A stretch of 64,000 nucleotides of DNA. Source: an uncultured Chitinophaga sp. (GTDB lineage Bacteria > Bacteroidota > Bacteroidia > UKL13-3). Within the stretch, counting starts at the first letter, position 1, and each line of letters begins with the position of its first letter. Of this stretch, positions 1-64,000 are shown in pieces. A program made the translations under genes and the position numbers. The stretch lies in assembly GCA_964355075.1 (NCBI GenBank), contig CAYHCF010000002.1:16480-80479 (forward strand), written 5' to 3'. The notes under the pieces are model-generated. The model did not search any database. It was not told where the DNA came from and saw only the letters and a list, made by a program, of their open reading frames with translations.

Positions 1-342
1 ATCGATTATTTCAGCCGGGATCGTATAATTTGGGCCTCCGTTTCCATCATTTGCGGCAAAAGAATCTTTGGAATTAGGATCACCACCCTGAATAACAAAT
101 CCGGGGATAATGCGATGAAAGGTAGTGCCGTCGAAATAATTGGTATCGGCTAAGGCAAGGAAATTTTTCCGGTGTTGAGGCGTTTCCTTATACAACCATA
201 TATAAATAGTGCCAAAAGAAGTTTTTAGCTGAATGATTTTCTCGGTAGGAATAACAGGTTGCGGTTGCGGTTCCGTTTGCTTTTTTTCCTTGCATGCAAT
301 CATTAAAAAAGCGATGCACAAAATAATGTGTACTGTTTTCAT
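1..342 (-). CDS. Peptidyl-prolyl cis-trans isomerase, cyclophilin type, probable lipoprotein (C-terminus runs off the window)
   Basis: Reverse translation from ATG (complement of 340-342) gives MKTVHIILCIAFLMIAC... (signal peptide plus lipobox-like Cys), then FHRIIPGFVIQGGDP, a cyclophilin core motif. The frame stays open to position 1. Confidence 0.75.
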   Translation of the reverse strand, partial: MKTVHIILCIAFLMIACKEKKQTEPQPQPVIPTEKIIQLKTSFGTIYIWLYKETPQHRKNFLALADTNYFDGTTFHRIIPGFVIQGGDPNSKDSFAANDGNGGPNYTIPAEIID

Positions 343-388
343 AGTAATATTTTTAACAAAGTTGTTTCAATAATTTCCTTAAACAAAT

Positions 389-1285
389 TTATTTAATTTG
401 AAGGCAAAATTTAAAAACAAGACTATCCGGAATTTCCTCATTTTGAAAAAGCAGGAACCTTTGACTCTTACTCAGGCTCATTCTATTTATATAAGAATCA
501 AATATTTTCTGATAGACACAATTTCCGATGGAATCGAACACAACCACAGCGGACTTTTTTTCTAAAGGCAAACCCAGCGCCAGAATGGCAAATAAACGAG
601 GTGAATTTATTTCTGAAGTATATAATGTTTGCAGATTGGCAAAGGGAATTCGATGCGTGTATAAATAGCCATTCTGTTTACATCTGACCTGAATCATCTG
701 ACCTGAAACGATTGAAATATCCAGTGAATCGTTATAGATAGCAGGGGATGCCGGGAAAAATATCTCGTTCGGTTTTTCTTTAAGTGGTTTCAGATTTATA
801 CTGTTTATTTCTTTGGACTTCATTAATTCAGCACTTCCCGTTGGAATAATCAGATTTAACGTTTGATTAAATGGCTTAAATAATAATGTAAATACTAAAA
901 CAGGAGCGATGACGAATAAACTTAAGTTTAGCATTTTATATGCATATGGGGCAGCAATTTTTGAGGCGGTAACATATATCAATAATCCACAAAATGCGCC
1001 AAACAGAGAGGCAGTAACAACTACCGGAATAAACCATCCATAACCTGCATAAATGTCATTATCCAATCTTAAAAAGTTGTCTAGCGCATTTAATAAAACA
1101 TAACTTATGGAAGCGATGGTGTAAAACACGAAAGCATAAAATAGAATTCCATACGATTTTAAGGAGGCTTTTTTTTGAAATTTAACTTTCACATAAAAAA
1201 AGAAAAAGAGAATACTCAGCAGGGAAACCGCAAGTAAAATACTATCCACTTCCATTAAAACAGAAATATAATATTTACCTACCAT
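389..1285 (-). CDS. Hypothetical integral membrane protein
   Basis: 298-aa ORF with about 5 hydrophobic N-terminal segments and a soluble C-terminal half. Its start overlaps the stop of the upstream M23 gene, suggesting translational coupling. No family recognised. Confidence 0.4.
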   Translation of the reverse strand: MVGKYYISVLMEVDSILLAVSLLSILFFFFYVKVKFQKKASLKSYGILFYAFVFYTIASISYVLLNALDNFLRLDNDIYAGYGWFIPVVVTASLFGAFCGLLIYVTASKIAAPYAYKMLNLSLFVIAPVLVFTLLFKPFNQTLNLIIPTGSAELMKSKEINSINLKPLKEKPNEIFFPASPAIYNDSLDISIVSGQMIQVRCKQNGYLYTHRIPFANLQTLYTSEINSPRLFAILALGLPLEKKSAVVVFDSIGNCVYQKIFDSYINRMSLSKSQRFLLFQNEEIPDSLVFKFCLQIK

Positions 1286-2340
1286 TACTTACTATAAAAT
1301 TGATCATTTCGAATTAAATAATCATTGCTTAGCTCCTTAAAACCTATCCAACGTTTACGGTTCATCTTTCTGAAACGAAATGGCAAACCAATTGAATTGG
1401 AATCATTTATAATTGGTTTTGATTGTATGTGCATATGGAGATGAGGCCAGGTTGTATTCCCACTGTTCCCAGCCAATCCAAGCCATTGTCCGGGTTTTAA
1501 AGTATCACCGGTTTTTACCTGAACCGAACCGGATAACAAATGTTCCAAAAACAAAAACTGAGAATCATTCATTGCAATTTCAACAAAGTTACCAGCTATA
1601 TTAATTGTGTCGCCATCCAATAAAACCTTTTGTGTAGCAAAATTAGAAGCCGAATTTTCTACCATTCCTCCAATTGGGGCAAAAATACTATCCCCAAAAG
1701 CGAAAAAGTCGGAACATTCTATCCCCTGATTAATAAAGTACTTTCCATCCTGATTTAATTTTACCATATCTATCGCAAATTTTTGTGAAGGATAGGCACT
1801 GTGATAATTTACCCAGGCTTCCTGACCAGCATGAACAGCAAGCCAGGTACCGTGTACAGGTAGATCCAATAATACACAATCCTCAGTCTTGGGATAAACA
1901 TAGGTATTTGGAATAATAAAACAGGCTGCACCAAAAGATAAAAAACAAAATATCGAAACCAGAAAAAATATTATTCTTTTAACAAATTGTTTGATTAAGA
2001 CCTCAGAAACAGTGAAACACAATATTAGTTCCTGCACGGCAATAGCAATTAAAACAGTAACGAAGATTCCATTTAGTACAGGGGAAACAACAGCTTTAAA
2101 TTGAGAAATGGTAAAAAACCAAACAGGTACATCAATCAGAAAGGCTATCATGGCGAGCGCAAAGATAAATTTGAGAATAAAAACGAACCATTCTCCTTTA
2201 AAATTGAAAATGAATTTTCGTTTTTTTCTGAATTTGATAACAAAATATAATCTCACGACAAACAGTGTAAAAAAAATACCTGCCGAAATGATCAATCCAT
2301 TTGTGTAAGTATCGCTTAATTCTGCTAAACTATTTGTCAT
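1285..2340 (-). CDS. Membrane-anchored M23 family metallopeptidase
   Basis: N-terminal multi-TM region followed by a LytM/M23-like C-terminal domain (GNSGNTTWPHLHMHIQ, an HxH zinc motif). Confidence 0.65.
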   Translation of the reverse strand: MTNSLAELSDTYTNGLIISAGIFFTLFVVRLYFVIKFRKKRKFIFNFKGEWFVFILKFIFALAMIAFLIDVPVWFFTISQFKAVVSPVLNGIFVTVLIAIAVQELILCFTVSEVLIKQFVKRIIFFLVSIFCFLSFGAACFIIPNTYVYPKTEDCVLLDLPVHGTWLAVHAGQEAWVNYHSAYPSQKFAIDMVKLNQDGKYFINQGIECSDFFAFGDSIFAPIGGMVENSASNFATQKVLLDGDTINIAGNFVEIAMNDSQFLFLEHLLSGSVQVKTGDTLKPGQWLGLAGNSGNTTWPHLHMHIQSKPIINDSNSIGLPFRFRKMNRKRWIGFKELSNDYLIRNDQFYSK

Positions 2341-2342
2341 TT

Positions 2343-3575
2343 CTATTCAAATCTAAGGGCTTCAATCGGATCCAGTTTGGAAGCTTTTATGGCTGGATAG
2401 ATTCCGCTAATCAAACCCACAAGGAAACATAAAGTGATTCCACTAAAGATCCATAGCCAGGGAATAATAAATCCACTCCCAACAAAGTGAGTAACGATAT
2501 TACCTATAATGATTCCTAATATAATACCGCCCATTCCACCTATCTGACAAATCAGAATGGCTTCAAATAAAAATTGCCTTCTTATTGCTTTTTGCGTTGC
2601 TCCAATGGCTTTTCTGATGCCAATTTCCCTGGTTCTTTCAGATACAGAAACCAGCATGATATTCATCAGTCCTACGGCGGCACCCAATAAAGTAATGAAT
2701 CCAATTATCGTGGCGGCGATAGTAACATAACTCAGGTTACTTATCAGTTCTTTTGCTACATTATCAGCTTTGTATATTTCAAAATTATTTTCAGCTTTTA
2801 CCGGCAATTTTCTCACCCTTCTAAAAACACTTGTAGCTTCCTCCACTGCAAAATCAAGAAAGGAAACGTCATTCACGGCAACTGTAATAACACTGCTCAT
2901 ATTCGGCATTGAAAAAGTCTGATACGCATTTTGAAGCGGAACAATAATCATTCTATCCCCTCCAAAACCCATACTGGCACCTTTTGATTTGAGTAAACCA
3001 ATAACCCGGTATTTTGCGCCGCCAATAAAGATACTTTCTCCCACAGGCATCTTGTTTTTGAACAACTTTGTTTTTATTTCGGTACCTATTAATGCAACAT
3101 TTGAAGCAGAATGAATATCCTTTTCCGAAAAATTCCTACCCAAATCAATATCATAACCTGCAACACTTAAGTAATTTTCATCTCCTCCCATTACCATAAC
3201 ATTTGGATCCGTTTTCTTGTTATTATACTTTACAGTACTGGTAAAGCTTGCATTTACCGATAAAGAGGTCGTAGAGGAGAATTTGAAATCGTTTACAAAT
3301 TTTTCGGCTTCCTGAAAACTTATTGTTTTGTATTTTTTGGGGCCTTTGGATGAACCGGAAAAGTGGATATTCTGACCCCGGTTTTTGATGTTAAAGGTAT
3401 TGGCCCCCATGTTAGAAAAGGTATTGTTGATTCCTGCTTTCATTCCGTCAATGGCAGTTAAAATACCGACCAGGGCCATTATTCCAATTGAAATAATCAA
3501 AGCAGTAATGCTTGCTCTTATTTTATTACCTTTAATGGAATTTAATGCTATTTTTAAATTTTCGGTAAAAGTCAT
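2343..3575 (-). CDS. ABC transporter permease, MacB/FtsX family
   Basis: 410 aa. N-terminal TM, large periplasmic domain and C-terminal FtsX-type 3-TM bundle ([15 protein letters not shown] motif typical of MacB/LolE-like permeases). Confidence 0.8.
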
Positions 3576-3583
3576 GAATGGGT

Positions 3584-3889
3584 TTAATTGCTTTGCAATT
3601 TAGCTTTTTCAACTAATTTAAATCCCTTTCTTCCATTTTGTTCAATAAAATCAATAAGCATACCTGCAAAAAAGAAAATCTGATCTGCATTAAAAATTAT
3701 GTCTATACCATTAATTTTTATGGCCTTGTCCTTTTCAGTTTTTGTATCAAAGCCAATTAACAAACTTTTATCCTGTGCATTTTTTTGTTTGATCCCAACT
3801 CTCAAAGCAAAACCTTCGGGTATATTGAGCGTTTTTTTGTAGGCGATTATCGCCTCAATTGCTGAGGGAGTAAATTCAATTAGCTGCAT
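3584..3889 (-). CDS. HesB/IscA-like small protein lacking the canonical cluster cysteines
   Basis: 101 aa. The pattern [11 protein letters not shown]...LRVGIK...IDFIE...GFKL resembles the IscA/HesB fold, but no Cys ligands are present. Confidence 0.4.
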
Positions 3890-3917
3890 CGTATATGTTC
3901 GTTATACCTGAAGAGAA

Positions 3918-4967
3918 CTAGATTACCGGGGCAGGACTTTTAACCCGAATAGCTTTAGCGATTTTTTTTATGAGTTTAGGTCCACCATAAACAAAACCAG
4001 TGTACACCTGAACAAGACCTGCGCCGGCATTTATTTTATCCATTGCCGATATTTCATCATGCACCCCCCCTACTCCAATTATAGGCAATTTCCCATCTGT
4101 CTTTTGATGAATATATTGAATCATTTCGGTAGATTTTTCTGCCAGAATTTTGCCACTCAAACCGCCTTCACCTGCACTAATAATTATTTCTTTAGCTGTT
4201 ATTAAGCCCTCTCTCGATAAAGTTGAATTGGTAGCTACAATGCCATCAATTCCACTTTCCAAAACGATTTCAACCACATCATCAACTTGAGAATAAGTAA
4301 GGTCCGGTGCAATTTTAAGCAAAATGGGTTTATTGGGTTTATTCTTTTTTATCCATAAATTTCTTTGAAAAACGAGTTGGTTCAGAATTTCCAATAAAGG
4401 CTTTTTATCCTGTAATTCTCTTAGATTTGGTGTATTTGGCGAACTCACGTTTACAACAAAATAATCCACTACTTCATATAATTTATCGAAACAAATGGAA
4501 TAATCCTCAACTGCTTTTTCGTTTGGTGTTGATTTATTTTTACCAATATTGCCACCAACAATCAATCCTTTTGGTCTGATTCTCAATCTTTCAGCAATTA
4601 CATTTACTCCTTCATTGTTAAAACCCAATCTGTTAATAAGGCACTCATCCGGTTTCAATCTGAACAACCTAGGTTTATCATTGCCGTATTGAGGCTTTGG
4701 GGTAACTGTTCCAATTTCGATAAACCCAAAACCTAAAGCCTCGATCTCATTCAGATATTCCGCATTTTTATCCATTCCAGCGGCCAGGCCAACCCGGTTA
4801 TGAAATTTTAATCCTAAAAAATCATAGCTATTTTCTACCCTAAAGGTCTGAATACACAGTACCTTAATAAATGGAATTTTCAATAAAACCTTAAGTGCTT
4901 TAAATGTAAATTGATGTGCCGTTTCTGCAGGTAACAGAAACAATAAACTTCTGATTATTTTATACAA
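3918..4967 (-). CDS. pyrD: Dihydroorotate dehydrogenase (quinone), class 2
   Basis: 349 aa with GLAAGMDKN, IEIGTVTP, NRLGFNN, NVSSPNTPNLR and GVGGV motifs characteristic of PyrD. Confidence 0.9.
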   Translation of the reverse strand: MYKIIRSLLFLLPAETAHQFTFKALKVLLKIPFIKVLCIQTFRVENSYDFLGLKFHNRVGLAAGMDKNAEYLNEIEALGFGFIEIGTVTPKPQYGNDKPRLFRLKPDECLINRLGFNNEGVNVIAERLRIRPKGLIVGGNIGKNKSTPNEKAVEDYSICFDKLYEVVDYFVVNVSSPNTPNLRELQDKKPLLEILNQLVFQRNLWIKKNKPNKPILLKIAPDLTYSQVDDVVEIVLESGIDGIVATNSTLSREGLITAKEIIISAGEGGLSGKILAEKSTEMIQYIHQKTDGKLPIIGVGGVHDEISAMDKINAGAGLVQVYTGFVYGGPKLIKKIAKAIRVKSPAPVI

Positions 4968-5175
4968 AATATTTTTTATTTAATTTTTTCAAATTTACAA
5001 TCCTAATCTTTCTTTTTTACACTTTTCGTAAAATTGGGTATCCTCCTGTTTTCCATTGCTTAACGACTCTATTTAGAATAAGTCCAAATTCACAATTTAT
5101 TCAAAAATATGAGTATTATCAGCCTATTAATGGACTATATCTATAATTTCGCACACAAATTTAAAAATAACACTA

Positions 5176-5847
5176 ATGAACTGGGTAACTAAAATGTTTT
5201 CTTCCTCCTTAGGCCAAAAATTTATCATGGCCATCACAGGATTATTTCTTATTACTTTCTTGGTTGTTCACTGCTTTTTAAATGCACTCATCTTTTTCAA
5301 TGACGGAGGAATCATATTTGATAAAGGTGCTGAATTTATGTCAACCAACGTGCTTATCAGAATTGTGGAAGTTGTATTATTTGCAGGATTAATCCTTCAC
5401 ATTATCAGAGCCTATATTTTATTGCGAAAAAACAATAATTCTCGTCCGATAAAATATCAGATGCATGATGGTAAAGCAAATAGTAAGTGGTACTCCCGCT
5501 CGATGGGATTGTTAGGAACGCTTTTGTTAATGTTCCTGATTATTCATTTAAAACATTTTTGGATAGTAAGCCGGTTTACGGATGAAATTAGCAGTGGAAA
5601 ACAAACAATGTTTAATGAAATGAAGGAGGTTTTTGAAAATCCGATTGTTATTATTGTGTACATTCTTGCTATGTTTTCATTAGCCTATCATTTAATGCAT
5701 GGATTTCAATCTGCCTTTCAAACATTAGGAATTAACCATAAAAAATATACTCCATTTATTAAAAGTTGTGGACTCGTATTTTCAATCCTTATTCCTCTCA
5801 TTTTTGCATTGATGCCTCTTGCAATGCATTTCAACTTTATAAAATAA
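5176..5847 (+). CDS. sdhC: Succinate dehydrogenase/fumarate reductase cytochrome b subunit (single large anchor type)
   Basis: 223-aa polytopic membrane protein with conserved His residues, directly upstream of the flavoprotein and Fe-S subunits. Confidence 0.8.
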
Positions 5848-5867
5848 TAATTTTAACAAACAGCAAT

Positions 5868-7868
5868 ATGTCAAAATTAGATGCAAAAATTCCGGAAGGA
5901 CAATTAGAGACCAAATGGACGAAATATAAATCGTCAGTACCTCTCGTAAATCCTTCTAACAAAAGAAATTTAGAAATTGTAATCGTAGGCTCAGGACTTG
6001 CAGGCGCATCGGCCGCTGCTGCTTTAGCTGAATTAGGTTATAAAGTTAAAGTTTTCTGCTTTCAGGATTCGGCCAGAAGGGCGCATAGTATTGCTGCTCA
6101 GGGTGGAATTAATGCCGCAAAAAATTACCAGAATGACGGGGATTCGGTTTACCGTTTATTTTATGATACCATTAAAGGTGGCGATTACCGGGCACGTGAA
6201 GGAAACGTTCACCGATTGGCAGAAGTTAGTAACAATATCATTGACCAATGTGTTGCTTCAGGTGTTCCTTTTGCCCGCGAATATGGAGGCTTATTGAGCA
6301 ACCGCTCGTTTGGCGGTACCCAGGTTCAGCGTACCTTTTATGCCGCCGGTCAAACGGGTCAGCAATTATTATTAGGTGCATACAGCGGATTGCAACGTCA
6401 GGTGGGAATGGGAAATGTGAAAATGTATGCCCGTCACGAAATGCTTGAAGTTGTAAATATTGATGGGGTTTGCCGTGGTATTATTGCCCGCGATCTTACC
6501 ACAGGAAAATTGGAGCGCCATTTCGGACATGCGGTCTTATTATGTACCGGTGGTTATGGCAATGTATTTTACCTTTCTACCAATGCAATGGGTTGTAATG
6601 CAACCGCCATCTGGAAAGCCCATAAAAAAGGGGCATTTTTTGGCAACCCCAGCTTTACACAAATACACCCAACCTGTATCCCGGTCTCAGGCGATCATCA
6701 ATCAAAATTAACGTTGATGAGTGAATCTCTGAGAAATGATGGCAGGATTTGGGTTCCAAAAAATCAGGAAGATGCAAAAGCAATTCGGGAAAACAAAATA
6801 TCCCCAAACCAGATTAAAGAAGAGGACAGAGATTATTTCTTAGAAAGACGATATCCAGCTTTTGGGAATTTGGTGCCACGTGATGTAGCCAGCCGTGCCT
6901 CAAAAGAGCGTTGTGATGCTGGTCATGGTGTGAACAAAACCGGAGAAGCCGTTTACCTTGATTTCAATTTCAATACGAAACGATACGGTACCATTGAGGC
7001 TACAAAAAAGGGGATTCATAATCCAAGCGAAGCTCAGGTAGTTGAATTAGGCAGGGCAGTGATTAAAGAAAAATATGGCAACTTATTTGACATGTACCAG
7101 CAGATTACCGGAGTTAATGCCTATGAGCAACCTATGATGATTTATCCTGCGGTTCATTATACCATGGGTGGTTTGTGGGTTGATTATAACTTAATGACTA
7201 CGGTACCGGGATTGTATTCTTTGGGAGAAGCCAATTTCTCCGACCATGGTGCCAATCGTCTGGGAGCATCCGCCCTAATGCAAGGTTTAGCGGATGGCTA
7301 TTTTGTGATTCCTTATACCATTGGCGCTTATTTATATAAAGAGATCAGTACCAAGGCTATTTCAACTGATCACCAAGCATTTGTTGAAGCAGAAAACAGT
7401 GTTAGAGCCACTATTGATAAATTCTTTGCCATTAAAGGAAGCAAATCAGTTGATTATTTCCATAAAAAACTCGGTTTGATCATGTGGAACCAATGCGGTA
7501 TGGCTAGAAATGCAGAAAACCTGAAAAAAGCAATTGTAGAGATACAGGAATTACGTAAACAATTCTGGGCTGATGTAAAAGTTACCGGAAATGCAGATGA
7601 ACTGAATCCGGAACTTGAAAAGGCCGGAAGAGTTGCCGATTTCTTTGAATTAGGAGAATTGATGTGCATGGATGCTTTGAACCGCGAGGAAAGCTGTGGT
7701 GGGCACTTCCGCGAAGAACACCAAACTGAAGAAGGGGAAGCCATGCGAAACGATGAAAACTTTAAGTTTGTTGCAGCATGGGAGCATATTTCAAACAATA
7801 CTTGGGAAATGCATAAAGAAGAATTGATTTACGAAAATATTAAAATAGCCCAAAGGAGCTATAAATAG
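5868..7868 (+). CDS. sdhA: Succinate dehydrogenase/fumarate reductase flavoprotein subunit
   Basis: The tracked ORF starts at 5766 but overlaps sdhC. The in-frame ATG at 5868 ([11 protein letters not shown]) precedes the FAD motif [23 protein letters not shown] (covalent FAD His) and HYTMGG motifs are present. Confidence 0.95.
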
Positions 7869-7935
7869 GAATTCGGTAAAGGAATGAAATCAGACCTAAA
7901 AAAATCCTAAAACCTAAGCATAAAAATTAAGCAAA

Positions 7936-8697
7936 ATGGAAAAAAGTTTAAATCTGAAATTGAAAATCTGGCGCCAGAAAAATGCCAAAGATAAAGGTAA
8001 TTTCGAGGAGTATAAATTAAGTAACATCTCCACGGATATGTCGTTTCTGGAAATGTTCGATGTTTTGAATGAAAAACTGGTTAACGAGGATAAAGATCCA
8101 ATTGCGTTTGACCATGATTGCCGCGAAGGTATTTGTGGAGCCTGTAGTATGTTTATCAATGGTCGTCCACACGGACCCAAACAGGCTATTACTACCTGCC
8201 AGTTACATATGCGTAGTTTCAATGACGGCGATACCATTGTTGTTGAACCATGGAGAGCATCCCCATTTCCTGTAATAAAAGACCTTATTGTTGATCGCTC
8301 GGCTTTCGACAGGATAATGACCGCCGGTGGTTTTGTCTCCATTAACACAGGTAGTGCTCAGGATGCCAATTCAATCCTTATTTCAAAAGAATCCGCAGAT
8401 GAATCGCTGGCTGCGGCTGCATGCATTGGTTGTGGAGCCTGCGTTGCAACCTGTAAAAATGCTTCTGCCATGTTATTTGTTGCCGCTAAAGTTTCTCAAT
8501 TTGCCGTATTACCGCAAGGACAGCCTGAACGTAAACAAAGGGTATTAGACATGGTTGCACAAATGGATGCTGAAGGATTCGGAGCTTGCACAAATACGGG
8601 AGCCTGCAGTGCTGAGTGTCCTAAAGAGGTTTCCTTAAAGCATATTGCCCGAATGAATTGTGATTATATGATTGCCGGACTTACCTCAAACACCTAG
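7936..8697 (+). CDS. sdhB: Succinate dehydrogenase/fumarate reductase iron-sulfur subunit
   Basis: 253 aa with CREGICGAC (2Fe-2S), [11 protein letters not shown] and [12 protein letters not shown] (4Fe-4S/3Fe-4S) motifs. Confidence 0.95.
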
Positions 8698-8714
8698 TTG
8701 ATTTTTGTTATATG

Positions 8715-8751
8715 AAAAACCCGCTGCCAAATCTGACAGCGGTTTTTTTTT
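8715..8751 (+). terminator. Rho-independent terminator after sdhB
   Basis: Stem aaaaacccgctg / cagcggttttt, followed by a run of 9-10 T, 18 nt after the sdhB stop. Confidence 0.6.
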
Positions 8752-8899
8752 ATAATAATCCTGGATTATTGGTAAACGAAGGTATGAATAGGATGGGAAA
8801 AAGAATGCAAGTTTTTGGTAAGGAAACGGACTTATACTATTATTTTTTCACAAATGCAACAAATACCTCTAAATTAGCGACTTCAAATAAAGTCGAAAT

Positions 8900-11578
8900 T
8901 TGAAAAGGTCTTACTTCAAAAACATTTTATATCTTCTAACAATATTTATTGTTAATCCTCTTTTTGCAACCCATTATCGTGCAGGAGAAATTACTTATAA
9001 ACAAATAACGCTTTTAACCTACGAAATAACTGCTATTACTTATACTGACCCGACCAACAAAAGTGCTGACAGGCCTGAAATGGAGATTTTGTTTGGCGAC
9101 GGAAAATCTGAAATTGTTAAAAGATCAAATGGAAATGGCGAAATGGTAAATTCTAAACCGGCGTCAAATTTGATCCAAAAAAATATTTACATTACTACCC
9201 ATACGTATCCTGGACCTTATGGTTACATAATTAGTCTTACGGATCAAAACAGGATTAAGGGAATCATAAATATTAACGGAGGGGAGTCTGTGAACATTCC
9301 GTTTTATGTTGAATCTTTTTTGCAAATTACAGCAGGTATCGGCTTTAATCAATCACCGGTGTTAAAATTACCACCGATTGATGTCGGATGTATTTTTCGA
9401 ACTTTTAAACATAATCCAGCTGCTTATGACCCTGATGGTGATAGTTTGGCGTTTACCCTTATTTCACCAAAATCAGGTGTAGGAGTGGATGTTCCAGGAT
9501 TCGTAATTCCAGCTTTTACCGATTCCTTTTCACTTGCTGTTAATGATGGTCAGGTAACCTGGACAAATCCAAAGATTAAGGGACCCTATAATCTTGCAAT
9601 AAAAATAAGCGAATTCAGAAAGGGAATATTAATTGGTTACGTGGTTCGTGACATGCAGGTTTTTATTGATCAATGCTTTAATAAACCTCCGCTAATAAAT
9701 AAAGTTGCAGACACTTGTATCGCAGCCAATCAACTTCTAAAATACACCTTATTTGCAAAAGATTCCGATGTAGGTCAAATCATAACAATCAATAAATACG
9801 GGGGTCCGTTTGATTACCCGATTAGTCCGGCAACCATTACTCCAGACCCTGCAATAGGTCCTTATACCGGTGTTTCAACTTTGTTTAGATGGGAGCCCAG
9901 CTGTAATGCAATCAGGTACGAAAAGCATCAGGCAATATTCAGAGCTACTGATGATGATCCAACAAATCCAATGAGTGATATCATGTTTTGGAACATAAAA
10001 GTAGTGGGTCCTGCTCCAAAAAATGTGCAAATAAAATTGGAAAGTAATGGTTTTAAACTTTCCTGGAACCGTGATTCCTGTAACCTCGCCTTTGGATATA
10101 AAATATATAGAAAAATTGATTCAAGCTATTGGAAACATGGTCCGTGCGAAACCGGTGTTCCTTCCAATATTAGATATGTTTTATTTGATACAACCCAAGG
10201 TGTAAATAATAACAGTTATTTTGACAATGAAAACGGAAGAGGCATTTCGCCCTTAATCCGATATTGTTATTTAATTACGAGTTGGTACCCGTCACGAACC
10301 GAAAACGGGACCATTATTCAGGGAGAGTCAGTTGAAAGTTATGCAAGTGAGGAGGTTTGCAATATTATTTTACGAACCAAACCCATAATAACCAATGTTA
10401 GTGTAGAAAAAACTTCAGTAGATAAAGGCAAAATTTTTGTAAAATGGATAAGGCCAAATTTATTAGATAGCAATCAGTTTCCGGCGCCTTACCAGGTTCA
10501 ATTGCAACGGTCTTTATTTTTAGGTTCAAAATATGCGGATGTGGGTATTCCTTTTAATTACGCCACTTTCAGCGATATTAAAGATGAGCAGGTTATTGAC
10601 AGTAATTTAAACACTTTAGATAATCAGTACTATTATAAGGTTATTTTTTCGGCTACTAAACCAAACTTAATCCCTGTTGAAGAAAGTATTGCTGCAAGTA
10701 GCGTAAGGTTGAGCATTTTAAGCAATAACAGATCGCTTTTGTTAAAATGGAAAGTTAGTGTCCCCTGGCAAAACTACCTTACTACCATCTATAAGAAAAA
10801 TGCCTTGAACACCTATGATTCTATTGGCAATTCAACAACAAATCAATTCTGGGATACGGGTTTATACAATGGTTTCAATTATTGCTATTACCTGAAAACC
10901 ACAGGAAATTATAATCTTAATTATTACCCGAATATTTTGTATAATAATTCTCAGGAAGCTTGTGCTGCGCCAAAAGATACAATCAGGCCCTGCACTCCTT
11001 TATTGAATATCGAAACCCCTTGTAATTCATTCAATATTTTTAAAATTACCCTAAATTGGGTTTACCCCGACAGTTGCGAAAAAGATGTGACCCGGTTTAA
11101 GATATACTGGAGAAAAAATATGAAAGAAAAATGGAGTCTGATTGATTCGGTTCCGTGGGGTGTCAACACTTATTCAGATGTAAGAGAATCTTTAAAATTT
11201 TCTATCGCAGGGTGTTATTCAGTGATTGCGGTAGATTCATTTGACAACCCAAGTTATTTCGCGAATTCAAAATGCATTGATAATTGTCCTTATTATGTGA
11301 TTCCTAATATTTTTACTCCAAATAATGATATGCATAATGACCTGTTGAATCCCTTTCCTTACCGGTTTATTGATAAAATTGACATCAATATTTATAACAG
11401 GTGGGGTTTGATTGTTTTTCAAACGAATGATATTGATATCAATTGGAATGGAAAGGATCAAAAAACCGGTATTGAATGCACAGAAGGCGTTTATTATTAT
11501 ATATGCGACGTATATGAAAGTTATTTGGATGGATCAAAAAAAAGAACGCTCAGGGGTTCATTACAATTAATTAGATAA
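8900..11578 (+). CDS. Large secreted protein with gliding-motility-associated (T9SS type-B, CHU_C-like) C-terminal domain
   Basis: TTG start followed directly by a signal peptide (LLTIFIVNPLFA), THYRAGEITY near the N-terminus, and C-terminal VIPNIFTPNNDMHNDLL...IYNRWGLIVFQ...GVYYYICDV typical of this sorting domain. Confidence 0.75.
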   Translation: MKRSYFKNILYLLTIFIVNPLFATHYRAGEITYKQITLLTYEITAITYTDPTNKSADRPEMEILFGDGKSEIVKRSNGNGEMVNSKPASNLIQKNIYITTHTYPGPYGYIISLTDQNRIKGIININGGESVNIPFYVESFLQITAGIGFNQSPVLKLPPIDVGCIFRTFKHNPAAYDPDGDSLAFTLISPKSGVGVDVPGFVIPAFTDSFSLAVNDGQVTWTNPKIKGPYNLAIKISEFRKGILIGYVVRDMQVFIDQCFNKPPLINKVADTCIAANQLLKYTLFAKDSDVGQIITINKYGGPFDYPISPATITPDPAIGPYTGVSTLFRWEPSCNAIRYEKHQAIFRATDDDPTNPMSDIMFWNIKVVGPAPKNVQIKLESNGFKLSWNRDSCNLAFGYKIYRKIDSSYWKHGPCETGVPSNIRYVLFDTTQGVNNNSYFDNENGRGISPLIRYCYLITSWYPSRTENGTIIQGESVESYASEEVCNIILRTKPIITNVSVEKTSVDKGKIFVKWIRPNLLDSNQFPAPYQVQLQRSLFLGSKYADVGIPFNYATFSDIKDEQVIDSNLNTLDNQYYYKVIFSATKPNLIPVEESIAASSVRLSILSNNRSLLLKWKVSVPWQNYLTTIYKKNALNTYDSIGNSTTNQFWDTGLYNGFNYCYYLKTTGNYNLNYYPNILYNNSQEACAAPKDTIRPCTPLLNIETPCNSFNIFKITLNWVYPDSCEKDVTRFKIYWRKNMKEKWSLIDSVPWGVNTYSDVRESLKFSIAGCYSVIAVDSFDNPSYFANSKCIDNCPYYVIPNIFTPNNDMHNDLLNPFPYRFIDKIDINIYNRWGLIVFQTNDIDINWNGKDQKTGIECTEGVYYYICDVYESYLDGSKKRTLRGSLQLIR

Positions 11579-11581
11579 TGC

Positions 11582-12175
11582 ATGTTTACAGGAATAATTG
11601 AAACTTTAGGATGGGTTAAGGAAATCGAAAAAGAGTTAGGAAATCTAAATATTTGGGTTGAATCCCCCGTTAGTAAAGAGCTAAAAATTGATCAAAGTAT
11701 GGCACATAATGGCGTGTGCTTAACCGTGGTTTCGCTTGGCAATAATTGTCATAAGGTAACTGCCGTTGAAGAAACGATCTCCAAAACAAATTTAGGTTTG
11801 CTTAAACCGGGTTCATTGCTAAATCTGGAACGGTGCATGCTAGCAAATGGAAGATTTGACGGACATATTGTGCAGGGCCATGTGGATGATGTTGCCACTT
11901 GCATAAAAGTTGAGGAAAAATCGGGTAGCTGGCTGTTTTATTTCAGGCTGAACCAAACAAACCAGAAGAATCTGATTGTAAATAAAGGAAGTATTTGCAT
12001 TAATGGCGTAAGTTTAACTGTGGTAGAAATTACAGATATGGAATTCTACGTGACCATCATACCTTATACTTTTGAACATACTCAATTTAAGGAATTAAAA
12101 GAAGGAGACAAAGTGAATATTGAATTTGACATTTTGGGTAAATATGTTCTGAACCAAATAGCATCCCGGCTATAA
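11582..12175 (+). CDS. ribE: Riboflavin synthase (alpha chain)
   Basis: MFTGIIE start and duplicated lumazine-binding repeats (GVCLTV.../ICINGVSLTVV). Confidence 0.9.
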   Translation: MFTGIIETLGWVKEIEKELGNLNIWVESPVSKELKIDQSMAHNGVCLTVVSLGNNCHKVTAVEETISKTNLGLLKPGSLLNLERCMLANGRFDGHIVQGHVDDVATCIKVEEKSGSWLFYFRLNQTNQKNLIVNKGSICINGVSLTVVEITDMEFYVTIIPYTFEHTQFKELKEGDKVNIEFDILGKYVLNQIASRL

Positions 12176-12207
12176 AAACGGCAGGTTTTGATCAAATCAG
12201 CAGCGGT

Positions 12208-13038
12208 TCAAACCAAATATACCCCATTCTCTTCAATACGAATCAAACGTTTTTTGTAAAGAATGCCAATAGCCTTTTTGAATGTTTTTTTACTCATATT
12301 TACCATTGCAGTAATTTGTTCAGGACCGCTACTATCGGAAAGTTCCAGGTAACCCTGATGTGCTTTCAAATAATCCAAAATAACATTTGTCTGGTCGGCA
12401 ATATTCTCAAAACCAATTTTTTGAAGGCTGATGTCAATTTCATTGGTATCCTTAATTTTCTTGATATATCCCGTAATAATATCACCCGGGAAAATCGGTT
12501 TATATACTTCATTATGATAAATAAGCCCCTTGTGTTTCCCTTCCAGGATAACAAAAAAACCAAGCGCTGAATTTTCATAAACCATCATTTCCACTTCATC
12601 ACCAACCTGAAAATCAATATTTTCGTTGCTTAAGATTTTATTCATACGGGTAGTCCCTACCAGGCGCTGTGTTTCCTGATCCAAATACATATAAACAACG
12701 TATTCTTTTCCTTCAAACATTTTCTCAGCCTGTTCTTTAAAAGGCACCAGCAGATCTTTCTCCATTCCCCAATCCATAAAAGCCCCAAAGGGAGCAATTT
12801 CATTTACTCTTAACAGGGCAAATTCATCAACCAATAAATAGGGCTCGAGGGTTGTAGCTACTATTCTGTCTTCAGAATCCTTATATATAAAAACTTCTAA
12901 TTCTTCATTTGCACCCAAAGAGGCCGGTACATATTTATTTGGCAACAAAACTTCATTTCCTTCCTCATCAGATAAAAATATCCCGACATTGGTGTTACGA
13001 ATAGCTTTCAGCTTATTTATTTTTCCTATTGAAATCAT
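12208..13038 (-). CDS. S1 domain RNA-binding protein, CvfB/YitL family
   Basis: 276 aa with repeated S1-like segments and a C-terminal winged-helix-like tail. Overall resemblance to YitL/CvfB. Confidence 0.65.
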   Translation of the reverse strand: MISIGKINKLKAIRNTNVGIFLSDEEGNEVLLPNKYVPASLGANEELEVFIYKDSEDRIVATTLEPYLLVDEFALLRVNEIAPFGAFMDWGMEKDLLVPFKEQAEKMFEGKEYVVYMYLDQETQRLVGTTRMNKILSNENIDFQVGDEVEMMVYENSALGFFVILEGKHKGLIYHNEVYKPIFPGDIITGYIKKIKDTNEIDISLQKIGFENIADQTNVILDYLKAHQGYLELSDSSGPEQITAMVNMSKKTFKKAIGILYKKRLIRIEENGVYLV

Positions 13039-13118
13039 CTTTAAAAAAACCTTATGAATTGCACGCGATACAAATCGATCACGAAAATATATTAATTATT
13101 TACTATTCTCTCAAAATC

Positions 13119-16100
13119 CTAATTTAACAAAGTGACATTTCCCTGCAATATGCGCCAATTGTTCTCATTGTCTTTGTAATCAACTATATAGAAATAAACA
13201 CCCCCCAGACATAAACTTCCGTTATAGGTTCCATCCCATCCTTTGGTAAAATCGTCAGTTTTATACATGAGCTGTCCCCAACGATTGTAGATAGAAAGCA
13301 CTCCACCTTTCGAATTGCGATAGATCACATTGAAGATGTCGTTATTGCCATCTCCATTTGGGGAAAATGCATTTGGAACCCATATATATTCACTTCCATT
13401 TATTAAAATATCAACAGATAAGGTATCTATACAAACAGAATTTATTGCCATTAAAACTACCCTGTACAATCCTTCAACCGGAAATAGAAATTCAGGATTT
13501 TCAAGTATACTGGAATTTCCACTTCCAAAATCCCATAAGAAATTTTTGGCATAAAGCGAATTAGACTTAAATATTACCGGAAAATCAATAGTTGGCAAGG
13601 CAGGATGAAAAGTAAAAGCCGCAACAGGTATTCGCAATACTTCAATGGTACGTTTGCTTGAATCGGAACAACCATATTGGTCAATTTGGTATGTAATTGT
13701 ATAATTTCCATAAACTCCGGGATCAAAATAACTGCCTGCTACATAGGGTCCTTTAAAAATGCCCCCCGGATTGTCGGGTATTAAACCAATTAACGGAGCA
13801 CCTTCACATATCAATGTATCAGTTGGGGAAAAATGAGCGGATGTTTTTGGCCTGTAATCAACTACCTTATCATCAGAGCTGACACCGCATTGATTGACTG
13901 CATTGAGGGTAAGCCTGGTTGCTCCAATAATCCCTTTATTGACTGTAAACAAAGGAGTAAGTGAATATTTATTGCTGAAAATACCATTAGAATTATCCAA
14001 CCAGCGAATCGAATCATAATTGGATGCAATTGCATCTAACTGCAAAGCCAATTCATTACATAAAATTGTATCCGGACCGGCATAAACAAGTGCATCCGAT
14101 TTTAACTTAACATAGGTTGTATCGGAATTATTACAATAATTGGAATCCGTGAAGATAACCCAATACTTTCCATCCTTCCCTATTGAAATAGAATTACTAT
14201 TTGAACCCGTACTCCAGAAATATTGTATAAATCCATTCAATCCTAAAACATTATTATTTGCACAAATAATACTCGTATCAGGCATATTGGCCTGAGGTAC
14301 CGGATAAAATCCAACATGCACCATATTCGATTCTGCGTTATTGCAATTTCCGGAAACATAGGCATAGTAATTTCCTGTATCTGAGGCAAGCAAATTATTG
14401 AGTACCAACGAGTCAAAGATTTCACCCAAAATTTGCGTATTATTTTTAAACCATTGATAAGAATTTATGGCGATTCCACTTAATCTGAAAATACCTTTTC
14501 CTCCAATACATTGAAGAATATCAACCGGTTGAGAGGTAATGCTGGTTGGCGTAATAACACCTAAATGTGTGGTATTTGAATTGGTAACCCCACAAGGAGT
14601 ACTTACCATTACAAAATAATTTCCTGTATCGGCATAGGCAACGGGTAGGATCAGGAGTGAATCTGAAGTTGCATTAGTTATAGCGAAACCATCCTTTTTC
14701 CATTGATAAAATATCGGACTGGTTCCTACCACATTTACTTTTAGCCCGAAGGTATCATCAATACATTTATTGATATTTTGACCTGATCCTAAAATGGAAG
14801 TAAGCGCATTAATTGCCAATGGAACTGAATCTGTTATGATGCTGTCGCAAGCCGATTTTACAGTTAAATAATAATAGCCTGTATCAGTTATCCCTGAACT
14901 ATTAATTATCAGGGAATCACTGGTGGCACCCGTAATTATTTGTCCGTTTTTTATCCATTGGTAAAGCAATGTATTCATGCCAATTGCGCTTGCTTTGAAT
15001 ACCGCTTTACTACCCATACAAGGAACAACCGCTTGTGGCTGCAAAGTAATTTGCGTTGGTGGAAACAGGTTCAAAGTTACGGTAAGGGATGCTAAACTGT
15101 CGCAGGGTCCTTTTCCGATCACATAGTAGTTACCTGTATCCATAAATGATAAAGAAGAGAAAACCAGTGAATCATTTATTTCACCGATAATGGGTAAATT
15201 ATTTTTATACCATTGGTAGGTATTCATCCCGATTCCAACCAATCTAAAAACGCCAAAACTTCCTTTACATTGAAGGATTGGATTGGGTTGTACAGGAATA
15301 CCCAACGGAACATTAAGATTTAATATCGCAGCTGTTGAGGTATCGGTTCCACATGGACCATTCACTATAACCGAATAGGCTCCAGTATCTGAATAAATGG
15401 TATTATTAAAATAGAGTGAATCGCTATTGGCTCCGGTAATAATTGCTCCATTCTTCATCCATTGATAAGTTAATGGAATTGCTCCGATTGCAAATACCGA
15501 AAAGCTGAAATTATCCCCAAAACACCTGTAAGTTGATTGGGGATTGTTGACAATACCGGTTTTTTGTTTTACATTTATAAAAACCGAATCTGAAAGCAAG
15601 CTATCACACACAGATATTACCATCACCTTATAGTATCCTGAATCGGGATAAGCAATATTACTGAATAGCAATGAATCCTTATTTGCACCTGATACAGGTA
15701 TTCCGTTTTTAATCCATTGGTAAGAAATTGGCCCGGTTCCACTGGCAATTATTTTCAAAGAAGCGGAAGTCCCAAAACATGCATTGACAGATGAAGGTTG
15801 AAGCGAAATGACCGGTTTTGGATAGTTATTTAAACTGACTGAAATGGAATTGGTGCTGTCGCAATTTCCTTTTACACGAACAAAATAATTCCCCGTATCC
15901 CCATCATATACCACAGGTATTTCCAATGAATCTAAATTTGCTCCAACTATTGGGACATTATTTTTAAACCATTGGTAAGTATTTATTCCGAATCCGCCTA
16001 CCTTAAAAACTGCCCTGCTCCCATTGCATAGCAACAAAGAAACTAGCTGGATATTTATTACAGGAGGTGCATTGATGTTCAGTTGCGCCAAACCGGAGTT

Positions 16101-18752
16101 TATCGTTCCGCAAGGACCCGTTACAGCCACAGAATAATTTCCGGAATCAGCATAGCTGACATTTCTGATGATCAAACTATCCAGCGTTGCCCCACTTATA
16201 ACCGTACCATTTTTCTTCCACTGAAAACTTAAGGGAGCTACACCGGCATAACTTATTTTAAACGCAAAAGTATCGCCTAAACACCTCACGGTACTTTGCG
16301 ATTGAACCAAGATAACAGGAATCTGCCTGACCGATAAAAATACAGAATCTGAAAGCACACTGTCGCAGGCATTTTTTACCATTACAGCATAATATCCTGT
16401 ATCAGATAAACTCACACTACTGAAAATAAGTGAATCGGCAGTGCCGGAAATATTGATCCCATTTTTCTTCCATTGGAAGTTTAGGGGATTGATACTGGTT
16501 GCACTCACCCTAAAGGATGCCTTTATTCCCAGGCATGGGCTGACCGGTTGCGGTTGTAAGATGATAAGTGGCTTTGGGAAAAAGCTTAAAGTAACAACAT
16601 TGGAAAGCAGGCTGTCGCAATTTCCCTTCACCCAAACCGAATAATTCCCGGTATCGGTATAACCTGAGGCCGGTATTTCCAATGAATCTAAATTTGCTCC
16701 AACTATTGGAATATTATTTTTAAACCATTGGTAAGTATTAATTCCAAATCCGCCAACCTTAAAAACTGCACGATTCCCTTTACAATGAAGTATGGATACT
16801 GGTTGAGTTACAATGACCGGGATTGAATATAGTGCAAGATTGGCATTATTAGAGGTTACTATTCCACACAGGCCACTTACCACAGCAGTATAAGATCCAG
16901 TGTCAGCATAATTAATAGAAGCAATAACTATAGAATCTTTGGTTTGGCCAATTAAGGTAACTCCATTCCTTTTCCACTGGTAATTTAAAGGAGTTCCGCC
17001 TGATGCGATTACGTGAAAAGTGTAGCTTGAATTCAGACATTTTATAGTGGATTGCGGTTGAACTAAAATTGCAGTCGGGTATTTTACTGTTAAAAATACA
17101 GAATCAGATAGAATACTATCACAAATAGAGCTTACCGAAACTTTGTAATAACCGGAATCACTTGCTGAAATTGTTGCGAATTTCAAGGAATCTGATGTGG
17201 CACCCGTTATATTGATTCCATTCTTTTTCCACTGATAGCTTAACGGACTAATGCCACCTGCTGTGACCCGCAAAACAGCATTGGAGGCTAAACATGGGCT
17301 TATAGGCTGCGGTTGAACAGAAATAACAGGCATCGGATATACGCTTAGTTTGCCCGGGTTTGATAATAAACTATCACAACCCCATTTCACATTTACCGAA
17401 TAATTACCGGAATCTGAATATGCAATATTGTTCAGTACCAAAGAATCGAGAATTGCACCCGGTATATTTACTCCGTTCTTCTTCCACTGATAGGTATAAT
17501 TTCCATGTCCACCCACACTCATTTTAAAAGTAGCCGAAGAACCCCTGCACTTTGTGATATTCTGCGGTTGGGTAATAATACTATCCCTTCGAATAAAAAT
17601 GGTAAAGCTATCTTTAACACTGCAACTATTTCCATCAACCACGGTTAACGCATAACGTGTAGAAACCGTTGGAGATGCAATAGGGTTTAAACAGGTTGAA
17701 CAGCTTAAATTATTTGTGGGGCTCCAACTAAAAGTCAAAGGCTGAAAACGAGCACTTGCCGTTGCTGTATCCATTAATTGAACCGAATTGTTTTTACATA
17801 TAAAAGTATCTTTGTTTATTTTTAATTTAAGATCAGAAGTATAAATAGTTGTGGATAAGGTATCATCGCAACCATAACCCGGGTATGCAGATAATACTAC
17901 GTGATATTTATTAAAAGTGGCAGGAGTTGGAACCATGACATTTTGGTTGGTATCTAGCAAAACGGTATAAGTGGAATCATACCATTTATAATGTTGAAAG
18001 CCAGGAGGTGCAGAAAGCGAAGAAAAAGGAACCCCTTTACATACAGAGGAGCTGATAGCAAAGAGAACGCAATTCACATCTACATAGCCATATCCAAAAT
18101 GTAAACCCAGACTGCAATCACCACTGGCAAAGTCAACTGCTACCGTTCTTCCTGCATAACCAGATAAATTCAAGCTTGCCGTTGACCAGGGTTTATAATA
18201 TACATTTGGATATAAGGAAGACAAAATGAAGCCCGGTAAAACTGAAGATGCAACAAAACTAAACTGCGCACAGGATATGGGAATATTTGTAATAGAATCA
18301 TACGCTTTCACTTCAAATCTGGGTTGTTCTTTTGGCTGATGCGAAGGATTTTCCAATACCACTGCATATTTTAAAAGCAAACTATAATTATTTAAATTAT
18401 TCGGTACCCGTAAGTAATACCTTGCCCGTTCTGCCTGTGCCGAAGTTTGGCGATTTCCCAATTTTAGTGAGTAAAGTCCTTTACTTGGATCAACTACAGG
18501 AAATCCTCCGTACATATCAATAGAGGCCACATTGGTGATGGTATGCCGGGTTGCAACCGGACCACTTAATGTTGGGGTATTAATGGGGCAACAACTTCCG
18601 ATATATAAATACCAGTTTGAAAAATTATTTGATTCAAAATCAATATTGGGTGGGCAATAAACAACCTGCGCCTGAATTTTCATAAAAGCGAAAGCAAGAA
18701 ACAGGATCATCCTGATTCTCAGTTTTGAGCTATTTGCTATGGTATGATTCAA
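13119..18752 (-). CDS. Giant (1877 aa) cell-surface protein: N-terminal domain, 13 tandem Ig-like (I-set type) repeats, T9SS type-B C-terminal domain
   Basis: Signal peptide (ILFLAFAFMKIQAQ). 13 units of about 84 aa share the pattern QPQ..C.G..A.F.V...G...YQW.KNG..I.GA..DSL......D.G.Y.V.V...C. C-terminal VPNAFSPNGDGNNDIF...IYNRWGQLMY...GVYFYIVDY sorting domain. Confidence 0.8.
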   Translation of the reverse strand: MNHTIANSSKLRIRMILFLAFAFMKIQAQVVYCPPNIDFESNNFSNWYLYIGSCCPINTPTLSGPVATRHTITNVASIDMYGGFPVVDPSKGLYSLKLGNRQTSAQAERARYYLRVPNNLNNYSLLLKYAVVLENPSHQPKEQPRFEVKAYDSITNIPISCAQFSFVASSVLPGFILSSLYPNVYYKPWSTASLNLSGYAGRTVAVDFASGDCSLGLHFGYGYVDVNCVLFAISSSVCKGVPFSSLSAPPGFQHYKWYDSTYTVLLDTNQNVMVPTPATFNKYHVVLSAYPGYGCDDTLSTTIYTSDLKLKINKDTFICKNNSVQLMDTATASARFQPLTFSWSPTNNLSCSTCLNPIASPTVSTRYALTVVDGNSCSVKDSFTIFIRRDSIITQPQNITKCRGSSATFKMSVGGHGNYTYQWKKNGVNIPGAILDSLVLNNIAYSDSGNYSVNVKWGCDSLLSNPGKLSVYPMPVISVQPQPISPCLASNAVLRVTAGGISPLSYQWKKNGINITGATSDSLKFATISASDSGYYKVSVSSICDSILSDSVFLTVKYPTAILVQPQSTIKCLNSSYTFHVIASGGTPLNYQWKRNGVTLIGQTKDSIVIASINYADTGSYTAVVSGLCGIVTSNNANLALYSIPVIVTQPVSILHCKGNRAVFKVGGFGINTYQWFKNNIPIVGANLDSLEIPASGYTDTGNYSVWVKGNCDSLLSNVVTLSFFPKPLIILQPQPVSPCLGIKASFRVSATSINPLNFQWKKNGINISGTADSLIFSSVSLSDTGYYAVMVKNACDSVLSDSVFLSVRQIPVILVQSQSTVRCLGDTFAFKISYAGVAPLSFQWKKNGTVISGATLDSLIIRNVSYADSGNYSVAVTGPCGTINSGLAQLNINAPPVINIQLVSLLLCNGSRAVFKVGGFGINTYQWFKNNVPIVGANLDSLEIPVVYDGDTGNYFVRVKGNCDSTNSISVSLNNYPKPVISLQPSSVNACFGTSASLKIIASGTGPISYQWIKNGIPVSGANKDSLLFSNIAYPDSGYYKVMVISVCDSLLSDSVFINVKQKTGIVNNPQSTYRCFGDNFSFSVFAIGAIPLTYQWMKNGAIITGANSDSLYFNNTIYSDTGAYSVIVNGPCGTDTSTAAILNLNVPLGIPVQPNPILQCKGSFGVFRLVGIGMNTYQWYKNNLPIIGEINDSLVFSSLSFMDTGNYYVIGKGPCDSLASLTVTLNLFPPTQITLQPQAVVPCMGSKAVFKASAIGMNTLLYQWIKNGQIITGATSDSLIINSSGITDTGYYYLTVKSACDSIITDSVPLAINALTSILGSGQNINKCIDDTFGLKVNVVGTSPIFYQWKKDGFAITNATSDSLLILPVAYADTGNYFVMVSTPCGVTNSNTTHLGVITPTSITSQPVDILQCIGGKGIFRLSGIAINSYQWFKNNTQILGEIFDSLVLNNLLASDTGNYYAYVSGNCNNAESNMVHVGFYPVPQANMPDTSIICANNNVLGLNGFIQYFWSTGSNSNSISIGKDGKYWVIFTDSNYCNNSDTTYVKLKSDALVYAGPDTILCNELALQLDAIASNYDSIRWLDNSNGIFSNKYSLTPLFTVNKGIIGATRLTLNAVNQCGVSSDDKVVDYRPKTSAHFSPTDTLICEGAPLIGLIPDNPGGIFKGPYVAGSYFDPGVYGNYTITYQIDQYGCSDSSKRTIEVLRIPVAAFTFHPALPTIDFPVIFKSNSLYAKNFLWDFGSGNSSILENPEFLFPVEGLYRVVLMAINSVCIDTLSVDILINGSEYIWVPNAFSPNGDGNNDIFNVIYRNSKGGVLSIYNRWGQLMYKTDDFTKGWDGTYNGSLCLGGVYFYIVDYKDNENNWRILQGNVTLLN
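14295..17579 (-). repeat. Intragenic tandem array: 13 Ig-like units arranged as a 3-unit (756 nt) super-repeat
   Basis: Units 1,4,7,10,13 / 2,5,8,11 / 3,6,9,12 form three subtypes. The stretch from 15916 matches the stretch from 16672 (offset exactly 756 nt) over about 100 nt with few mismatches. Confidence 0.8.
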
Positions 18753-19235
18753 TACTTTTTATATACTCATTTTTTAGCATTCATTTTTTTATATTTCCAT
18801 TGAAAATCAATTTAATACCATAGCCCAAAAATATAAATTTATCCTATAAAAATCCACTATATTAAAGATTTAAATTTGAATAGCAGCTATTTAATGGTAA
18901 GCAGCGGGGAAATTTCATAGTAAATTAAAATTTACAGCATTTATTTTTGATTTTCAGTTCGCGTATCTAAAATTGAGGCATTTTTTAAAAAAAAATTTGA
19001 GTAAGCTGAAAAAGTTTTTTCGAACAAAATTTCGAAATTTGAGTATCAATAACGAAATGGATATGTGTAAATATCCTAAGAAGTAAAGGAACCTGACTAC
19101 AGCCTATTTTCAATCTTACAAAATCAGTGTGATTTTATACAAACAACTCCAATAAAATCGATAGAAATAGGAGTAAAACTCAAATTTATCAAAATAAGCA
19201 CAAATTTTCTCTTAATCAAAAAATCAAAGTCGAAA

Positions 19236-19271
19236 ATGACTAAAATCATATTTATTTTTGACCAATGTCAA
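19236..19271 (+). promoter_or_regulatory. Pair of Crp/Fnr-type palindromic boxes upstream of the 1441-aa activase-like gene
   Basis: aTGACtaaaaTCAt (19236-19249) and tTGACcaatGTCAa (19258-19271). Centres are 22 bp apart, and the proximal box centre lies about 110 nt before ATG 19375. The same architecture recurs at 23819-23854. Confidence 0.4.
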
Positions 19272-19374
19272 GAAATAGATTCCGCGATATTTGTTTTTTC
19301 GTTTAGCTATAAAACTACCTCCTTTTTATGTTAGGTGAAAAGGATTTTATTAATGATTATTTAAAGCAAGGCTT

Positions 19375-22300
19375 ATGAAAAACATGAATTCTACCCGTCA
19401 CATGGGTATTTGTATTGGCGCTTCTTCTGTATCGGTTGTAGAGCTTCAGAAAGATCATGAAGAAATAAAGTTGACATCATACAGTACAAAGCCACACCAT
19501 GGCAACCCCAAACAAATAATTGAGGAAATTTTCAGCAAAGAAACACCGGATAAAATAGTTGTAACCGGACGGAAATTTCGGAATTTATTAAACATCACTT
19601 CCATTCCCGAACCAGAAGCTGTAGAACTTGCTGCCGAATACCTTCAACTGAATACGGATATAATAATCAGTGCGGGCGGGGAAAATTTTATCATCTATCT
19701 TTTAGATAAAAACCGGAAAATATCAAAGTGCATGACAGGGAATAAATGCGCATCCGGTACCGGAGAATTTTTCCTTCAGCAAATCCAGCGTATGAACCTT
19801 TCGGTGGAGGATGCAATTGCATTAAGTGGTGAAGGAGAGGCATACAATATTTCAGGTAGGTGTTCGGTTTTTTGCAAATCTGACTGCACCCATGCATTAA
19901 ACAAAGGTGTTGCAAAGCAAGATGTAATTGCGGGTTTATGCCGCATGATGGCTAATAAAATCATTGAATTAACTTCTCATATTTCTTGTGACAGGGCAGT
20001 TATTATTGGTGGGGTAGCACGAAACAACAAAATATTAAATACCCTTCATGAGCATTTTAATGAATTGATCGTACCGGATGAAGCTGCCTATTTCGAAGCC
20101 CTTGGAGCGGCTCTTCATTCCGCAAATAATGAAGTGCCTTCTGTGGATATTGAATCATTATTCAGAAAAGAGCATATTTCTTTTACTTTTCATAAAGACT
20201 TGAAACAATTTGTGGATTTTGTTGATTTCAAGGAATTTCAAAAAGGGGAAGTCGCCGAAAATGATGTGTGTATTTTAGGTTTGGATGTGGGTTCAACCAC
20301 TACCAAAGCAATCATGATGCGGGTATCTGACAATGCAGTACTCGCAACAGAATACTTGCGTACCAATGGAGATCCTATCCAGGCTTCTATTGAATGCTAT
20401 AAAAGCCTGAAAGAAAAATTGAATACGAAGGTAAAGATAATCGGTTTGGGGGTTACGGGTTCCGGAAGGCATATTTCTGGGCTTCATGCCAATACCAAAG
20501 GAATTGTAAATGAGATTCTGGCGCATGCAAATGCCACGATTTATTTTGATAAAGATGTTGATACGATTTTTGAAATTGGTGGTCAGGATGCAAAATATAC
20601 CTTTATTACTGCAGGGGTTCCTTCTGATTATGCCATGAACGAAGCCTGTTCGGCAGGTACCGGTTCTTTCCTTGAGGAGGCCGCCAAAGAATCTTTAAAT
20701 ATAGATTATAAACTGATTGGAGACATTGCTTTAATGGCATCCAATCCACCCAATTTTAATGATCAGTGTTCGGCATTTATAAGCAGTGATGTAAAAAACG
20801 CCTTACATGAAGGATTAAATAAAGAAGACATTGTTGCAGGATTAGTTTATTCCATCTGTTTGAATTTTACCAATCGTGTAAAAGGAAACAGACCCGTTGG
20901 AAACAAGGTATTCATGCAAGGGGGTGTCTGTTATAATAAGGCCGTACCCATCGCAATGGCAGCTTTAACAGGCAAGCATATTATTGTACCGCCTGAACCC
21001 GGATTGATGGGTGCATTTGGGGTGGCATTGGAAATTAAAGAAAGATTGGCCCTTAACCTGTTTGAAGAACAACATTTTGATCTGGATGAATTAATAAACC
21101 GGAAAGTTGAATACGGAAAATCATTTATTTGTGCCGGACAACCAGAAGGGTGTGACCGTAAATGCAATGTTAATTTGATACTGATTGAAGGCAGAAAAAT
21201 TCCATTTGGCGGGGCATGTAACAAATATTACGACTACCGCAAAACCAAATCAAAAGAAAAGGCAAATAGTAATTTAGTTAAAGTAAGGCAAGATCTTGTT
21301 TTCGAAAAATATGCTCCATTTCATGAAGTAGCAGAAAATTCAAAGGTATTGGCCATTCCAAAATCATTTTTGGTAAATACGCTTTATCCGCTTTATTATA
21401 ATTTCTTTTCAAAATTAGGATTCAAAGTTGTATTGGGTGAAGAAGCGGTAAAGGAGGGAATCGACAAGCAGCAGGCCTCTTTCTGTTATCCTGTTGAACT
21501 GGCCCATGGGTTTTTTCAGGGACTCATTGACCTCAAACCTGATTATATTTTTCTGCCTCATATAACTGAAATTTATGATCCACTTGATAAAAACTACAAT
21601 AAAACCTGCATTTTACTTCAGTCTGAAGCCTATTATTTACAATCTACTTTTAATAAATCGATCGGCGATATTAAAATACTTGCCCCGATTATTAATTTTT
21701 CACAAGGTTATGCAAGTGGAAAGGATAGTTTTATTGACCTTGCGATCAGTTTAGGAAAAAGCACGTCTCAGGCTGAGGCTGCATTCAAATTTGCGATCAA
21801 TCAGTTGATGCAAATGTTTGAAGAATTTAAAGCCTTGGGAAAACAGGCAATGGAGGATTTGGCAAAGGATCCAAAGCAGATAGCTATTGTGCTCTTTGGG
21901 CGTTCTTATAATGCATTTGCCAAAGAAGCAAACCTTGGAATCCCCCAGAAATTCTCTTCACGTAACCTAACACTTATACCCCATGACTTTATTCCAAGTG
22001 CACATCTCGAAAGTTATGAAAACATGTATTGGGGAACCGGTAATCAAATATTGCGTTCAGCCCGGTTTGTAAAAAATCATGAACAACTGTTTGGAACCTA
22101 TATTACCAATTTCAGTTGCGGACCCGATTCGATGATGATTCCGTATTTCAGAAAAATTATGGGTAACAAGCCATCACTTACCCTGGAGCTCGACAGTCAC
22201 TCAGCGGATGCCGGTTTAAACACACGAATTGAAGCTGCTGTTGATATTATTAACAGATACCGGGAACTTACCAAAAAAGGTATGCTTAATGAAACCGCTA

Positions 22301-23700
22301 GCAACTTTAAGCAAGTGGAAGTTCATGGCGATATTGTTATAGATTCAAATGGTAAAAAACACAGTATCAGGGACAAGAATGTGAAAATTCTGGTTCCTAG
22401 CATGGGAAGATTTGCTACTGATGGTTTTGCTGCTGCCTTCAGATTCTCTGGAATTAATTCGGAACCATTGCCTGTATATTCTTATGAAACCTTAAAAACG
22501 GGTCGAGGTTTAACCACTTCAAAAGAATGTATTCCTTTAACACTTTGCGCAGGAGCAATGGTTAATCATCAAAATAAAAATCCAAAAGAAGATGAAATCA
22601 CCCTGATGTTTATGTCTACAGGTTGTGGGCCATGCAGACAAGGTCAGTATACCGTTTACCTGAAAGACATCATTGCCAATAAAAATCTTAAAAATCATGG
22701 CATATTTACGCTCACTGATGAAGATTCCTACAGCGGGTTGGGTACAGATTTTGTAATTCGTGGATTTACGGCGCTCACTATTTCAGATGTATATCAGAAT
22801 TTGTATTTTGCAGTAGCTGCCCTTGCAGTTGATAAGGAAAAAGCACTTGAAATGGTGGATCAGGAATGGGAAAAGATCGTAGAAAAAATTGAAAAAGGGA
22901 CGGCATCCGAAGTGTATAACCAGCTTGAGATTGCTGCAAAGAAATTTAGTACAATCGAAAAAATAACTACCATCGAGAAAGCCGTTAAAGTGGCATTAAT
23001 CGGAGAGATATTTGTGCGCAATGAAGACTTTTCAAGAAGAGAACTGGTTCAAAAATTGTTAGAACAGCATATCGTGATAAAAACAGCACCAATTGGTGAA
23101 TATTTGTTATATGCAAATTATCAGATAAAACGATTGTATAAAGAGCATTTACCATCTCTTAACTCAAGAATGCGTTTTAAATTGAGAGAAATTATTCAAA
23201 GAAAAGTAGAATTAAAAATTAAAAATATACTGGCTAAATCCGGATTCTACGAATATGAACCCATTGAGATTGAGAACGTAATAAAACATTCAAAAGGGCT
23301 GATACCGATTGAATTAGAAGGGGAAGCGATTCTAACAGTGGGTAGTGCCATGGCTGATATTGTTCATCATGCATCAGGTATTGTATCACTGGGACCGTTC
23401 GGATGTATGCCATCTCGTGTTGCCGAATCCATTTTAAGTGTAAATATGAATGTAAAAGGGAAGGAAAATGCACAGGGAAAAGAGTTAAAAATGAACAATT
23501 CTGAAATCGAAAATTTGCCATTTTTATCTGTTGAAACCGACGGGAATTTATTTCCTCAGATCATTCAATCCAAATTAGAGATTTTCATTTTGCAAACCAC
23601 CCGTCTTCATAAAGCATTAATGAAAAGTTCTGAAGAAAAACAAAAAAGTTTTACATTAGGTTTATTGGATAAAATAAAGGCTCAGCTCAATCTGTTTTAG
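19375..23700 (+). CDS. Giant acyl-CoA dehydratase/BCR activase-related protein: two BcrAD/BadFG/HgdC-type ATPase domains fused to a Cys-rich C-terminal region of about 800 aa
   Basis: Domain 1 has MGICIGASS..., NKCASGTGEFF and GRCSVFCKSD. Domain 2 has ILGLDVGSTTTKA, EIGGQDAKY, NEACSAGTGSFLEE and NDQCSAFISSD. The C-terminal part has CAGQPEGCDRKCNVN...GGACNKYY, NFSCGPDS, STGCGPCRQGQ and LGPFGCMPSRV motifs, as in the uncharacterised CoA-substrate-specific enzyme activase fusion family. Confidence 0.75.
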   Translation: MKNMNSTRHMGICIGASSVSVVELQKDHEEIKLTSYSTKPHHGNPKQIIEEIFSKETPDKIVVTGRKFRNLLNITSIPEPEAVELAAEYLQLNTDIIISAGGENFIIYLLDKNRKISKCMTGNKCASGTGEFFLQQIQRMNLSVEDAIALSGEGEAYNISGRCSVFCKSDCTHALNKGVAKQDVIAGLCRMMANKIIELTSHISCDRAVIIGGVARNNKILNTLHEHFNELIVPDEAAYFEALGAALHSANNEVPSVDIESLFRKEHISFTFHKDLKQFVDFVDFKEFQKGEVAENDVCILGLDVGSTTTKAIMMRVSDNAVLATEYLRTNGDPIQASIECYKSLKEKLNTKVKIIGLGVTGSGRHISGLHANTKGIVNEILAHANATIYFDKDVDTIFEIGGQDAKYTFITAGVPSDYAMNEACSAGTGSFLEEAAKESLNIDYKLIGDIALMASNPPNFNDQCSAFISSDVKNALHEGLNKEDIVAGLVYSICLNFTNRVKGNRPVGNKVFMQGGVCYNKAVPIAMAALTGKHIIVPPEPGLMGAFGVALEIKERLALNLFEEQHFDLDELINRKVEYGKSFICAGQPEGCDRKCNVNLILIEGRKIPFGGACNKYYDYRKTKSKEKANSNLVKVRQDLVFEKYAPFHEVAENSKVLAIPKSFLVNTLYPLYYNFFSKLGFKVVLGEEAVKEGIDKQQASFCYPVELAHGFFQGLIDLKPDYIFLPHITEIYDPLDKNYNKTCILLQSEAYYLQSTFNKSIGDIKILAPIINFSQGYASGKDSFIDLAISLGKSTSQAEAAFKFAINQLMQMFEEFKALGKQAMEDLAKDPKQIAIVLFGRSYNAFAKEANLGIPQKFSSRNLTLIPHDFIPSAHLESYENMYWGTGNQILRSARFVKNHEQLFGTYITNFSCGPDSMMIPYFRKIMGNKPSLTLELDSHSADAGLNTRIEAAVDIINRYRELTKKGMLNETASNFKQVEVHGDIVIDSNGKKHSIRDKNVKILVPSMGRFATDGFAAAFRFSGINSEPLPVYSYETLKTGRGLTTSKECIPLTLCAGAMVNHQNKNPKEDEITLMFMSTGCGPCRQGQYTVYLKDIIANKNLKNHGIFTLTDEDSYSGLGTDFVIRGFTALTISDVYQNLYFAVAALAVDKEKALEMVDQEWEKIVEKIEKGTASEVYNQLEIAAKKFSTIEKITTIEKAVKVALIGEIFVRNEDFSRRELVQKLLEQHIVIKTAPIGEYLLYANYQIKRLYKEHLPSLNSRMRFKLREIIQRKVELKIKNILAKSGFYEYEPIEIENVIKHSKGLIPIELEGEAILTVGSAMADIVHHASGIVSLGPFGCMPSRVAESILSVNMNVKGKENAQGKELKMNNSEIENLPFLSVETDGNLFPQIIQSKLEIFILQTTRLHKALMKSSEEKQKSFTLGLLDKIKAQLNLF

Positions 23701-23818
23701 GGGTCAGATTTAATTCAATTGTTTGCCATGACCCCAATTCAGCCTGTACCGGTGAAGTTGTTTTGGTTAAATCGGAAAATGGCGAACTTAAAAAATATTT
23801 TTTATTTTCACTTACAAT

Positions 23819-23854
23819 ATGACAAAAGTCATTTAGAATTATGATGGCCATCAA
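23819..23854 (+). promoter_or_regulatory. Pair of Crp/Fnr-type palindromic boxes upstream of the bcrC-like gene
   Basis: aTGACaaaaGTCAt (23819-23832) and aTGATggccATCAa (23841-23854; 9/10 match to the FNR consensus TTGAT-N4-ATCAA). Centres are 22 bp apart, and the proximal centre lies about 105 nt before ATG 23953. Confidence 0.4.
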
Positions 23855-23952
23855 TCAAATTTACGTTAAAAGCAACTCACTTTGTTATATAGAAGAAAAT
23901 CAAAAACTTCAGTGCTGATTATTACAACATCAAAAGGAAATAAAACAGTTTA

Positions 23953-25116
23953 ATGAAAACATTAGAAAAAATAATACAAGATTGTGAATCACTGGCATTT
24001 GACTTGAGTTTTACAAGGGCTAAGGAGTGGAAATCGGAAGATCCAAAGCGAATTATTGTAGGTTATCTACCTATCTATATCCCGCGTGAAATTATTCATG
24101 CTGCAAATGGAATTGCGGTAGGCATTATGGGTTCAGGCGACCGAAAACAGATTATCAAGGGAGACGCTTATTATCAATCCTATATATGTCATTTCCCAAG
24201 AGGTGTTATCGAAATGGCATTAGATAACAATCTGGATGGATTTGACGGATTTCTGTTCCCTGCCATATGTGACTGTGTTCGGAATCTTTCGGGCATGTTT
24301 AAATTATCCAAAAAGGGGAAATTTCAACGTTATTTTGACTACCCTCAAAATTTCGAATCCCATATAGGTGGAACTTTTTACAAACAGGAAATTGAAAAGG
24401 TTCTGGACGATATGTTTGCCATCAACGGGATAAAGGTTACTACCAAAGCACTTAATCAATCGATCCTTTTATATAACAGAAACAGAAACCTGATTGAGAA
24501 AATATATGATATCAGACAAGCAACGCCATGGAAACTATCAGCCGTTGAAACCTATTATATTCTTAGAGCTGGTCAGGTAATTCCTGTTGAAGAGCACAAT
24601 GAAATATTGGAACAAGTAGTTTCTCATTTACAAAATGAGAGAGGAGAGCCAATGGACAATATCCGTATAGTTGTTAGCGGCTCCTTCTGCGAACAACCCC
24701 CAATTGGCTTGATAAAGTCGATAGAATTGGCAGGTTGCTATATTGTGGAGGATGATTTTATGTTGGGATCAAGACTCATACAGGGAAATATAAACGCAGA
24801 TTCAGACATCCCTCTGGAAACCCTGGCAGATGCCTATATCAATCACAGTACATTCTCCTCGGCTTTTTATGATGTTGGAAATCCCAAGGGAAAACGACTG
24901 GTAAAACTGGCAAAGGAAAGAAATGCAGATGGTATCATTTTCTGTGCGGCCAGCTTTTGTGACCCTGCCCTACTCGACCGCCCGGAAATGCAGAAAGAAT
25001 GTGACCTTGCAGGAATTCCGCATATCAATTTCCAATTCCATGAAAATACCGGTCAGTTTAAAGTAATAAAAGAACAAGCCGGAACTTTCTCTGATTCGAT
25101 AAAGCTTTGGGCATAA
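23953..25116 (+). CDS. bcrC: Benzoyl-CoA reductase (class I) subunit C-like protein (BCR/2-hydroxyacyl-CoA dehydratase family)
   Basis: 387 aa, first gene of a C-B-A-D ordered set. N-terminal ...RAKEWK...IVGYLPIYIPREIIHAANG and the Cys pattern are typical of the family. Size and position match BcrC/BadD as I recall them. Confidence 0.6.
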   Translation: MKTLEKIIQDCESLAFDLSFTRAKEWKSEDPKRIIVGYLPIYIPREIIHAANGIAVGIMGSGDRKQIIKGDAYYQSYICHFPRGVIEMALDNNLDGFDGFLFPAICDCVRNLSGMFKLSKKGKFQRYFDYPQNFESHIGGTFYKQEIEKVLDDMFAINGIKVTTKALNQSILLYNRNRNLIEKIYDIRQATPWKLSAVETYYILRAGQVIPVEEHNEILEQVVSHLQNERGEPMDNIRIVVSGSFCEQPPIGLIKSIELAGCYIVEDDFMLGSRLIQGNINADSDIPLETLADAYINHSTFSSAFYDVGNPKGKRLVKLAKERNADGIIFCAASFCDPALLDRPEMQKECDLAGIPHINFQFHENTGQFKVIKEQAGTFSDSIKLWA

Positions 25117-25239
25117 TTCAAATTATGAGTTATGAGTTATGAATTTGATTTATTAATGTTTAACGGATAGGTGGAGATTGCATCTGCCCTTCATGGATGA
25201 AAACAATGTTTTAAATATAAAAAAAAATTATTAATTATT

Positions 25240-26544
25240 ATGAGCAAAGGACATCAAGAGGCAATTAAAGAAAATAGCATGGTTATCCAAAAGGAGATGC
25301 TTGCCAAACAATTTAAGGAATTAAGTACTGCGAGTGAACTTGGCAAAAAAGTTGTTTATACTTTTGTTCCGGGAAACCTTACCGAACTTATTCTATCATT
25401 TGACATGCTACCGGTGTACCCCGAGATCAATGCCTTGCAGTCGGGTATGCGAAAAAAATCTGCTGATTATATCCGCGACGCTGAAAAGGTAGGATACTCA
25501 GAAGATGTTTGTACTTACGTAAAATGCGATGTAGGAATGATGTTGAACGGAAATATTGGTCCAACAGGAGAAAAAATTCCGCCACCCGATTTATTATTAT
25601 TGAGCTATACAGGTTGTTTTACTTTTTTAAAATGGTTTGAGAATCTCGAACGCTTGTATCCGGGAGTACCGGTTGCCATGTTGCATACACCCTATCAGGA
25701 AGATGGTAAAATATCTCAGGATCAAATTGACTACATGGTTAAACAAATGAAAGAGGAAGTGATACCAAAAATGGAAATGGTATCCGGGCAGAAATTTGAT
25801 ATGGACCGTCTTTCAAAGATGCTTGTAAATTCAGCAAAAGCTGAAGACTTACTGGTAAAGATTTTAGAGAGTGCAAAACAGGTGCCATCACCTATTGATG
25901 CTTATTTTGCCGGCGTATATTATATAGGCCCGATTTTCACGGCTTTTAGAGGTACCGAAGAAGCTGTAGAATATTATACTGAACTATGGAATGAGGTTCA
26001 GGAAAGAATGAGATTGGGTTTAGGCCCTATTACTCCGGAAGGGGAATTGAAAGAAGAGAAATTCAGGTTGGTTGTTGAAGGACCTCCTAACTGGACTAAT
26101 TTCAGAGAGTTTTGGAAAATATTTTATGATATGGGAGCTGTTATAGTTGCCTCATCCTACACCAAAGTGGGTGGTGTTTACGATCAGGGGTTCAGACATG
26201 ACAGTAAAGAACCGCTTGAAAGTTTAGCAAAATATTGTATGGGGGTTTACACCAATCTGAACCTGCCACAACGTGTGGACATGCTTGAAAAATATGTAAA
26301 AGATTATAAGGCCGACGGTTTTCTTATCAATTCCATAAAAAGCTGCAACTCCTTCTCTGCAGGCCAATTAATGATTATGAGAGAGATTGAACAGAGGGCT
26401 GGAGTGCCTGTTGGATTTATCGAATCTGATTTGGTTGACCCCAGGTACTTTTCCTATGCCAATATTAAGAATAGATTAGAATCGTATTTCCAGATGTTGG
26501 GTCAGCGGAAAATCATAATAAAACAGGTAGAAGCAGAAGTGTAA
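25240..26544 (+). CDS. bcrB: Benzoyl-CoA reductase (class I) subunit B-like protein
   Basis: 434 aa BCR/HAD-family protein (VVYTFVPGNLTELILSFDMLPVYPE..., CTYVKCD). Second position in the four-gene set; size close to BcrB/BadE. Confidence 0.6.
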   Translation: MSKGHQEAIKENSMVIQKEMLAKQFKELSTASELGKKVVYTFVPGNLTELILSFDMLPVYPEINALQSGMRKKSADYIRDAEKVGYSEDVCTYVKCDVGMMLNGNIGPTGEKIPPPDLLLLSYTGCFTFLKWFENLERLYPGVPVAMLHTPYQEDGKISQDQIDYMVKQMKEEVIPKMEMVSGQKFDMDRLSKMLVNSAKAEDLLVKILESAKQVPSPIDAYFAGVYYIGPIFTAFRGTEEAVEYYTELWNEVQERMRLGLGPITPEGELKEEKFRLVVEGPPNWTNFREFWKIFYDMGAVIVASSYTKVGGVYDQGFRHDSKEPLESLAKYCMGVYTNLNLPQRVDMLEKYVKDYKADGFLINSIKSCNSFSAGQLMIMREIEQRAGVPVGFIESDLVDPRYFSYANIKNRLESYFQMLGQRKIIIKQVEAEV

Positions 26545-26712
26545 TTGGTAATCGGTAATTGGTAATTGGTAATTGGTAATTGGTAATCGGTAATTGGTCC
26601 CTTCGACAAGCTCAGGATGACAAATTTTGTTGTCATAGTGAGCCTGTCGAACTACGGTAATTGGTATTTGGTAATCGGTAATTGGTAATCGGTAATTGGT
26701 AATTGGTAATTG
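26541..26712. repeat. Composite repeat: 8 x GTAATYG heptamers, a 50-nt imperfect palindromic core, then 8 x GTAATYG heptamers
   Basis: Heptamer arrays at 26541-26596 and 26657-26712 lie in direct orientation. The core hairpin has arms 26602-26623 and 26630-26651 (22-nt arms, 3 mismatches). The first heptamer overlaps the bcrB-like stop codon. Confidence 0.9.
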
Positions 26713-26750
26713 GTTTAAAAAAAATAAATTAGCATATAAAATAGAATTAA

Positions 26751-28166
26751 ATGAATAAATATTATCTTGGAGTTGATCTTGGCTCCACAACATCAAAGGC
26801 GGTTATCATAAACGATCAGGATGAAATTATTGGTCGTGGAATTACCAATACCCGCGCCAACTACTCGGTGGCGGCAGATATAGCCAGGGAAGAAGCGATT
26901 TATAACGCTCGTTTTTCCATACTCAAAAAAAATCTTGAAAAAGATATGGAATCGAATCCCGAGTACAGAAAGTATATTTCAGATCTGGAAAGTGTTTTTC
27001 AATATGAACAATTCAAAGTTCGGATTGATAAGTTGGGCGAGGAGCTGGTAAAAACCTGTAATAGTTACCTGTCGGGAGACAAGAAAGATCTCATGCTGGA
27101 GAATTTAAGAAATATCAGAAAAGTAATTAAGCCAAAAATAAAACATGCGTATATTTTCGGTGATCTGGGTTCCAAAAATCAGTTTTTCAGGGATATCGTT
27201 TCAGAGCTTTACAACGAAGAAGTAAACAAGCTCGACAGTTCATTATTTGAACCTTTAATGACTATTTGGGATAAAAGTATCAGTCCGGCCGAGAATCAGG
27301 CTGTTGAATTCAACTTCTTTGAATTGATCCAGAAGGCAATGGAATTGCTTAGAGAAAAATATGAAAACCTTCCTGATAATCTCGAAGATGAAAGCATCAA
27401 TTTTGATGCTGAATTAAATTTATTAAAAGGCAAGTTTTATAATGTTAGCGATTCCTTACGCGAGCACATTCATAATATTGCCAGGATTGAATTTAATATT
27501 ACCAATATGACCGGAACGGGCTATGGTCGTGCACTACTTCCATTTCCTCAGGAATGTATCCGTTCTGAAATTTTATGTCATGCTTTTGGTGCCCACGCAA
27601 TTTTTCCTGAAACCCGAACGGTTTTAGACATAGGTGGTCAGGATACCAAAGCAATTCAGGTTGATAAATACGGATTGGTTACCAGTTTCCAGATGAACGA
27701 CAGATGTGCTGCAGGTTGTGGAAGGTACTTAGGTTATATCGCCGATGAGATGAGCATATCTTTAAACGAATTAGGACCCATGGCGATGAAAGCAGAAAAG
27801 GAAGTAGTGATTTGTTCTACCTGTACTGTTTTTGCCGGAGCTGAATTAAGGGAACTTACCAATCTTGGTGAGAAACGAGAGGACATTCTGGGCGGCTTAC
27901 ACAAGGCCATTATTATGCGGGCAATGTCGCTGATTGCCCGTTCAGGTGGTGTATTTAACGAATTTACTTTTACCGGAGGGGTTGCGAGAAATCAGGCGGT
28001 GATTAAGTACCTTACCCAATTAGTAAGAGAAAATTACGGAAATGATATTGTAATAAATATTCACACCGATTCAATTTTTATGGGAGCATTGGGAGGAGCC
28101 ATGTTTGCAAGAAGGAACATGGTTGCTGATTTACCAACTACAAAAAAAACAAAAGAATTAGCATAA
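26751..28166 (+). CDS. bcrA: Benzoyl-CoA reductase subunit A-like ATPase (BcrAD/BadFG family, with insertion)
   Basis: 471 aa. YLGVDLGSTTSKAV (phosphate 1), LDIGGQDTKAI, MNDRCAAGCGRYL and CSTCTVFAGAE (cluster-bridging Cys positions). An insert of about 170 aa follows the first strand region, as in BcrA/BadF-type subunits. Confidence 0.65.
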   Translation: MNKYYLGVDLGSTTSKAVIINDQDEIIGRGITNTRANYSVAADIAREEAIYNARFSILKKNLEKDMESNPEYRKYISDLESVFQYEQFKVRIDKLGEELVKTCNSYLSGDKKDLMLENLRNIRKVIKPKIKHAYIFGDLGSKNQFFRDIVSELYNEEVNKLDSSLFEPLMTIWDKSISPAENQAVEFNFFELIQKAMELLREKYENLPDNLEDESINFDAELNLLKGKFYNVSDSLREHIHNIARIEFNITNMTGTGYGRALLPFPQECIRSEILCHAFGAHAIFPETRTVLDIGGQDTKAIQVDKYGLVTSFQMNDRCAAGCGRYLGYIADEMSISLNELGPMAMKAEKEVVICSTCTVFAGAELRELTNLGEKREDILGGLHKAIIMRAMSLIARSGGVFNEFTFTGGVARNQAVIKYLTQLVRENYGNDIVINIHTDSIFMGALGGAMFARRNMVADLPTTKKTKELA

Positions 28167-28182
28167 AAATAAATAATAATAA

Positions 28183-29022
28183 ATGATGGAAAATTTTTAT
28201 ACAATGGGGATCGATGTGGGTTCTAATTTTATCAAACTTGTATTGGTAGATTACTCCAATAATCCTCAAATAATTGACAAGCACACTGAAAAGATCAGAA
28301 AGCGCAATCCTTCAGTTGTGGCTGAAGAATTGATTCAGGGGATGTTGACGAAAAACAATCTTCAATATGAAGACATTGCATATCTGGCTTCAACCGGTGA
28401 AGGAGATTTGGTAAAACGCAAACGAGGACATTTTTATGGAATGACCACACATGCCAAAGGAGCACACTATTTCTTTCCGGATGCCATTACCGTAGTGGAT
28501 ATGGGAGCGCTATATGTAAGAGCCATTAAAATGACGACAGATGCCCGCGTTCAGGATTATAAGATGACCGGTCAGTGCGCCTCCGGATCGGGACAATTTG
28601 TTGAAAACATTTCGCGCTATCTGGGACTGTCTATTGAAGAAGTAGGAGGTGTTTCCCTGCAAGCTGAAGCTCCCGAATTATCTTCCGGGATTTGTGCAGT
28701 ATTGGCTGAAACTGATGTAATCAATATGGTTTCAAGAGGAATTAAAACACCAAATATTATCAAAGGAATTCACCTCTCCATAGCCAGCAGAATCATTAAA
28801 CTACTAAGCTCCCTCAAGGCAGAATCTCCGATCGTTATTACCGGGGGGATGTCGTTGAATAGTGGCATGATACAGGCCATTGAAGAACAATTACTGGAAA
28901 CCGGGAAAAAATATGTTATCAAAACGCATCCCGACGCCATTTATGCAGGCGCAATCGGTGCGGCTTTGTGGGGAGGATTCAGGCATATTAAATTGAAGGA
29001 AAAGCAAGCTGAACTGGTATAA
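28183..29022 (+). CDS. bcrD: Benzoyl-CoA reductase subunit D-like ATPase (BcrAD/BadFG family)
   Basis: 279 aa. MGIDVGSNFIKLV, TGQCASGSGQFVEN, GICAVLAETDVIN and ITGGMSLN. Last gene of the C-B-A-D order. Confidence 0.65.
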   Translation: MMENFYTMGIDVGSNFIKLVLVDYSNNPQIIDKHTEKIRKRNPSVVAEELIQGMLTKNNLQYEDIAYLASTGEGDLVKRKRGHFYGMTTHAKGAHYFFPDAITVVDMGALYVRAIKMTTDARVQDYKMTGQCASGSGQFVENISRYLGLSIEEVGGVSLQAEAPELSSGICAVLAETDVINMVSRGIKTPNIIKGIHLSIASRIIKLLSSLKAESPIVITGGMSLNSGMIQAIEEQLLETGKKYVIKTHPDAIYAGAIGAALWGGFRHIKLKEKQAELV

Positions 29023-29157
29023 GCACGAAGGTAGGATCCGCGTGATTTCACGAATCCAAAATAGAGAAAAACAGCCATTGGGAAAAAAAGTATAAGTAAT
29101 TAACTTTTAAGTAAGACCCCTATTTCGTAAAATAATAAAAAGAATAAAAATATAATT

Positions 29158-31290
29158 ATGGATTATCAGGGTGAGACAGAAAGTATTGGATCCATTGGAA
29201 TTGAAAACGAATTGGATTCCTTGTTTAAGCCAAAGTCTATTGCAATTATCGGGGCTTCATCAAAAGAACTATCTATCGGAAATGTTATCATTAAAAATCT
29301 GATTCATTTCGGGTTTACAGGAAAAATATTTCCGATTAATCCTAAGGAACCTGAAATTAGGGGAATTAAAGCTTATCCCTCTATATTGGACGTGGAAGAA
29401 AGCATTGATTTGGCGCATATCATTATTCCTTCCAAATTTGTTCCACAAATCATTGAAGAATGTGGTAAAAAGGGTGTTAAATCTGTTATCATAAACTCTG
29501 CAGGATTTAGTGAAATGGGCGAAGAAGGCATGGCACTTCAAAAAGCATTTCTAAGCAAAGCAAAAGAATATGGCATCAGGGTATTTGGCCCAAATTGCCA
29601 GGGGATTATCAATACAGATCCTGTGTATAAAGCCTATTGCGATTTCACCTTTACTTTTCCTGAACCGGGCTCTGTATCGATTGTTGCATTGAGCGGAGGT
29701 GTAGGAGCATTCATTATGCAAAGTTTGTTCGACCTTGAAATTGGAATGCGTTATTATGCCTCCAATGGAAATGCTTGTGATATCTCAATTTCGGAGGTTT
29801 TAGAATATTATGGCAATGATGAAGCTACCAAAGCAATCATTCTATATACCGAAGGATTTAAAAATCCAAGAGAATTCATGGAAGTAGCAAAGACTGTTGC
29901 AAAGAAAAAACCCATACTCGCAATGAAATCAGGCAGAACCGAAGAAGGGGCACAGGCTGCAGCTTCTCATACAGGTTCACTTGCCGGAGTTGATATTTCA
30001 ACTGAATTGATTTTTGAAAAAACAGGAATACTATCCTTTACGAACGAAGAAGAAATGTGTCAGGCAGCAAAAGCATTTTCTTCTCAACCCATTCCAAAAG
30101 GTAACCGGGTTGGTATTATTACCAATACAGGAGGTCCGGCTGTTATTGCCACTGATGAATTGGTAAATTCAGGTATGCATATCCCTCCCCTTTCTGAAAA
30201 AGCAAAAACCATATTACAACAAACTCTTTTGCCTGAAGCCAGTATAGGAAATCCAATTGATGTTGTGGCAACGGGTGGAGGAATTCATTTCAGAAGTGCT
30301 TTAGATGTAATGATGGATGAAGAACAAATTGATTCAGTTTTCATCAATTTTGTAACTGCCCCCTTTACGGATACAAATGAGGTTGCCAGAAATATTGTAG
30401 CAGTAAACCAACAAAAGAGAAAACCCATCATCTGCAATTTTATGACCAATATGAGTCTGGAGCGTTTTCAGGAAACTGCAAAAATTCTCAAAGATGGCGG
30501 AGTTCCCTGCTATAGCTTTCCAACCACCGCAGCCAAGGCTCTCGGGGCATTATATAAATACCATCAATTGCAATCCAGGTATATTGGTGTTCCAAAATAT
30601 TTTAATGATGTAAATAAAACAAAAGCAGATTCCATTTTGAACCAGGTAAACGTTACAGGAGAATTCCTTTCAAGTAGTCACGCATATGAATTGCTTTCAG
30701 CTTATGGGATTCCGGTTGCGGATTGGTGTATAGCTCATACGGTTGATGAGGCTATTACAGGTGCCAGAGAAATCGGATACCCTGTTGTAATCAAAGCGGA
30801 AACAAAATCATTGATACACAAAAGTGATCAGGGTGGCGTGGCAATTAATCTGATCAATGAAGAAGAGGTTCGATATGTAATTGAAAAGATGCAAGAGCAG
30901 TTTTTGGACAATGATTTGAAGTTTTTTGTTCAGAAATTTCTTCCCGGAGTGAAAGAATTAGTTGTGGGTGTGAGCGGACAAAGAGATTTGGAGCACCTGA
31001 TTATGTTTGGTTTGGGGGGGATTTATGTTGAAGTATTGAAAGATGTTGTATTCAAACTTTCTCCAATTACCGAATTGGAAGCGAATGAAATGATTTCATC
31101 GGTAAAAGCAGCAAAATTACTGGAAGGGGTAAGAGGGAAAAGTGGAATTGACAAGCGGAGTGTAATTGACATTATTCTTCGTATTTCTCAATTGGTAAAT
31201 GATTTCCCTCAAATAAAAGAAATGGATCTGAACCCGATTATGGCATTTGAGGACTGCGCGTATGTTGTGGATGCGAGGATTATGGTATAG
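29158..31290 (+). CDS. ADP-forming (NDP-forming) acyl-CoA synthetase, fused alpha-beta type
   Basis: 710 aa. CoA-binding Rossmann (IAIIGAS...GN), succinyl-CoA-synthetase-like ligase domain with phosphohistidine motif AASHTGSLAG, and a C-terminal ATP-grasp domain. Confidence 0.8.
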   Translation: MDYQGETESIGSIGIENELDSLFKPKSIAIIGASSKELSIGNVIIKNLIHFGFTGKIFPINPKEPEIRGIKAYPSILDVEESIDLAHIIIPSKFVPQIIEECGKKGVKSVIINSAGFSEMGEEGMALQKAFLSKAKEYGIRVFGPNCQGIINTDPVYKAYCDFTFTFPEPGSVSIVALSGGVGAFIMQSLFDLEIGMRYYASNGNACDISISEVLEYYGNDEATKAIILYTEGFKNPREFMEVAKTVAKKKPILAMKSGRTEEGAQAAASHTGSLAGVDISTELIFEKTGILSFTNEEEMCQAAKAFSSQPIPKGNRVGIITNTGGPAVIATDELVNSGMHIPPLSEKAKTILQQTLLPEASIGNPIDVVATGGGIHFRSALDVMMDEEQIDSVFINFVTAPFTDTNEVARNIVAVNQQKRKPIICNFMTNMSLERFQETAKILKDGGVPCYSFPTTAAKALGALYKYHQLQSRYIGVPKYFNDVNKTKADSILNQVNVTGEFLSSSHAYELLSAYGIPVADWCIAHTVDEAITGAREIGYPVVIKAETKSLIHKSDQGGVAINLINEEEVRYVIEKMQEQFLDNDLKFFVQKFLPGVKELVVGVSGQRDLEHLIMFGLGGIYVEVLKDVVFKLSPITELEANEMISSVKAAKLLEGVRGKSGIDKRSVIDIILRISQLVNDFPQIKEMDLNPIMAFEDCAYVVDARIMV

Positions 31291-31339
31291 TTAAATAACA
31301 AAATGATCATAAACAATTACAATTATAAACTGAATCAAC

Positions 31340-32560
31340 ATGTATAAAATTCAAACAAGCAAATTAATGAAGGAAATAATGGCAAATTATTTCCTGGGAA
31401 TGAAAGATCCATCAAAAAAAATTGCATGGTGTACGAGTGTTGGCCCTGCTGAACTATTACGCTCATTTGGTTTTGAGGTTCATTTTCCTGAAAATCACGG
31501 TGCCTTATTGGGAGCTACCCGAACGGCGAATGATTTGATTCCTGAATCAGCCATTTTGGGATATTCCAATGATATTTGCTCTTATTTAACTGCAGATATC
31601 GGTTCCTACTTAACCAAACAGACTCCATTAAAAGAGCACTATGGATTAAATGGACCCCCAAGACCTGACCTGATTGTATATAATACCAATCAATGCCGCG
31701 AGGTACAGGATTGGTTCACTTATTTTGCAAGAGAGTTGAATTGCCCGATATTTGGCATTAACCCACCCAGACATGTAACGGAAGTAACACAGGAGGAGAT
31801 TGAAGATGTTGCCTCTCAATTCAAAGCTATGATACCTGTATGTGAAAAGGCAAGCGGCTTAAAATTTGATATCGACCGATTTAGGGAAGTGTTAAAATTA
31901 AGCAAGGAAGCAACCGATTTATGGAAGAAGGTATTGAATACAGCCACTATTTCTCCTGCTCCCATCAGCTTTTTTGATGCCACCATACATATGGGACCCA
32001 TCGTGGTTTTAAGGGGAACAGAGATTGCGAAAGTATATTACGAAACGCTCCTGAGTGAATTAGAAGAAAACGTAAAAAAAGGAATGGGATTTTTAGAAAA
32101 AGAAAAGTCTCGTATATACTGGGATGGGATGCCCATCTGGGGTAAATTGAGATCCTTGTCTGATTTATTTATTCAAAATAATTCGGCAGTGGTAGCTTCC
32201 ACTTATTGTAACAGCTGGATATTTGATGCATTTGATGAAAGAAATCCTTTTGAGTCATCTGCAAAAGCGTATACTGAGATATTTATTAATAGAAGCGAAG
32301 AAGCCAAGCAGAAAATACTCAGTAATCTCGTTCACGATTTCCACGTGGATGGAATGATATTCCATGATGCCAAAACATGCTCTAATAACTCGAACTCAAG
32401 ATTTGGAATGCCTCAGCGAATATCGGAAACACTTGGAATTCCAACCCTGGTCATTGAGGGTGATTTGTGCGATTTGCGATTTTATTCGGAAGGTCAGAGT
32501 GTCACTAAAATTGAAACATTTATTGAGCAGATCGAAAGCTCAAACGTATTCAGTCAATAG
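31340..32560 (+). CDS. Stand-alone 2-hydroxyacyl-CoA dehydratase/BCR-family (D-component-like) protein
   Basis: 406 aa. Family-typical N-terminus (KKIAWCTSVGPAELLRSFGFEVHFPENH). 8 Cys, including WCTS, ICSY, QCRE, YCNS, TCSN and LCDL. No partner subunit gene is adjacent. Confidence 0.7.
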   Translation: MYKIQTSKLMKEIMANYFLGMKDPSKKIAWCTSVGPAELLRSFGFEVHFPENHGALLGATRTANDLIPESAILGYSNDICSYLTADIGSYLTKQTPLKEHYGLNGPPRPDLIVYNTNQCREVQDWFTYFARELNCPIFGINPPRHVTEVTQEEIEDVASQFKAMIPVCEKASGLKFDIDRFREVLKLSKEATDLWKKVLNTATISPAPISFFDATIHMGPIVVLRGTEIAKVYYETLLSELEENVKKGMGFLEKEKSRIYWDGMPIWGKLRSLSDLFIQNNSAVVASTYCNSWIFDAFDERNPFESSAKAYTEIFINRSEEAKQKILSNLVHDFHVDGMIFHDAKTCSNNSNSRFGMPQRISETLGIPTLVIEGDLCDLRFYSEGQSVTKIETFIEQIESSNVFSQ

Positions 32561-32575
32561 AATATTTACCTTAAT

Positions 32576-33049
32576 ATGGTTCTTATGAAAAATGATGATT
32601 TTCAGGAAAAGCAGGTATTCAAACTTTCAACAGGAGAAAAGGTAAACAATGCCGAAATTGAAAAACTTATTGAAAATACCTGTCATTATGTAAAGTTTGT
32701 GACGTTGAGTGATGGAGAAAATGAAAACCATGTTGCTTTAATTTTTCCAAACATAGAATTGCTGAACAATCCGAATTATAAATTAACCCCTGACGAAGGC
32801 TGCTTTTGTCCCCGAAACCTTACAGAACTCGGGAGGTGTTTGTCCGGTTGTATGAATAATGTTAACAAGCAACTGGAACCAGGTTCAGGAACAATTATTT
32901 CTACCCGCATCTTGAATGAGGATAAAAATAAAGCAGAATCATACCAGACTCCTGAAAACATAAACAAAACACTCAAAACTTTTCTAAAGGATTTGATTGA
33001 TGATGTTGATACCTCTGAAAATGAAACATACTATATCCCATCCTTGTAA
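32576..33049 (+). CDS. Hypothetical small Cys-rich protein
   Basis: 157 aa with CFCPRN...GRCLSGC. The N-terminal half (STGEKVNNAEIEKLIE...HVALIFPNIELL) loosely resembles the C-terminal subdomain of AMP-forming long-chain acyl-CoA synthetases. Compactly packed between neighbours on the same strand. Confidence 0.35.
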   Translation: MVLMKNDDFQEKQVFKLSTGEKVNNAEIEKLIENTCHYVKFVTLSDGENENHVALIFPNIELLNNPNYKLTPDEGCFCPRNLTELGRCLSGCMNNVNKQLEPGSGTIISTRILNEDKNKAESYQTPENINKTLKTFLKDLIDDVDTSENETYYIPSL

Positions 33050-33091
33050 TTAATAATCCAAAACAATCTTGAATGATATAACCAAAATAAA

Positions 33092-34942
33092 ATGATGGAA
33101 AAATCAGAAAAACTAAAAGTCGGAGTGGTAGGATTAGGTCCTGTTGGAATGATTCTGGCAGTCAAATTAAAAGAGGCTGACTGCGAAGTTTCGATATGCG
33201 ATAAAGATGATTTTAAACTTAAAAAAATAAGAGAAAGCGGTATTGTATTAGAAAATGCCATTGAATCGAGTACCCGTTTCGAACGGATTTTTGATTCGAT
33301 TGTGGATATGAGATCTCAGGATCTTGATTACCTCATTTTCGCTTTAAAATCTTATCAAACAATAGGAGCTGTTAAAGAGGCTGAGTTATTAAATACAGAA
33401 AAACTCACTTTGGTTTCGGCTCAAAATGGGATAGATGTAGAACAGCTAATTACGGCAACTTTTGGCGAATCCAAAACGCTGCGCATGATTGTAAATTTTG
33501 CCGGAAATATGAAATCCGCAAATACAGTAAAGGTTTCTTTTGTAAATCCTCCAAATTATTTAGGTTCGGTTGATGACAGCAGAACAAAGGAAGCGATTAT
33601 TCTTGCTGAAACTTTGAATAAAGTTGGATTCAGAACTGAAAAATTAGATTCTTTTGACCTGGTAAAAAGCATTTGGCAGAAAACAATTTTAAATGCATCT
33701 TTAAGTGCTTTATGCGGTGTGGGCAGGTTAACTATGGCTGAGGCTATGGCTGATAATGATACAATGGAACTCGTTGAACAAATCATGAATGAGGGAATTG
33801 AGGTTGCCGAAAAGGAGAAGATTCGTTTTGCAGATGATTTTGTTAGAAAATGCATGCAATATCTTAAAAAGGGGGGCGACCATTTTCCCTCATTATCTGT
33901 TGACTTAATAAATAACCGGCCCACCGAAATAGATTTTTTTAATGGAAAAATTGTTGAATATGGCAAAAAGCATTATGTAAAAACTTCTCTAAACCTGGCA
34001 TTTACAAATATGGTGAAGGCCATGACCAATAAAAATGTATTAAACCGGTTTCCCGGTATTGATGAAGAATTATATAAAAAAATTATCAATAAAGGAATGA
34101 TTGAAAAGAGTCGTTCCACTATTTATTATAAAGAACATGATTGCTTCCTTGGAATTGACTTAGGATCGGCATTTACCAAGTTTAATATTATTGATGGGAA
34201 CTCCAATCCCGTGTTCAGGTATATTTTACCTACCATGAACAAAGACCGGAATGCCATGAAAAATGTTCTGAAATCAATTTATGCTTCCTTCCAGATTAAA
34301 CATAGTTGCGCAACCGGTTATGGCAGGAAACATTTTACAGAAACAGATATTATAAAAACAGAAATAAACTGTGCGGCTGTTGGGGTGGGTGAATTTTTCC
34401 AGGGAGAGAAAAATATCATTGATATTGGAGGAGAAGATATTAAGATCATTCATACCAATCAAGAGAATTTTGTTGCAAATTTTTACATGAACGACAAATG
34501 TGCTGCAGGTACCGGCGCTTTTCTGGAAGAAATTTCGGAGAGAGCAGAAATAAATAACGGCGAAATGAGTAGTCTGGCAGCACATTCGTCATTTGATAAA
34601 GAGTTAAATAGTTTCTGTACGGTATTTGCTAAAACCGAGATCATGAGTTGGGTATTTGAAGGCATGATGAAACAAGACATTGCAAGAGGAATCTATATTT
34701 CAATCGCCAATAAAGTAGCGAAAATGAAACTATTCCCAAATATTCCTACTTATTTAATCGGAGGCGTGGTAGCCCATCATCCCTATCTTGGAAATATTTT
34801 AAGCGAAAAATTCCATAAAGAAATACACGCGCTCGACAATCCCCAATATATTGTTGCACACGGTGCTGCTATTTTGGCTAAAGAAAACTGGCTTTTAAAC
34901 AATCCTAAAGAATTCATTATTTCAGAATCCATAACAAATTAA
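33092..34942 (+). CDS. Fusion protein: ketopantoate reductase (ApbA/PanE)-like NAD(P)-binding oxidoreductase plus HgdC/BcrAD-type activase ATPase
   Basis: The N-terminal region of about 320 aa has VGVVGLGPVGMILAVKL (Rossmann) and a PanE-like C-terminal helical part (...TEIDFFNGKIV). The C-terminal region of about 270 aa has FLGIDLGSAFTKF, DIGGEDIKII, MNDKCAAGTGAFLEE and SFCTVFAKTE. Confidence 0.7.
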   Translation: MMEKSEKLKVGVVGLGPVGMILAVKLKEADCEVSICDKDDFKLKKIRESGIVLENAIESSTRFERIFDSIVDMRSQDLDYLIFALKSYQTIGAVKEAELLNTEKLTLVSAQNGIDVEQLITATFGESKTLRMIVNFAGNMKSANTVKVSFVNPPNYLGSVDDSRTKEAIILAETLNKVGFRTEKLDSFDLVKSIWQKTILNASLSALCGVGRLTMAEAMADNDTMELVEQIMNEGIEVAEKEKIRFADDFVRKCMQYLKKGGDHFPSLSVDLINNRPTEIDFFNGKIVEYGKKHYVKTSLNLAFTNMVKAMTNKNVLNRFPGIDEELYKKIINKGMIEKSRSTIYYKEHDCFLGIDLGSAFTKFNIIDGNSNPVFRYILPTMNKDRNAMKNVLKSIYASFQIKHSCATGYGRKHFTETDIIKTEINCAAVGVGEFFQGEKNIIDIGGEDIKIIHTNQENFVANFYMNDKCAAGTGAFLEEISERAEINNGEMSSLAAHSSFDKELNSFCTVFAKTEIMSWVFEGMMKQDIARGIYISIANKVAKMKLFPNIPTYLIGGVVAHHPYLGNILSEKFHKEIHALDNPQYIVAHGAAILAKENWLLNNPKEFIISESITN

Positions 34943-34944
34943 TT

Positions 34945-36207
34945 ATGAAATCCTATCACGATAAAGACAAAGGTATTGCCATTTCATTTGACGATATCTA
35001 TTTAGTAAACGGAGTAAGAACTCCTTTTGGAAAATTTTGCGGAACCTTGGCAAATGTATCTCCTACAGATTTGGGGATATTCGCGTCAAAGGCTGCATTA
35101 AAAAAATCGGGAATTGAGCCTGACGATATTGATCAGGCCATTATAGCGAATATCGGACAAGCCTCTGGCGATGCCTATTTTCTTCCAAGGCATATCTCCT
35201 TATTTGCCGGGTTACGTATGACCGTTCCCTCATTAATGGTGCAGAGAATCTGTGCTTCAGGATTTGAAACACTCATTACTGCCGCCGAACAGATTACTTT
35301 AAATAAAGCAGGATCTGTTTTATGTTGTGGAACCGAAAACATGTCGCTTGCACCCACCGTAAGCTTTGGAAACCGGATGGGTTATGCTCTGGGAAGACCT
35401 GTTTTTAAAGATATGTTGTGGGAAGCTTTAGATGATACCGCTGCCGGATATCCAATGGGGTTTACGGCAGAAAATGTTGCCAAAAAACATCAAATCACCC
35501 GGGAACAATGCGATGAATTTGCATACCTGTCCTTTCAAAGAGCTTTGAATGCACAAAATAAGGAAATCTTTAAAGATGAAATTACTCCCATTAATTCAAC
35601 CGTGTTTGAAATAGAAGGGTTGAAACCAAGAAAGGTTCGTTTACCGGGTGGTGTTAAAAATTTTATAACGGATGAACAGATTCGCGATACTTCCATTGAA
35701 TCTCTAGCAAAATTACCAACCGTATTTTCTGAAGTTGGTGTTTTAACCCCGGGAAATTGCAGCGGTATCGTTGATGGAGCGGGTGCAGCTGTGGTTGCTG
35801 ATGCGAATACGGTTAAATCGAAGAATTTGAAACCCATCGCAAAAATTGTAGCTGCTGCCAGTTGCGGTATTGACCCAAAAATAATGGGATTGGCTCCTGT
35901 ACCTGCCATTCAGTTACTTCTCGAATTTACCGGATTAAAGATAGAGGATATCGGTTTGTTTGAAATAAATGAAGCATTTTCAGCACAGTTGATTGGTTGT
36001 GAAATCGAACTTGGACTAGACCGGGATAAACTAAATGTGAATGGGGGTGCCATCGCAATCGGGCATCCTTTGGCAGCATCGGGATTAAGACTTTCCTTAA
36101 CCATTATCCGTGAAATGAATTTGAGAAACATTAAATACGGAATTGCATCAGCTTGTATTGGAGGCGGACAAGGAACCGCGATTTTATTTGAAAATATTAA
36201 TCTATAA
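34945..36207 (+). CDS. Acetyl-CoA C-acyltransferase (thiolase)
   Basis: 420 aa. VQRICASGFE (active Cys), NEAFSAQ, NVNGGAIAIGHPLAASG and ACIGGGQGTA. Confidence 0.9.
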   Translation: MKSYHDKDKGIAISFDDIYLVNGVRTPFGKFCGTLANVSPTDLGIFASKAALKKSGIEPDDIDQAIIANIGQASGDAYFLPRHISLFAGLRMTVPSLMVQRICASGFETLITAAEQITLNKAGSVLCCGTENMSLAPTVSFGNRMGYALGRPVFKDMLWEALDDTAAGYPMGFTAENVAKKHQITREQCDEFAYLSFQRALNAQNKEIFKDEITPINSTVFEIEGLKPRKVRLPGGVKNFITDEQIRDTSIESLAKLPTVFSEVGVLTPGNCSGIVDGAGAAVVADANTVKSKNLKPIAKIVAAASCGIDPKIMGLAPVPAIQLLLEFTGLKIEDIGLFEINEAFSAQLIGCEIELGLDRDKLNVNGGAIAIGHPLAASGLRLSLTIIREMNLRNIKYGIASACIGGGQGTAILFENINL

Positions 36208-36210
36208 TAA

Positions 36211-37275
36211 ATGGAACAAAATAAAATGTATCAGTGGCAAATGACTGAATTGGATAAGCCATTTGTTTTATCGGAGAGTGTATTGCCTGAAACAAAATCA
36301 GGAGAGGCTCTGGTAAAAATAGCCGGTTGCGGAGTGTGTCATACCGATATCAGCTTTTGGCATCATGGTGTTCAAACCAAACATGCTTTACCCTTAACAC
36401 TCGGACACGAAATAAGCGGAACTGTAATTGCAGGTGACGAAAAATGGATTGGCAAAAAGGTGATTATTCCCGCTGTTCTTCCCTGTGGAGAATGTGAGCT
36501 ATGTTTGACCGGCAGGAGTAATATTTGCAGAAGTCAATTAATGCCCGGAAACGATTTTGACGGAGGTTTTGCTTCCCACATAAAAGTACCTTCCAGATAT
36601 TTATGCGAGGTTCCGGATAAAGTTTTGGAAAAATATTCGCTTGAACAGTTATCTGTTATCGCTGATGCTATTTCAACTCCTTACCAGGTGGTAAAGAAAT
36701 CGGAACTGGTTGCCGGAGATTTTGCAATTGTGATCGGTGTGGGTGGAGTTGGTATTTATGGGGCGCAGATCGCAAAAATATTTGGAGCAAAAGTTTTAGC
36801 CCTTGATATAAGTGATGAGAAATTAGAAATTGCCAAGCAAAATGGCGTTGATGCCACGCTCAACACAAAAGGACTCGACTTTAAAACCATCAAAGAGAAA
36901 GTGAAGGAGATTGCCAAAGAAATAAAGGCTCCAAAATATGGTTGGAAAATATTAGAAATTTCCGGAACCAAAGCCGGACAAGACCTGGCTTTTAACCTGA
37001 TTACTTTTGCCTCAACCCTTTCTATTGTTGGTTTTACGATGGATAAAGTGGAAGTTCGCTTAAGTAACCTGATGGCCTATGATGCAAAATTAATCGGAAC
37101 CTGGGGATGCAAACCTGAATTATATCCCGAGGTAGTTGAACTGGTGGCACAAGACAAACTAAAAATTGATCCCTTCATCGAAACTTTTCCAATGTCACTG
37201 ATTAATGAAGTTTTTAAAAATACGCTCGAACATAAATATACCAAAAGATCTGTTTTAATACCTGACTTTAATTAA
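36211..37275 (+). CDS. had: Zn-dependent alcohol dehydrogenase family; candidate 6-hydroxycyclohex-1-ene-1-carbonyl-CoA dehydrogenase
   Basis: 354 aa MDR. GCGVCHTD, GHEISG and the structural Zn site CGECELCLTGRSNIC. Position is immediately upstream of the Oah/BamA-like and Dch-like genes. The family call is firm; the substrate call is contextual. Confidence 0.55.
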   Translation: MEQNKMYQWQMTELDKPFVLSESVLPETKSGEALVKIAGCGVCHTDISFWHHGVQTKHALPLTLGHEISGTVIAGDEKWIGKKVIIPAVLPCGECELCLTGRSNICRSQLMPGNDFDGGFASHIKVPSRYLCEVPDKVLEKYSLEQLSVIADAISTPYQVVKKSELVAGDFAIVIGVGGVGIYGAQIAKIFGAKVLALDISDEKLEIAKQNGVDATLNTKGLDFKTIKEKVKEIAKEIKAPKYGWKILEISGTKAGQDLAFNLITFASTLSIVGFTMDKVEVRLSNLMAYDAKLIGTWGCKPELYPEVVELVAQDKLKIDPFIETFPMSLINEVFKNTLEHKYTKRSVLIPDFN

Positions 37276-37284
37276 ATTAAAAAA

Positions 37285-38385
37285 ATGGAAGAATTAAAAA
37301 ATCACAATATAGTTGATGTAAACTATAAAGAAATCATTTTCGAAAAACGTCCTTGCCTGGATAAGGATGGAACACCGGTTGATAAATTATTCAATGCCTG
37401 GATCATTATCAATAATCCAAAACAATTTAATTCGTACACTACGGCTGCCATAAAGGAATTAATACTTGCATTTCGGCAGGCTTCAAATGACCGAAGTGTT
37501 GTTGCTGTTGTTCTGACTTCGGTTGGTGATAAAGCATTTTGTACCGGTGGAAACACCAAAGAATATGCAGAATACTATGCAGGAAATCCCCAGGAATATT
37601 CACAATACATGCGTTTATTCAATGATATGGTTTCAACTATTCTGATGTGTGAAAAACCGGTTATCTGCCGTGTAAACGGAATGAGAATTGGCGGCGGTCA
37701 GGAAATTGGAATGGCTTGCGATTTTAGCGTTGCAAGTGATATGGCCAGATTTGGACAAGCAGGGCCAAAACATGGCAGTGCGGCTATAGGCGGAGCCACC
37801 GACTTTCTACCGCTATACGTTGGAGTTGAACGCGCTATGATGTCGTTAACCTTGTGTGAGCCATGGACAGCACATCAGGCTTATTATTATGGGGTTATTA
37901 CTGATATCGCTCCGGTTTTAAAAGCAGATGGGAAATTTATTGCCAATCCTTTGGTTCAAACAGAAAAAATAATGGACGAATATGGCAAGATTTCTTTTGG
38001 AACCATGAAAACAGGTGATGAACTCGCCAAAGCAAAGGAAATTGTTTCCAAATGTGAGACTGATTTAAGCATGCTGGATAAGGCCGTGAATAGCCTGATT
38101 TCAAAAATATTGCATACCTTCCCTAATTGTATGAGTAAAACCATCAGTGAGGTTCGCAAGTTTAAATTGGAACATTGGGATAAAAATAAAGAAGGAAGCC
38201 GCGAATGGCTGGCTTTAAATATGATGAGCGAAGCAAAAGCAGGATTCAAAGCATTTAATGATGGGCCTAAAGATAACAGGGAAGTTAATTTTATTTTATT
38301 AAGGCAATTACTTGCTGAAGGTCATGAGTGGAATGAGGAATTACATCATGCTATTTCACCGCAGTATCAGGCGTCAAATAATTAG
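37285..38385 (+). CDS. oah: Long crotonase-family protein; candidate 6-oxocyclohex-1-ene-1-carbonyl-CoA hydrolase (ring-cleaving, BamA/Oah)
   Basis: 366 aa, about 100 aa longer than ordinary enoyl-CoA hydratases. VGDKAFCTGGN and CRVNGMRIGGGQEIGMACDF resemble the Oah/BamA core as I recall it. Flanked by had-like and dch-like genes. Confidence 0.6.
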   Translation: MEELKNHNIVDVNYKEIIFEKRPCLDKDGTPVDKLFNAWIIINNPKQFNSYTTAAIKELILAFRQASNDRSVVAVVLTSVGDKAFCTGGNTKEYAEYYAGNPQEYSQYMRLFNDMVSTILMCEKPVICRVNGMRIGGGQEIGMACDFSVASDMARFGQAGPKHGSAAIGGATDFLPLYVGVERAMMSLTLCEPWTAHQAYYYGVITDIAPVLKADGKFIANPLVQTEKIMDEYGKISFGTMKTGDELAKAKEIVSKCETDLSMLDKAVNSLISKILHTFPNCMSKTISEVRKFKLEHWDKNKEGSREWLALNMMSEAKAGFKAFNDGPKDNREVNFILLRQLLAEGHEWNEELHHAISPQYQASNN

Positions 38386-38387
38386 AT

Positions 38388-39161
38388 ATGGAAAAAATAC
38401 AGGTAACATATTTATACGAAGATTCAGTTGTACGTATTCTGTTAAATGATGGTAAAGGTAATGTGCTCGACCACATCATGATGGAGGAATTGCAGGCAGT
38501 TTTGAATTCTTTTAGCACCGCCAATCAATTAAAGTTGATCATTTTTGAGGGTTCCGGGAAACATTTTTCATTTGGAGCCAGTGTGGAAGAGCATCAAAAA
38601 GATATGGCAGGAGCCATGCTTTCGTCGTTTCACAAATTATTTTATACGCTGCGTGATTTATCCATTCCAACTCTTGCAAAAATTACAGGACAATGCCTCG
38701 GAGGTGGAATGGAACTTGCCATCATGTGCAATTTTCTTTTTGCGGATCAAACTGCAAAATTTGGGCAACCCGAAATTATTCTGGGTGTATTCCCCCCTCC
38801 GGCATCAATTATTTTATCAGAAAAAATTGGTCTGGCCAGGGCAGAAGAATTGATAATTACCGGAAAAACGATAGGTGCTGAAGAAGCAAAAAACAGTGGT
38901 TTACTGAATTATTTATTTGAGGACAAAGCTGCTCTTGAAACCGGAACAAATGAATGGATAGAGCAGAATATCCTTCCAAAAAGTGCGTCTTCACTCAGAT
39001 TTGCCAACAAAGCAGTAAGACTAAAATTCAACCATTTACTTTCAAACTTCTTACCCCAGTTAGAACAATTGTACGTTAACAGTTTAATGGAAACAAATGA
39101 TGCCAATGAAGGGATCTGTTCATTTTTAGAAAAAAGAAAACCTCTTTGGAAAAATAATTAA
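38388..39161 (+). CDS. dch: Crotonase-family protein; candidate cyclohexa-1,5-diene-1-carbonyl-CoA hydratase
   Basis: 257 aa. KGNVLD...GSGKHFSFGASVEEH...GQCLGGGMELA. Context next to oah-like/had-like and bcr-like genes. Confidence 0.55.
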   Translation: MEKIQVTYLYEDSVVRILLNDGKGNVLDHIMMEELQAVLNSFSTANQLKLIIFEGSGKHFSFGASVEEHQKDMAGAMLSSFHKLFYTLRDLSIPTLAKITGQCLGGGMELAIMCNFLFADQTAKFGQPEIILGVFPPPASIILSEKIGLARAEELIITGKTIGAEEAKNSGLLNYLFEDKAALETGTNEWIEQNILPKSASSLRFANKAVRLKFNHLLSNFLPQLEQLYVNSLMETNDANEGICSFLEKRKPLWKNN

Positions 39162-39171
39162 CCTTAATACT

Positions 39172-41169
39172 ATGGAATCGTTAAAAACAGTTGGTGTTGT
39201 GGGAGCAGGTACGATGGGTTCAGCCCTCACTCAGAAATTTGCCCAGGAAGGATTTAAGGTTATTCTGGCAGACAGGACAATCAGCTTTGTAGACAGAGGA
39301 ATTAATGGCATAAAATCGAGTTTACAGGAAGGAATTCAAAAAAAGGTTTTTACAGAAGAACAAGCTGGTAAAACCCTCAGCAATATTTCCGGCACAGAAA
39401 ATCTGGAAGACTTAAAAGCTTGTGATATTGTTATTGAAGCCATATTTGAAAATTTTGATGCAAAAATTGATTTGTTTAAAAACCTATCAAATGTGTTATC
39501 CGATACTTGTATCATCGCAACCAATACTTCTTCTTTTTCAGTTAATGAATTAAGTGAATATGTAAAAAATCCTGAACGCTTTATTGGCTTGCATTATTTT
39601 TACCATGCGGCAAAAAATCGTCTGGTGGAAATTATCCCGAACAAAAAAACTTCTGCAGGTGTTATCGAAAGTGCCCGGCGTTTTTCGTTTATTTCAGGGA
39701 AAGATGCCATTTATTGTAAGGATTCCTACGGTTTTGTGGTAAACCGTTATTTTGTTCCCTGGTTGAATGAAGCTTGCAGGCTTCTGGAAGAAAATATTGG
39801 AAATATTCCTACCATTGATTCCGTTTGTTCAGAAAAATTTGGTGTAAGCATGGGTCCATTTGCATTAATGAATGCCACCGGAGTTCCCATTACCTATCAT
39901 TCCCAAAAAACACTTGAAGTATTTGGTGAACTCTATAAAACCTCAGAAATATTAAGGATTCAAACTGAATTAAACCAGCCATGGAGCCTTGAAGGAGAAG
40001 TATTGGCTGATGATGTGATCAGAAAAGAAATAGCGGAGCGGATGATCGGAATTGAATTTTTGGTATGTTCACAATTGCTTGAAGAAGAAACCTGCTCAGC
40101 CACCGAAATAAATCGTGGTGCCCGCATCGGTTTAAAATGGAGATCCGGCCCCATTGAATTAATGAGTAGATATGGCGAGGCAGAGACTCAAAGATTCGTA
40201 TCTTTAATAGCTAAAAGATACAATACCCCTGTTCCAGCTACGGTGGATTCAAGTTTCTGGAAACAAGCGTATGTATTATATGAAAAATGGGGTAAAAATG
40301 TTACCCTTACCATGTCGAGACCTGAAGATCTGAACGCACTTAATGAAGAGGTAATCAAACAACTTTTGGAAAAATTTACCATAGCTGATACAGATCCTGA
40401 AGTTGAAAATATCTTTTTGGTTGGTTCCGGAAAAGCCTTTGTTGCCGGCGCCGATATTAAATTTTTTGTTAAACACATGAAGGCGCTTTCCTTCGATAAA
40501 ATTGAAACCTTTACCCGATTCGGTCAGGACGTACTTGAAAGGATTGACCAATCAAACAAAAAGGTTATTGTTATTTTAAATGGAATGGCCTTAGGTGGAG
40601 GCTTAGAGCTGGCATTATGTGCCGACCTGATTGTGGCACTTCCAGGTGCAACTATGTCATTCCCGGAAACCGGTATTGGAATCTATCCGGGTTTGGGAGG
40701 AACACAGAGAAGCGCAAGAAGAATTGATAAAGCATTGAGTAAATACATGATTCATACCGGAAAGACATTAAGTGCAAAAGATGCTTTTGAAATTGGATTA
40801 GTAGATAAGGTCATTTCTGTTGAAGAAATGTTCGATTTGATTTATGGAAATATGGAATTACCTGCTCCTAATAAACCTGTCCTGAATGAAAAATGGCTCG
40901 CCATCAAGAATTTTTTCGAGGATCATAAGCTCGCTGAATTGCTCTCGCATCAGATTCACGATACACTGATTTCTAAAGAAGAAGCGGATCGCATTTGTAA
41001 AACATTGGCATTTAAAGCGCCTCTTGCTTTGCAATATGCCGACAAATTAATTGAAGATGCAAAAGGCTGCGCAGATGAATTGAATTATTTAACCAAAATT
41101 TTCAGCACGCAGGACGCATTGCTGGGATTGACTTCAATTGGAAAGCGGGTTGAATTTAAAGGGCACTAG
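39172..41169 (+). CDS. Bifunctional 3-hydroxyacyl-CoA dehydrogenase (N-terminal) / enoyl-CoA hydratase (C-terminal)
   Basis: 665 aa. VGVVGAGTMGSALTQ Rossmann and 3HCDH C-domains, then a crotonase fold (GSGKAFVAGADIKFF, LGGGLELALCAD, ETGIGIYPGLGGTQR). Confidence 0.85.
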   Translation: MESLKTVGVVGAGTMGSALTQKFAQEGFKVILADRTISFVDRGINGIKSSLQEGIQKKVFTEEQAGKTLSNISGTENLEDLKACDIVIEAIFENFDAKIDLFKNLSNVLSDTCIIATNTSSFSVNELSEYVKNPERFIGLHYFYHAAKNRLVEIIPNKKTSAGVIESARRFSFISGKDAIYCKDSYGFVVNRYFVPWLNEACRLLEENIGNIPTIDSVCSEKFGVSMGPFALMNATGVPITYHSQKTLEVFGELYKTSEILRIQTELNQPWSLEGEVLADDVIRKEIAERMIGIEFLVCSQLLEEETCSATEINRGARIGLKWRSGPIELMSRYGEAETQRFVSLIAKRYNTPVPATVDSSFWKQAYVLYEKWGKNVTLTMSRPEDLNALNEEVIKQLLEKFTIADTDPEVENIFLVGSGKAFVAGADIKFFVKHMKALSFDKIETFTRFGQDVLERIDQSNKKVIVILNGMALGGGLELALCADLIVALPGATMSFPETGIGIYPGLGGTQRSARRIDKALSKYMIHTGKTLSAKDAFEIGLVDKVISVEEMFDLIYGNMELPAPNKPVLNEKWLAIKNFFEDHKLAELLSHQIHDTLISKEEADRICKTLAFKAPLALQYADKLIEDAKGCADELNYLTKIFSTQDALLGLTSIGKRVEFKGH

Positions 41170-41483
41170 GAGATGAGAGATGGGAAATGAGAGATGAGAA
41201 ATGGGAAATGGAATTCGAAAAACCCTGAAGGGGTTTTATAATAATATCCACGGGTTGCTTTGTACAACGAAGCTTTAGCGTAGTTGTGCAACCCGTGGTA
41301 TGAAATGAGCAAAAGAAAGGCGCGGCACAAGAATTTATGAACAGTAAACAGAATTTAAGCCGCGCAATCTGCACAGATTAAAAAAGTGTGGTTAGTCGAA
41401 TTGGACGCTAATCTTAGGATAGAGATGGGAAAGGAAATGGGAGATGGGATGTCTGATAGTTATCGGGAGGGAAATGAGAAATA
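41170..41483. repeat. Composite repeat: GARATGR heptamer arrays flanking a core of about 210 nt with three hairpins
   Basis: 6 heptamers at 41170-41211 start right after the stop codon. A degenerate array lies at 41422-41483. Hairpins: 41219-41237 (7 bp), 41248-41258/41288-41298 (11 bp) and 41320-41326/41359-41365 (7 bp, GC-rich). Confidence 0.8.
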
Positions 41484-41556
41484 AAAATGATAATTATTGG
41501 AATATCGTTGTATAGTAGCCCTTCTGGCTATTTTTTTTCGGTTGAATGAAAATGAA

Positions 41557-42615
41557 ATGAATGATGTATTAAAGATATCGGTTAATCATGCGAACAAAGC
41601 GATAATAATCTGGCTACTTACCGGATGTGTGTTGATATACATCATGGTAGTTGTGGGTGGCGTAACCAGATTGACAAACTCCGGATTATCAATGGTTGAA
41701 TGGAGTCCGGTGGGATCAATACCACCTGTTAATGAACAGGAATGGATGATTCAGTTTGAAAAATATAAGCAATCTCCCGAATTTAAAATTGTAAATAAAG
41801 AATTTACATTACAGGATTTCAAAGGAATATTTTGGTGGGAATACCTGCATCGGTTTATTGGAAGGTTTATCGGAATCGTTTTTATCATACCCTTTTTGTA
41901 TTTTTTAATACGCAATAAATTCCCAAAAGGTTTTACAAAAAAAATGTTGATCCTGTTATTTATCGGATCATTGCAGGGATTTTTAGGATGGTTTATGGTA
42001 AAAAGCGGGTTGCAAAGCAATCCTCATGTAAGTCATTACCGACTTGCCTTGCACCTGATTACCGCATTTACAGCGTTTGGATTTTCGTTTTGGTATGCCC
42101 TGGATTTGATTTATCCAAAAATTGAAATTGAGGAATATTCATCCTTAAAAAAGACAAGTTTGGTATTATTGCTTACCATAACACTTCAGATTGTATACGG
42201 AGCCTTTGTGGCAGGATTGAAAGCAGGATATTTATTCCCAACTTTCCCTAAAATGGGCGATCACTGGATTGCACCTGAAGTAACACTGTTGAATCCTATT
42301 TGGAGAAATTTCTTCGAAGGTCAGGCGGGAGTTCAGTTTATTCACCGAACAATAGCATACCTGATTTTATTTTTAATCGTGCTTTTTTATATAAAATCAC
42401 TAAAATACAACCTCACTCCGCTTCTGAAGAACCTCTTTCTGTTTATTACTGGCATTTATTTTGTTCAATTTTTACTGGGAGTTTCCAATATCCTGTTTGG
42501 TGTTCCGATAATAATTGGGATTCTGCATCAAACAGGTGCTTTCTTCCTGTTTTCATCGGTATTGTTTCTAAACCATAATCTTACAAATAACGCTTCCTTA
42601 AACAAGAAGGCATAA
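41557..42615 (+). CDS. ctaA: Heme A synthase (COX15/CtaA family)
   Basis: Polytopic membrane protein with the conserved His-containing motifs LHRFIGR and IHRTIAY. ATG at 41557 is preferred over the tracked upstream TTG at 41497. Confidence 0.75.
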   Translation: MNDVLKISVNHANKAIIIWLLTGCVLIYIMVVVGGVTRLTNSGLSMVEWSPVGSIPPVNEQEWMIQFEKYKQSPEFKIVNKEFTLQDFKGIFWWEYLHRFIGRFIGIVFIIPFLYFLIRNKFPKGFTKKMLILLFIGSLQGFLGWFMVKSGLQSNPHVSHYRLALHLITAFTAFGFSFWYALDLIYPKIEIEEYSSLKKTSLVLLLTITLQIVYGAFVAGLKAGYLFPTFPKMGDHWIAPEVTLLNPIWRNFFEGQAGVQFIHRTIAYLILFLIVLFYIKSLKYNLTPLLKNLFLFITGIYFVQFLLGVSNILFGVPIIIGILHQTGAFFLFSSVLFLNHNLTNNASLNKKA

Positions 42616-42619
42616 AGTA

Positions 42620-43234
42620 ATGGAACCTCAGGATAAATATAAGGTTATTGTTCTCATGGCGGGTAAATCATCAAGGTTTGGACAGCCTAAGGCTTTTTTA
42701 CCATTTAATAAAGACAGGAACTTTATACAAAACCTCCTCTTCCAATACAGGGAAGCAGGTATTGAGGAAATTATTTTGGTTACTAATGTATCCGTACTTA
42801 AAGAACTGGAAAAACAATTACAGGAAAATTTGTTTGATGGCTCTTTAAAAATTGTTATCAATCCTGAACCCGAATCGGATCGGTTTTTCAGTCTGAAGCT
42901 GGCCTTGAAAAATATGGATATCTGCTGTTCTGCCTTTATCCAAAATATTGATAACCCATTTATATCTTCTGAATTAATCAGTAAGATGAGAAATAAAATC
43001 AAACCCGGGAAATACGTTGTACCAAGCTTTCTAGGCAAAAAGGGTCATCCGGTTTTATTATCAAAAGAGATCCTTCAATACCTCTCAACAATAATGTCTG
43101 ACAGTGAAAACCTGAAAGAAATTTTGGCTGAATTTGCATTTGAAGAAGTATTTGTTGATGATGAAAGCGTTCTGGCTAATATCAACACAAAAGAAGATTA
43201 TTTCAACTATTTCAACTATGCAATCCCTGTTTGA
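42620..43234 (+). CDS. mocA: MobA-like nucleotidyltransferase, probable molybdenum cofactor cytidylyltransferase
   Basis: 204 aa. VIVLMAGKSSRFGQPKAFLPF (NTP_transf_3 motif). Context next to xdhC and Mo-hydroxylase genes. Confidence 0.65.
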   Translation: MEPQDKYKVIVLMAGKSSRFGQPKAFLPFNKDRNFIQNLLFQYREAGIEEIILVTNVSVLKELEKQLQENLFDGSLKIVINPEPESDRFFSLKLALKNMDICCSAFIQNIDNPFISSELISKMRNKIKPGKYVVPSFLGKKGHPVLLSKEILQYLSTIMSDSENLKEILAEFAFEEVFVDDESVLANINTKEDYFNYFNYAIPV

Positions 43235-44042
43235 ACGATTACACCTTGCGCTCGAAAAAAGAGAACAGGTAGCATTATGTACCGTTGTTGAAACATCGGG
43301 ATCAACCCCCTTAAAAGCCGCTTCAAAAATACTAATTTGGTCCGATGGGAAATCTTCAGGAACCATTGGAGGAGGTAATGTTGAATTTCAGGTCATTGAG
43401 GATGCTATTCAGCAAATCAGGAAAAAGGAATCAAAACTGATCGATTATTCATTATTAAAACAAAACATGTGTTGCGGAGGTACTATGAAAATTTTTATCG
43501 AGCCCCAGAAACCGATTAAACAATTAATTATTTTCGGTGCAGGGCATATCGGAAGCAATGTGGCCTTTTTTTCACAAAAGCTTTCTTATAAGATTGTACT
43601 GGTTGATGAACGTAAAGAGATGCTTGATAAAGTTGATTTGCCGGATATAAAAAAAATATTATTGCCCCATAAAAAAGCTTTTGCAGATATTACATTCGAT
43701 GGCGAAACCTATATCATCATTTGTACACACCAGCATGAATATGACAGGGAGATTTTGGCTTATTGTGTAAAACAGCAAACCGCTTATTTGGGAATGATTG
43801 GAAGTATGCGAAAAGTTCTGGTAACCAGAAAGCGGTTTTTGGATCAAAAACTATGCAGCAAAAAACGATTAGATCAGGTTGATATGCCCATGGGATTTGA
43901 TATTGGCCAGAACGGCCCCGAAGAAATAGCACTGGGTATTGTGGCAAAAATTGTGGCCGTATCTAATCATAAAGAGATTATTCAAACAACAAAATCAGAA
44001 AAATATGAAGAAGCGACTTTCGATAGTGACGGGTGCTGCTAA
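43218..44042 (+). CDS. xdhC: XdhC/CoxI family molybdoenzyme maturation factor
   Basis: ATG at 43218 (MQSLFERLHLALEKREQVALCTVVETSGSTP...) overlaps the mocA end by 17 nt. IFGAGHIG Rossmann-like C-domain. Confidence 0.8.
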   Translation: MQSLFERLHLALEKREQVALCTVVETSGSTPLKAASKILIWSDGKSSGTIGGGNVEFQVIEDAIQQIRKKESKLIDYSLLKQNMCCGGTMKIFIEPQKPIKQLIIFGAGHIGSNVAFFSQKLSYKIVLVDERKEMLDKVDLPDIKKILLPHKKAFADITFDGETYIIICTHQHEYDREILAYCVKQQTAYLGMIGSMRKVLVTRKRFLDQKLCSKKRLDQVDMPMGFDIGQNGPEEIALGIVAKIVAVSNHKEIIQTTKSEKYEEATFDSDGCC

Positions 44043-44748
44043 AGGTATTGGTAAATCAATTGCATTGCAGTTGTGTGCTGATGGATTTTTTGTAGTATTG
44101 ATAGATGTTGACAAGGAGGCAGGCATAAGTCTCGAGAAAGAGATAGGGAGTGATTTCAGCCATTTTATTCATGCCAATATCAATGATGAAAAATCGGTTC
44201 AGCAATTATTTGAAGAAGCAAAAAATAGCTACGGGTCGATTGATTTACTCGTAAATAATGCGGGTATAATCCGGGATAAAATGATCTGGAAAATGAGTCT
44301 GGATGAGTTTGATGAAGTTGTTTCGGTAAATTTGAAAGGAACCTGGATCATGTGCCGGGAAGCAGCAAAAATAATGAAAGAACAAACTTTTGGCAGAATC
44401 ATAAATATAGCCTCCAGAGCCTGGCTGGGTAATCCAGGACAATCGAATTATGCAGCCTCAAAAGCCGGTGTAATCGGGCTAACCAGGGTTCTTGCCCTGG
44501 AATTAGGAAGATACAATGTGTTGGTAAATGCTGTTGCCCCCGGCTTAATTGATACGCCTCTTACCCAAAATTTAGAAGCTTCGGTAAGAGAGAAGCTGAT
44601 ACAGGCTCAACCCACAAAAACTATTGGAAAACCGGAAGACGTAGCCAACGCAGTTTCCTTTCTGGCAAATGAAAAAACACAATTTATTACCGGACAGGTA
44701 TTGTATGTTGATGGCGGTAAAAATATTGGAGCAAATATGAGCTTATGA
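44005..44748 (+). CDS. Short-chain dehydrogenase/reductase (FabG-like)
   Basis: In-frame ATG at 44005 (MKKRLSIVTGAAKGIGKS). NNAG and the catalytic S...YAASK are present. Confidence 0.85.
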   Translation: MKKRLSIVTGAAKGIGKSIALQLCADGFFVVLIDVDKEAGISLEKEIGSDFSHFIHANINDEKSVQQLFEEAKNSYGSIDLLVNNAGIIRDKMIWKMSLDEFDEVVSVNLKGTWIMCREAAKIMKEQTFGRIINIASRAWLGNPGQSNYAASKAGVIGLTRVLALELGRYNVLVNAVAPGLIDTPLTQNLEASVREKLIQAQPTKTIGKPEDVANAVSFLANEKTQFITGQVLYVDGGKNIGANMSL

Positions 44749-47639
44749 AGCAACTCAATTTAAAAATAAACGAAAAGCAATTTAATTTTCTGGTGGGGGA
44801 ACATGAAATGCTCTCCACTGTGATAAGAGAGAAAGCCGGATTAACCGGAACAAAAATTGGATGTGAACAAGGAAGTTGTGGAGCCTGTACGGTACTGGTA
44901 AATAATGAGCCTGTATTGAGCTGTATCACACCTGCCCTTAAATTTGCTGACGCCGGAATCACTACTATTGAAGGGCTTTCCCAAAATGGTGAACTTCATA
45001 AACTTCAGGAAATATTTGTTGAAAAAGGGGCCATTCAATGTGGATTTTGTACACCGGGAATGGTGATCACATCCCTGGATTTTGTCCATAAACATCCCAA
45101 TCCAACTATAGAACAAATCAAAGAAGGACTTTCGGGTAATTTATGCAGGTGTACAGGTTATAAGAAAATAATTGAAGCAGTTGCCGAATATGCGAAAGAA
45201 GTTAACGGTTCACCATTGGCCGTTCACAGTTTAGAATCATCCAATTTAAAATCAGTAGGAGTTGGGCGACCCTACATTGAAGCTTCAAAAAAAGTACAGG
45301 GTTTGGCAGAATATGCGGATGATATCAAATTAAAAGGCGCCCTTCAAATAAAATTTGTACGAAGCATTTTCCCGCATGCCCGAATTGAAAATATTGACAC
45401 ATCGGATGCTCAGAAACTGGAAGGAGTTCGATATATCGCTACCGGAAAAGAATTGCCCATCACTTTCGGTGTGCTTCCCATTTCGCAGGATGAAAATGCG
45501 ATTGCCATTGAAAAGACAAGATATATTGGTGAAATAGTTGCTGCCGTAGCTGCCGATACCGAAGAGATTGCCAAAGAGGCCTGCAAACTGATTAAAGTAA
45601 AATATCTTCCAATCAAAGAATTTCTGTCCATTGAGGATTCATTAAATGATGCAGGTGAAAATGAAAAAATCCACCCGGAACATGGCAAGCAGAATAACAA
45701 TATTCATAAAAAAGCGGAATTGCGTTTTGGGGATCAGGAACAAGGACTGAAAGATGCCGATATTATCAGTGAAATGGACTTCCGTTTTGAAGGCGTTAAC
45801 CATGGTTTTACCGAACCCCATTCAGCATCGGCATTTTGGGATGAAAATGGGTTGACTTTAATTTCGGCAACTCAGGTTACCCATTATTTACACAGGGCGC
45901 TGGCCAAAACCATGGAAGTTCCATTGAGCCGGGTTCGTGTAATAAAACCTCATGTAGGTGGTGGCTTTGGCGGTAAAGGAGATCCATTCCCGCACGAAAT
46001 TATCGTCGCCCATATAGCCCGAAAAACAGGAAAACCTGCGCATGTTCGCTTATCAAGAGAAGAAGTTTTTATAACCAATCATGGACGACATCCTTCAAAA
46101 ATGACCATCAAGTTGGGCGCTGACCGCAATGGAATTTTAAAAGTTTTGGATGCTGATATCGCCATTGATGGAGGTGCTTATGGAAGTTTTGGTGTTGTTA
46201 CCTCCTATTATAATGGGGTATTGCTTCAGGCTCCCTATAAGCTGGATAACTTTGGGTTCAGAACCTACAGAGTATATACCAATAAACCTCAGTGCGGGGC
46301 TATGCGTGGGCATGGAGCGGTAAATTCGCGCTTTGCCGTTGAATCATTGATTGATGATATTGCACATAAAATTAAAATGGATCCGGTAGAATTACGTATA
46401 AAGAATTTCCTGGATTCAAATACGTTAACAGTGGGTCAATACCGTATCACATCGAACGGAAGCAAAGAATCTATTCTAAAAGTTGCCGGGCAATCAGACT
46501 GGAAGAACAAACATGGCAAAATGGAATCGGGACATGGATTTGGGGTTGGTTGTGGATTTTTTATCAGCGGCAGCGCTTTGCCAATTATCTGGAACGAATT
46601 GCCGCAATCGGTTGTTCATTTAAAAGTAGATTTTGATGGACGTGTTCTGGTCACATCAGGTGCCAATGATATTGGTCAGGGTAGCGATACCATGCTGGCC
46701 ATAATTGTTGCTGAAGTTCTTGGTATTGGAATGGAAAAAATATTTGTAATTGGGGCAGATACCTTGCTCACTCCGGTTGATCTGGGAAGCTATTCGAGCA
46801 GGGTAACCTTTATGGCAGGAAATGCGGCTAAGGATGCAGCAGAAAATTTAAGGGCTGAAATTGCAACTGCTGTAGCACGACGATTTACGATTGACGATTT
46901 ACGATTGACGATTGACGATTTACGATTTGCAACTGACGAATTGCGATTGACGAATTACGAAATACGAATCAGGGATCTTGTAGCTGAAATAAATTTTTCT
47001 GATAACCGGGTATTTTCAAATGATAAAAGTATTGATTTGGGATGGAATGAGGCAATTGAAATTCTGACAGCAAACCGGGGCGCTGTTTCGGTGAGTGGGA
47101 AATACATTTCACCAAAATTAGGTGGTGATTTTAAAGGAGCGGGTGCAGGTTTAAGCCCCTCCTACTCATTTGGAGCCTGTGTGGCTGAAGTTACCGTAAA
47201 CCAACAAACGGGGCATGTTAAAATATTAAATATTTGGGGGGCCCATGATTGCGGTAAAGCACTGAATCCATTGGCTGTGGAAGGACAATTAGAAGGCTCG
47301 TGGCATATGGGAATCGGACAAGCAATAAGCGAAGAAATGCGTTACTATAATGGCTTGCTGGTAAATAATAATTTCCTCGATTATAAAATTCCAACTTCAT
47401 TGGATACCCCGGATATTCATACGAATATGATAGAAACAAATGATCCGGAAGGGCCTTTTGGAGCCAAAGAATGCGGTGAAGGAGCCTTGCATCCTGTAAT
47501 CCCGGCTATTGCAAATGCTATTTTCGATGCAGTAGGAATCAGGATAACCAAGTTGCCCATAAAGAGTGAAGAGGTATTAAATCTTATGAAAGAAAAATCC
47601 GGTTTAATAAATAAAAAGGCGTCTGCCAGTTTAAATTAA
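44745..47639 (+). CDS. Molybdenum hydroxylase, fused [2Fe-2S] small subunit plus molybdopterin large subunit (xanthine dehydrogenase/CoxSL/HcrCA family)
   Basis: 964 aa. GCEQGSCGAC, CGFCTPG and CRCTGY (two 2Fe-2S sites), then GGGFGGKG, a QVTHY region, RVTFMAGNA and KECGEGA (active-site Glu region). Confidence 0.85.
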   Translation: MKQLNLKINEKQFNFLVGEHEMLSTVIREKAGLTGTKIGCEQGSCGACTVLVNNEPVLSCITPALKFADAGITTIEGLSQNGELHKLQEIFVEKGAIQCGFCTPGMVITSLDFVHKHPNPTIEQIKEGLSGNLCRCTGYKKIIEAVAEYAKEVNGSPLAVHSLESSNLKSVGVGRPYIEASKKVQGLAEYADDIKLKGALQIKFVRSIFPHARIENIDTSDAQKLEGVRYIATGKELPITFGVLPISQDENAIAIEKTRYIGEIVAAVAADTEEIAKEACKLIKVKYLPIKEFLSIEDSLNDAGENEKIHPEHGKQNNNIHKKAELRFGDQEQGLKDADIISEMDFRFEGVNHGFTEPHSASAFWDENGLTLISATQVTHYLHRALAKTMEVPLSRVRVIKPHVGGGFGGKGDPFPHEIIVAHIARKTGKPAHVRLSREEVFITNHGRHPSKMTIKLGADRNGILKVLDADIAIDGGAYGSFGVVTSYYNGVLLQAPYKLDNFGFRTYRVYTNKPQCGAMRGHGAVNSRFAVESLIDDIAHKIKMDPVELRIKNFLDSNTLTVGQYRITSNGSKESILKVAGQSDWKNKHGKMESGHGFGVGCGFFISGSALPIIWNELPQSVVHLKVDFDGRVLVTSGANDIGQGSDTMLAIIVAEVLGIGMEKIFVIGADTLLTPVDLGSYSSRVTFMAGNAAKDAAENLRAEIATAVARRFTIDDLRLTIDDLRFATDELRLTNYEIRIRDLVAEINFSDNRVFSNDKSIDLGWNEAIEILTANRGAVSVSGKYISPKLGGDFKGAGAGLSPSYSFGACVAEVTVNQQTGHVKILNIWGAHDCGKALNPLAVEGQLEGSWHMGIGQAISEEMRYYNGLLVNNNFLDYKIPTSLDTPDIHTNMIETNDPEGPFGAKECGEGALHPVIPAIANAIFDAVGIRITKLPIKSEEVLNLMKEKSGLINKKASASLN
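46880..46970 (+). repeat. In-frame array of 13 heptanucleotides (ACGATTK and variants) inside the Mo-hydroxylase CDS
   Basis: ACGATTT/ACGATTG units at 46880-46928, degenerating to ACGAATT/ACGAAAT by 46970. Translated as TIDDLRLTIDDLRFATDELRLTNYEIRI. Confidence 0.9.
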
Positions 47640-47650
47640 GGGGTAATAAA

Positions 47651-48604
47651 ATGAGTGCTGAAAAAATATATCACTATGTAAATACCATTGAGCAAGCTTT
47701 TGAAATGGCAAACCAACATGTGCAAAACTTCAAATATCTTGCTGGTGGTACTGATGTGATGGTTAACCGATTTCAGGGAAATGATGAATCAGGATGTTTG
47801 ATTGATTTGTCCGGAATAAGCGAACTGAAAGAAATTAGCGTACAAGGAAATTATCTAAAAATTGGTACGCTTGTAAAGTTGAATGATCTAAAAAAACATA
47901 ACATAATTACCAAACAATTTCCTAGTCTGATACAAGCTGCAAACGAAGTTGGATCGCCCATTATAAGAAAAGCAGCCACTCTTGGCGGCAATATTTTATG
48001 TGAAAACCGATGTTCCTTTTTTAACCAAAGTGCGTGGTGGCGTGAGGCAGTTGGTTATTGTCTGAAATGTGAAGGAGATGTTTGTATTGCTACCGGAGGA
48101 ACAAAAGCCTGTTTCTCTAAATTTGTTTCTGATACCGCACCGGTATTAGTAAGCATGAATGCGCAAATAGAGGTAATTGATCATGCGGAAAGCATAGACG
48201 AAATAAAGACCATTCCGCTCGAAAGTATCTATACTGGCGATGGAATCAATCCAAGAAATTTGTCTAAAACTGCACTTATCAAAAACATTATTCTTCCTCT
48301 TGCTATAAATTATAAAGTAATATTCAAAAAATTACGTCCCCGAGAAGCGGTTGATTTTACTTCCTTAACCACTGCAGTTTCGCTGGATCAACAAGGAAAA
48401 GTAAAAATTGTTGTAGCGGGTGTTGATCCAAAACCTATAGTAGTTGAAGGTATGATGGCTGATTCTGAGGTACTGATTAAACAAATTCTAAAAAAAGCCA
48501 GAATCGTTGACAATGATTTTTATTCAAGAGCCTATAGAAAAGAAATGATGGGCTTATACCTGAAACAAAGCATGGAGGAGTTAGCGAGAGATGAGACCCT
48601 TTGA
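47651..48604 (+). CDS. Molybdenum hydroxylase FAD-binding (medium) subunit with Cys-rich insertion
   Basis: 317 aa. AGGTDVMV and ATLGGNI FAD_binding_5 motifs. An insertion of about 40 aa (LCENRCSFFNQSAWWREAVGYCLKCEGDVCIATGGTKACFSKF, 6 Cys) sits between GGNI and SDTAPVL. Confidence 0.8.
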   Translation: MSAEKIYHYVNTIEQAFEMANQHVQNFKYLAGGTDVMVNRFQGNDESGCLIDLSGISELKEISVQGNYLKIGTLVKLNDLKKHNIITKQFPSLIQAANEVGSPIIRKAATLGGNILCENRCSFFNQSAWWREAVGYCLKCEGDVCIATGGTKACFSKFVSDTAPVLVSMNAQIEVIDHAESIDEIKTIPLESIYTGDGINPRNLSKTALIKNIILPLAINYKVIFKKLRPREAVDFTSLTTAVSLDQQGKVKIVVAGVDPKPIVVEGMMADSEVLIKQILKKARIVDNDFYSRAYRKEMMGLYLKQSMEELARDETL

Positions 48605-48754
48605 CAAGCTCAGGATGACGAGGGAAATGAGACTATGTCAGTTTGAGCGAAGTCGAAAACTAATAAGCTGTGAAAGCAAATCCTATAAGATTACTGTATG
48701 AAACCGTTTTCGACTTCGCTCAAACTAACAACAAACAATTAACAATTAATCACT
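48588..48754. repeat. Composite repeat: heptamer fragments, shared 'gacaagctcaggatgac' core, 21-bp perfect-stem hairpin and AACAATT heptamers
   Basis: 48596-48619 matches 26598-26620 at about 22/24. Perfect inverted repeat 48640-48660 / 48706-48726. AACAAYW units at 48727-48754. The stop codon of the FAD-subunit gene (48602-48604) lies inside the shared core. Confidence 0.8.
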
Positions 48755-48760
48755 AGTAAT

Positions 48761-49306
48761 ATGACAAATCCAAATATTAAAATCCTGTACGATGAGCACG
48801 AAATAATCGTGAACGCCATTGATGTGGCCAAGCAGATGAAACCATTGCTGGAAAAAAATACTGAATTATATGAAACCATGCTTAGGAAACTGATTCTGTT
48901 TTTCAGAAATTATGCTGATAAATACCATCATTTTAAGGAAGAAGAAATTCTTTTCCCCGAAATGAACAGGCGTAACGAATTATTAGAAGACGGAGTAATC
49001 AAAGAAATGCTTGAGAATCACGCAGATTTTAGGGAAATGATCGGTGACATTGAGAAAAATCTGAATGACCATAATTATGCTAAAGCCAACGAAATTCTTG
49101 TCAAATATACCGAGGCACTGCTCGATCATATCGCAGTTGAAAATGATGAGGTATTCCAGATGGCAGAAAGCATTTTTGATAATGCAGAACTCGAAAAAAT
49201 TGGCTTCCGCTTTATGGATTGCGACCGCGATTTGGGCGAAGCAAAAAAAGAAGAATTAAAAGAAATGACTGCTGAATTGAGACGGGAAATGTTTTTGATG
49301 GATTGA
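48761..49306 (+). CDS. Hemerythrin-like (HHE cation-binding) domain protein
   Basis: 181 aa. YADKYHHFKEEE, ENHADFRE and LLDHIAVENDE His/Glu-rich helices typical of hemerythrin-like domains. Confidence 0.6.
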   Translation: MTNPNIKILYDEHEIIVNAIDVAKQMKPLLEKNTELYETMLRKLILFFRNYADKYHHFKEEEILFPEMNRRNELLEDGVIKEMLENHADFREMIGDIEKNLNDHNYAKANEILVKYTEALLDHIAVENDEVFQMAESIFDNAELEKIGFRFMDCDRDLGEAKKEELKEMTAELRREMFLMD

Positions 49307-49473
49307 GTATGCATTCAGGTCAAATAAGAATAATTTTTCTCAAAGAAAATATGCTGTATTAGCCCCTTAAATAGCTGGACTAAATTATAAAAAAAGTTCA
49401 GTACATTTATCAAAGATACGCACTCATTGATCAATGATTATAAAAGATATTTAGATTTCCATTAATTTTGAAA

Positions 49474-49956
49474 ATGGAATTTGAAATCAGAAAAGTAAAA
49501 AAATCAGACAATTTGTTTCTGGCCACAATGATCAGGGAGGTTTTTGAGGAACACAATGCACCCCATGAAGGAACCGTATTTAGTGATCCAACAACCGATC
49601 ACTTATATGAATTATTCCGTAAAGAAAATTCGGTTTTATGGGTTGCGGAAAAAGGGAATTCTATATTAGGCTGTTGTGGCATTTATCCATTGGAGGGTTT
49701 GAATGAAAACTATACTGAATTGGTTAAATTTTATTTGCCTTCCTCTGAACGTGGTAAGGGAATTGGAAAGGCGTTAATGCAGAAAAGCATTGAATCAGCC
49801 AAAGAACTGGGATACAAATACCTGTATTTAGAAAGCTTACCGCATTTTGCAAAAGCTGTTAACCTGTACGAAAAACTTGGCTTCAATAAATTAGATCAAC
49901 CTCTAGGCAACTCCGGACATGCCACTTGCAATATCTGGATGTCAATGGAATTATAG
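49474..49956 (+). CDS. GNAT family N-acetyltransferase
   Basis: RGKGIGKALM acetyl-CoA binding motif. ATG at 49474 is preferred over the tracked TTG at 49468. Confidence 0.8.
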   Translation: MEFEIRKVKKSDNLFLATMIREVFEEHNAPHEGTVFSDPTTDHLYELFRKENSVLWVAEKGNSILGCCGIYPLEGLNENYTELVKFYLPSSERGKGIGKALMQKSIESAKELGYKYLYLESLPHFAKAVNLYEKLGFNKLDQPLGNSGHATCNIWMSMEL

Positions 49957-49969
49957 GGAAAATAAAACT

Positions 49970-50314
49970 TTGATATCACAAATTGTGATATCAAAAACAG
50001 AAACAAGAGGTGGAACTCAAAAACTCCCATTTGCCTTTACAGAACAAGGAGTAGCAATGCTAAGTGCCGTTTTACATTCTGATAAAGCAATCCAAACCAG
50101 TATCGCGATTATGAAAGCTTTTGTGTTTTTAAAACAATATGCATTAAGTCATAAAGATCTCACTGATAAACTTGAAAAACTTGAACGGAAATTCAACAAA
50201 CATTTTAAAGATGTGTATGAAGTGATTAATTACCTCATGCAAAAGGATCAAATCGAAATTGAAAAAGAAACTTTACTAAAAGACCGGGAACGAATTGGGT
50301 TCAAAAACTATTAA
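49970..50314 (+). CDS. Truncated ORF6N-family paralog retaining only the C-terminal (ORF6C-like) half; possible gene remnant
   Basis: Aligns by eye to residues ~85-182 of the next gene (PFAFTEQGVAMLSAVLHSDKAIQ...KFNKHFKDVYEVINYLMQKDQ) but lacks its N-terminal domain. Only a TTG start is available after the GNAT stop. Confidence 0.45.
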   Translation: MISQIVISKTETRGGTQKLPFAFTEQGVAMLSAVLHSDKAIQTSIAIMKAFVFLKQYALSHKDLTDKLEKLERKFNKHFKDVYEVINYLMQKDQIEIEKETLLKDRERIGFKNY

Positions 50315-50323
50315 CAAACTGGT

Positions 50324-50872
50324 ATGCAATTACAAAAAATACAAACGAAAATTTTCGAAATAAGAGGACAAAAGGTAATGCTGGATTTTGATCTGGCAAT
50401 TCTCTATGAAGTAGAAACCAAGGCTTTAAACCAGGCAGTTAAAAGAAACATTAAACGTTTTCCTGAAGATTTTATGTTTCGGCTTACCCCATTGGAATGG
50501 GGTAATATGTGGTCACAAATTGTGACCATATCAAAAGAAACAAAAATGATGCGGTCACAAATTGTGACCGCATCCCATCATAAAAGAAATGTCTCGTCTG
50601 CCCCTTATGCCTTTACTGAACAAGGTCTGGCTATGCTGAGTGGAATTCTTCATTCAGATAAAGCCATACATGTAAATATTGCAATTATGAGAGCTTTTGT
50701 CTTTATCAGACATTATGCACTAAGTCATAAAGATATCACCGAAAAGCTCAAGAAATTTGAAAGAAAATATAACAAGCAGTTTAAAGATGTTTATGAAGCG
50801 ATAAATTATCTTTTACAGAAGGATCAAGAGGAAATTAAACAAAAGAAGCACAAGAAAATTGGGTTCATGTAA
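50324..50872 (+). CDS. ORF6N domain-containing protein (KilA-N-like DNA-binding N-terminus plus ORF6C-like C-terminus)
   Basis: IFEIRGQKVMLDFDLAILYEVETKALNQAVKRNIKRFPEDFMFRLT is the ORF6N signature. The C-terminal half has YAFTEQGLAMLS. Confidence 0.8.
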   Translation: MQLQKIQTKIFEIRGQKVMLDFDLAILYEVETKALNQAVKRNIKRFPEDFMFRLTPLEWGNMWSQIVTISKETKMMRSQIVTASHHKRNVSSAPYAFTEQGLAMLSGILHSDKAIHVNIAIMRAFVFIRHYALSHKDITEKLKKFERKYNKQFKDVYEAINYLLQKDQEEIKQKKHKKIGFM

Positions 50873-50994
50873 AATCATAATTTTCTACTATTATCATAAT
50901 CAGTCCAATAAATTTTTCCAACGATTATCTATGAAAAACTTGTTACAAACGGGATTGATTTTTGACTTATTATTGCACACAAATTAATTTTAAA

Positions 50995-51945
50995 ATGGAC
51001 TCAACTATTGAACCTATTGAATGCCTGATTATTGGTAGCGGTCCCGCAGGCTATACTGCCGCAATATATGCTGCCCGTGCAGATATGAAACCTGTTATGT
51101 ACACCGGTATGCAACCGGGCGGACAATTAACCATTACCACAGAAGTAGAGAATTATCCGGGTTATCCCGAAGGAATTATGGGACCTGAGATGATGGAACT
51201 TTTTAGGAAACAAGCGGAGCGTTTTGGAGCGGATATTCGATATGGAATGGCAACCCATGTTGATTTTAGCGGCAAACCTCCTTATAAAGTGATTGTTGAT
51301 GAAAGCAAGGAAATTTTGGCTGAAACGGTCATTATTGCCACTGGAGCCAGTGCCAAGTGGTTAGGTATTCCTTCTGAGGAAAAGTTAAATGGCAGAGGTG
51401 TGAGTGCCTGTGCGGTATGTGATGGATTTTTCTTTAAAGGTAAAGATGTGGCCATTGTTGGCGCAGGAGATACTGCTTGTGAAGAAGCTTCTTACCTTTC
51501 AAAAATATGCAGCAAGGTTTATATGATTGTGCGCAGAAATGAATTTCGCGCTTCTAAAGCCATGGTGAACCGGGTAATGAATACCCCAAATATTGAAGTA
51601 TTATTTGATACCCTAACCGACGAAATTTTAGGAGAGGATAAAGTTATTGGAGCGCGTTTAAAAAATAAAGTTAGCGGTGAAATGCGTACCCTTGATTTAT
51701 CAGGATTCTTTGTTGCTATCGGACATCAACCAAATACAGAAATTTTCAAAGCTTATTTGGATATGGATGAAACCGGTTATTTAGTTGCTATTCCCGGTAC
51801 CAGCAAAACCAAAATAGAAGGTGTTTTTGTTTGTGGGGATGCTCAGGATAAAGTTTATCGTCAGGCGGTTACAGCGGCCGGTAGTGGCTGTATGGCTGCT
51901 TTGGATGCAGAGCGGTATTTGGCAGCCAAGGCCGATATGTCATAA
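50995..51945 (+). CDS. trxB: Thioredoxin-disulfide reductase
   Basis: IIGSGPAGYTAAIYAAR, redox-active CAVCDG, GAGDTACEEA and GDAQD. ATG at 50995 is preferred over the upstream tracked start. Confidence 0.92.
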   Translation: MDSTIEPIECLIIGSGPAGYTAAIYAARADMKPVMYTGMQPGGQLTITTEVENYPGYPEGIMGPEMMELFRKQAERFGADIRYGMATHVDFSGKPPYKVIVDESKEILAETVIIATGASAKWLGIPSEEKLNGRGVSACAVCDGFFFKGKDVAIVGAGDTACEEASYLSKICSKVYMIVRRNEFRASKAMVNRVMNTPNIEVLFDTLTDEILGEDKVIGARLKNKVSGEMRTLDLSGFFVAIGHQPNTEIFKAYLDMDETGYLVAIPGTSKTKIEGVFVCGDAQDKVYRQAVTAAGSGCMAALDAERYLAAKADMS

Positions 51946-52030
51946 GCTAAAATGGAAAAAGGAAATTGCACACACTCTGTTTCGCATGTTGATAATCAAC
52001 GCAGCGGTTTATTAAAAGAGGCGATAAGAT

Positions 52031-52456
52031 ATGAAATTTGATTTGATGGAACTACCCTTCAATAAATTAATTGGCATAGCCCTCTCCGATCTTCCCGACT
52101 ATTTACTGATGTTGGATGAAAAACCCATTCACCAAAATCACATCCAATCCATTCATGCCGGGGCACTTTATACCCTGGCGGAAGGCACTTCAGGCTTGTT
52201 TATGCTGAACCAATTTTCCGATTCGGACGCTTATTTACCGGTTCTTAGGAGATCTCAGGTAAAATACCGAAAGCCGGCTTTTGGAAAAATCTACGGCAAA
52301 GGCTGGCTAAAAGAAACAACGATCGAAACCATTAAAACTGCCTTAACCCATAAAGGAACGGCTTTGTTTACAGTGGGTTCAAACCTGTTTAACCTCGAAA
52401 ACCAACTGGTGATGCAATGCGAATTCGAGTGGTTTGTTCAAAAAATAATGGGATAG
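52031..52456 (+). CDS. Hotdog-fold thioesterase-like protein (PaaI/YiiD_C-like)
   Basis: 141 aa. IHAGALYTLAEGTSG resembles the PaaI-type substrate-binding helix. Weak call. Confidence 0.35.
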   Translation: MKFDLMELPFNKLIGIALSDLPDYLLMLDEKPIHQNHIQSIHAGALYTLAEGTSGLFMLNQFSDSDAYLPVLRRSQVKYRKPAFGKIYGKGWLKETTIETIKTALTHKGTALFTVGSNLFNLENQLVMQCEFEWFVQKIMG

Positions 52457-52470
52457 GGTTCAGTAGCTGT

Positions 52471-55221
52471 CTAAAATAATTTGGGTTGTATATTATCATC
52501 CTTTTTAGACTTGCGTTTTTGTTTTGAAATTCCCATTTCGTCATCATCCTCCAGTAACTTTTTTATTTTGGCCTCCTCTTCCTGAAATAAATCCAGGTTT
52601 ACGGCTGATTCCGTATCTTCTTCCACTCCATTGGCGATTGTTTCTTCCAATTCATCAGTTGGATCAGGCGGCAATAATTCCAGGCGGGATAAATCTAATC
52701 CTGCAAATTTGTTTCCAATACTTTTCCATCCCTTTACTTCAATATATTCGACAAGATTGATTTGCTGTTCCTCCAAAGATTTTCCTTTTCCTGTAGTTAA
52801 AATAATGATAGGAATTTTATAATTGGTTGCCAATAAAATGTAGTTCCCTTTTTCTTCCGGAATGCAAAGAAATTTCTTATTTAAAGTTAAGGTTTCAATG
52901 ACAAAACGTTTGACATTGTATTGTTTTGATTTGGCTTCAAAATAAATAATGCTAATGGGTTTATCGGCCTTGAATTTACATATAAGCAGTAATTGCTCAT
53001 ATTCATAGTGGTTGCTGGTATCAAAATTAGTAAGCTCATAATTACCATCTTTGTAAATGGCTAAAATCAAATCTGACCCCAAAAAATTTCCAAGGTAGGA
53101 CCCGTGTTCACTGGTATTCAACCGACCAATAGCGTCATCGTACCAAAGGTTAATACCTCCGAGGGTTGATACCCCTTTTGATTTTAACTTGATGCTTTTT
53201 ACCAGGTATTTGCTCAGAATATTTCCTTGCACCGACCTGCCTTTTATAGCCAAATCGGAGAAATTAAAATCAAAACTCAGTTTTCGGGCATGACTCAGGG
53301 GACTTAAGGTAATATTTACCACCTCCGCTTCGCCCGACGGATTTGCAGTAAAGTATAAAATACGTGAATTTGGCCTTCCCTGGGTTAAATCATATTCTTT
53401 ATCACGAGTGACACCCGTTACAGGAAAACGTTTGGCATAGCTTACTTTGGTTTTCCCATCCAGATAAATCAAATTATAAATGCGGCGTTCATCATTCTTT
53501 CTAAAAACATCCACATGAATAATGTCTTTTCCCATAAAGGCCTTATCCTGTACCTTGCTCACCACCATTTTCCCATCTTTTCTGAACACAATAATATCAT
53601 CGATATCAGAGCAATCACAGAGGTAATCGTCTTTTTTGAGTCCATAACCCACAAAACCTTCAGCTCGATTTACATATAATTTCTGGTTAGCAATGGCAAC
53701 CGTTTTTGAATCGATGGTATCAAATACTCTTATCTCTGTTTTTCGTTCCCTGCCTTTGCCGTATTTTTTAAGTAAGGTTTCAAAATACTTAATGGCAAAT
53801 GCTTTTAGGTTTTCCAAATCGCTTTTAACCTGAGTCAAAGCTACCTCTATGCCCTTCATGATATCATCGGCCTTAAAAGAATCGTATTTAGAAATACGTT
53901 TGATTTTTATTTCTGTCAGGCGAAGAATATCATCCTCGGTAAGATCGCGTCTGAATAATTTTTTATATTTATTCATCCCCTTCCAAATCACATCAATCAC
54001 CTCTTCAAAACTTTCACTCTCTTCAATATTGCGGTAGATGCGTTTTTCGATGAATATTTTCTCGATACAGCTATAATGCCATTGTTCTTCGAGTTCAGCC
54101 TTTTTAATCTCTAATTCCTGTCTTAACAGGTCTTTCGTTTTTTCTGTTGAAACCTGTAACAATTCCTCAACACCCAGAAATACCGGTTTATCATCAACAA
54201 TTACACAGGCATTGGGTGAAATGCTGATTTCACAATCAGTAAAAGCATACAATGCATCAATGGTCTTATCAGGAGAAACCCCCGGGGCTAATTGAATTTC
54301 AACTTCAACATCTCTGGCAGTATTGTCAATAACCTTTTTGATTTTTATTTTGCCGGAATCGTTGGCTTTGATAATAGAATCAATAAGTTGCGTTGTGGTA
54401 GTACCATAAGGCACATCCCGTACAAACAAGGTCTTTTTATCCAATTCCTCTATCCTTGCTCTAACCCTTACTTTCCCCCCTTTTTTCCCCTGGTTATAAT
54501 TTGCAATATCTACCAAACCTCCTGTGTTAAAATCAGGGTAGAGTTCAAACCTTTTACCTTTTAAATAATCGATAGAGGCATTTATTAATTCGCAAAAATT
54601 ATGAGGCATTACCTTAGTGGCTAAGCCAACTGCAATACCTTCAACACCCTGAGCCAAAAGCAATGGGAATTTCATAGGGAGTGCAACCGGTTCTTTTTTA
54701 CGGCCGTCATAAGAGTTTTGCCAAAGGGTAGTTTGCTTATTGAACGCAACTTCTAACGCAAATTTTGATAAGCGTGCTTCTATATATCGTGGGGCTGCAG
54801 CCGAATCTCCGGTGCGAATATCTCCCCAATTTCCTTGTGTTTCAATTAACAAATCCTTTTGACCCAAATTAACCATGGCATCGCCGATGGCAGCATCTCC
54901 ATGCGGGTGGTATTGCATGGTTTGACCGATTATATTTGCTACCTTATTGAAGCGGCCATCATCCATTTCGCGCATGGAGTGCATAATACGACGCTGAACG
55001 GGCTTTAATCCATCTTCAATAGCAGGAACAGCCCGCTCCAGAATTACATAGGAAGCATAATCTAAAAACCAGTTCTCATACAATCCGTTAACCGCTAAAA
55101 TATGGTATTCCTGAGGGATGTCAGTTTCCAAATTCTCCAGGTTGTTGTCTATATTATTCTCGTCCATTCTTCGATTCTCACTCAAGGCAAAGCTATTGAT
55201 ATTTGCAAAAACACTATCCAC
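52471..55221 (-). CDS. parC: DNA topoisomerase IV subunit A (GyrA/ParC family)
   Basis: 916 aa. AVPAIEDGLKPVQRRI, QYHPHGD and AAPRYIEARL (catalytic Tyr region). The long non-GyrA-box C-terminal domain is typical of Bacteroidota ParC. The exact start is uncertain (alternative M at residue 19). Confidence 0.8.
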   Translation of the reverse strand: MDSVFANINSFALSENRRMDENNIDNNLENLETDIPQEYHILAVNGLYENWFLDYASYVILERAVPAIEDGLKPVQRRIMHSMREMDDGRFNKVANIIGQTMQYHPHGDAAIGDAMVNLGQKDLLIETQGNWGDIRTGDSAAAPRYIEARLSKFALEVAFNKQTTLWQNSYDGRKKEPVALPMKFPLLLAQGVEGIAVGLATKVMPHNFCELINASIDYLKGKRFELYPDFNTGGLVDIANYNQGKKGGKVRVRARIEELDKKTLFVRDVPYGTTTTQLIDSIIKANDSGKIKIKKVIDNTARDVEVEIQLAPGVSPDKTIDALYAFTDCEISISPNACVIVDDKPVFLGVEELLQVSTEKTKDLLRQELEIKKAELEEQWHYSCIEKIFIEKRIYRNIEESESFEEVIDVIWKGMNKYKKLFRRDLTEDDILRLTEIKIKRISKYDSFKADDIMKGIEVALTQVKSDLENLKAFAIKYFETLLKKYGKGRERKTEIRVFDTIDSKTVAIANQKLYVNRAEGFVGYGLKKDDYLCDCSDIDDIIVFRKDGKMVVSKVQDKAFMGKDIIHVDVFRKNDERRIYNLIYLDGKTKVSYAKRFPVTGVTRDKEYDLTQGRPNSRILYFTANPSGEAEVVNITLSPLSHARKLSFDFNFSDLAIKGRSVQGNILSKYLVKSIKLKSKGVSTLGGINLWYDDAIGRLNTSEHGSYLGNFLGSDLILAIYKDGNYELTNFDTSNHYEYEQLLLICKFKADKPISIIYFEAKSKQYNVKRFVIETLTLNKKFLCIPEEKGNYILLATNYKIPIIILTTGKGKSLEEQQINLVEYIEVKGWKSIGNKFAGLDLSRLELLPPDPTDELEETIANGVEEDTESAVNLDLFQEEEAKIKKLLEDDDEMGISKQKRKSKKDDNIQPKLF

Positions 55222-55752
55222 AAAAAATTAAACATACCTATTATGATACGCAGCAGCCTAATTTTCAAAACCTTGTGGCACTTAATTGTTTATAATTTCA
55301 GATTAACAAATGTGAAAATTGGATTTTGCAATTATGCACATTACCCCGGATTGAAAAGCATTCTTAAGCGGATAATCCTTCAGTAAATAATTGTCTCCTT
55401 GTTTTTATGCCCCGACCTACTAATGAGATATCAATATTAAATCCTAAAAATGGGATTGGATTGAGGCCTAAAATTAGGTTATGAATTTATTGCTTCATTT
55501 CTTTGAACTAGCAAAAAAGGTTTAGTTGAGATTGTATGATGCTATTTGCCACCTTCTTTTGTTTTCCCTTTTAAATAATTATTAAGGGCAATCGTAAATA
55601 CTACAGGGGTTATTCAAGTTCGCACTTCATTTAACCAAATTTTTCATAAATGATTTAAATCCAACTGGCATGTATGGATAACAATTCATGCTTTTGAGAA
55701 TTTGAACTTTTGGGTCAAAAAAAATGAAAGTAAACTTTTAAATGAAGCGAAT

Positions 55753-58700
55753 ATGAAAACACGCAGGTACATTATTATTTTATTTCTTCTCCAATGGGCC
55801 AGAATTGGATCAGCACAAATTGCCAGTTGGAGCTGGGCTTCATCGCCGGCCAATTTTAACGAAACCGGGGCTCTGTCAAATATCACCGCCTCTGCATTAA
55901 CAACAAGTTCGGGAACTTTAAGTTACATTTCCTCACCTGCCTCCATCAGCAATGCAAGCTGGTCGCAGTCGGGAACATTTTCGAGCGCAGGGAAATATTG
56001 GCAGGTCTCAATTACTCCCAATACCAATTACCAGATCGGTATCAATGGGTTCAGCTTTAGTGCCGGTAGAACGGCAGCCGGACCTCAATTAATAACGGTT
56101 CAATACAGTTTAGATGGATTTGTAAGCGCAGGAATTACACTTATGAGTGGCGAATCCAATGCCAACACCTCTTCACTAAGTAGCTTTTCTGCCGGTTTAA
56201 ACCTACCCATTTCGGCTACAACAAATACGATAACTTTTAGAATATTTGGGTATGGAGCCAGTTCAACCGGAAACTTTAGAATCAATTCGATCAGCATAAA
56301 TGGACTAACTAGTTCTACTAATATGATTACAAATTATTATCTGAAATCATCAGGTTACTGCAATTCAACCAGCAGTTGGACGGATGATTCTACATTGATT
56401 GCAGGAAATAGTCCGGGCAATTTTTCGGCAATGAACCAGGTTTTTAATATCCGGAATCAAAGTCCGTCCACAATTGATGCCGCCTGGAATGTAAGTGGAT
56501 CGGGTTCAAAAATAATCTTAGGTGACAGCATTCATTCCATTACTTTTCAAATACCGGCGAGTTTTGCTTTAAGCAGCGAAAATGGGATTGATGTTTCTGC
56601 CAATGCAACATTAAGCTTATCAAATAGTACACTCCCTGTGTTTGGATTCATCAGCAGCCTGAGTGTCGTCAATTATTCGGCAGTTTCGGCGGTTCAGAAT
56701 ATTGTACAAACCACATATGGAAACCTGGTTTTAAGTGGTTCGGGTAGCCGGGTTTTTCCTTCGGGAACGGTAACTATTACCGGCAGTTTTGATCCTGGAA
56801 ATTTTACTTCGGCCGCAATGGGAACTATTTATTTTAATGGTTCAAACGAACAAACGATCCCGGCATTTGGGTATTATCATTTGAGTTCAGCCAATAACAA
56901 TAGAATTTTAGCTAATGGAACCATTGGGATTCAGGGAACCTTTATAACCGGAACCGGTAATTATACCATTGGAACCAGTACGGTTGATTTTTGTGGTTCA
57001 ATCCTTCAAACCATACCATTAATACCTGTGGTGACAGGGGCAAATTATTATAATTTAAAATATACAGGGAGCAGCAGGGGAACCCTTGCAGATTCGATTA
57101 TTGTTGCCAAAGATGTTACTATCAGCAATGGTAGTATTGTACTAACACAATCAACAAGAAAAGTTTTAACGATTGGAGGTAACCTCATCATTAATGGCGG
57201 CACATTAGATTTTGCTTATATTGGAGCCACAACTGCAGGGGAAGTAAAACTGAGTGGCAATTTAATTCAAACTACTTTATTCGGAACCACCACCAATGGG
57301 AATACCGGAAATGGATTATTAAACTTTTGTGGTAGTGCAACATTGGCTTCTCCTCAAACACTTTCGTTAGAAACTATCAGCTCCTTAAATTATACTAACC
57401 TAAAAGTAAGTTCAGGTACTTGTTTAACTTTATTATCCAATATCTTATTGAGAAGGGAAACAGTTGCAAACGAGAGTTACAAGGGAACATTGACCGTTAA
57501 CGGAACTTTAGATTGTGGAAATTTTACAGTTAATGGAGGCATCAACAGTACCAGTAATAATACCGCAGCAAACTTTACTTTAAACAGCGGGGCAAGCCTA
57601 ATCTCAAGCCATTCATCAGGCCTCAATTCGAGTATCGGAACGAGCAGTTTAATTCGCACGTTTGCGGCAGGAGCTAATTATATTTTGAATGGTAATTCGA
57701 GCACCGCATTCCCAACTGTGGCTCAGCAGGCGAGTTTTGGAAATCCAAATAATTTTACTGTATCCGGAAATTATTCATTAAACAGAGATCTCATTGTTAG
57801 CGGTCTCTTACGAATTGACAACAATAACACCTTGAACATTGAAGGCTATTCACTGCGTTTTTCAACGATAAGCGGTTCCGGAAAATTAGCTGTTAACACC
57901 AACACAAATCTTACCATTACCGGAAGGCCCAATTCAAATCCCGTTAATGGAGATAATCCCATATATTTCGATGATAATTTCCATTCCCTTGGAAACTTCA
58001 CCCTAGGAAATGGGGTGGATGATGCAACGGTATCAATAGGATCAGCATTGATAATAGCACCCGGCGGATCGATAAATTTTGGAAGCTCCGGAAATAAAAA
58101 TCTTTTCACCAATGGAAACATTCGTATTCAATCCAATATTTCGGGCACCGGGTCAATTGGTAATACCCATGGCGCCATCATTAGCGGAAATATGTTTATT
58201 GAAAGGTTTATCAATTCAAATACCCGAAGATTCAGGTTTCTGGGTTTTCCTTTTGTTTCGGGAGTTACTTTGCAAAATTACAGAGATGATATCTGGTTAA
58301 GCGGGCCTGGAACAGGAAGCGGAACATTGGATTCGGGAAATTATAATAGCAATGGCTTTCATTATACGAACGCCAATGATACATCCGTATATTTTTTTAA
58401 TGAATCCCGCAATGCCGGTTTATCCAATTCAAGATGGGCAGGCATTTCCAACATCAATAACAACCTGGAGGCAGGGATTGGATACCGGGTTTTTTATCGG
58501 GGTCCGGTATCGCAAGGAATTACCTGTATCAATGGTTCAAAGCCTGCGCCTTTATCAGGAACTTTGTCGGCATCGGGTGTGATTAAATCAGGAATACAAA
58601 CCTTTTCAATAGCTTGTTCAAATGGCTGCCTGAATGTAAGCGGAGTAACCCCAACAAATCTGGATGATGGCTGGAATTTTATCGCCAACCCCTACCCTTG

Positions 58701-59637
58701 CGCCATTGATTGGAACAGCAGTTCCGGCTGGACAAAAACCCACCTAAATGATGTTGTATACATCTGGAACCCGGTAAATGGATCCTATGGTTGTTGGGAT
58801 GGCCTGACCCAGGTGAATGCCGTGAATGGAATTATAGCTTCCGGTCAGGCATTTTTTGTGCGGGCAAATGCTTCCAATCCAGCTTTAAGTTGTACGGAAG
58901 AAGTGAAAATAATCTCTACGCCATCGAATATGTTTAAAGCTGCGAAAAAAGATTATCTAAGCGTCCGGTTAATTTATGATTCACTCAATAATGACGAATG
59001 CATTATTCGATTCCTGGCTAATAAAAGCGACTCGTTTCAGTCAAATGAAGATGTCATAAAACTGATGAATTCGAATTATAATGTTTACTTCATTTCCGAA
59101 ACAGCACAAAACCTTGCCATAAGTTATTTGAATGCGTTCAACCCTAATAAAACATACCGGATAAAACTCGGCATCAAAGCAGCAAAAGCAAGTTATACCT
59201 TGAGGTTTGACGAATTACAAAGTTTCAATTCAGGTTCAGTTTTTCTTAAGGATAACTATCTTCATCAAACCATAGACATAAAATATTTTAGTAATTATCC
59301 TTTTGAAATCAATGATCAAACCGCCACTCAGGGTGACGAAAGATTTGAATTGATATTTAATGAGAATATCCTGGGAATTAAACAAGATGTTTTCAATAAT
59401 TCATCGATGGCAATGGTTTATCCAAACCCGGTTAAAGGTAGTTTACACATTGATTTCTCCTTTGAAAACTCAGAAATCATTTATTCCATTTCAGACCAAT
59501 TGGGTCAAAAAATACAAGAGGGGAAATTGATAGAACAAAAAAATGGTATTGATTTATCCATGCTTACTTCAGGTATTTACTTTTTACACCTCATGAAATC
59601 AAATGGAGAATCCCAACTTATTAAACTTGTAAAATAA
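55753..59637 (+). CDS. Large secreted protein with T9SS type-A (Por secretion tail) C-terminal domain
   Basis: ATG at 55753 gives MKTRRYIIILFLLQWARIGSAQ (signal peptide). Ser/Thr/Asn/Gly-rich beta-helix-like body. C-terminal VYPNPVKGSLHIDF...GIYFLHLMKSNGESQLIKLVK sorting domain. Confidence 0.75.
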   Translation: MKTRRYIIILFLLQWARIGSAQIASWSWASSPANFNETGALSNITASALTTSSGTLSYISSPASISNASWSQSGTFSSAGKYWQVSITPNTNYQIGINGFSFSAGRTAAGPQLITVQYSLDGFVSAGITLMSGESNANTSSLSSFSAGLNLPISATTNTITFRIFGYGASSTGNFRINSISINGLTSSTNMITNYYLKSSGYCNSTSSWTDDSTLIAGNSPGNFSAMNQVFNIRNQSPSTIDAAWNVSGSGSKIILGDSIHSITFQIPASFALSSENGIDVSANATLSLSNSTLPVFGFISSLSVVNYSAVSAVQNIVQTTYGNLVLSGSGSRVFPSGTVTITGSFDPGNFTSAAMGTIYFNGSNEQTIPAFGYYHLSSANNNRILANGTIGIQGTFITGTGNYTIGTSTVDFCGSILQTIPLIPVVTGANYYNLKYTGSSRGTLADSIIVAKDVTISNGSIVLTQSTRKVLTIGGNLIINGGTLDFAYIGATTAGEVKLSGNLIQTTLFGTTTNGNTGNGLLNFCGSATLASPQTLSLETISSLNYTNLKVSSGTCLTLLSNILLRRETVANESYKGTLTVNGTLDCGNFTVNGGINSTSNNTAANFTLNSGASLISSHSSGLNSSIGTSSLIRTFAAGANYILNGNSSTAFPTVAQQASFGNPNNFTVSGNYSLNRDLIVSGLLRIDNNNTLNIEGYSLRFSTISGSGKLAVNTNTNLTITGRPNSNPVNGDNPIYFDDNFHSLGNFTLGNGVDDATVSIGSALIIAPGGSINFGSSGNKNLFTNGNIRIQSNISGTGSIGNTHGAIISGNMFIERFINSNTRRFRFLGFPFVSGVTLQNYRDDIWLSGPGTGSGTLDSGNYNSNGFHYTNANDTSVYFFNESRNAGLSNSRWAGISNINNNLEAGIGYRVFYRGPVSQGITCINGSKPAPLSGTLSASGVIKSGIQTFSIACSNGCLNVSGVTPTNLDDGWNFIANPYPCAIDWNSSSGWTKTHLNDVVYIWNPVNGSYGCWDGLTQVNAVNGIIASGQAFFVRANASNPALSCTEEVKIISTPSNMFKAAKKDYLSVRLIYDSLNNDECIIRFLANKSDSFQSNEDVIKLMNSNYNVYFISETAQNLAISYLNAFNPNKTYRIKLGIKAAKASYTLRFDELQSFNSGSVFLKDNYLHQTIDIKYFSNYPFEINDQTATQGDERFELIFNENILGIKQDVFNNSSMAMVYPNPVKGSLHIDFSFENSEIIYSISDQLGQKIQEGKLIEQKNGIDLSMLTSGIYFLHLMKSNGESQLIKLVK

Positions 59638-59669
59638 CTTAATTCAAACAAACATTAAACCTTATCCTT

Positions 59670-59864
59670 ATGAAAAAATTTATAAAAACAGCAATGGCAA
59701 TTTTGATTCTGCTATTTACCATACAGTATGTAAAAGCGCAGCCAGATTTTGATGATGAAGTTCAGGATGCACCAATTGATGGTGGCGTTGGAATTTTAGT
59801 CGTTGCAGGCATCGCTTATGGAATGAAAAAGAGGAATAAAATGAAAAGGGAATCAGAGGATTAA
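59670..59864 (+). CDS. Small protein: signal peptide, short acidic linker, then PIDGG motif, TM helix and basic tail
   Basis: MKKFIKTAMAILILLFTIQYVKA / QPDFDDEVQDA / PIDGGVGILVVAGIAYG / MKKRNKMKR. Architecture resembles PEP-CTERM-class tripartite sorting signals with almost no cargo. Confidence 0.4.
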   Translation: MKKFIKTAMAILILLFTIQYVKAQPDFDDEVQDAPIDGGVGILVVAGIAYGMKKRNKMKRESED

Positions 59865-60000
59865 TTTAGTGGCAGTAATAATGACAATTATTTAAAAAAT
59901 ATCTTTTTGAATACCAGCATGTTATATTATTACTCGCTGTATTGAATTAAAAATTTAGAAAAAATATTTCTAAATTATAAGTATAAATTATATTTTTGTT

Positions 60001-60261
60001 ATGCAAATATCAATTCAAAATATGTCAACTTTCACCAGTTCACTTCCCGATGAACTTCTCAAAAAACTTACAGATGTGGCTAATGCGTTGGCCATGCCAA
60101 AAAACAAGCTGATAGAAAAAGCCTTACGCATCTATTTGGATCAGCTTAATAAAGCAGCGTATATAAAATCCTATAAGCAAATGGGAGATGATACCGATGT
60201 ATTATTACTTGCCGAAGAAGGCATGGAGGAGTATTTCATGCAAATTAAAGATCAGGAATGA
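60001..60261 (+). CDS. Ribbon-helix-helix type antitoxin
   Basis: 86 aa. LPDELLKKLTDVANALAMPKNKLIEKALRIYL is RHH-like. The stop overlaps the toxin start (ATGA). Confidence 0.6.
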   Translation: MQISIQNMSTFTSSLPDELLKKLTDVANALAMPKNKLIEKALRIYLDQLNKAAYIKSYKQMGDDTDVLLLAEEGMEEYFMQIKDQE

Positions 60262-60590
60262 AACAAGGAGAAATTTGGTATACAAGTCTGAATCCGACAG
60301 AAGGAAGCGAGCAGGCAGGATACATGCCCGTATTGGTTTTGAGTGGAAATTTAGCAAATGAGTATGCGCCAGTGGTTATTTGTTGCCCTTTAACCACCAA
60401 ACTCAAAAACTACCAGGGCAATCCCATTCTTGAACCCAATGCGCAAAACGGGCTCAAAGAAAAATCGGAAGTAATGATGATTCATATCCGGAGTTTGACT
60501 AAAACCAGGTTGAAGGAAAAAATTGGGACAGTGCCAAAATCAACCATTCAGCAAATGAAGCAAACCTTAGATGATTTGCTGAATTATTGA
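60258..60590 (+). CDS. mazF: Type II toxin, PemK/MazF family endoribonuclease
   Basis: 110 aa. MKQGEIWYTSLNPTEGSEQAGYMPVLVLS... is the MazF/PemK N-terminal signature. Confidence 0.8.
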   Translation: MKQGEIWYTSLNPTEGSEQAGYMPVLVLSGNLANEYAPVVICCPLTTKLKNYQGNPILEPNAQNGLKEKSEVMMIHIRSLTKTRLKEKIGTVPKSTIQQMKQTLDDLLNY

Positions 60591-60637
60591 AATGGAAATT
60601 CATTTTTAATCCTACAAAAAACAAGTATTTTTGAAAT

Positions 60638-61225
60638 ATGGAAGTACGCGAACCCGACCCAGCTTATGCTGCTTATACTTATGCCGATTACCTTACCTGG
60701 ACAATTCCTGAGATGGTTGAGTTAATTAAAGGCAGAGTTTTTAAGATGGCTGCAGCTCCACGAAGAATTCACCAAAAAGTATCTGGAGAAATCTTTAACA
60801 GTATTTATAACTATCTTAAAGGCAAAAAGTGCGAAGTGTATGAAGCACCCTTTGATGTAAGGCTTCCGGTTAATAGCAAAAAAAACGAAGATATTTACAC
60901 GGTAGTTCAGCCCGATATCTGTGTAATTTGCGACAAGTCAAAATTGGATGATGCGGGTTGCATTGGAGCGCCTGATTTGATTATTGAAATTCTTTCTCCG
61001 GGGAACAACAGAAAAGAATTGCACAACAAATACGAAGTTTACGAAGAAAGTGGGGTTCAGGAATATTGGATAATCCAACCCGAGGATCAAAACTTGTTAA
61101 TATACACTATGGTTGATGGTAAATATAAAGCCTCTAAATTGTTTACAAGCGGTGATGTCATCACAACGCCTATAATGCCTGGTTTTAAATTGGATTTAGA
61201 AGAAGTATTTAATGGGCTATCATAG
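60638..61225 (+). CDS. Uma2 family (DUF820) PD-(D/E)xK endonuclease
   Basis: 195 aa. GAPDLIIEILSPGN...KYEVYEESGVQEYWII matches the Uma2 catalytic core and tail. Confidence 0.8.
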   Translation: MEVREPDPAYAAYTYADYLTWTIPEMVELIKGRVFKMAAAPRRIHQKVSGEIFNSIYNYLKGKKCEVYEAPFDVRLPVNSKKNEDIYTVVQPDICVICDKSKLDDAGCIGAPDLIIEILSPGNNRKELHNKYEVYEESGVQEYWIIQPEDQNLLIYTMVDGKYKASKLFTSGDVITTPIMPGFKLDLEEVFNGLS

Positions 61226-61318
61226 TCTTTAAATACCATATTTCGCCATTGTCCCAATAATCACAATGAAAATATTAAATTTATAATATACTTATATTTA
61301 ATATTTTATAATATTATT

Positions 61319-61355
61319 ATGGAATTATTTGGAATTGAATTACAAATAATTCCAT
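61319..61355. promoter_or_regulatory. 12-bp perfect inverted repeat just upstream of the ATPase gene (possible operator)
   Basis: atggaattattt (61319-61330) and aaataattccat (61344-61355), with a 13-nt spacer, ending 12 nt before ATG 61367. Confidence 0.3.
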
Positions 61356-61366
61356 ATATTTGAAAC

Positions 61367-62530
61367 ATGATTCAACGTGATGCAACAAAAAAACTGAAAG
61401 ATCTTGCTTCAAAATTTAAAGCAGTGGCGATAACAGGTGCACGCCAAACAGGAAAAACCACGCTCATAAAGCAAGTTTTTAAACACAAACCCTATGTTTC
61501 ACTTGAGAATTCCGATATGAGGAACTTCGCATTAGAAGATCCAAGAGGCTTTTTGGGTTCTTACCCGAATGGTGCTGTGTTGGATGAAGTTCAACGTACT
61601 CCTAATTTATTTTCTTACCTCCAGGAAATTTTGGATAATTCTAAAGTTAAAGGGTTGTTTATACTTTCCGGTTCAAACAATTTTTTATTACAACAATCTA
61701 TTTCACAATCTCTGGCCGGAAGAATTGGTTATATCAACCTGTTGCCCTTTTCAATTACAGAACTTCATAAAGCTAAATTATTGCCTGAATCGGATGATGA
61801 ACTGATGTTTAAAGGATTTTACCCTCCGGTTTATGATCAGGATATCCCCATTCAGGATTGGTGTCCGAATTATATCCGAACCTATATTGAAAAAGATGTG
61901 AGGCAGGTAAAGAACATCAGCGACCTGATTGTATTTGAACGCTTTATAAGACTTTTGGCAGGACGAGCCGGTCAGGAATTAAATAACCATGCTATTTCCG
62001 TTGAGGCAGGAGTTGATATTAAAACCATTCAATCGTGGATAGGCATTTTGGAGAGCAGTTTTATCATTTATCTGCTCAAACCCCATTATAAGAATTTCAA
62101 TAAAACAGTGGTTAAACGACCTAAACTATACTTCTACGATACTTCTCTGGTTTGCTGTCTCCTGGGAATTCAACAAGCCCAACAATTGAGTAACTACCCA
62201 TTACGTGGGGCTATTTTTGAAAACATGGTAATAAGTGAATTCATTAAAAAAAGGACCAATGAAGCTTTACCTATTAATTTGTTTTACTGGAGAGATAAAA
62301 CAGGACATGAAATTGACCTGATTATTGACAATGCCGGTGCATTGCTTCCAATAGAAATAAAGTCAGGTAAAACCGTCAATACAGAATTTTTCAGAAATAT
62401 GGATTACTGGTGCAAACTAAGTGGAGTAACAAAATCAATTTTGTTGTATGGTGGTGAGCAAAACCAGAAAAGAAGCAATGGAACAGAGATTTTAAACTGG
62501 AGAAAATTGATGATCAATAATAAAATTTAG
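61367..62530 (+). CDS. AAA-type ATPase with DUF4143-like C-terminal domain
   Basis: 387 aa. Walker A ITGARQTGKTTL, Walker B-like GAVLDEVQ, and a C-terminal PD-(D/E)xK-like HEIDLII...PIEIKSGK. Confidence 0.75.
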   Translation: MIQRDATKKLKDLASKFKAVAITGARQTGKTTLIKQVFKHKPYVSLENSDMRNFALEDPRGFLGSYPNGAVLDEVQRTPNLFSYLQEILDNSKVKGLFILSGSNNFLLQQSISQSLAGRIGYINLLPFSITELHKAKLLPESDDELMFKGFYPPVYDQDIPIQDWCPNYIRTYIEKDVRQVKNISDLIVFERFIRLLAGRAGQELNNHAISVEAGVDIKTIQSWIGILESSFIIYLLKPHYKNFNKTVVKRPKLYFYDTSLVCCLLGIQQAQQLSNYPLRGAIFENMVISEFIKKRTNEALPINLFYWRDKTGHEIDLIIDNAGALLPIEIKSGKTVNTEFFRNMDYWCKLSGVTKSILLYGGEQNQKRSNGTEILNWRKLMINNKI

Positions 62531-62537
62531 GAACATC

Positions 62538-62612
62538 GTTTACGCTTCCAAACGAAGATATTTACACGGTAGTACAACCCGAAGCTCAAAACTTACTGGT
62601 ATATATATATTA
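62538..62612 (+). pseudogene. Decayed Uma2 gene fragment with internal deletion
   Basis: aacgaagatatttacacggtagtacaacccga matches 60887-60918 of the intact gene. It joins directly to a sequence like 61083-61108 (QP-E-QNLL-Y), giving NEDIYTVVQPEAQNLLVY. Confidence 0.6.
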
Positions 62613-62632
62613 TAGAAAATGGCTTAACATAG

Positions 62633-62791
62633 CCACCCAATAAACAAAATGGGTTAAAAACAAAATCGGAAATAATGGTTATTCATATAAGAAGTTTGTC
62701 TAAAAACAGGCTAACAGAGCGGATTGGCTCAATTCCAAAGGAAACAATGCAACTTATGAAGGATACTTTGAATGATTTGTTGAATTATTGA
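62633..62791 (+). pseudogene. 3-prime fragment of a second mazF-like gene
   Basis: Translates PPNKQNGLKTKSEIMVIHIRSLSKNRLTERIGSIPKETMQLMKDTLNDLLNY*, about 70 percent identical by eye to the C-terminal 50 aa of the 60258-60590 product. An in-frame stop lies immediately upstream, and the downstream spacer also resembles 60591-60637. Confidence 0.7.
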
Positions 62792-62875
62792 ATTGAAATT
62801 CGATTTTATACTACAAATAATAAATAGTCAATTCTTTAAAAGTGTTTTAAGATGAACAATATTTTTTTATGCAAA

Positions 62876-62903
62876 AGAGCCTGCCTTTTACAAGGCAGGC
62901 TCT
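62876..62903. terminator. Bidirectional rho-independent terminator
   Basis: 12-bp stem agagcctgcctt / aaggcaggctct with loop ttac. A-run upstream and T-run downstream; lies 39 nt beyond the end of the minus-strand CDS. Confidence 0.7.
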
Positions 62904-62941
62904 TTTATTAATTTTTTGCTAACAATTAAAAGCCTAAGCTA

Positions 62942-64000
62942 TTATATGGGACATTTTGTCAAAGTAATTGTAATTGGGTATCCTCCGGCAATTCCCATAG
63001 CTGTTGCATTGTATGGTTCAGAAACATAGTCTTCTCTGCTGTTTTCGTAATAAACTGAAAATCGATATTTTTCACCCTCTACAAATGTTCCACTCCCAAA
63101 ACTCATTTTGTTATAACTTTTGTTATTATCAATAATCGCCTGAACGGTGGTTTTACTCCATGTTTTTCCCGCGTATGTATTATCACCCGGGTCTATTCTA
63201 TGTGATAGTTTATTGCCATTTGTAGGAACAATAGTATTTTGGAAATCAGTTTCTTTGATATAATATACCTGATAGTTATTAGGCAACAATACCTGACTTC
63301 CATTGGAACATTTTAACAAAAGGTTAAAAATAATGTTGGGCTTATTGTTTGCCCCAACGCTTGTGTTTATTGTTGAATTACAGAGAACTCCGCAAGTACC
63401 ACCAGAGCGATTCATTGGGTCATCTTCGTTAGACATATTTTCTGTATAATAATAATATTGTAAATTTTGAACAGGAATAAAGTCCGTTACGTATTTGTAA
63501 TTTGTTGTATTCGCAGGAACGCTGAAGTCATAACTGTTTAAATGGCCATTTTGATAACAATGACTAAAATTTGTTCCTTTGTTAAGTACCCCAAAACTAA
63601 TACTTACCGCATTTGCGGTAGTATTTGAAAAATTTAATACCAGCGGCAATCCGCAAGGGTTTAGAAAGTTAGATGCCGACCAGGCACTCAGGTGATTTAC
63701 CTTCATAATAGCCTCTAATTTGTTGGTGATAGCATTTTTAACAACTGTGGTAGTACTTTCTTTTACCCAGGTGTTTTGGCCCTCACTACGACTAAAAACA
63801 CCTAAAACATCTCCAACTTTGTAAATTGTTCCTGTTTCGGGGTTTAGCATAGAATCACTAATTTCCATGGCTACATCGATGGGTTGAGAAAAAGATGATA
63901 CTGCATTGCCCCCGGCACTCATATTTATATTTACCCAGCCAACAGGTACAAAGGCCCCGCCCGGCAATGTGTTTCCTGCAGCGTCCTTAACCTGACTTAC
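62942..64000 (-). CDS. Hypothetical secreted/surface protein (N-terminus runs off the window)
   Basis: The open frame continues past the tracked Met at 63967 to the window edge. Asn/Thr/Ser-rich with no recognisable family. Confidence 0.4.
   Translation of the reverse strand, partial: VSQVKDAAGNTLPGGAFVPVGWVNINMSAGGNAVSSFSQPIDVAMEISDSMLNPETGTIYKVGDVLGVFSRSEGQNTWVKESTTTVVKNAITNKLEAIMKVNHLSAWSASNFLNPCGLPLVLNFSNTTANAVSISFGVLNKGTNFSHCYQNGHLNSYDFSVPANTTNYKYVTDFIPVQNLQYYYYTENMSNEDDPMNRSGGTCGVLCNSTINTSVGANNKPNIIFNLLLKCSNGSQVLLPNNYQVYYIKETDFQNTIVPTNGNKLSHRIDPGDNTYAGKTWSKTTVQAIIDNNKSYNKMSFGSGTFVEGEKYRFSVYYENSREDYVSEPYNATAMGIAGGYPITITLTKCPI

Follow-up and report, generated by a model that had tools for sequence, protein, structure and literature searches.

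The gene of a molybdenum (Mo) hydroxylase in an uncultured Chitinophaga sp. is interrupted by an array of heptanucleotide units that leaves its reading frame open. In our opinion, this array is probably a passenger copy of a dispersed STRR/LSSR-like repeat family, fixed in frame and without a regulatory role, the enzyme being made at full length. The host is a freshwater Bacteroidota genome of 3.44 Mb, and the coordinates below refer to the window, i.e. the whole stretch of 64,000 nucleotides that was analysed. The array and its parts are located as follows.

46880..46970, + strand: heptanucleotide array, 13 registers of 7 nt (Tandem Repeats Finder and unit listing)
46884..46967, + strand: net gain over the homologues, 84 nt in 12 units, codons 714-741 (alignments A1/A2 and codon alignment with the sisters P0002/L006)
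46955..46969, + strand: 15-mer TTACGAAATACGAAT, the signature of a composite repeat family that is dispersed (exact-copy search)

The array is a real feature, lying in frame within a 964-aa ORF (44745..47639, + strand) between ...AAENLRAEIATAVARRF and RDLVAEINFSDNRVF. Counted from 46880, it opens with seven strict ACGATTK units (ACGATTT, ACGATTG, ACGATTT, ACGATTG, ACGATTG, ACGATTT, ACGATTT), in which position 7 alternates between T and G and the other six of the seven positions are constant. One divergent unit (GCAACTG) and five degenerate ones (ACGAATT, GCGATTG, ACGAATT, ACGAAAT, ACGAATC) follow. Tandem Repeats Finder detects the head-to-tail 7-nt repetition typical of LSSR/STRR-type arrays at period 7 (46880-46960, 11.6 copies, score 85, 75% matches), period 14 (46879-46960, score 108) and period 21 (46880-46967, score 99). 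The longest perfect period-7 tract measures about 20 nt at most, and the 3' half is degenerate. The initial annotation had described thirteen ACGATTK-type units: the span was right, but the count was slightly generous, with only seven strict units; the translation given there matches exactly. We found no inverted repeat within the array, no hairpin signal in its RNA fold (z = -0.55), and neither a target-site duplication nor a terminal structure marking an insertion in its flanks.

Comparison with homologues delimits the insertion clearly. The spacing FMAGNAAK..GKYxSPKLGG amounts to 96 aa here and to 68 aa in 106 of the 109 homologues measured, and the insert is precisely where the PDB alignment to 1rm6_A is interrupted. 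Its 28 residues compose four heptads (TIDDLRL, TIDDLRF, ATDELRL and TNYEIRI). These alignments bear out the proposal that the insertion sits where the family has a short connection after a conserved helix; an equivalent segment in homologues, which would have spoken against it, is precluded in those 106 by their fixed shorter spacing. Words of the insert peptide occur in none of the other proteins among 5.8 billion (protein database clusters). The sister orthologue P0002/L006 (87% identical, 100* sister on the tree) lacks the insert, and nothing resembling ACGATT was found at the site in the sister sequences P0002, L006, L010 and L007. We infer from this distribution that the array was gained lineage-specifically, after the split from the sister lineage. 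Despite its insert-free gene, the genome of P0002/L006 contains 305 matches to the heptamer family, as opposed to 0-5 in three other genomes. At the matching codon position, one orthologue that is not a sister, P0004, also has an array of this heptamer family, though a shorter one.

Period-7 arrays abound in the host genome, where 161 of them (after merging) were found, belonging to several unit families: ACGATTK/ACGAATT, GGTAATT, ACCGATT, CCCATTT and others. Tandem Repeats Finder returned 169 rows of period 7, whereas periods 6 and 8 accounted for 3 and 48 rows; the multiples 14 and 21 were represented by 129 and 62. These arrays are located mostly between genes: long open frames make up 72.5% of the genome but hold only 8 of the 161 (5%), a 14-fold depletion. 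Approximately 15 other arrays of the ACGATTT family lie at unrelated loci, so the genome shows both hallmarks of LSSR/STRR sequences, namely numerous, mostly non-coding arrays and a unit family recurring at unrelated loci. Given the genomic excess of period 7 and the absence of the insert from 106 of 109 homologues, a chance origin of the array is excluded. An exact search of the 3.44 Mb genome yielded 28 copies of the 15-mer TTACGAAATACGAAT, and allowing up to one mismatch raised this to 33, while twenty shuffled motifs gave 0-6 copies and the reversed pattern 1+1. Elsewhere in the genome the 15-mer comes after (ACGATTT)n arrays, with order and polarity unchanged from those in the gene, and the insert aligns along its length with two intergenic composites (C25:12770-12842 and C8:42930-43025). 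The presence of this recurrent 15-mer in the insert suggests that the gene array was copied from a composite repeat dispersed in the genome.

One might suppose instead that the array is a locally born microsatellite, formed when slippage enlarged a chance proto-repeat of the ancestral gene, and was never imported. Tandem arrays are capable of local expansion, neither a target-site duplication nor a terminal structure accompanies this one, and the short array at the same position in P0004 could stem from a shared proto-repeat. However, the site contains nothing like ACGATT in P0002, L006, L010 and L007, the unit of the array is that of the genome's own abundant family, and the dispersed 15-mer is ordered relative to the ACGATTT units just as in the intergenic copies. 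We thus consider a local birth unlikely.

An assembly artefact, in which the array or its length would be a misassembly of repeat-rich reads, had also been envisaged. Several contigs of the genome do start with heptamer arrays, indicating that such arrays trouble the assembler, and the ERR3856787 assembly is broken inside the Mo-enzyme gene. Yet the array, with its 89 nt and unique flanks, should fit within single short reads, and it is identical in the contigs of SRR24858484, ERR3856789 and ERZ4201065 and in the reference, i.e. in at least four assemblies. Moreover, the frame is intact, and the 223 codons downstream of the array are conserved. A misassembly is therefore extremely improbable. 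The contigs carrying the array are 100% identical over 7-9.7 kb and so represent one clone, which has little to say on evolutionary stability. The proteins of two neighbouring genes, encoding an FAD-binding subunit and a short-chain dehydrogenase (see below), were each found on seven contigs, compared with six for the Mo-enzyme. We considered whether the missing seventh contig might conceal a variant allele and rejected this idea, as the fragmented ERR3856787 assembly breaks 132 nt into the gene, away from the array.

The gene hosting the array belongs to the following group.

42620..43234, + strand: NTP_transf_3 (MobA/MocA-like nucleotidyltransferase) gene, 204 aa (Pfam; ORF list)
43218..44042, + strand: XdhC/CoxI-type Mo-cofactor insertion chaperone gene, 274 aa (Pfam XdhC_CoxI, XdhC_C)
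44005..44748, + strand: short-chain dehydrogenase gene, 247 aa (Pfam adh_short; ORF list)
44745..47639, + strand: Mo-enzyme gene, 964 aa, [2Fe-2S] subunit fused to molybdopterin-binding large subunit (Pfam, PDB)
47651..48604, + strand: FAD-binding subunit, 317 aa (Pfam FAD_binding_5)

The stop codon of the short-chain dehydrogenase gene and the start codon of the Mo-enzyme gene overlap. All Pfam matches of the Mo-enzyme (Fer2, Fer2_2, Ald_Xan_dh_C, MoCoBD_1 and MoCoBD_2) exceed the cut-offs and make up the domain set of xanthine dehydrogenases and other Mo-hydroxylases: two [2Fe-2S] domains, the a/b hammerhead and Mo-cofactor-binding domains 1 and 2. Its best PDB match is 1rm6_A (E 1.3e-166), so that 4-hydroxybenzoyl-CoA reductase is the closest solved relative, and the AlphaFold (AF2) model superimposes on 1rm6 with a TM of 0.90 on the target. 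Like the enzyme of Thauera aromatica (1RM6/1SB3), this one has an alpha-like part and an HcrB-like FAD subunit with four Cys; unlike in the former, the gamma ([2Fe-2S]) and alpha parts are fused in a single 964-aa chain, and the 28-residue hairpin has no counterpart in 1RM6. The FAD subunit aligns to 1rm6_B (HcrB) at E 7.6e-39, each of the four Cys finding its partner in the 1rm6_B stretch CTFYNQSEWWRSGNGYCLKYKGDKCHVIVKSDRCY, and hence possesses the four-Cys extra loop that characterises the 4-hydroxybenzoyl-CoA reductase subgroup; judging by the 1RM6 structure, these residues are presumably [4Fe-4S] cluster ligands. Product names of JGI homologues and 37% identity to HcrA suggest a 4-hydroxybenzoyl-CoA-reductase-like enzyme, an activity that we regard as putative.

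All family-invariant residues are retained. Among them are G911 and E912, invariant in 41 sequences, including outgroups of 23-41% identity; we take this C-terminal Gly-Glu motif to hold the catalytic Glu of the Mo-hydroxylase family. Comparison with the sister gave a dN of 0.09 and a dS of 1.9 (dN/dS ~0.05), with a dN of 0.08 downstream of the insert. By these sequence measures, the gene is under strong purifying selection, the part 3' of the array included. In annotations, it should figure as intact and as a fused subunit of the 4-hydroxybenzoyl-CoA-reductase-like kind, and the labels pseudogene and chimera should be avoided.

Across the array, the gene's own frame is the sole open one, stops being present in the other five. 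When we simulated changes in unit number, a gain or loss of one or two units led to a stop at codons 718-725, whereas a change of three units kept the frame. This agrees with the earlier claim that unit changes not divisible by three would truncate the protein. Such truncation lies upstream of G911-E912, and the product would be devoid of that motif. Unit number hence sets the reading frame, as it does in contingency loci of the neuO type. In Escherichia coli K1, the poly-psi repeat of neuO consists of 3-53 perfect AAGACTC units in the 5' coding region, and ON and OFF states are seen both among genomes and within cultures (PMC13001214). The two arrays share a 7-nt coding unit, a 7-residue peptide repeat and a full-length product only where the unit number preserves the frame. 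They differ in that the array described here is interrupted, is located mid-gene, was found in one state and belongs to a free-living bacterium, in which it resides in a metabolic enzyme.

Does the array then operate as a slippage-based on/off switch, as the initial annotation had suggested? In such a scenario, slipped-strand mispairing would alter the unit number and cut the protein off at codons 718-725, before G911-E912. The frame arithmetic allows it, neuO provides an established heptanucleotide coding switch (PMC13001214), and the first seven units, identical at six of seven positions, could still slip. However, the long perfect tract of neuO-type loci is missing: perfect repetition extends to ~20 nt at most, against 3-53 perfect units in neuO, and all assemblies found are ON and identical (one clone), against 65.6% OFF among neuO genomes (PMC13001214). 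Furthermore, the array is placed mid-gene in a cytoplasmic redox enzyme whose operon includes maturation genes, and contingency loci typically involve surface or modification functions, not metabolic enzymes of this kind. From the T/G pattern and the decay of the 3' half, one would likewise suspect stabilisation and not maintained mutability. With an interrupted array, a single in-frame allele in all assemblies found and a gene under purifying selection, we did not uphold the switch, which strikes us as quite unlikely. A scan of JGI metagenomes for alleles differing by ±1 or ±2 units, with exact flanks and a gap of 76-104, gave 0 matches, even for the in-frame allele itself, and so carries no weight either way. 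More generally, the case advises caution: a coding repeat that is out of phase with codons should not automatically be taken for a contingency locus.

The T/G pattern merits a comment of its own. T occupies position 7 in both array units that fall in the GAT-TKA phase, where G would create TGA; in the other ACGATTN runs of our scan, this position is T in nearly every unit. The pattern thus looks as if it had been shaped to keep the frame open. At the protein level, the T-to-G changes replace Tyr by Asp and Phe by Leu.

In the AF2 model, the insert is predicted to form a helical hairpin, though with only moderate confidence (pLDDT 56-75, as compared with 82-92 for the flanking residues): H687-722, a loop at 723-730 and H731-748 compose a helix-turn-helix prolonging the native helix, with hydrophobic residues at a/d-like heptad positions (I715, L718, I722, L725, L732 and I739). 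It is tempting to view this coiled-coil-like hairpin as a selected protein innovation providing a new contact (oligomerisation, a partner or membrane tethering), in which case the DNA periodicity would be a mere trace of origin. Speaking for this are the a/d-like pattern together with the modelled fold, the exchange of Tyr/Phe for Asp/Leu, and the persistence of the insert while the gene was under purifying selection. Nonetheless, the insert occurs in one lineage among the 109 homologues measured, its peptide is missing from the protein database, and similar inserts in unrelated enzymes of the genome fit a DNA-level process better; in addition, model confidence is moderate and the operon contains no evident partner. 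Selection for a new contact is, in our view, improbable.

We return, therefore, to the passenger copy, for which the following scenario may be proposed. After the split from the sister lineage, a composite repeat would have been copied by some mechanism into a permissive connection, putatively on the solvent side, within the Mo-binding subunit of the 4-hydroxybenzoyl-CoA-reductase-like enzyme. The insert may have persisted because ACGATTT units contain no stop on the coding strand, because the number of added nucleotides is divisible by 21, and because TIDDLRL-like heptads could prolong the native surface helix and fold back as a hairpin. Later T-to-G changes would have made the peptide more polar, T being kept where G would give TGA, while the interruptions and the decay of the 3' half should lower slippage. 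What this scenario leaves unexplained is the shorter array of P0004: random insertion combined with selection would not by itself lead one to expect a second array at that very codon position.

Both the gene described here (P0001) and P0004 contain ACGAWTK arrays with a similar 3' junction, each resembling the repeat variant of its own genome. A single origin of the two inserts was rejected by the tree and by the AU test (p = 7e-5, for a group named post-tree). We also dismissed a recombination tract shared with P0004: the small local rise in identity just 3' of the insert, visible in a sliding window, reflects the sister P0002 diverging from the family consensus. One could speculate that the heptamer family propagates itself and re-entered one protein loop in different lineages. 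We find this doubtful; if true, it would imply a site- or structure-directed copying mechanism that makes heptad-repeat hairpins and, possibly, length- or phase-variable alleles.

Heptanucleotide repeats as such are well known. GGGAATC/GGGGAYT repeats have been described in Xanthomonas and Nostoc (Rehm et al. 2015, PMC4692102), and TAACTGA repeats in Beggiatoaceae, cyanobacteria and five Bacteroidetes, including Bacteroidetes with other heptamers in the same spacers (MacGregor 2015, PMC4679880). These arrays are mainly intergenic, the only coding mention being a two-unit set near the end of purC (PMC4692102, PMC4679880). The family described here resembles the LSSR/STRR of heterocystous cyanobacteria and others in its tandem 7-nt units, its many arrays and several unit families, its under-representation in coding DNA and its patchy, lineage-specific distribution. 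It differs in its units and in that the present copy, of 12 units, is positioned within coding sequence, deep in a conserved enzyme gene. Another parallel is offered by the Rickettsia palindromic elements, which Ogata and colleagues reportedly presented in 2000 as selfish repeats inserted in frame in protein-coding genes. These elements are palindromic and about 100-150 bp long. Common to both is a dispersed repeat tolerated in frame at surface positions in several unrelated genes per genome; our array, by contrast, consists of tandem heptamers with neither an inverted repeat nor a fold signal, and is not a palindrome. Overall, we are dealing with a well-bounded case of a non-triplet repeat persisting in a conserved enzyme, with an insert-free sister and donor-like copies in the genome. 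Three features seem to permit such persistence: a unit free of stops on the coding strand, an array length divisible by 21 nt, and an insertion point at which heptads can prolong a surface helix.

The Mo-enzyme gene is not the only one affected. Two DegT aminotransferases, an Mpl-like Mur ligase and a GFO/IDH/MocA oxidoreductase of the same genome carry in-frame repeat inserts without counterpart in the sister, and these four further enzymes substantiate the suggestion that the family can colonise coding DNA while the frame stays open. Taken together with the recurrence in two lineages, they bear on how heptanucleotide arrays spread, a question standing since the cyanobacterial STRR. In the inserts of the Mpl-like ligase and DegT, the heptamers are combined with a palindrome-like core.

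The array lies inside the gene of a 964-aa molybdenum enzyme (P0001), which we refer to as the host gene.

44745..47639, + strand: host ORF of the array, 964 aa
46880-46970, within this + strand ORF: heptanucleotide tandem array, described by TRF and by listing in a 7-nt register

TRF scored the array 85 at period 7 (11.6 copies), 108 at period 14 and 99 at period 21. In register, its units read ACGATTT ACGATTG ACGATTT ACGATTG ACGATTG ACGATTT ACGATTT GCAACTG ACGAATT GCGATTG ACGAATT ACGAAAT ACGAATC. The peptide RRF-TIDDLRL-TIDDLRF-ATDELRL-TNYEIRI-RDL, already given in the initial annotation, was reproduced exactly from the host ORF. This is the only frame open through the array; stops occur in the other two + strand frames and in all three frames of the opposite strand.

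The array is an insertion. We compared 109 homologues from a 5.8-billion-protein collection, all of them from uncultured Bacteroidota and with 73-87% identity. Exactly 68 residues separate FMAGNAAK from GKYxSPKLGG in 106 of the 109, against 96 in the host protein, a surplus of 28 residues, that is, 84 nt or 12 units. The closest relative, P0002 (87% identical, fully supported sister on the tree), and its GTDB counterpart L006 have non-repetitive DNA at the insertion site. Among proteins of similar length in the 5.8-billion collection, none but the host protein has words of the insert, not even words of 5 residues. The sequence alignment with 1rm6_A passes the conserved helix ...AAEELKGVLVKAAAKKL, is interrupted at the insert and continues beyond it.

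The genome that carries the window (3.44 Mb, 66 contigs, 37.7% G+C, 99.99% complete) is rich in such repeats: TRF returned 169 rows of period 7, 129 of period 14 and 62 of period 21 versus 3 of period 6. After merging, there were 161 period-7 arrays, with units ACGATTT, ACCGATT, GGTAATT, CCCATTT, AATTAAG and others. Long stop-free frames (at least 200 codons, with 30-codon margins) make up 72.5% of the genome, yet only 8 arrays fall there, a 14-fold depletion, and the longest of the eight is the array at 46880-46970. The ACGATTT unit recurs in about fifteen further arrays. Moreover, the 3' part of the insert contains a 15-mer, TTACGAAATACGAAT (46955-46969), with 28 exact copies in the genome; as controls, 20 shuffled motifs gave 0-6 matches (at most one mismatch) and the reversed pattern 1+1. 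Its other copies usually stand between (ACGATTT)n on the 5' side and nTACGAATGTACGAATGGGGA on the 3' side, in the order and polarity seen in the insert, which also aligns over most of its length to intergenic composites at C25:12770-12842 and C8:42930-43025. We gave the exact 15-mer more weight than these alignments, because low-complexity sequence aligns easily. In the sister genome, (ACGATTT)3 with no more than 3 mismatches was matched 305 times (5 in the control), and the orthologue of the host gene there is without the insert. Considering the shared units, 15-mer and composites together with the sister orthologue, we read the insert as a probable copy of a dispersed composite repeat, acquired once the two sister lineages had separated; growth of a microsatellite at the site itself seems the less likely origin.

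Some further observations concern the distribution of these repeats. At C20:59675-61190, consecutive copies of a dispersed element, TTACGAAATACGAATnATACGAATGTACGAATGGGGACACCTGTCGGGTTGAGCGGAGTCGAAACC..., follow each other about 105 nt apart and include the 15-mer of the coding insert. Heptamer arrays of other families occur in the window at 26541-26598, 26656-26714, 41169-41211 and 25123-25157 (GTAATTG/GGTAATT, GAGATGA/GGAAATG, TTATGAG), the first two enclosing a spacer of about 57 nt. Heptamer arrays also form the first bases of contigs C1, C3, C36 and C54, while runs of N adjoin arrays in C31 and C55; assembly breaks seem to fall at heptamer arrays.

Extra residues recur at the insertion site in other orthologues. 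P0004, an 81% identical orthologue encoded in a MAG from groundwater in New Zealand (GCA_023251675.1; L001, 3001-5835), has 8 additional residues at the array's codon position. Its DNA at this site, GCGAATT ACGAATG gtg ACGAATT ACGAATG, is a short ACGAATK array of the same heptamer family, and the 3' junctions are alike (ACGAATG AAA GAT CTT in P0004, ACGAATC AGG GAT CTT in the host gene). On the tree, P0004 belongs to a fully supported clade with the insert-less P0062, P0119 and P0120, separate from P0001 and P0002. P0120 is a third homologue with extra residues, an unrelated +5 at the array's loop. A clade uniting P0001 and P0004, a group named after the tree had been seen, was rejected by the AU test (p = 7e-5). 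The genome of P0004 has ACGAATT arrays of its own, with 11 matches to TTACGAATTACGAAT-like 15-mers versus 0 in the control. The simplest reading is that one permissive site was colonised independently, each time by the resident repeat; alternatively, the recurrence might reflect transfer of a short tract or a preference for the site.

Judging from its Pfam domains (Fer2, Fer2_2, Ald_Xan_dh_C, MoCoBD_1, MoCoBD_2), the host protein is a fusion of the small [2Fe-2S] and large molybdopterin subunits of a xanthine-dehydrogenase-family enzyme. Among solved structures, the nearest is 1RM6, 4-hydroxybenzoyl-CoA reductase, to whose alpha subunit the protein aligns (E 1.3e-166); the AlphaFold model matches this subunit with TM 0.90 relative to target and 37% identity. 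The neighbouring genes are as follows.

5' of the Mo gene: NTP_transf_3 (MocA/MobA-like), XdhC-type chaperone and short-chain dehydrogenase
47651-48604, next gene after the Mo gene: FAD subunit, best alignment HcrB (1rm6_B)

The short-chain dehydrogenase gene ends in a stop that overlaps with the Mo gene's start. Four cysteines of the FAD subunit align with those of 1rm6_B, which carry the extra [4Fe-4S] cluster of that structure; they point to a putative 4-hydroxybenzoyl-CoA-reductase-type enzyme in an uncultured Bacteroidota. Judged against its sister, the host gene is under strong purifying selection (dN 0.09, dS about 1.9), with dN 0.08 over the 208 aligned codons 3' of the array.

The array itself might also bear the mark of selection. 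A pure (ACGATTT)n tract has no stops and encodes TIYDLRF, and in a pure (ACGATTG)n tract TGA arises in each frame. Among the 7 near-perfect units, G is confined to phases giving GAC (Tyr to Asp) or TTG (Phe to Leu), and in the GAT-TKA phase T is retained in 2/2 units. Other ACGATTN runs in the scan have T at position 7 in nearly all units, their variants being ACGATGT, ATGATTT and AAGATTT. In this small sample, the T/G pattern is as expected if selection had kept the frame open and the peptide soluble.

Three units of 7 nt make one 7-residue repeat, so the insert peptide consists of four heptads. From a 41-sequence alignment, AlphaFold2 (mean pLDDT 75.6) predicts that the insert forms a helical hairpin: the native helix is prolonged to residue 722, a turn spans 723-730 and a helix at 731-748 leads into the native strand. 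Block pLDDT values are 72, 56 and 75 in the insert; the flanks reach 82-92 on the N-terminal and 87-90 on the C-terminal side. Hydrophobic residues of the insert (I715, L718, I722, L725, L732, I739) show a/d-like spacing.

It had been proposed that slippage in unit number turns the enzyme on and off. The arithmetic behind this proposal is right: in simulation, changes of ±1 or ±2 units truncate the protein at codon 718 or 725, where a stop arises, and ±3 keeps the frame. The truncated product would be about 240 residues short and lack the G911-E912 motif, which is invariant in 41 sequences, distant outgroups included, and presumably contains the catalytic glutamate of the family. There is also a documented heptanucleotide precedent, neuO of E. 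coli K1, whose AAGACTC array of 3-53 units is fully translated only with a multiple of three units; it is OFF in 65.6% of genomes, and about 7% of cells within one culture are off-length (PMC13001214). However, our tract is interrupted, among others by the T/G changes, with a longest perfect period-7 stretch of about 20 nt; its 3' half is decayed; the gene product is a cytoplasmic redox enzyme; and the allele is identical in all 6 contigs encoding the protein (including SRR24858484, ERR3856789 and ERZ4201065). We consider a contingency switch quite improbable here. Over 7-9.7 kb the array-bearing contigs match the window at 100% identity; they therefore represent one clone and carry no evolutionary depth. 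Across 39505-50639, contigs with 100% identity can be traced to two or more accession series with no relation to each other (SRR24858484; ERR3856787/ERR3856789/ERZ4201065); therefore, the same clone was sampled repeatedly. JGI metagenome contigs gave 0 matches to alleles of ±1 or ±2 units, the known allele being likewise absent from the scanned set.

As Mrazek et al. (2007) are cited in PMC4679880 and PMC4692102, heptanucleotides are the commonest long simple-sequence repeats of many bacteria and are scarcer in genes than expected, repeats in coding DNA usually having a unit length that is a multiple of three. Arrays of TAACTGA and further heptamers were already known from five Bacteroidetes (PMC4679880). 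The host-gene array is the same kind of element, but it consists of 12 out-of-phase units translated within a conserved enzyme, which is rarer in descriptions, although neuO already exemplifies the coding case.

The initial annotation also held that arrays of the repeat family can establish themselves in coding DNA while the frame stays open. In-frame heptamer inserts in other enzymes of the genome support this beyond the host gene.

C12:6900-8471: DegT aminotransferase, Pfam match in three pieces with two inserts, one with TCATCTC heptamers
C60:1355-2326: second DegT, AGCCAGA heptamers at the protein position of the C12 paralogue
C12:4603-5748: GFO/IDH/MocA oxidoreductase, AGAATCC units in the N-terminal domain
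C54:10048-11454: Mpl-like Mur ligase, CCATCTC-type heptamers flanking a GTCATCCTGAGCTTGTCGAAGGG core; in-frame peptide ISPPPITHLSCHPELVEGSHLPSPISLS

In the DegT/DnrJ/EryC1 paralogues of C12 and C60, the heptamer inserts differ in their units and stand directly before the conserved GCMGTIGTTSFFPSKNLG stretch; the second insert of the C12 protein (…SSGQAELRA…) is located further on. The Mur ligase orthologue of the sister genome (81% identical) is without the C54 insert.
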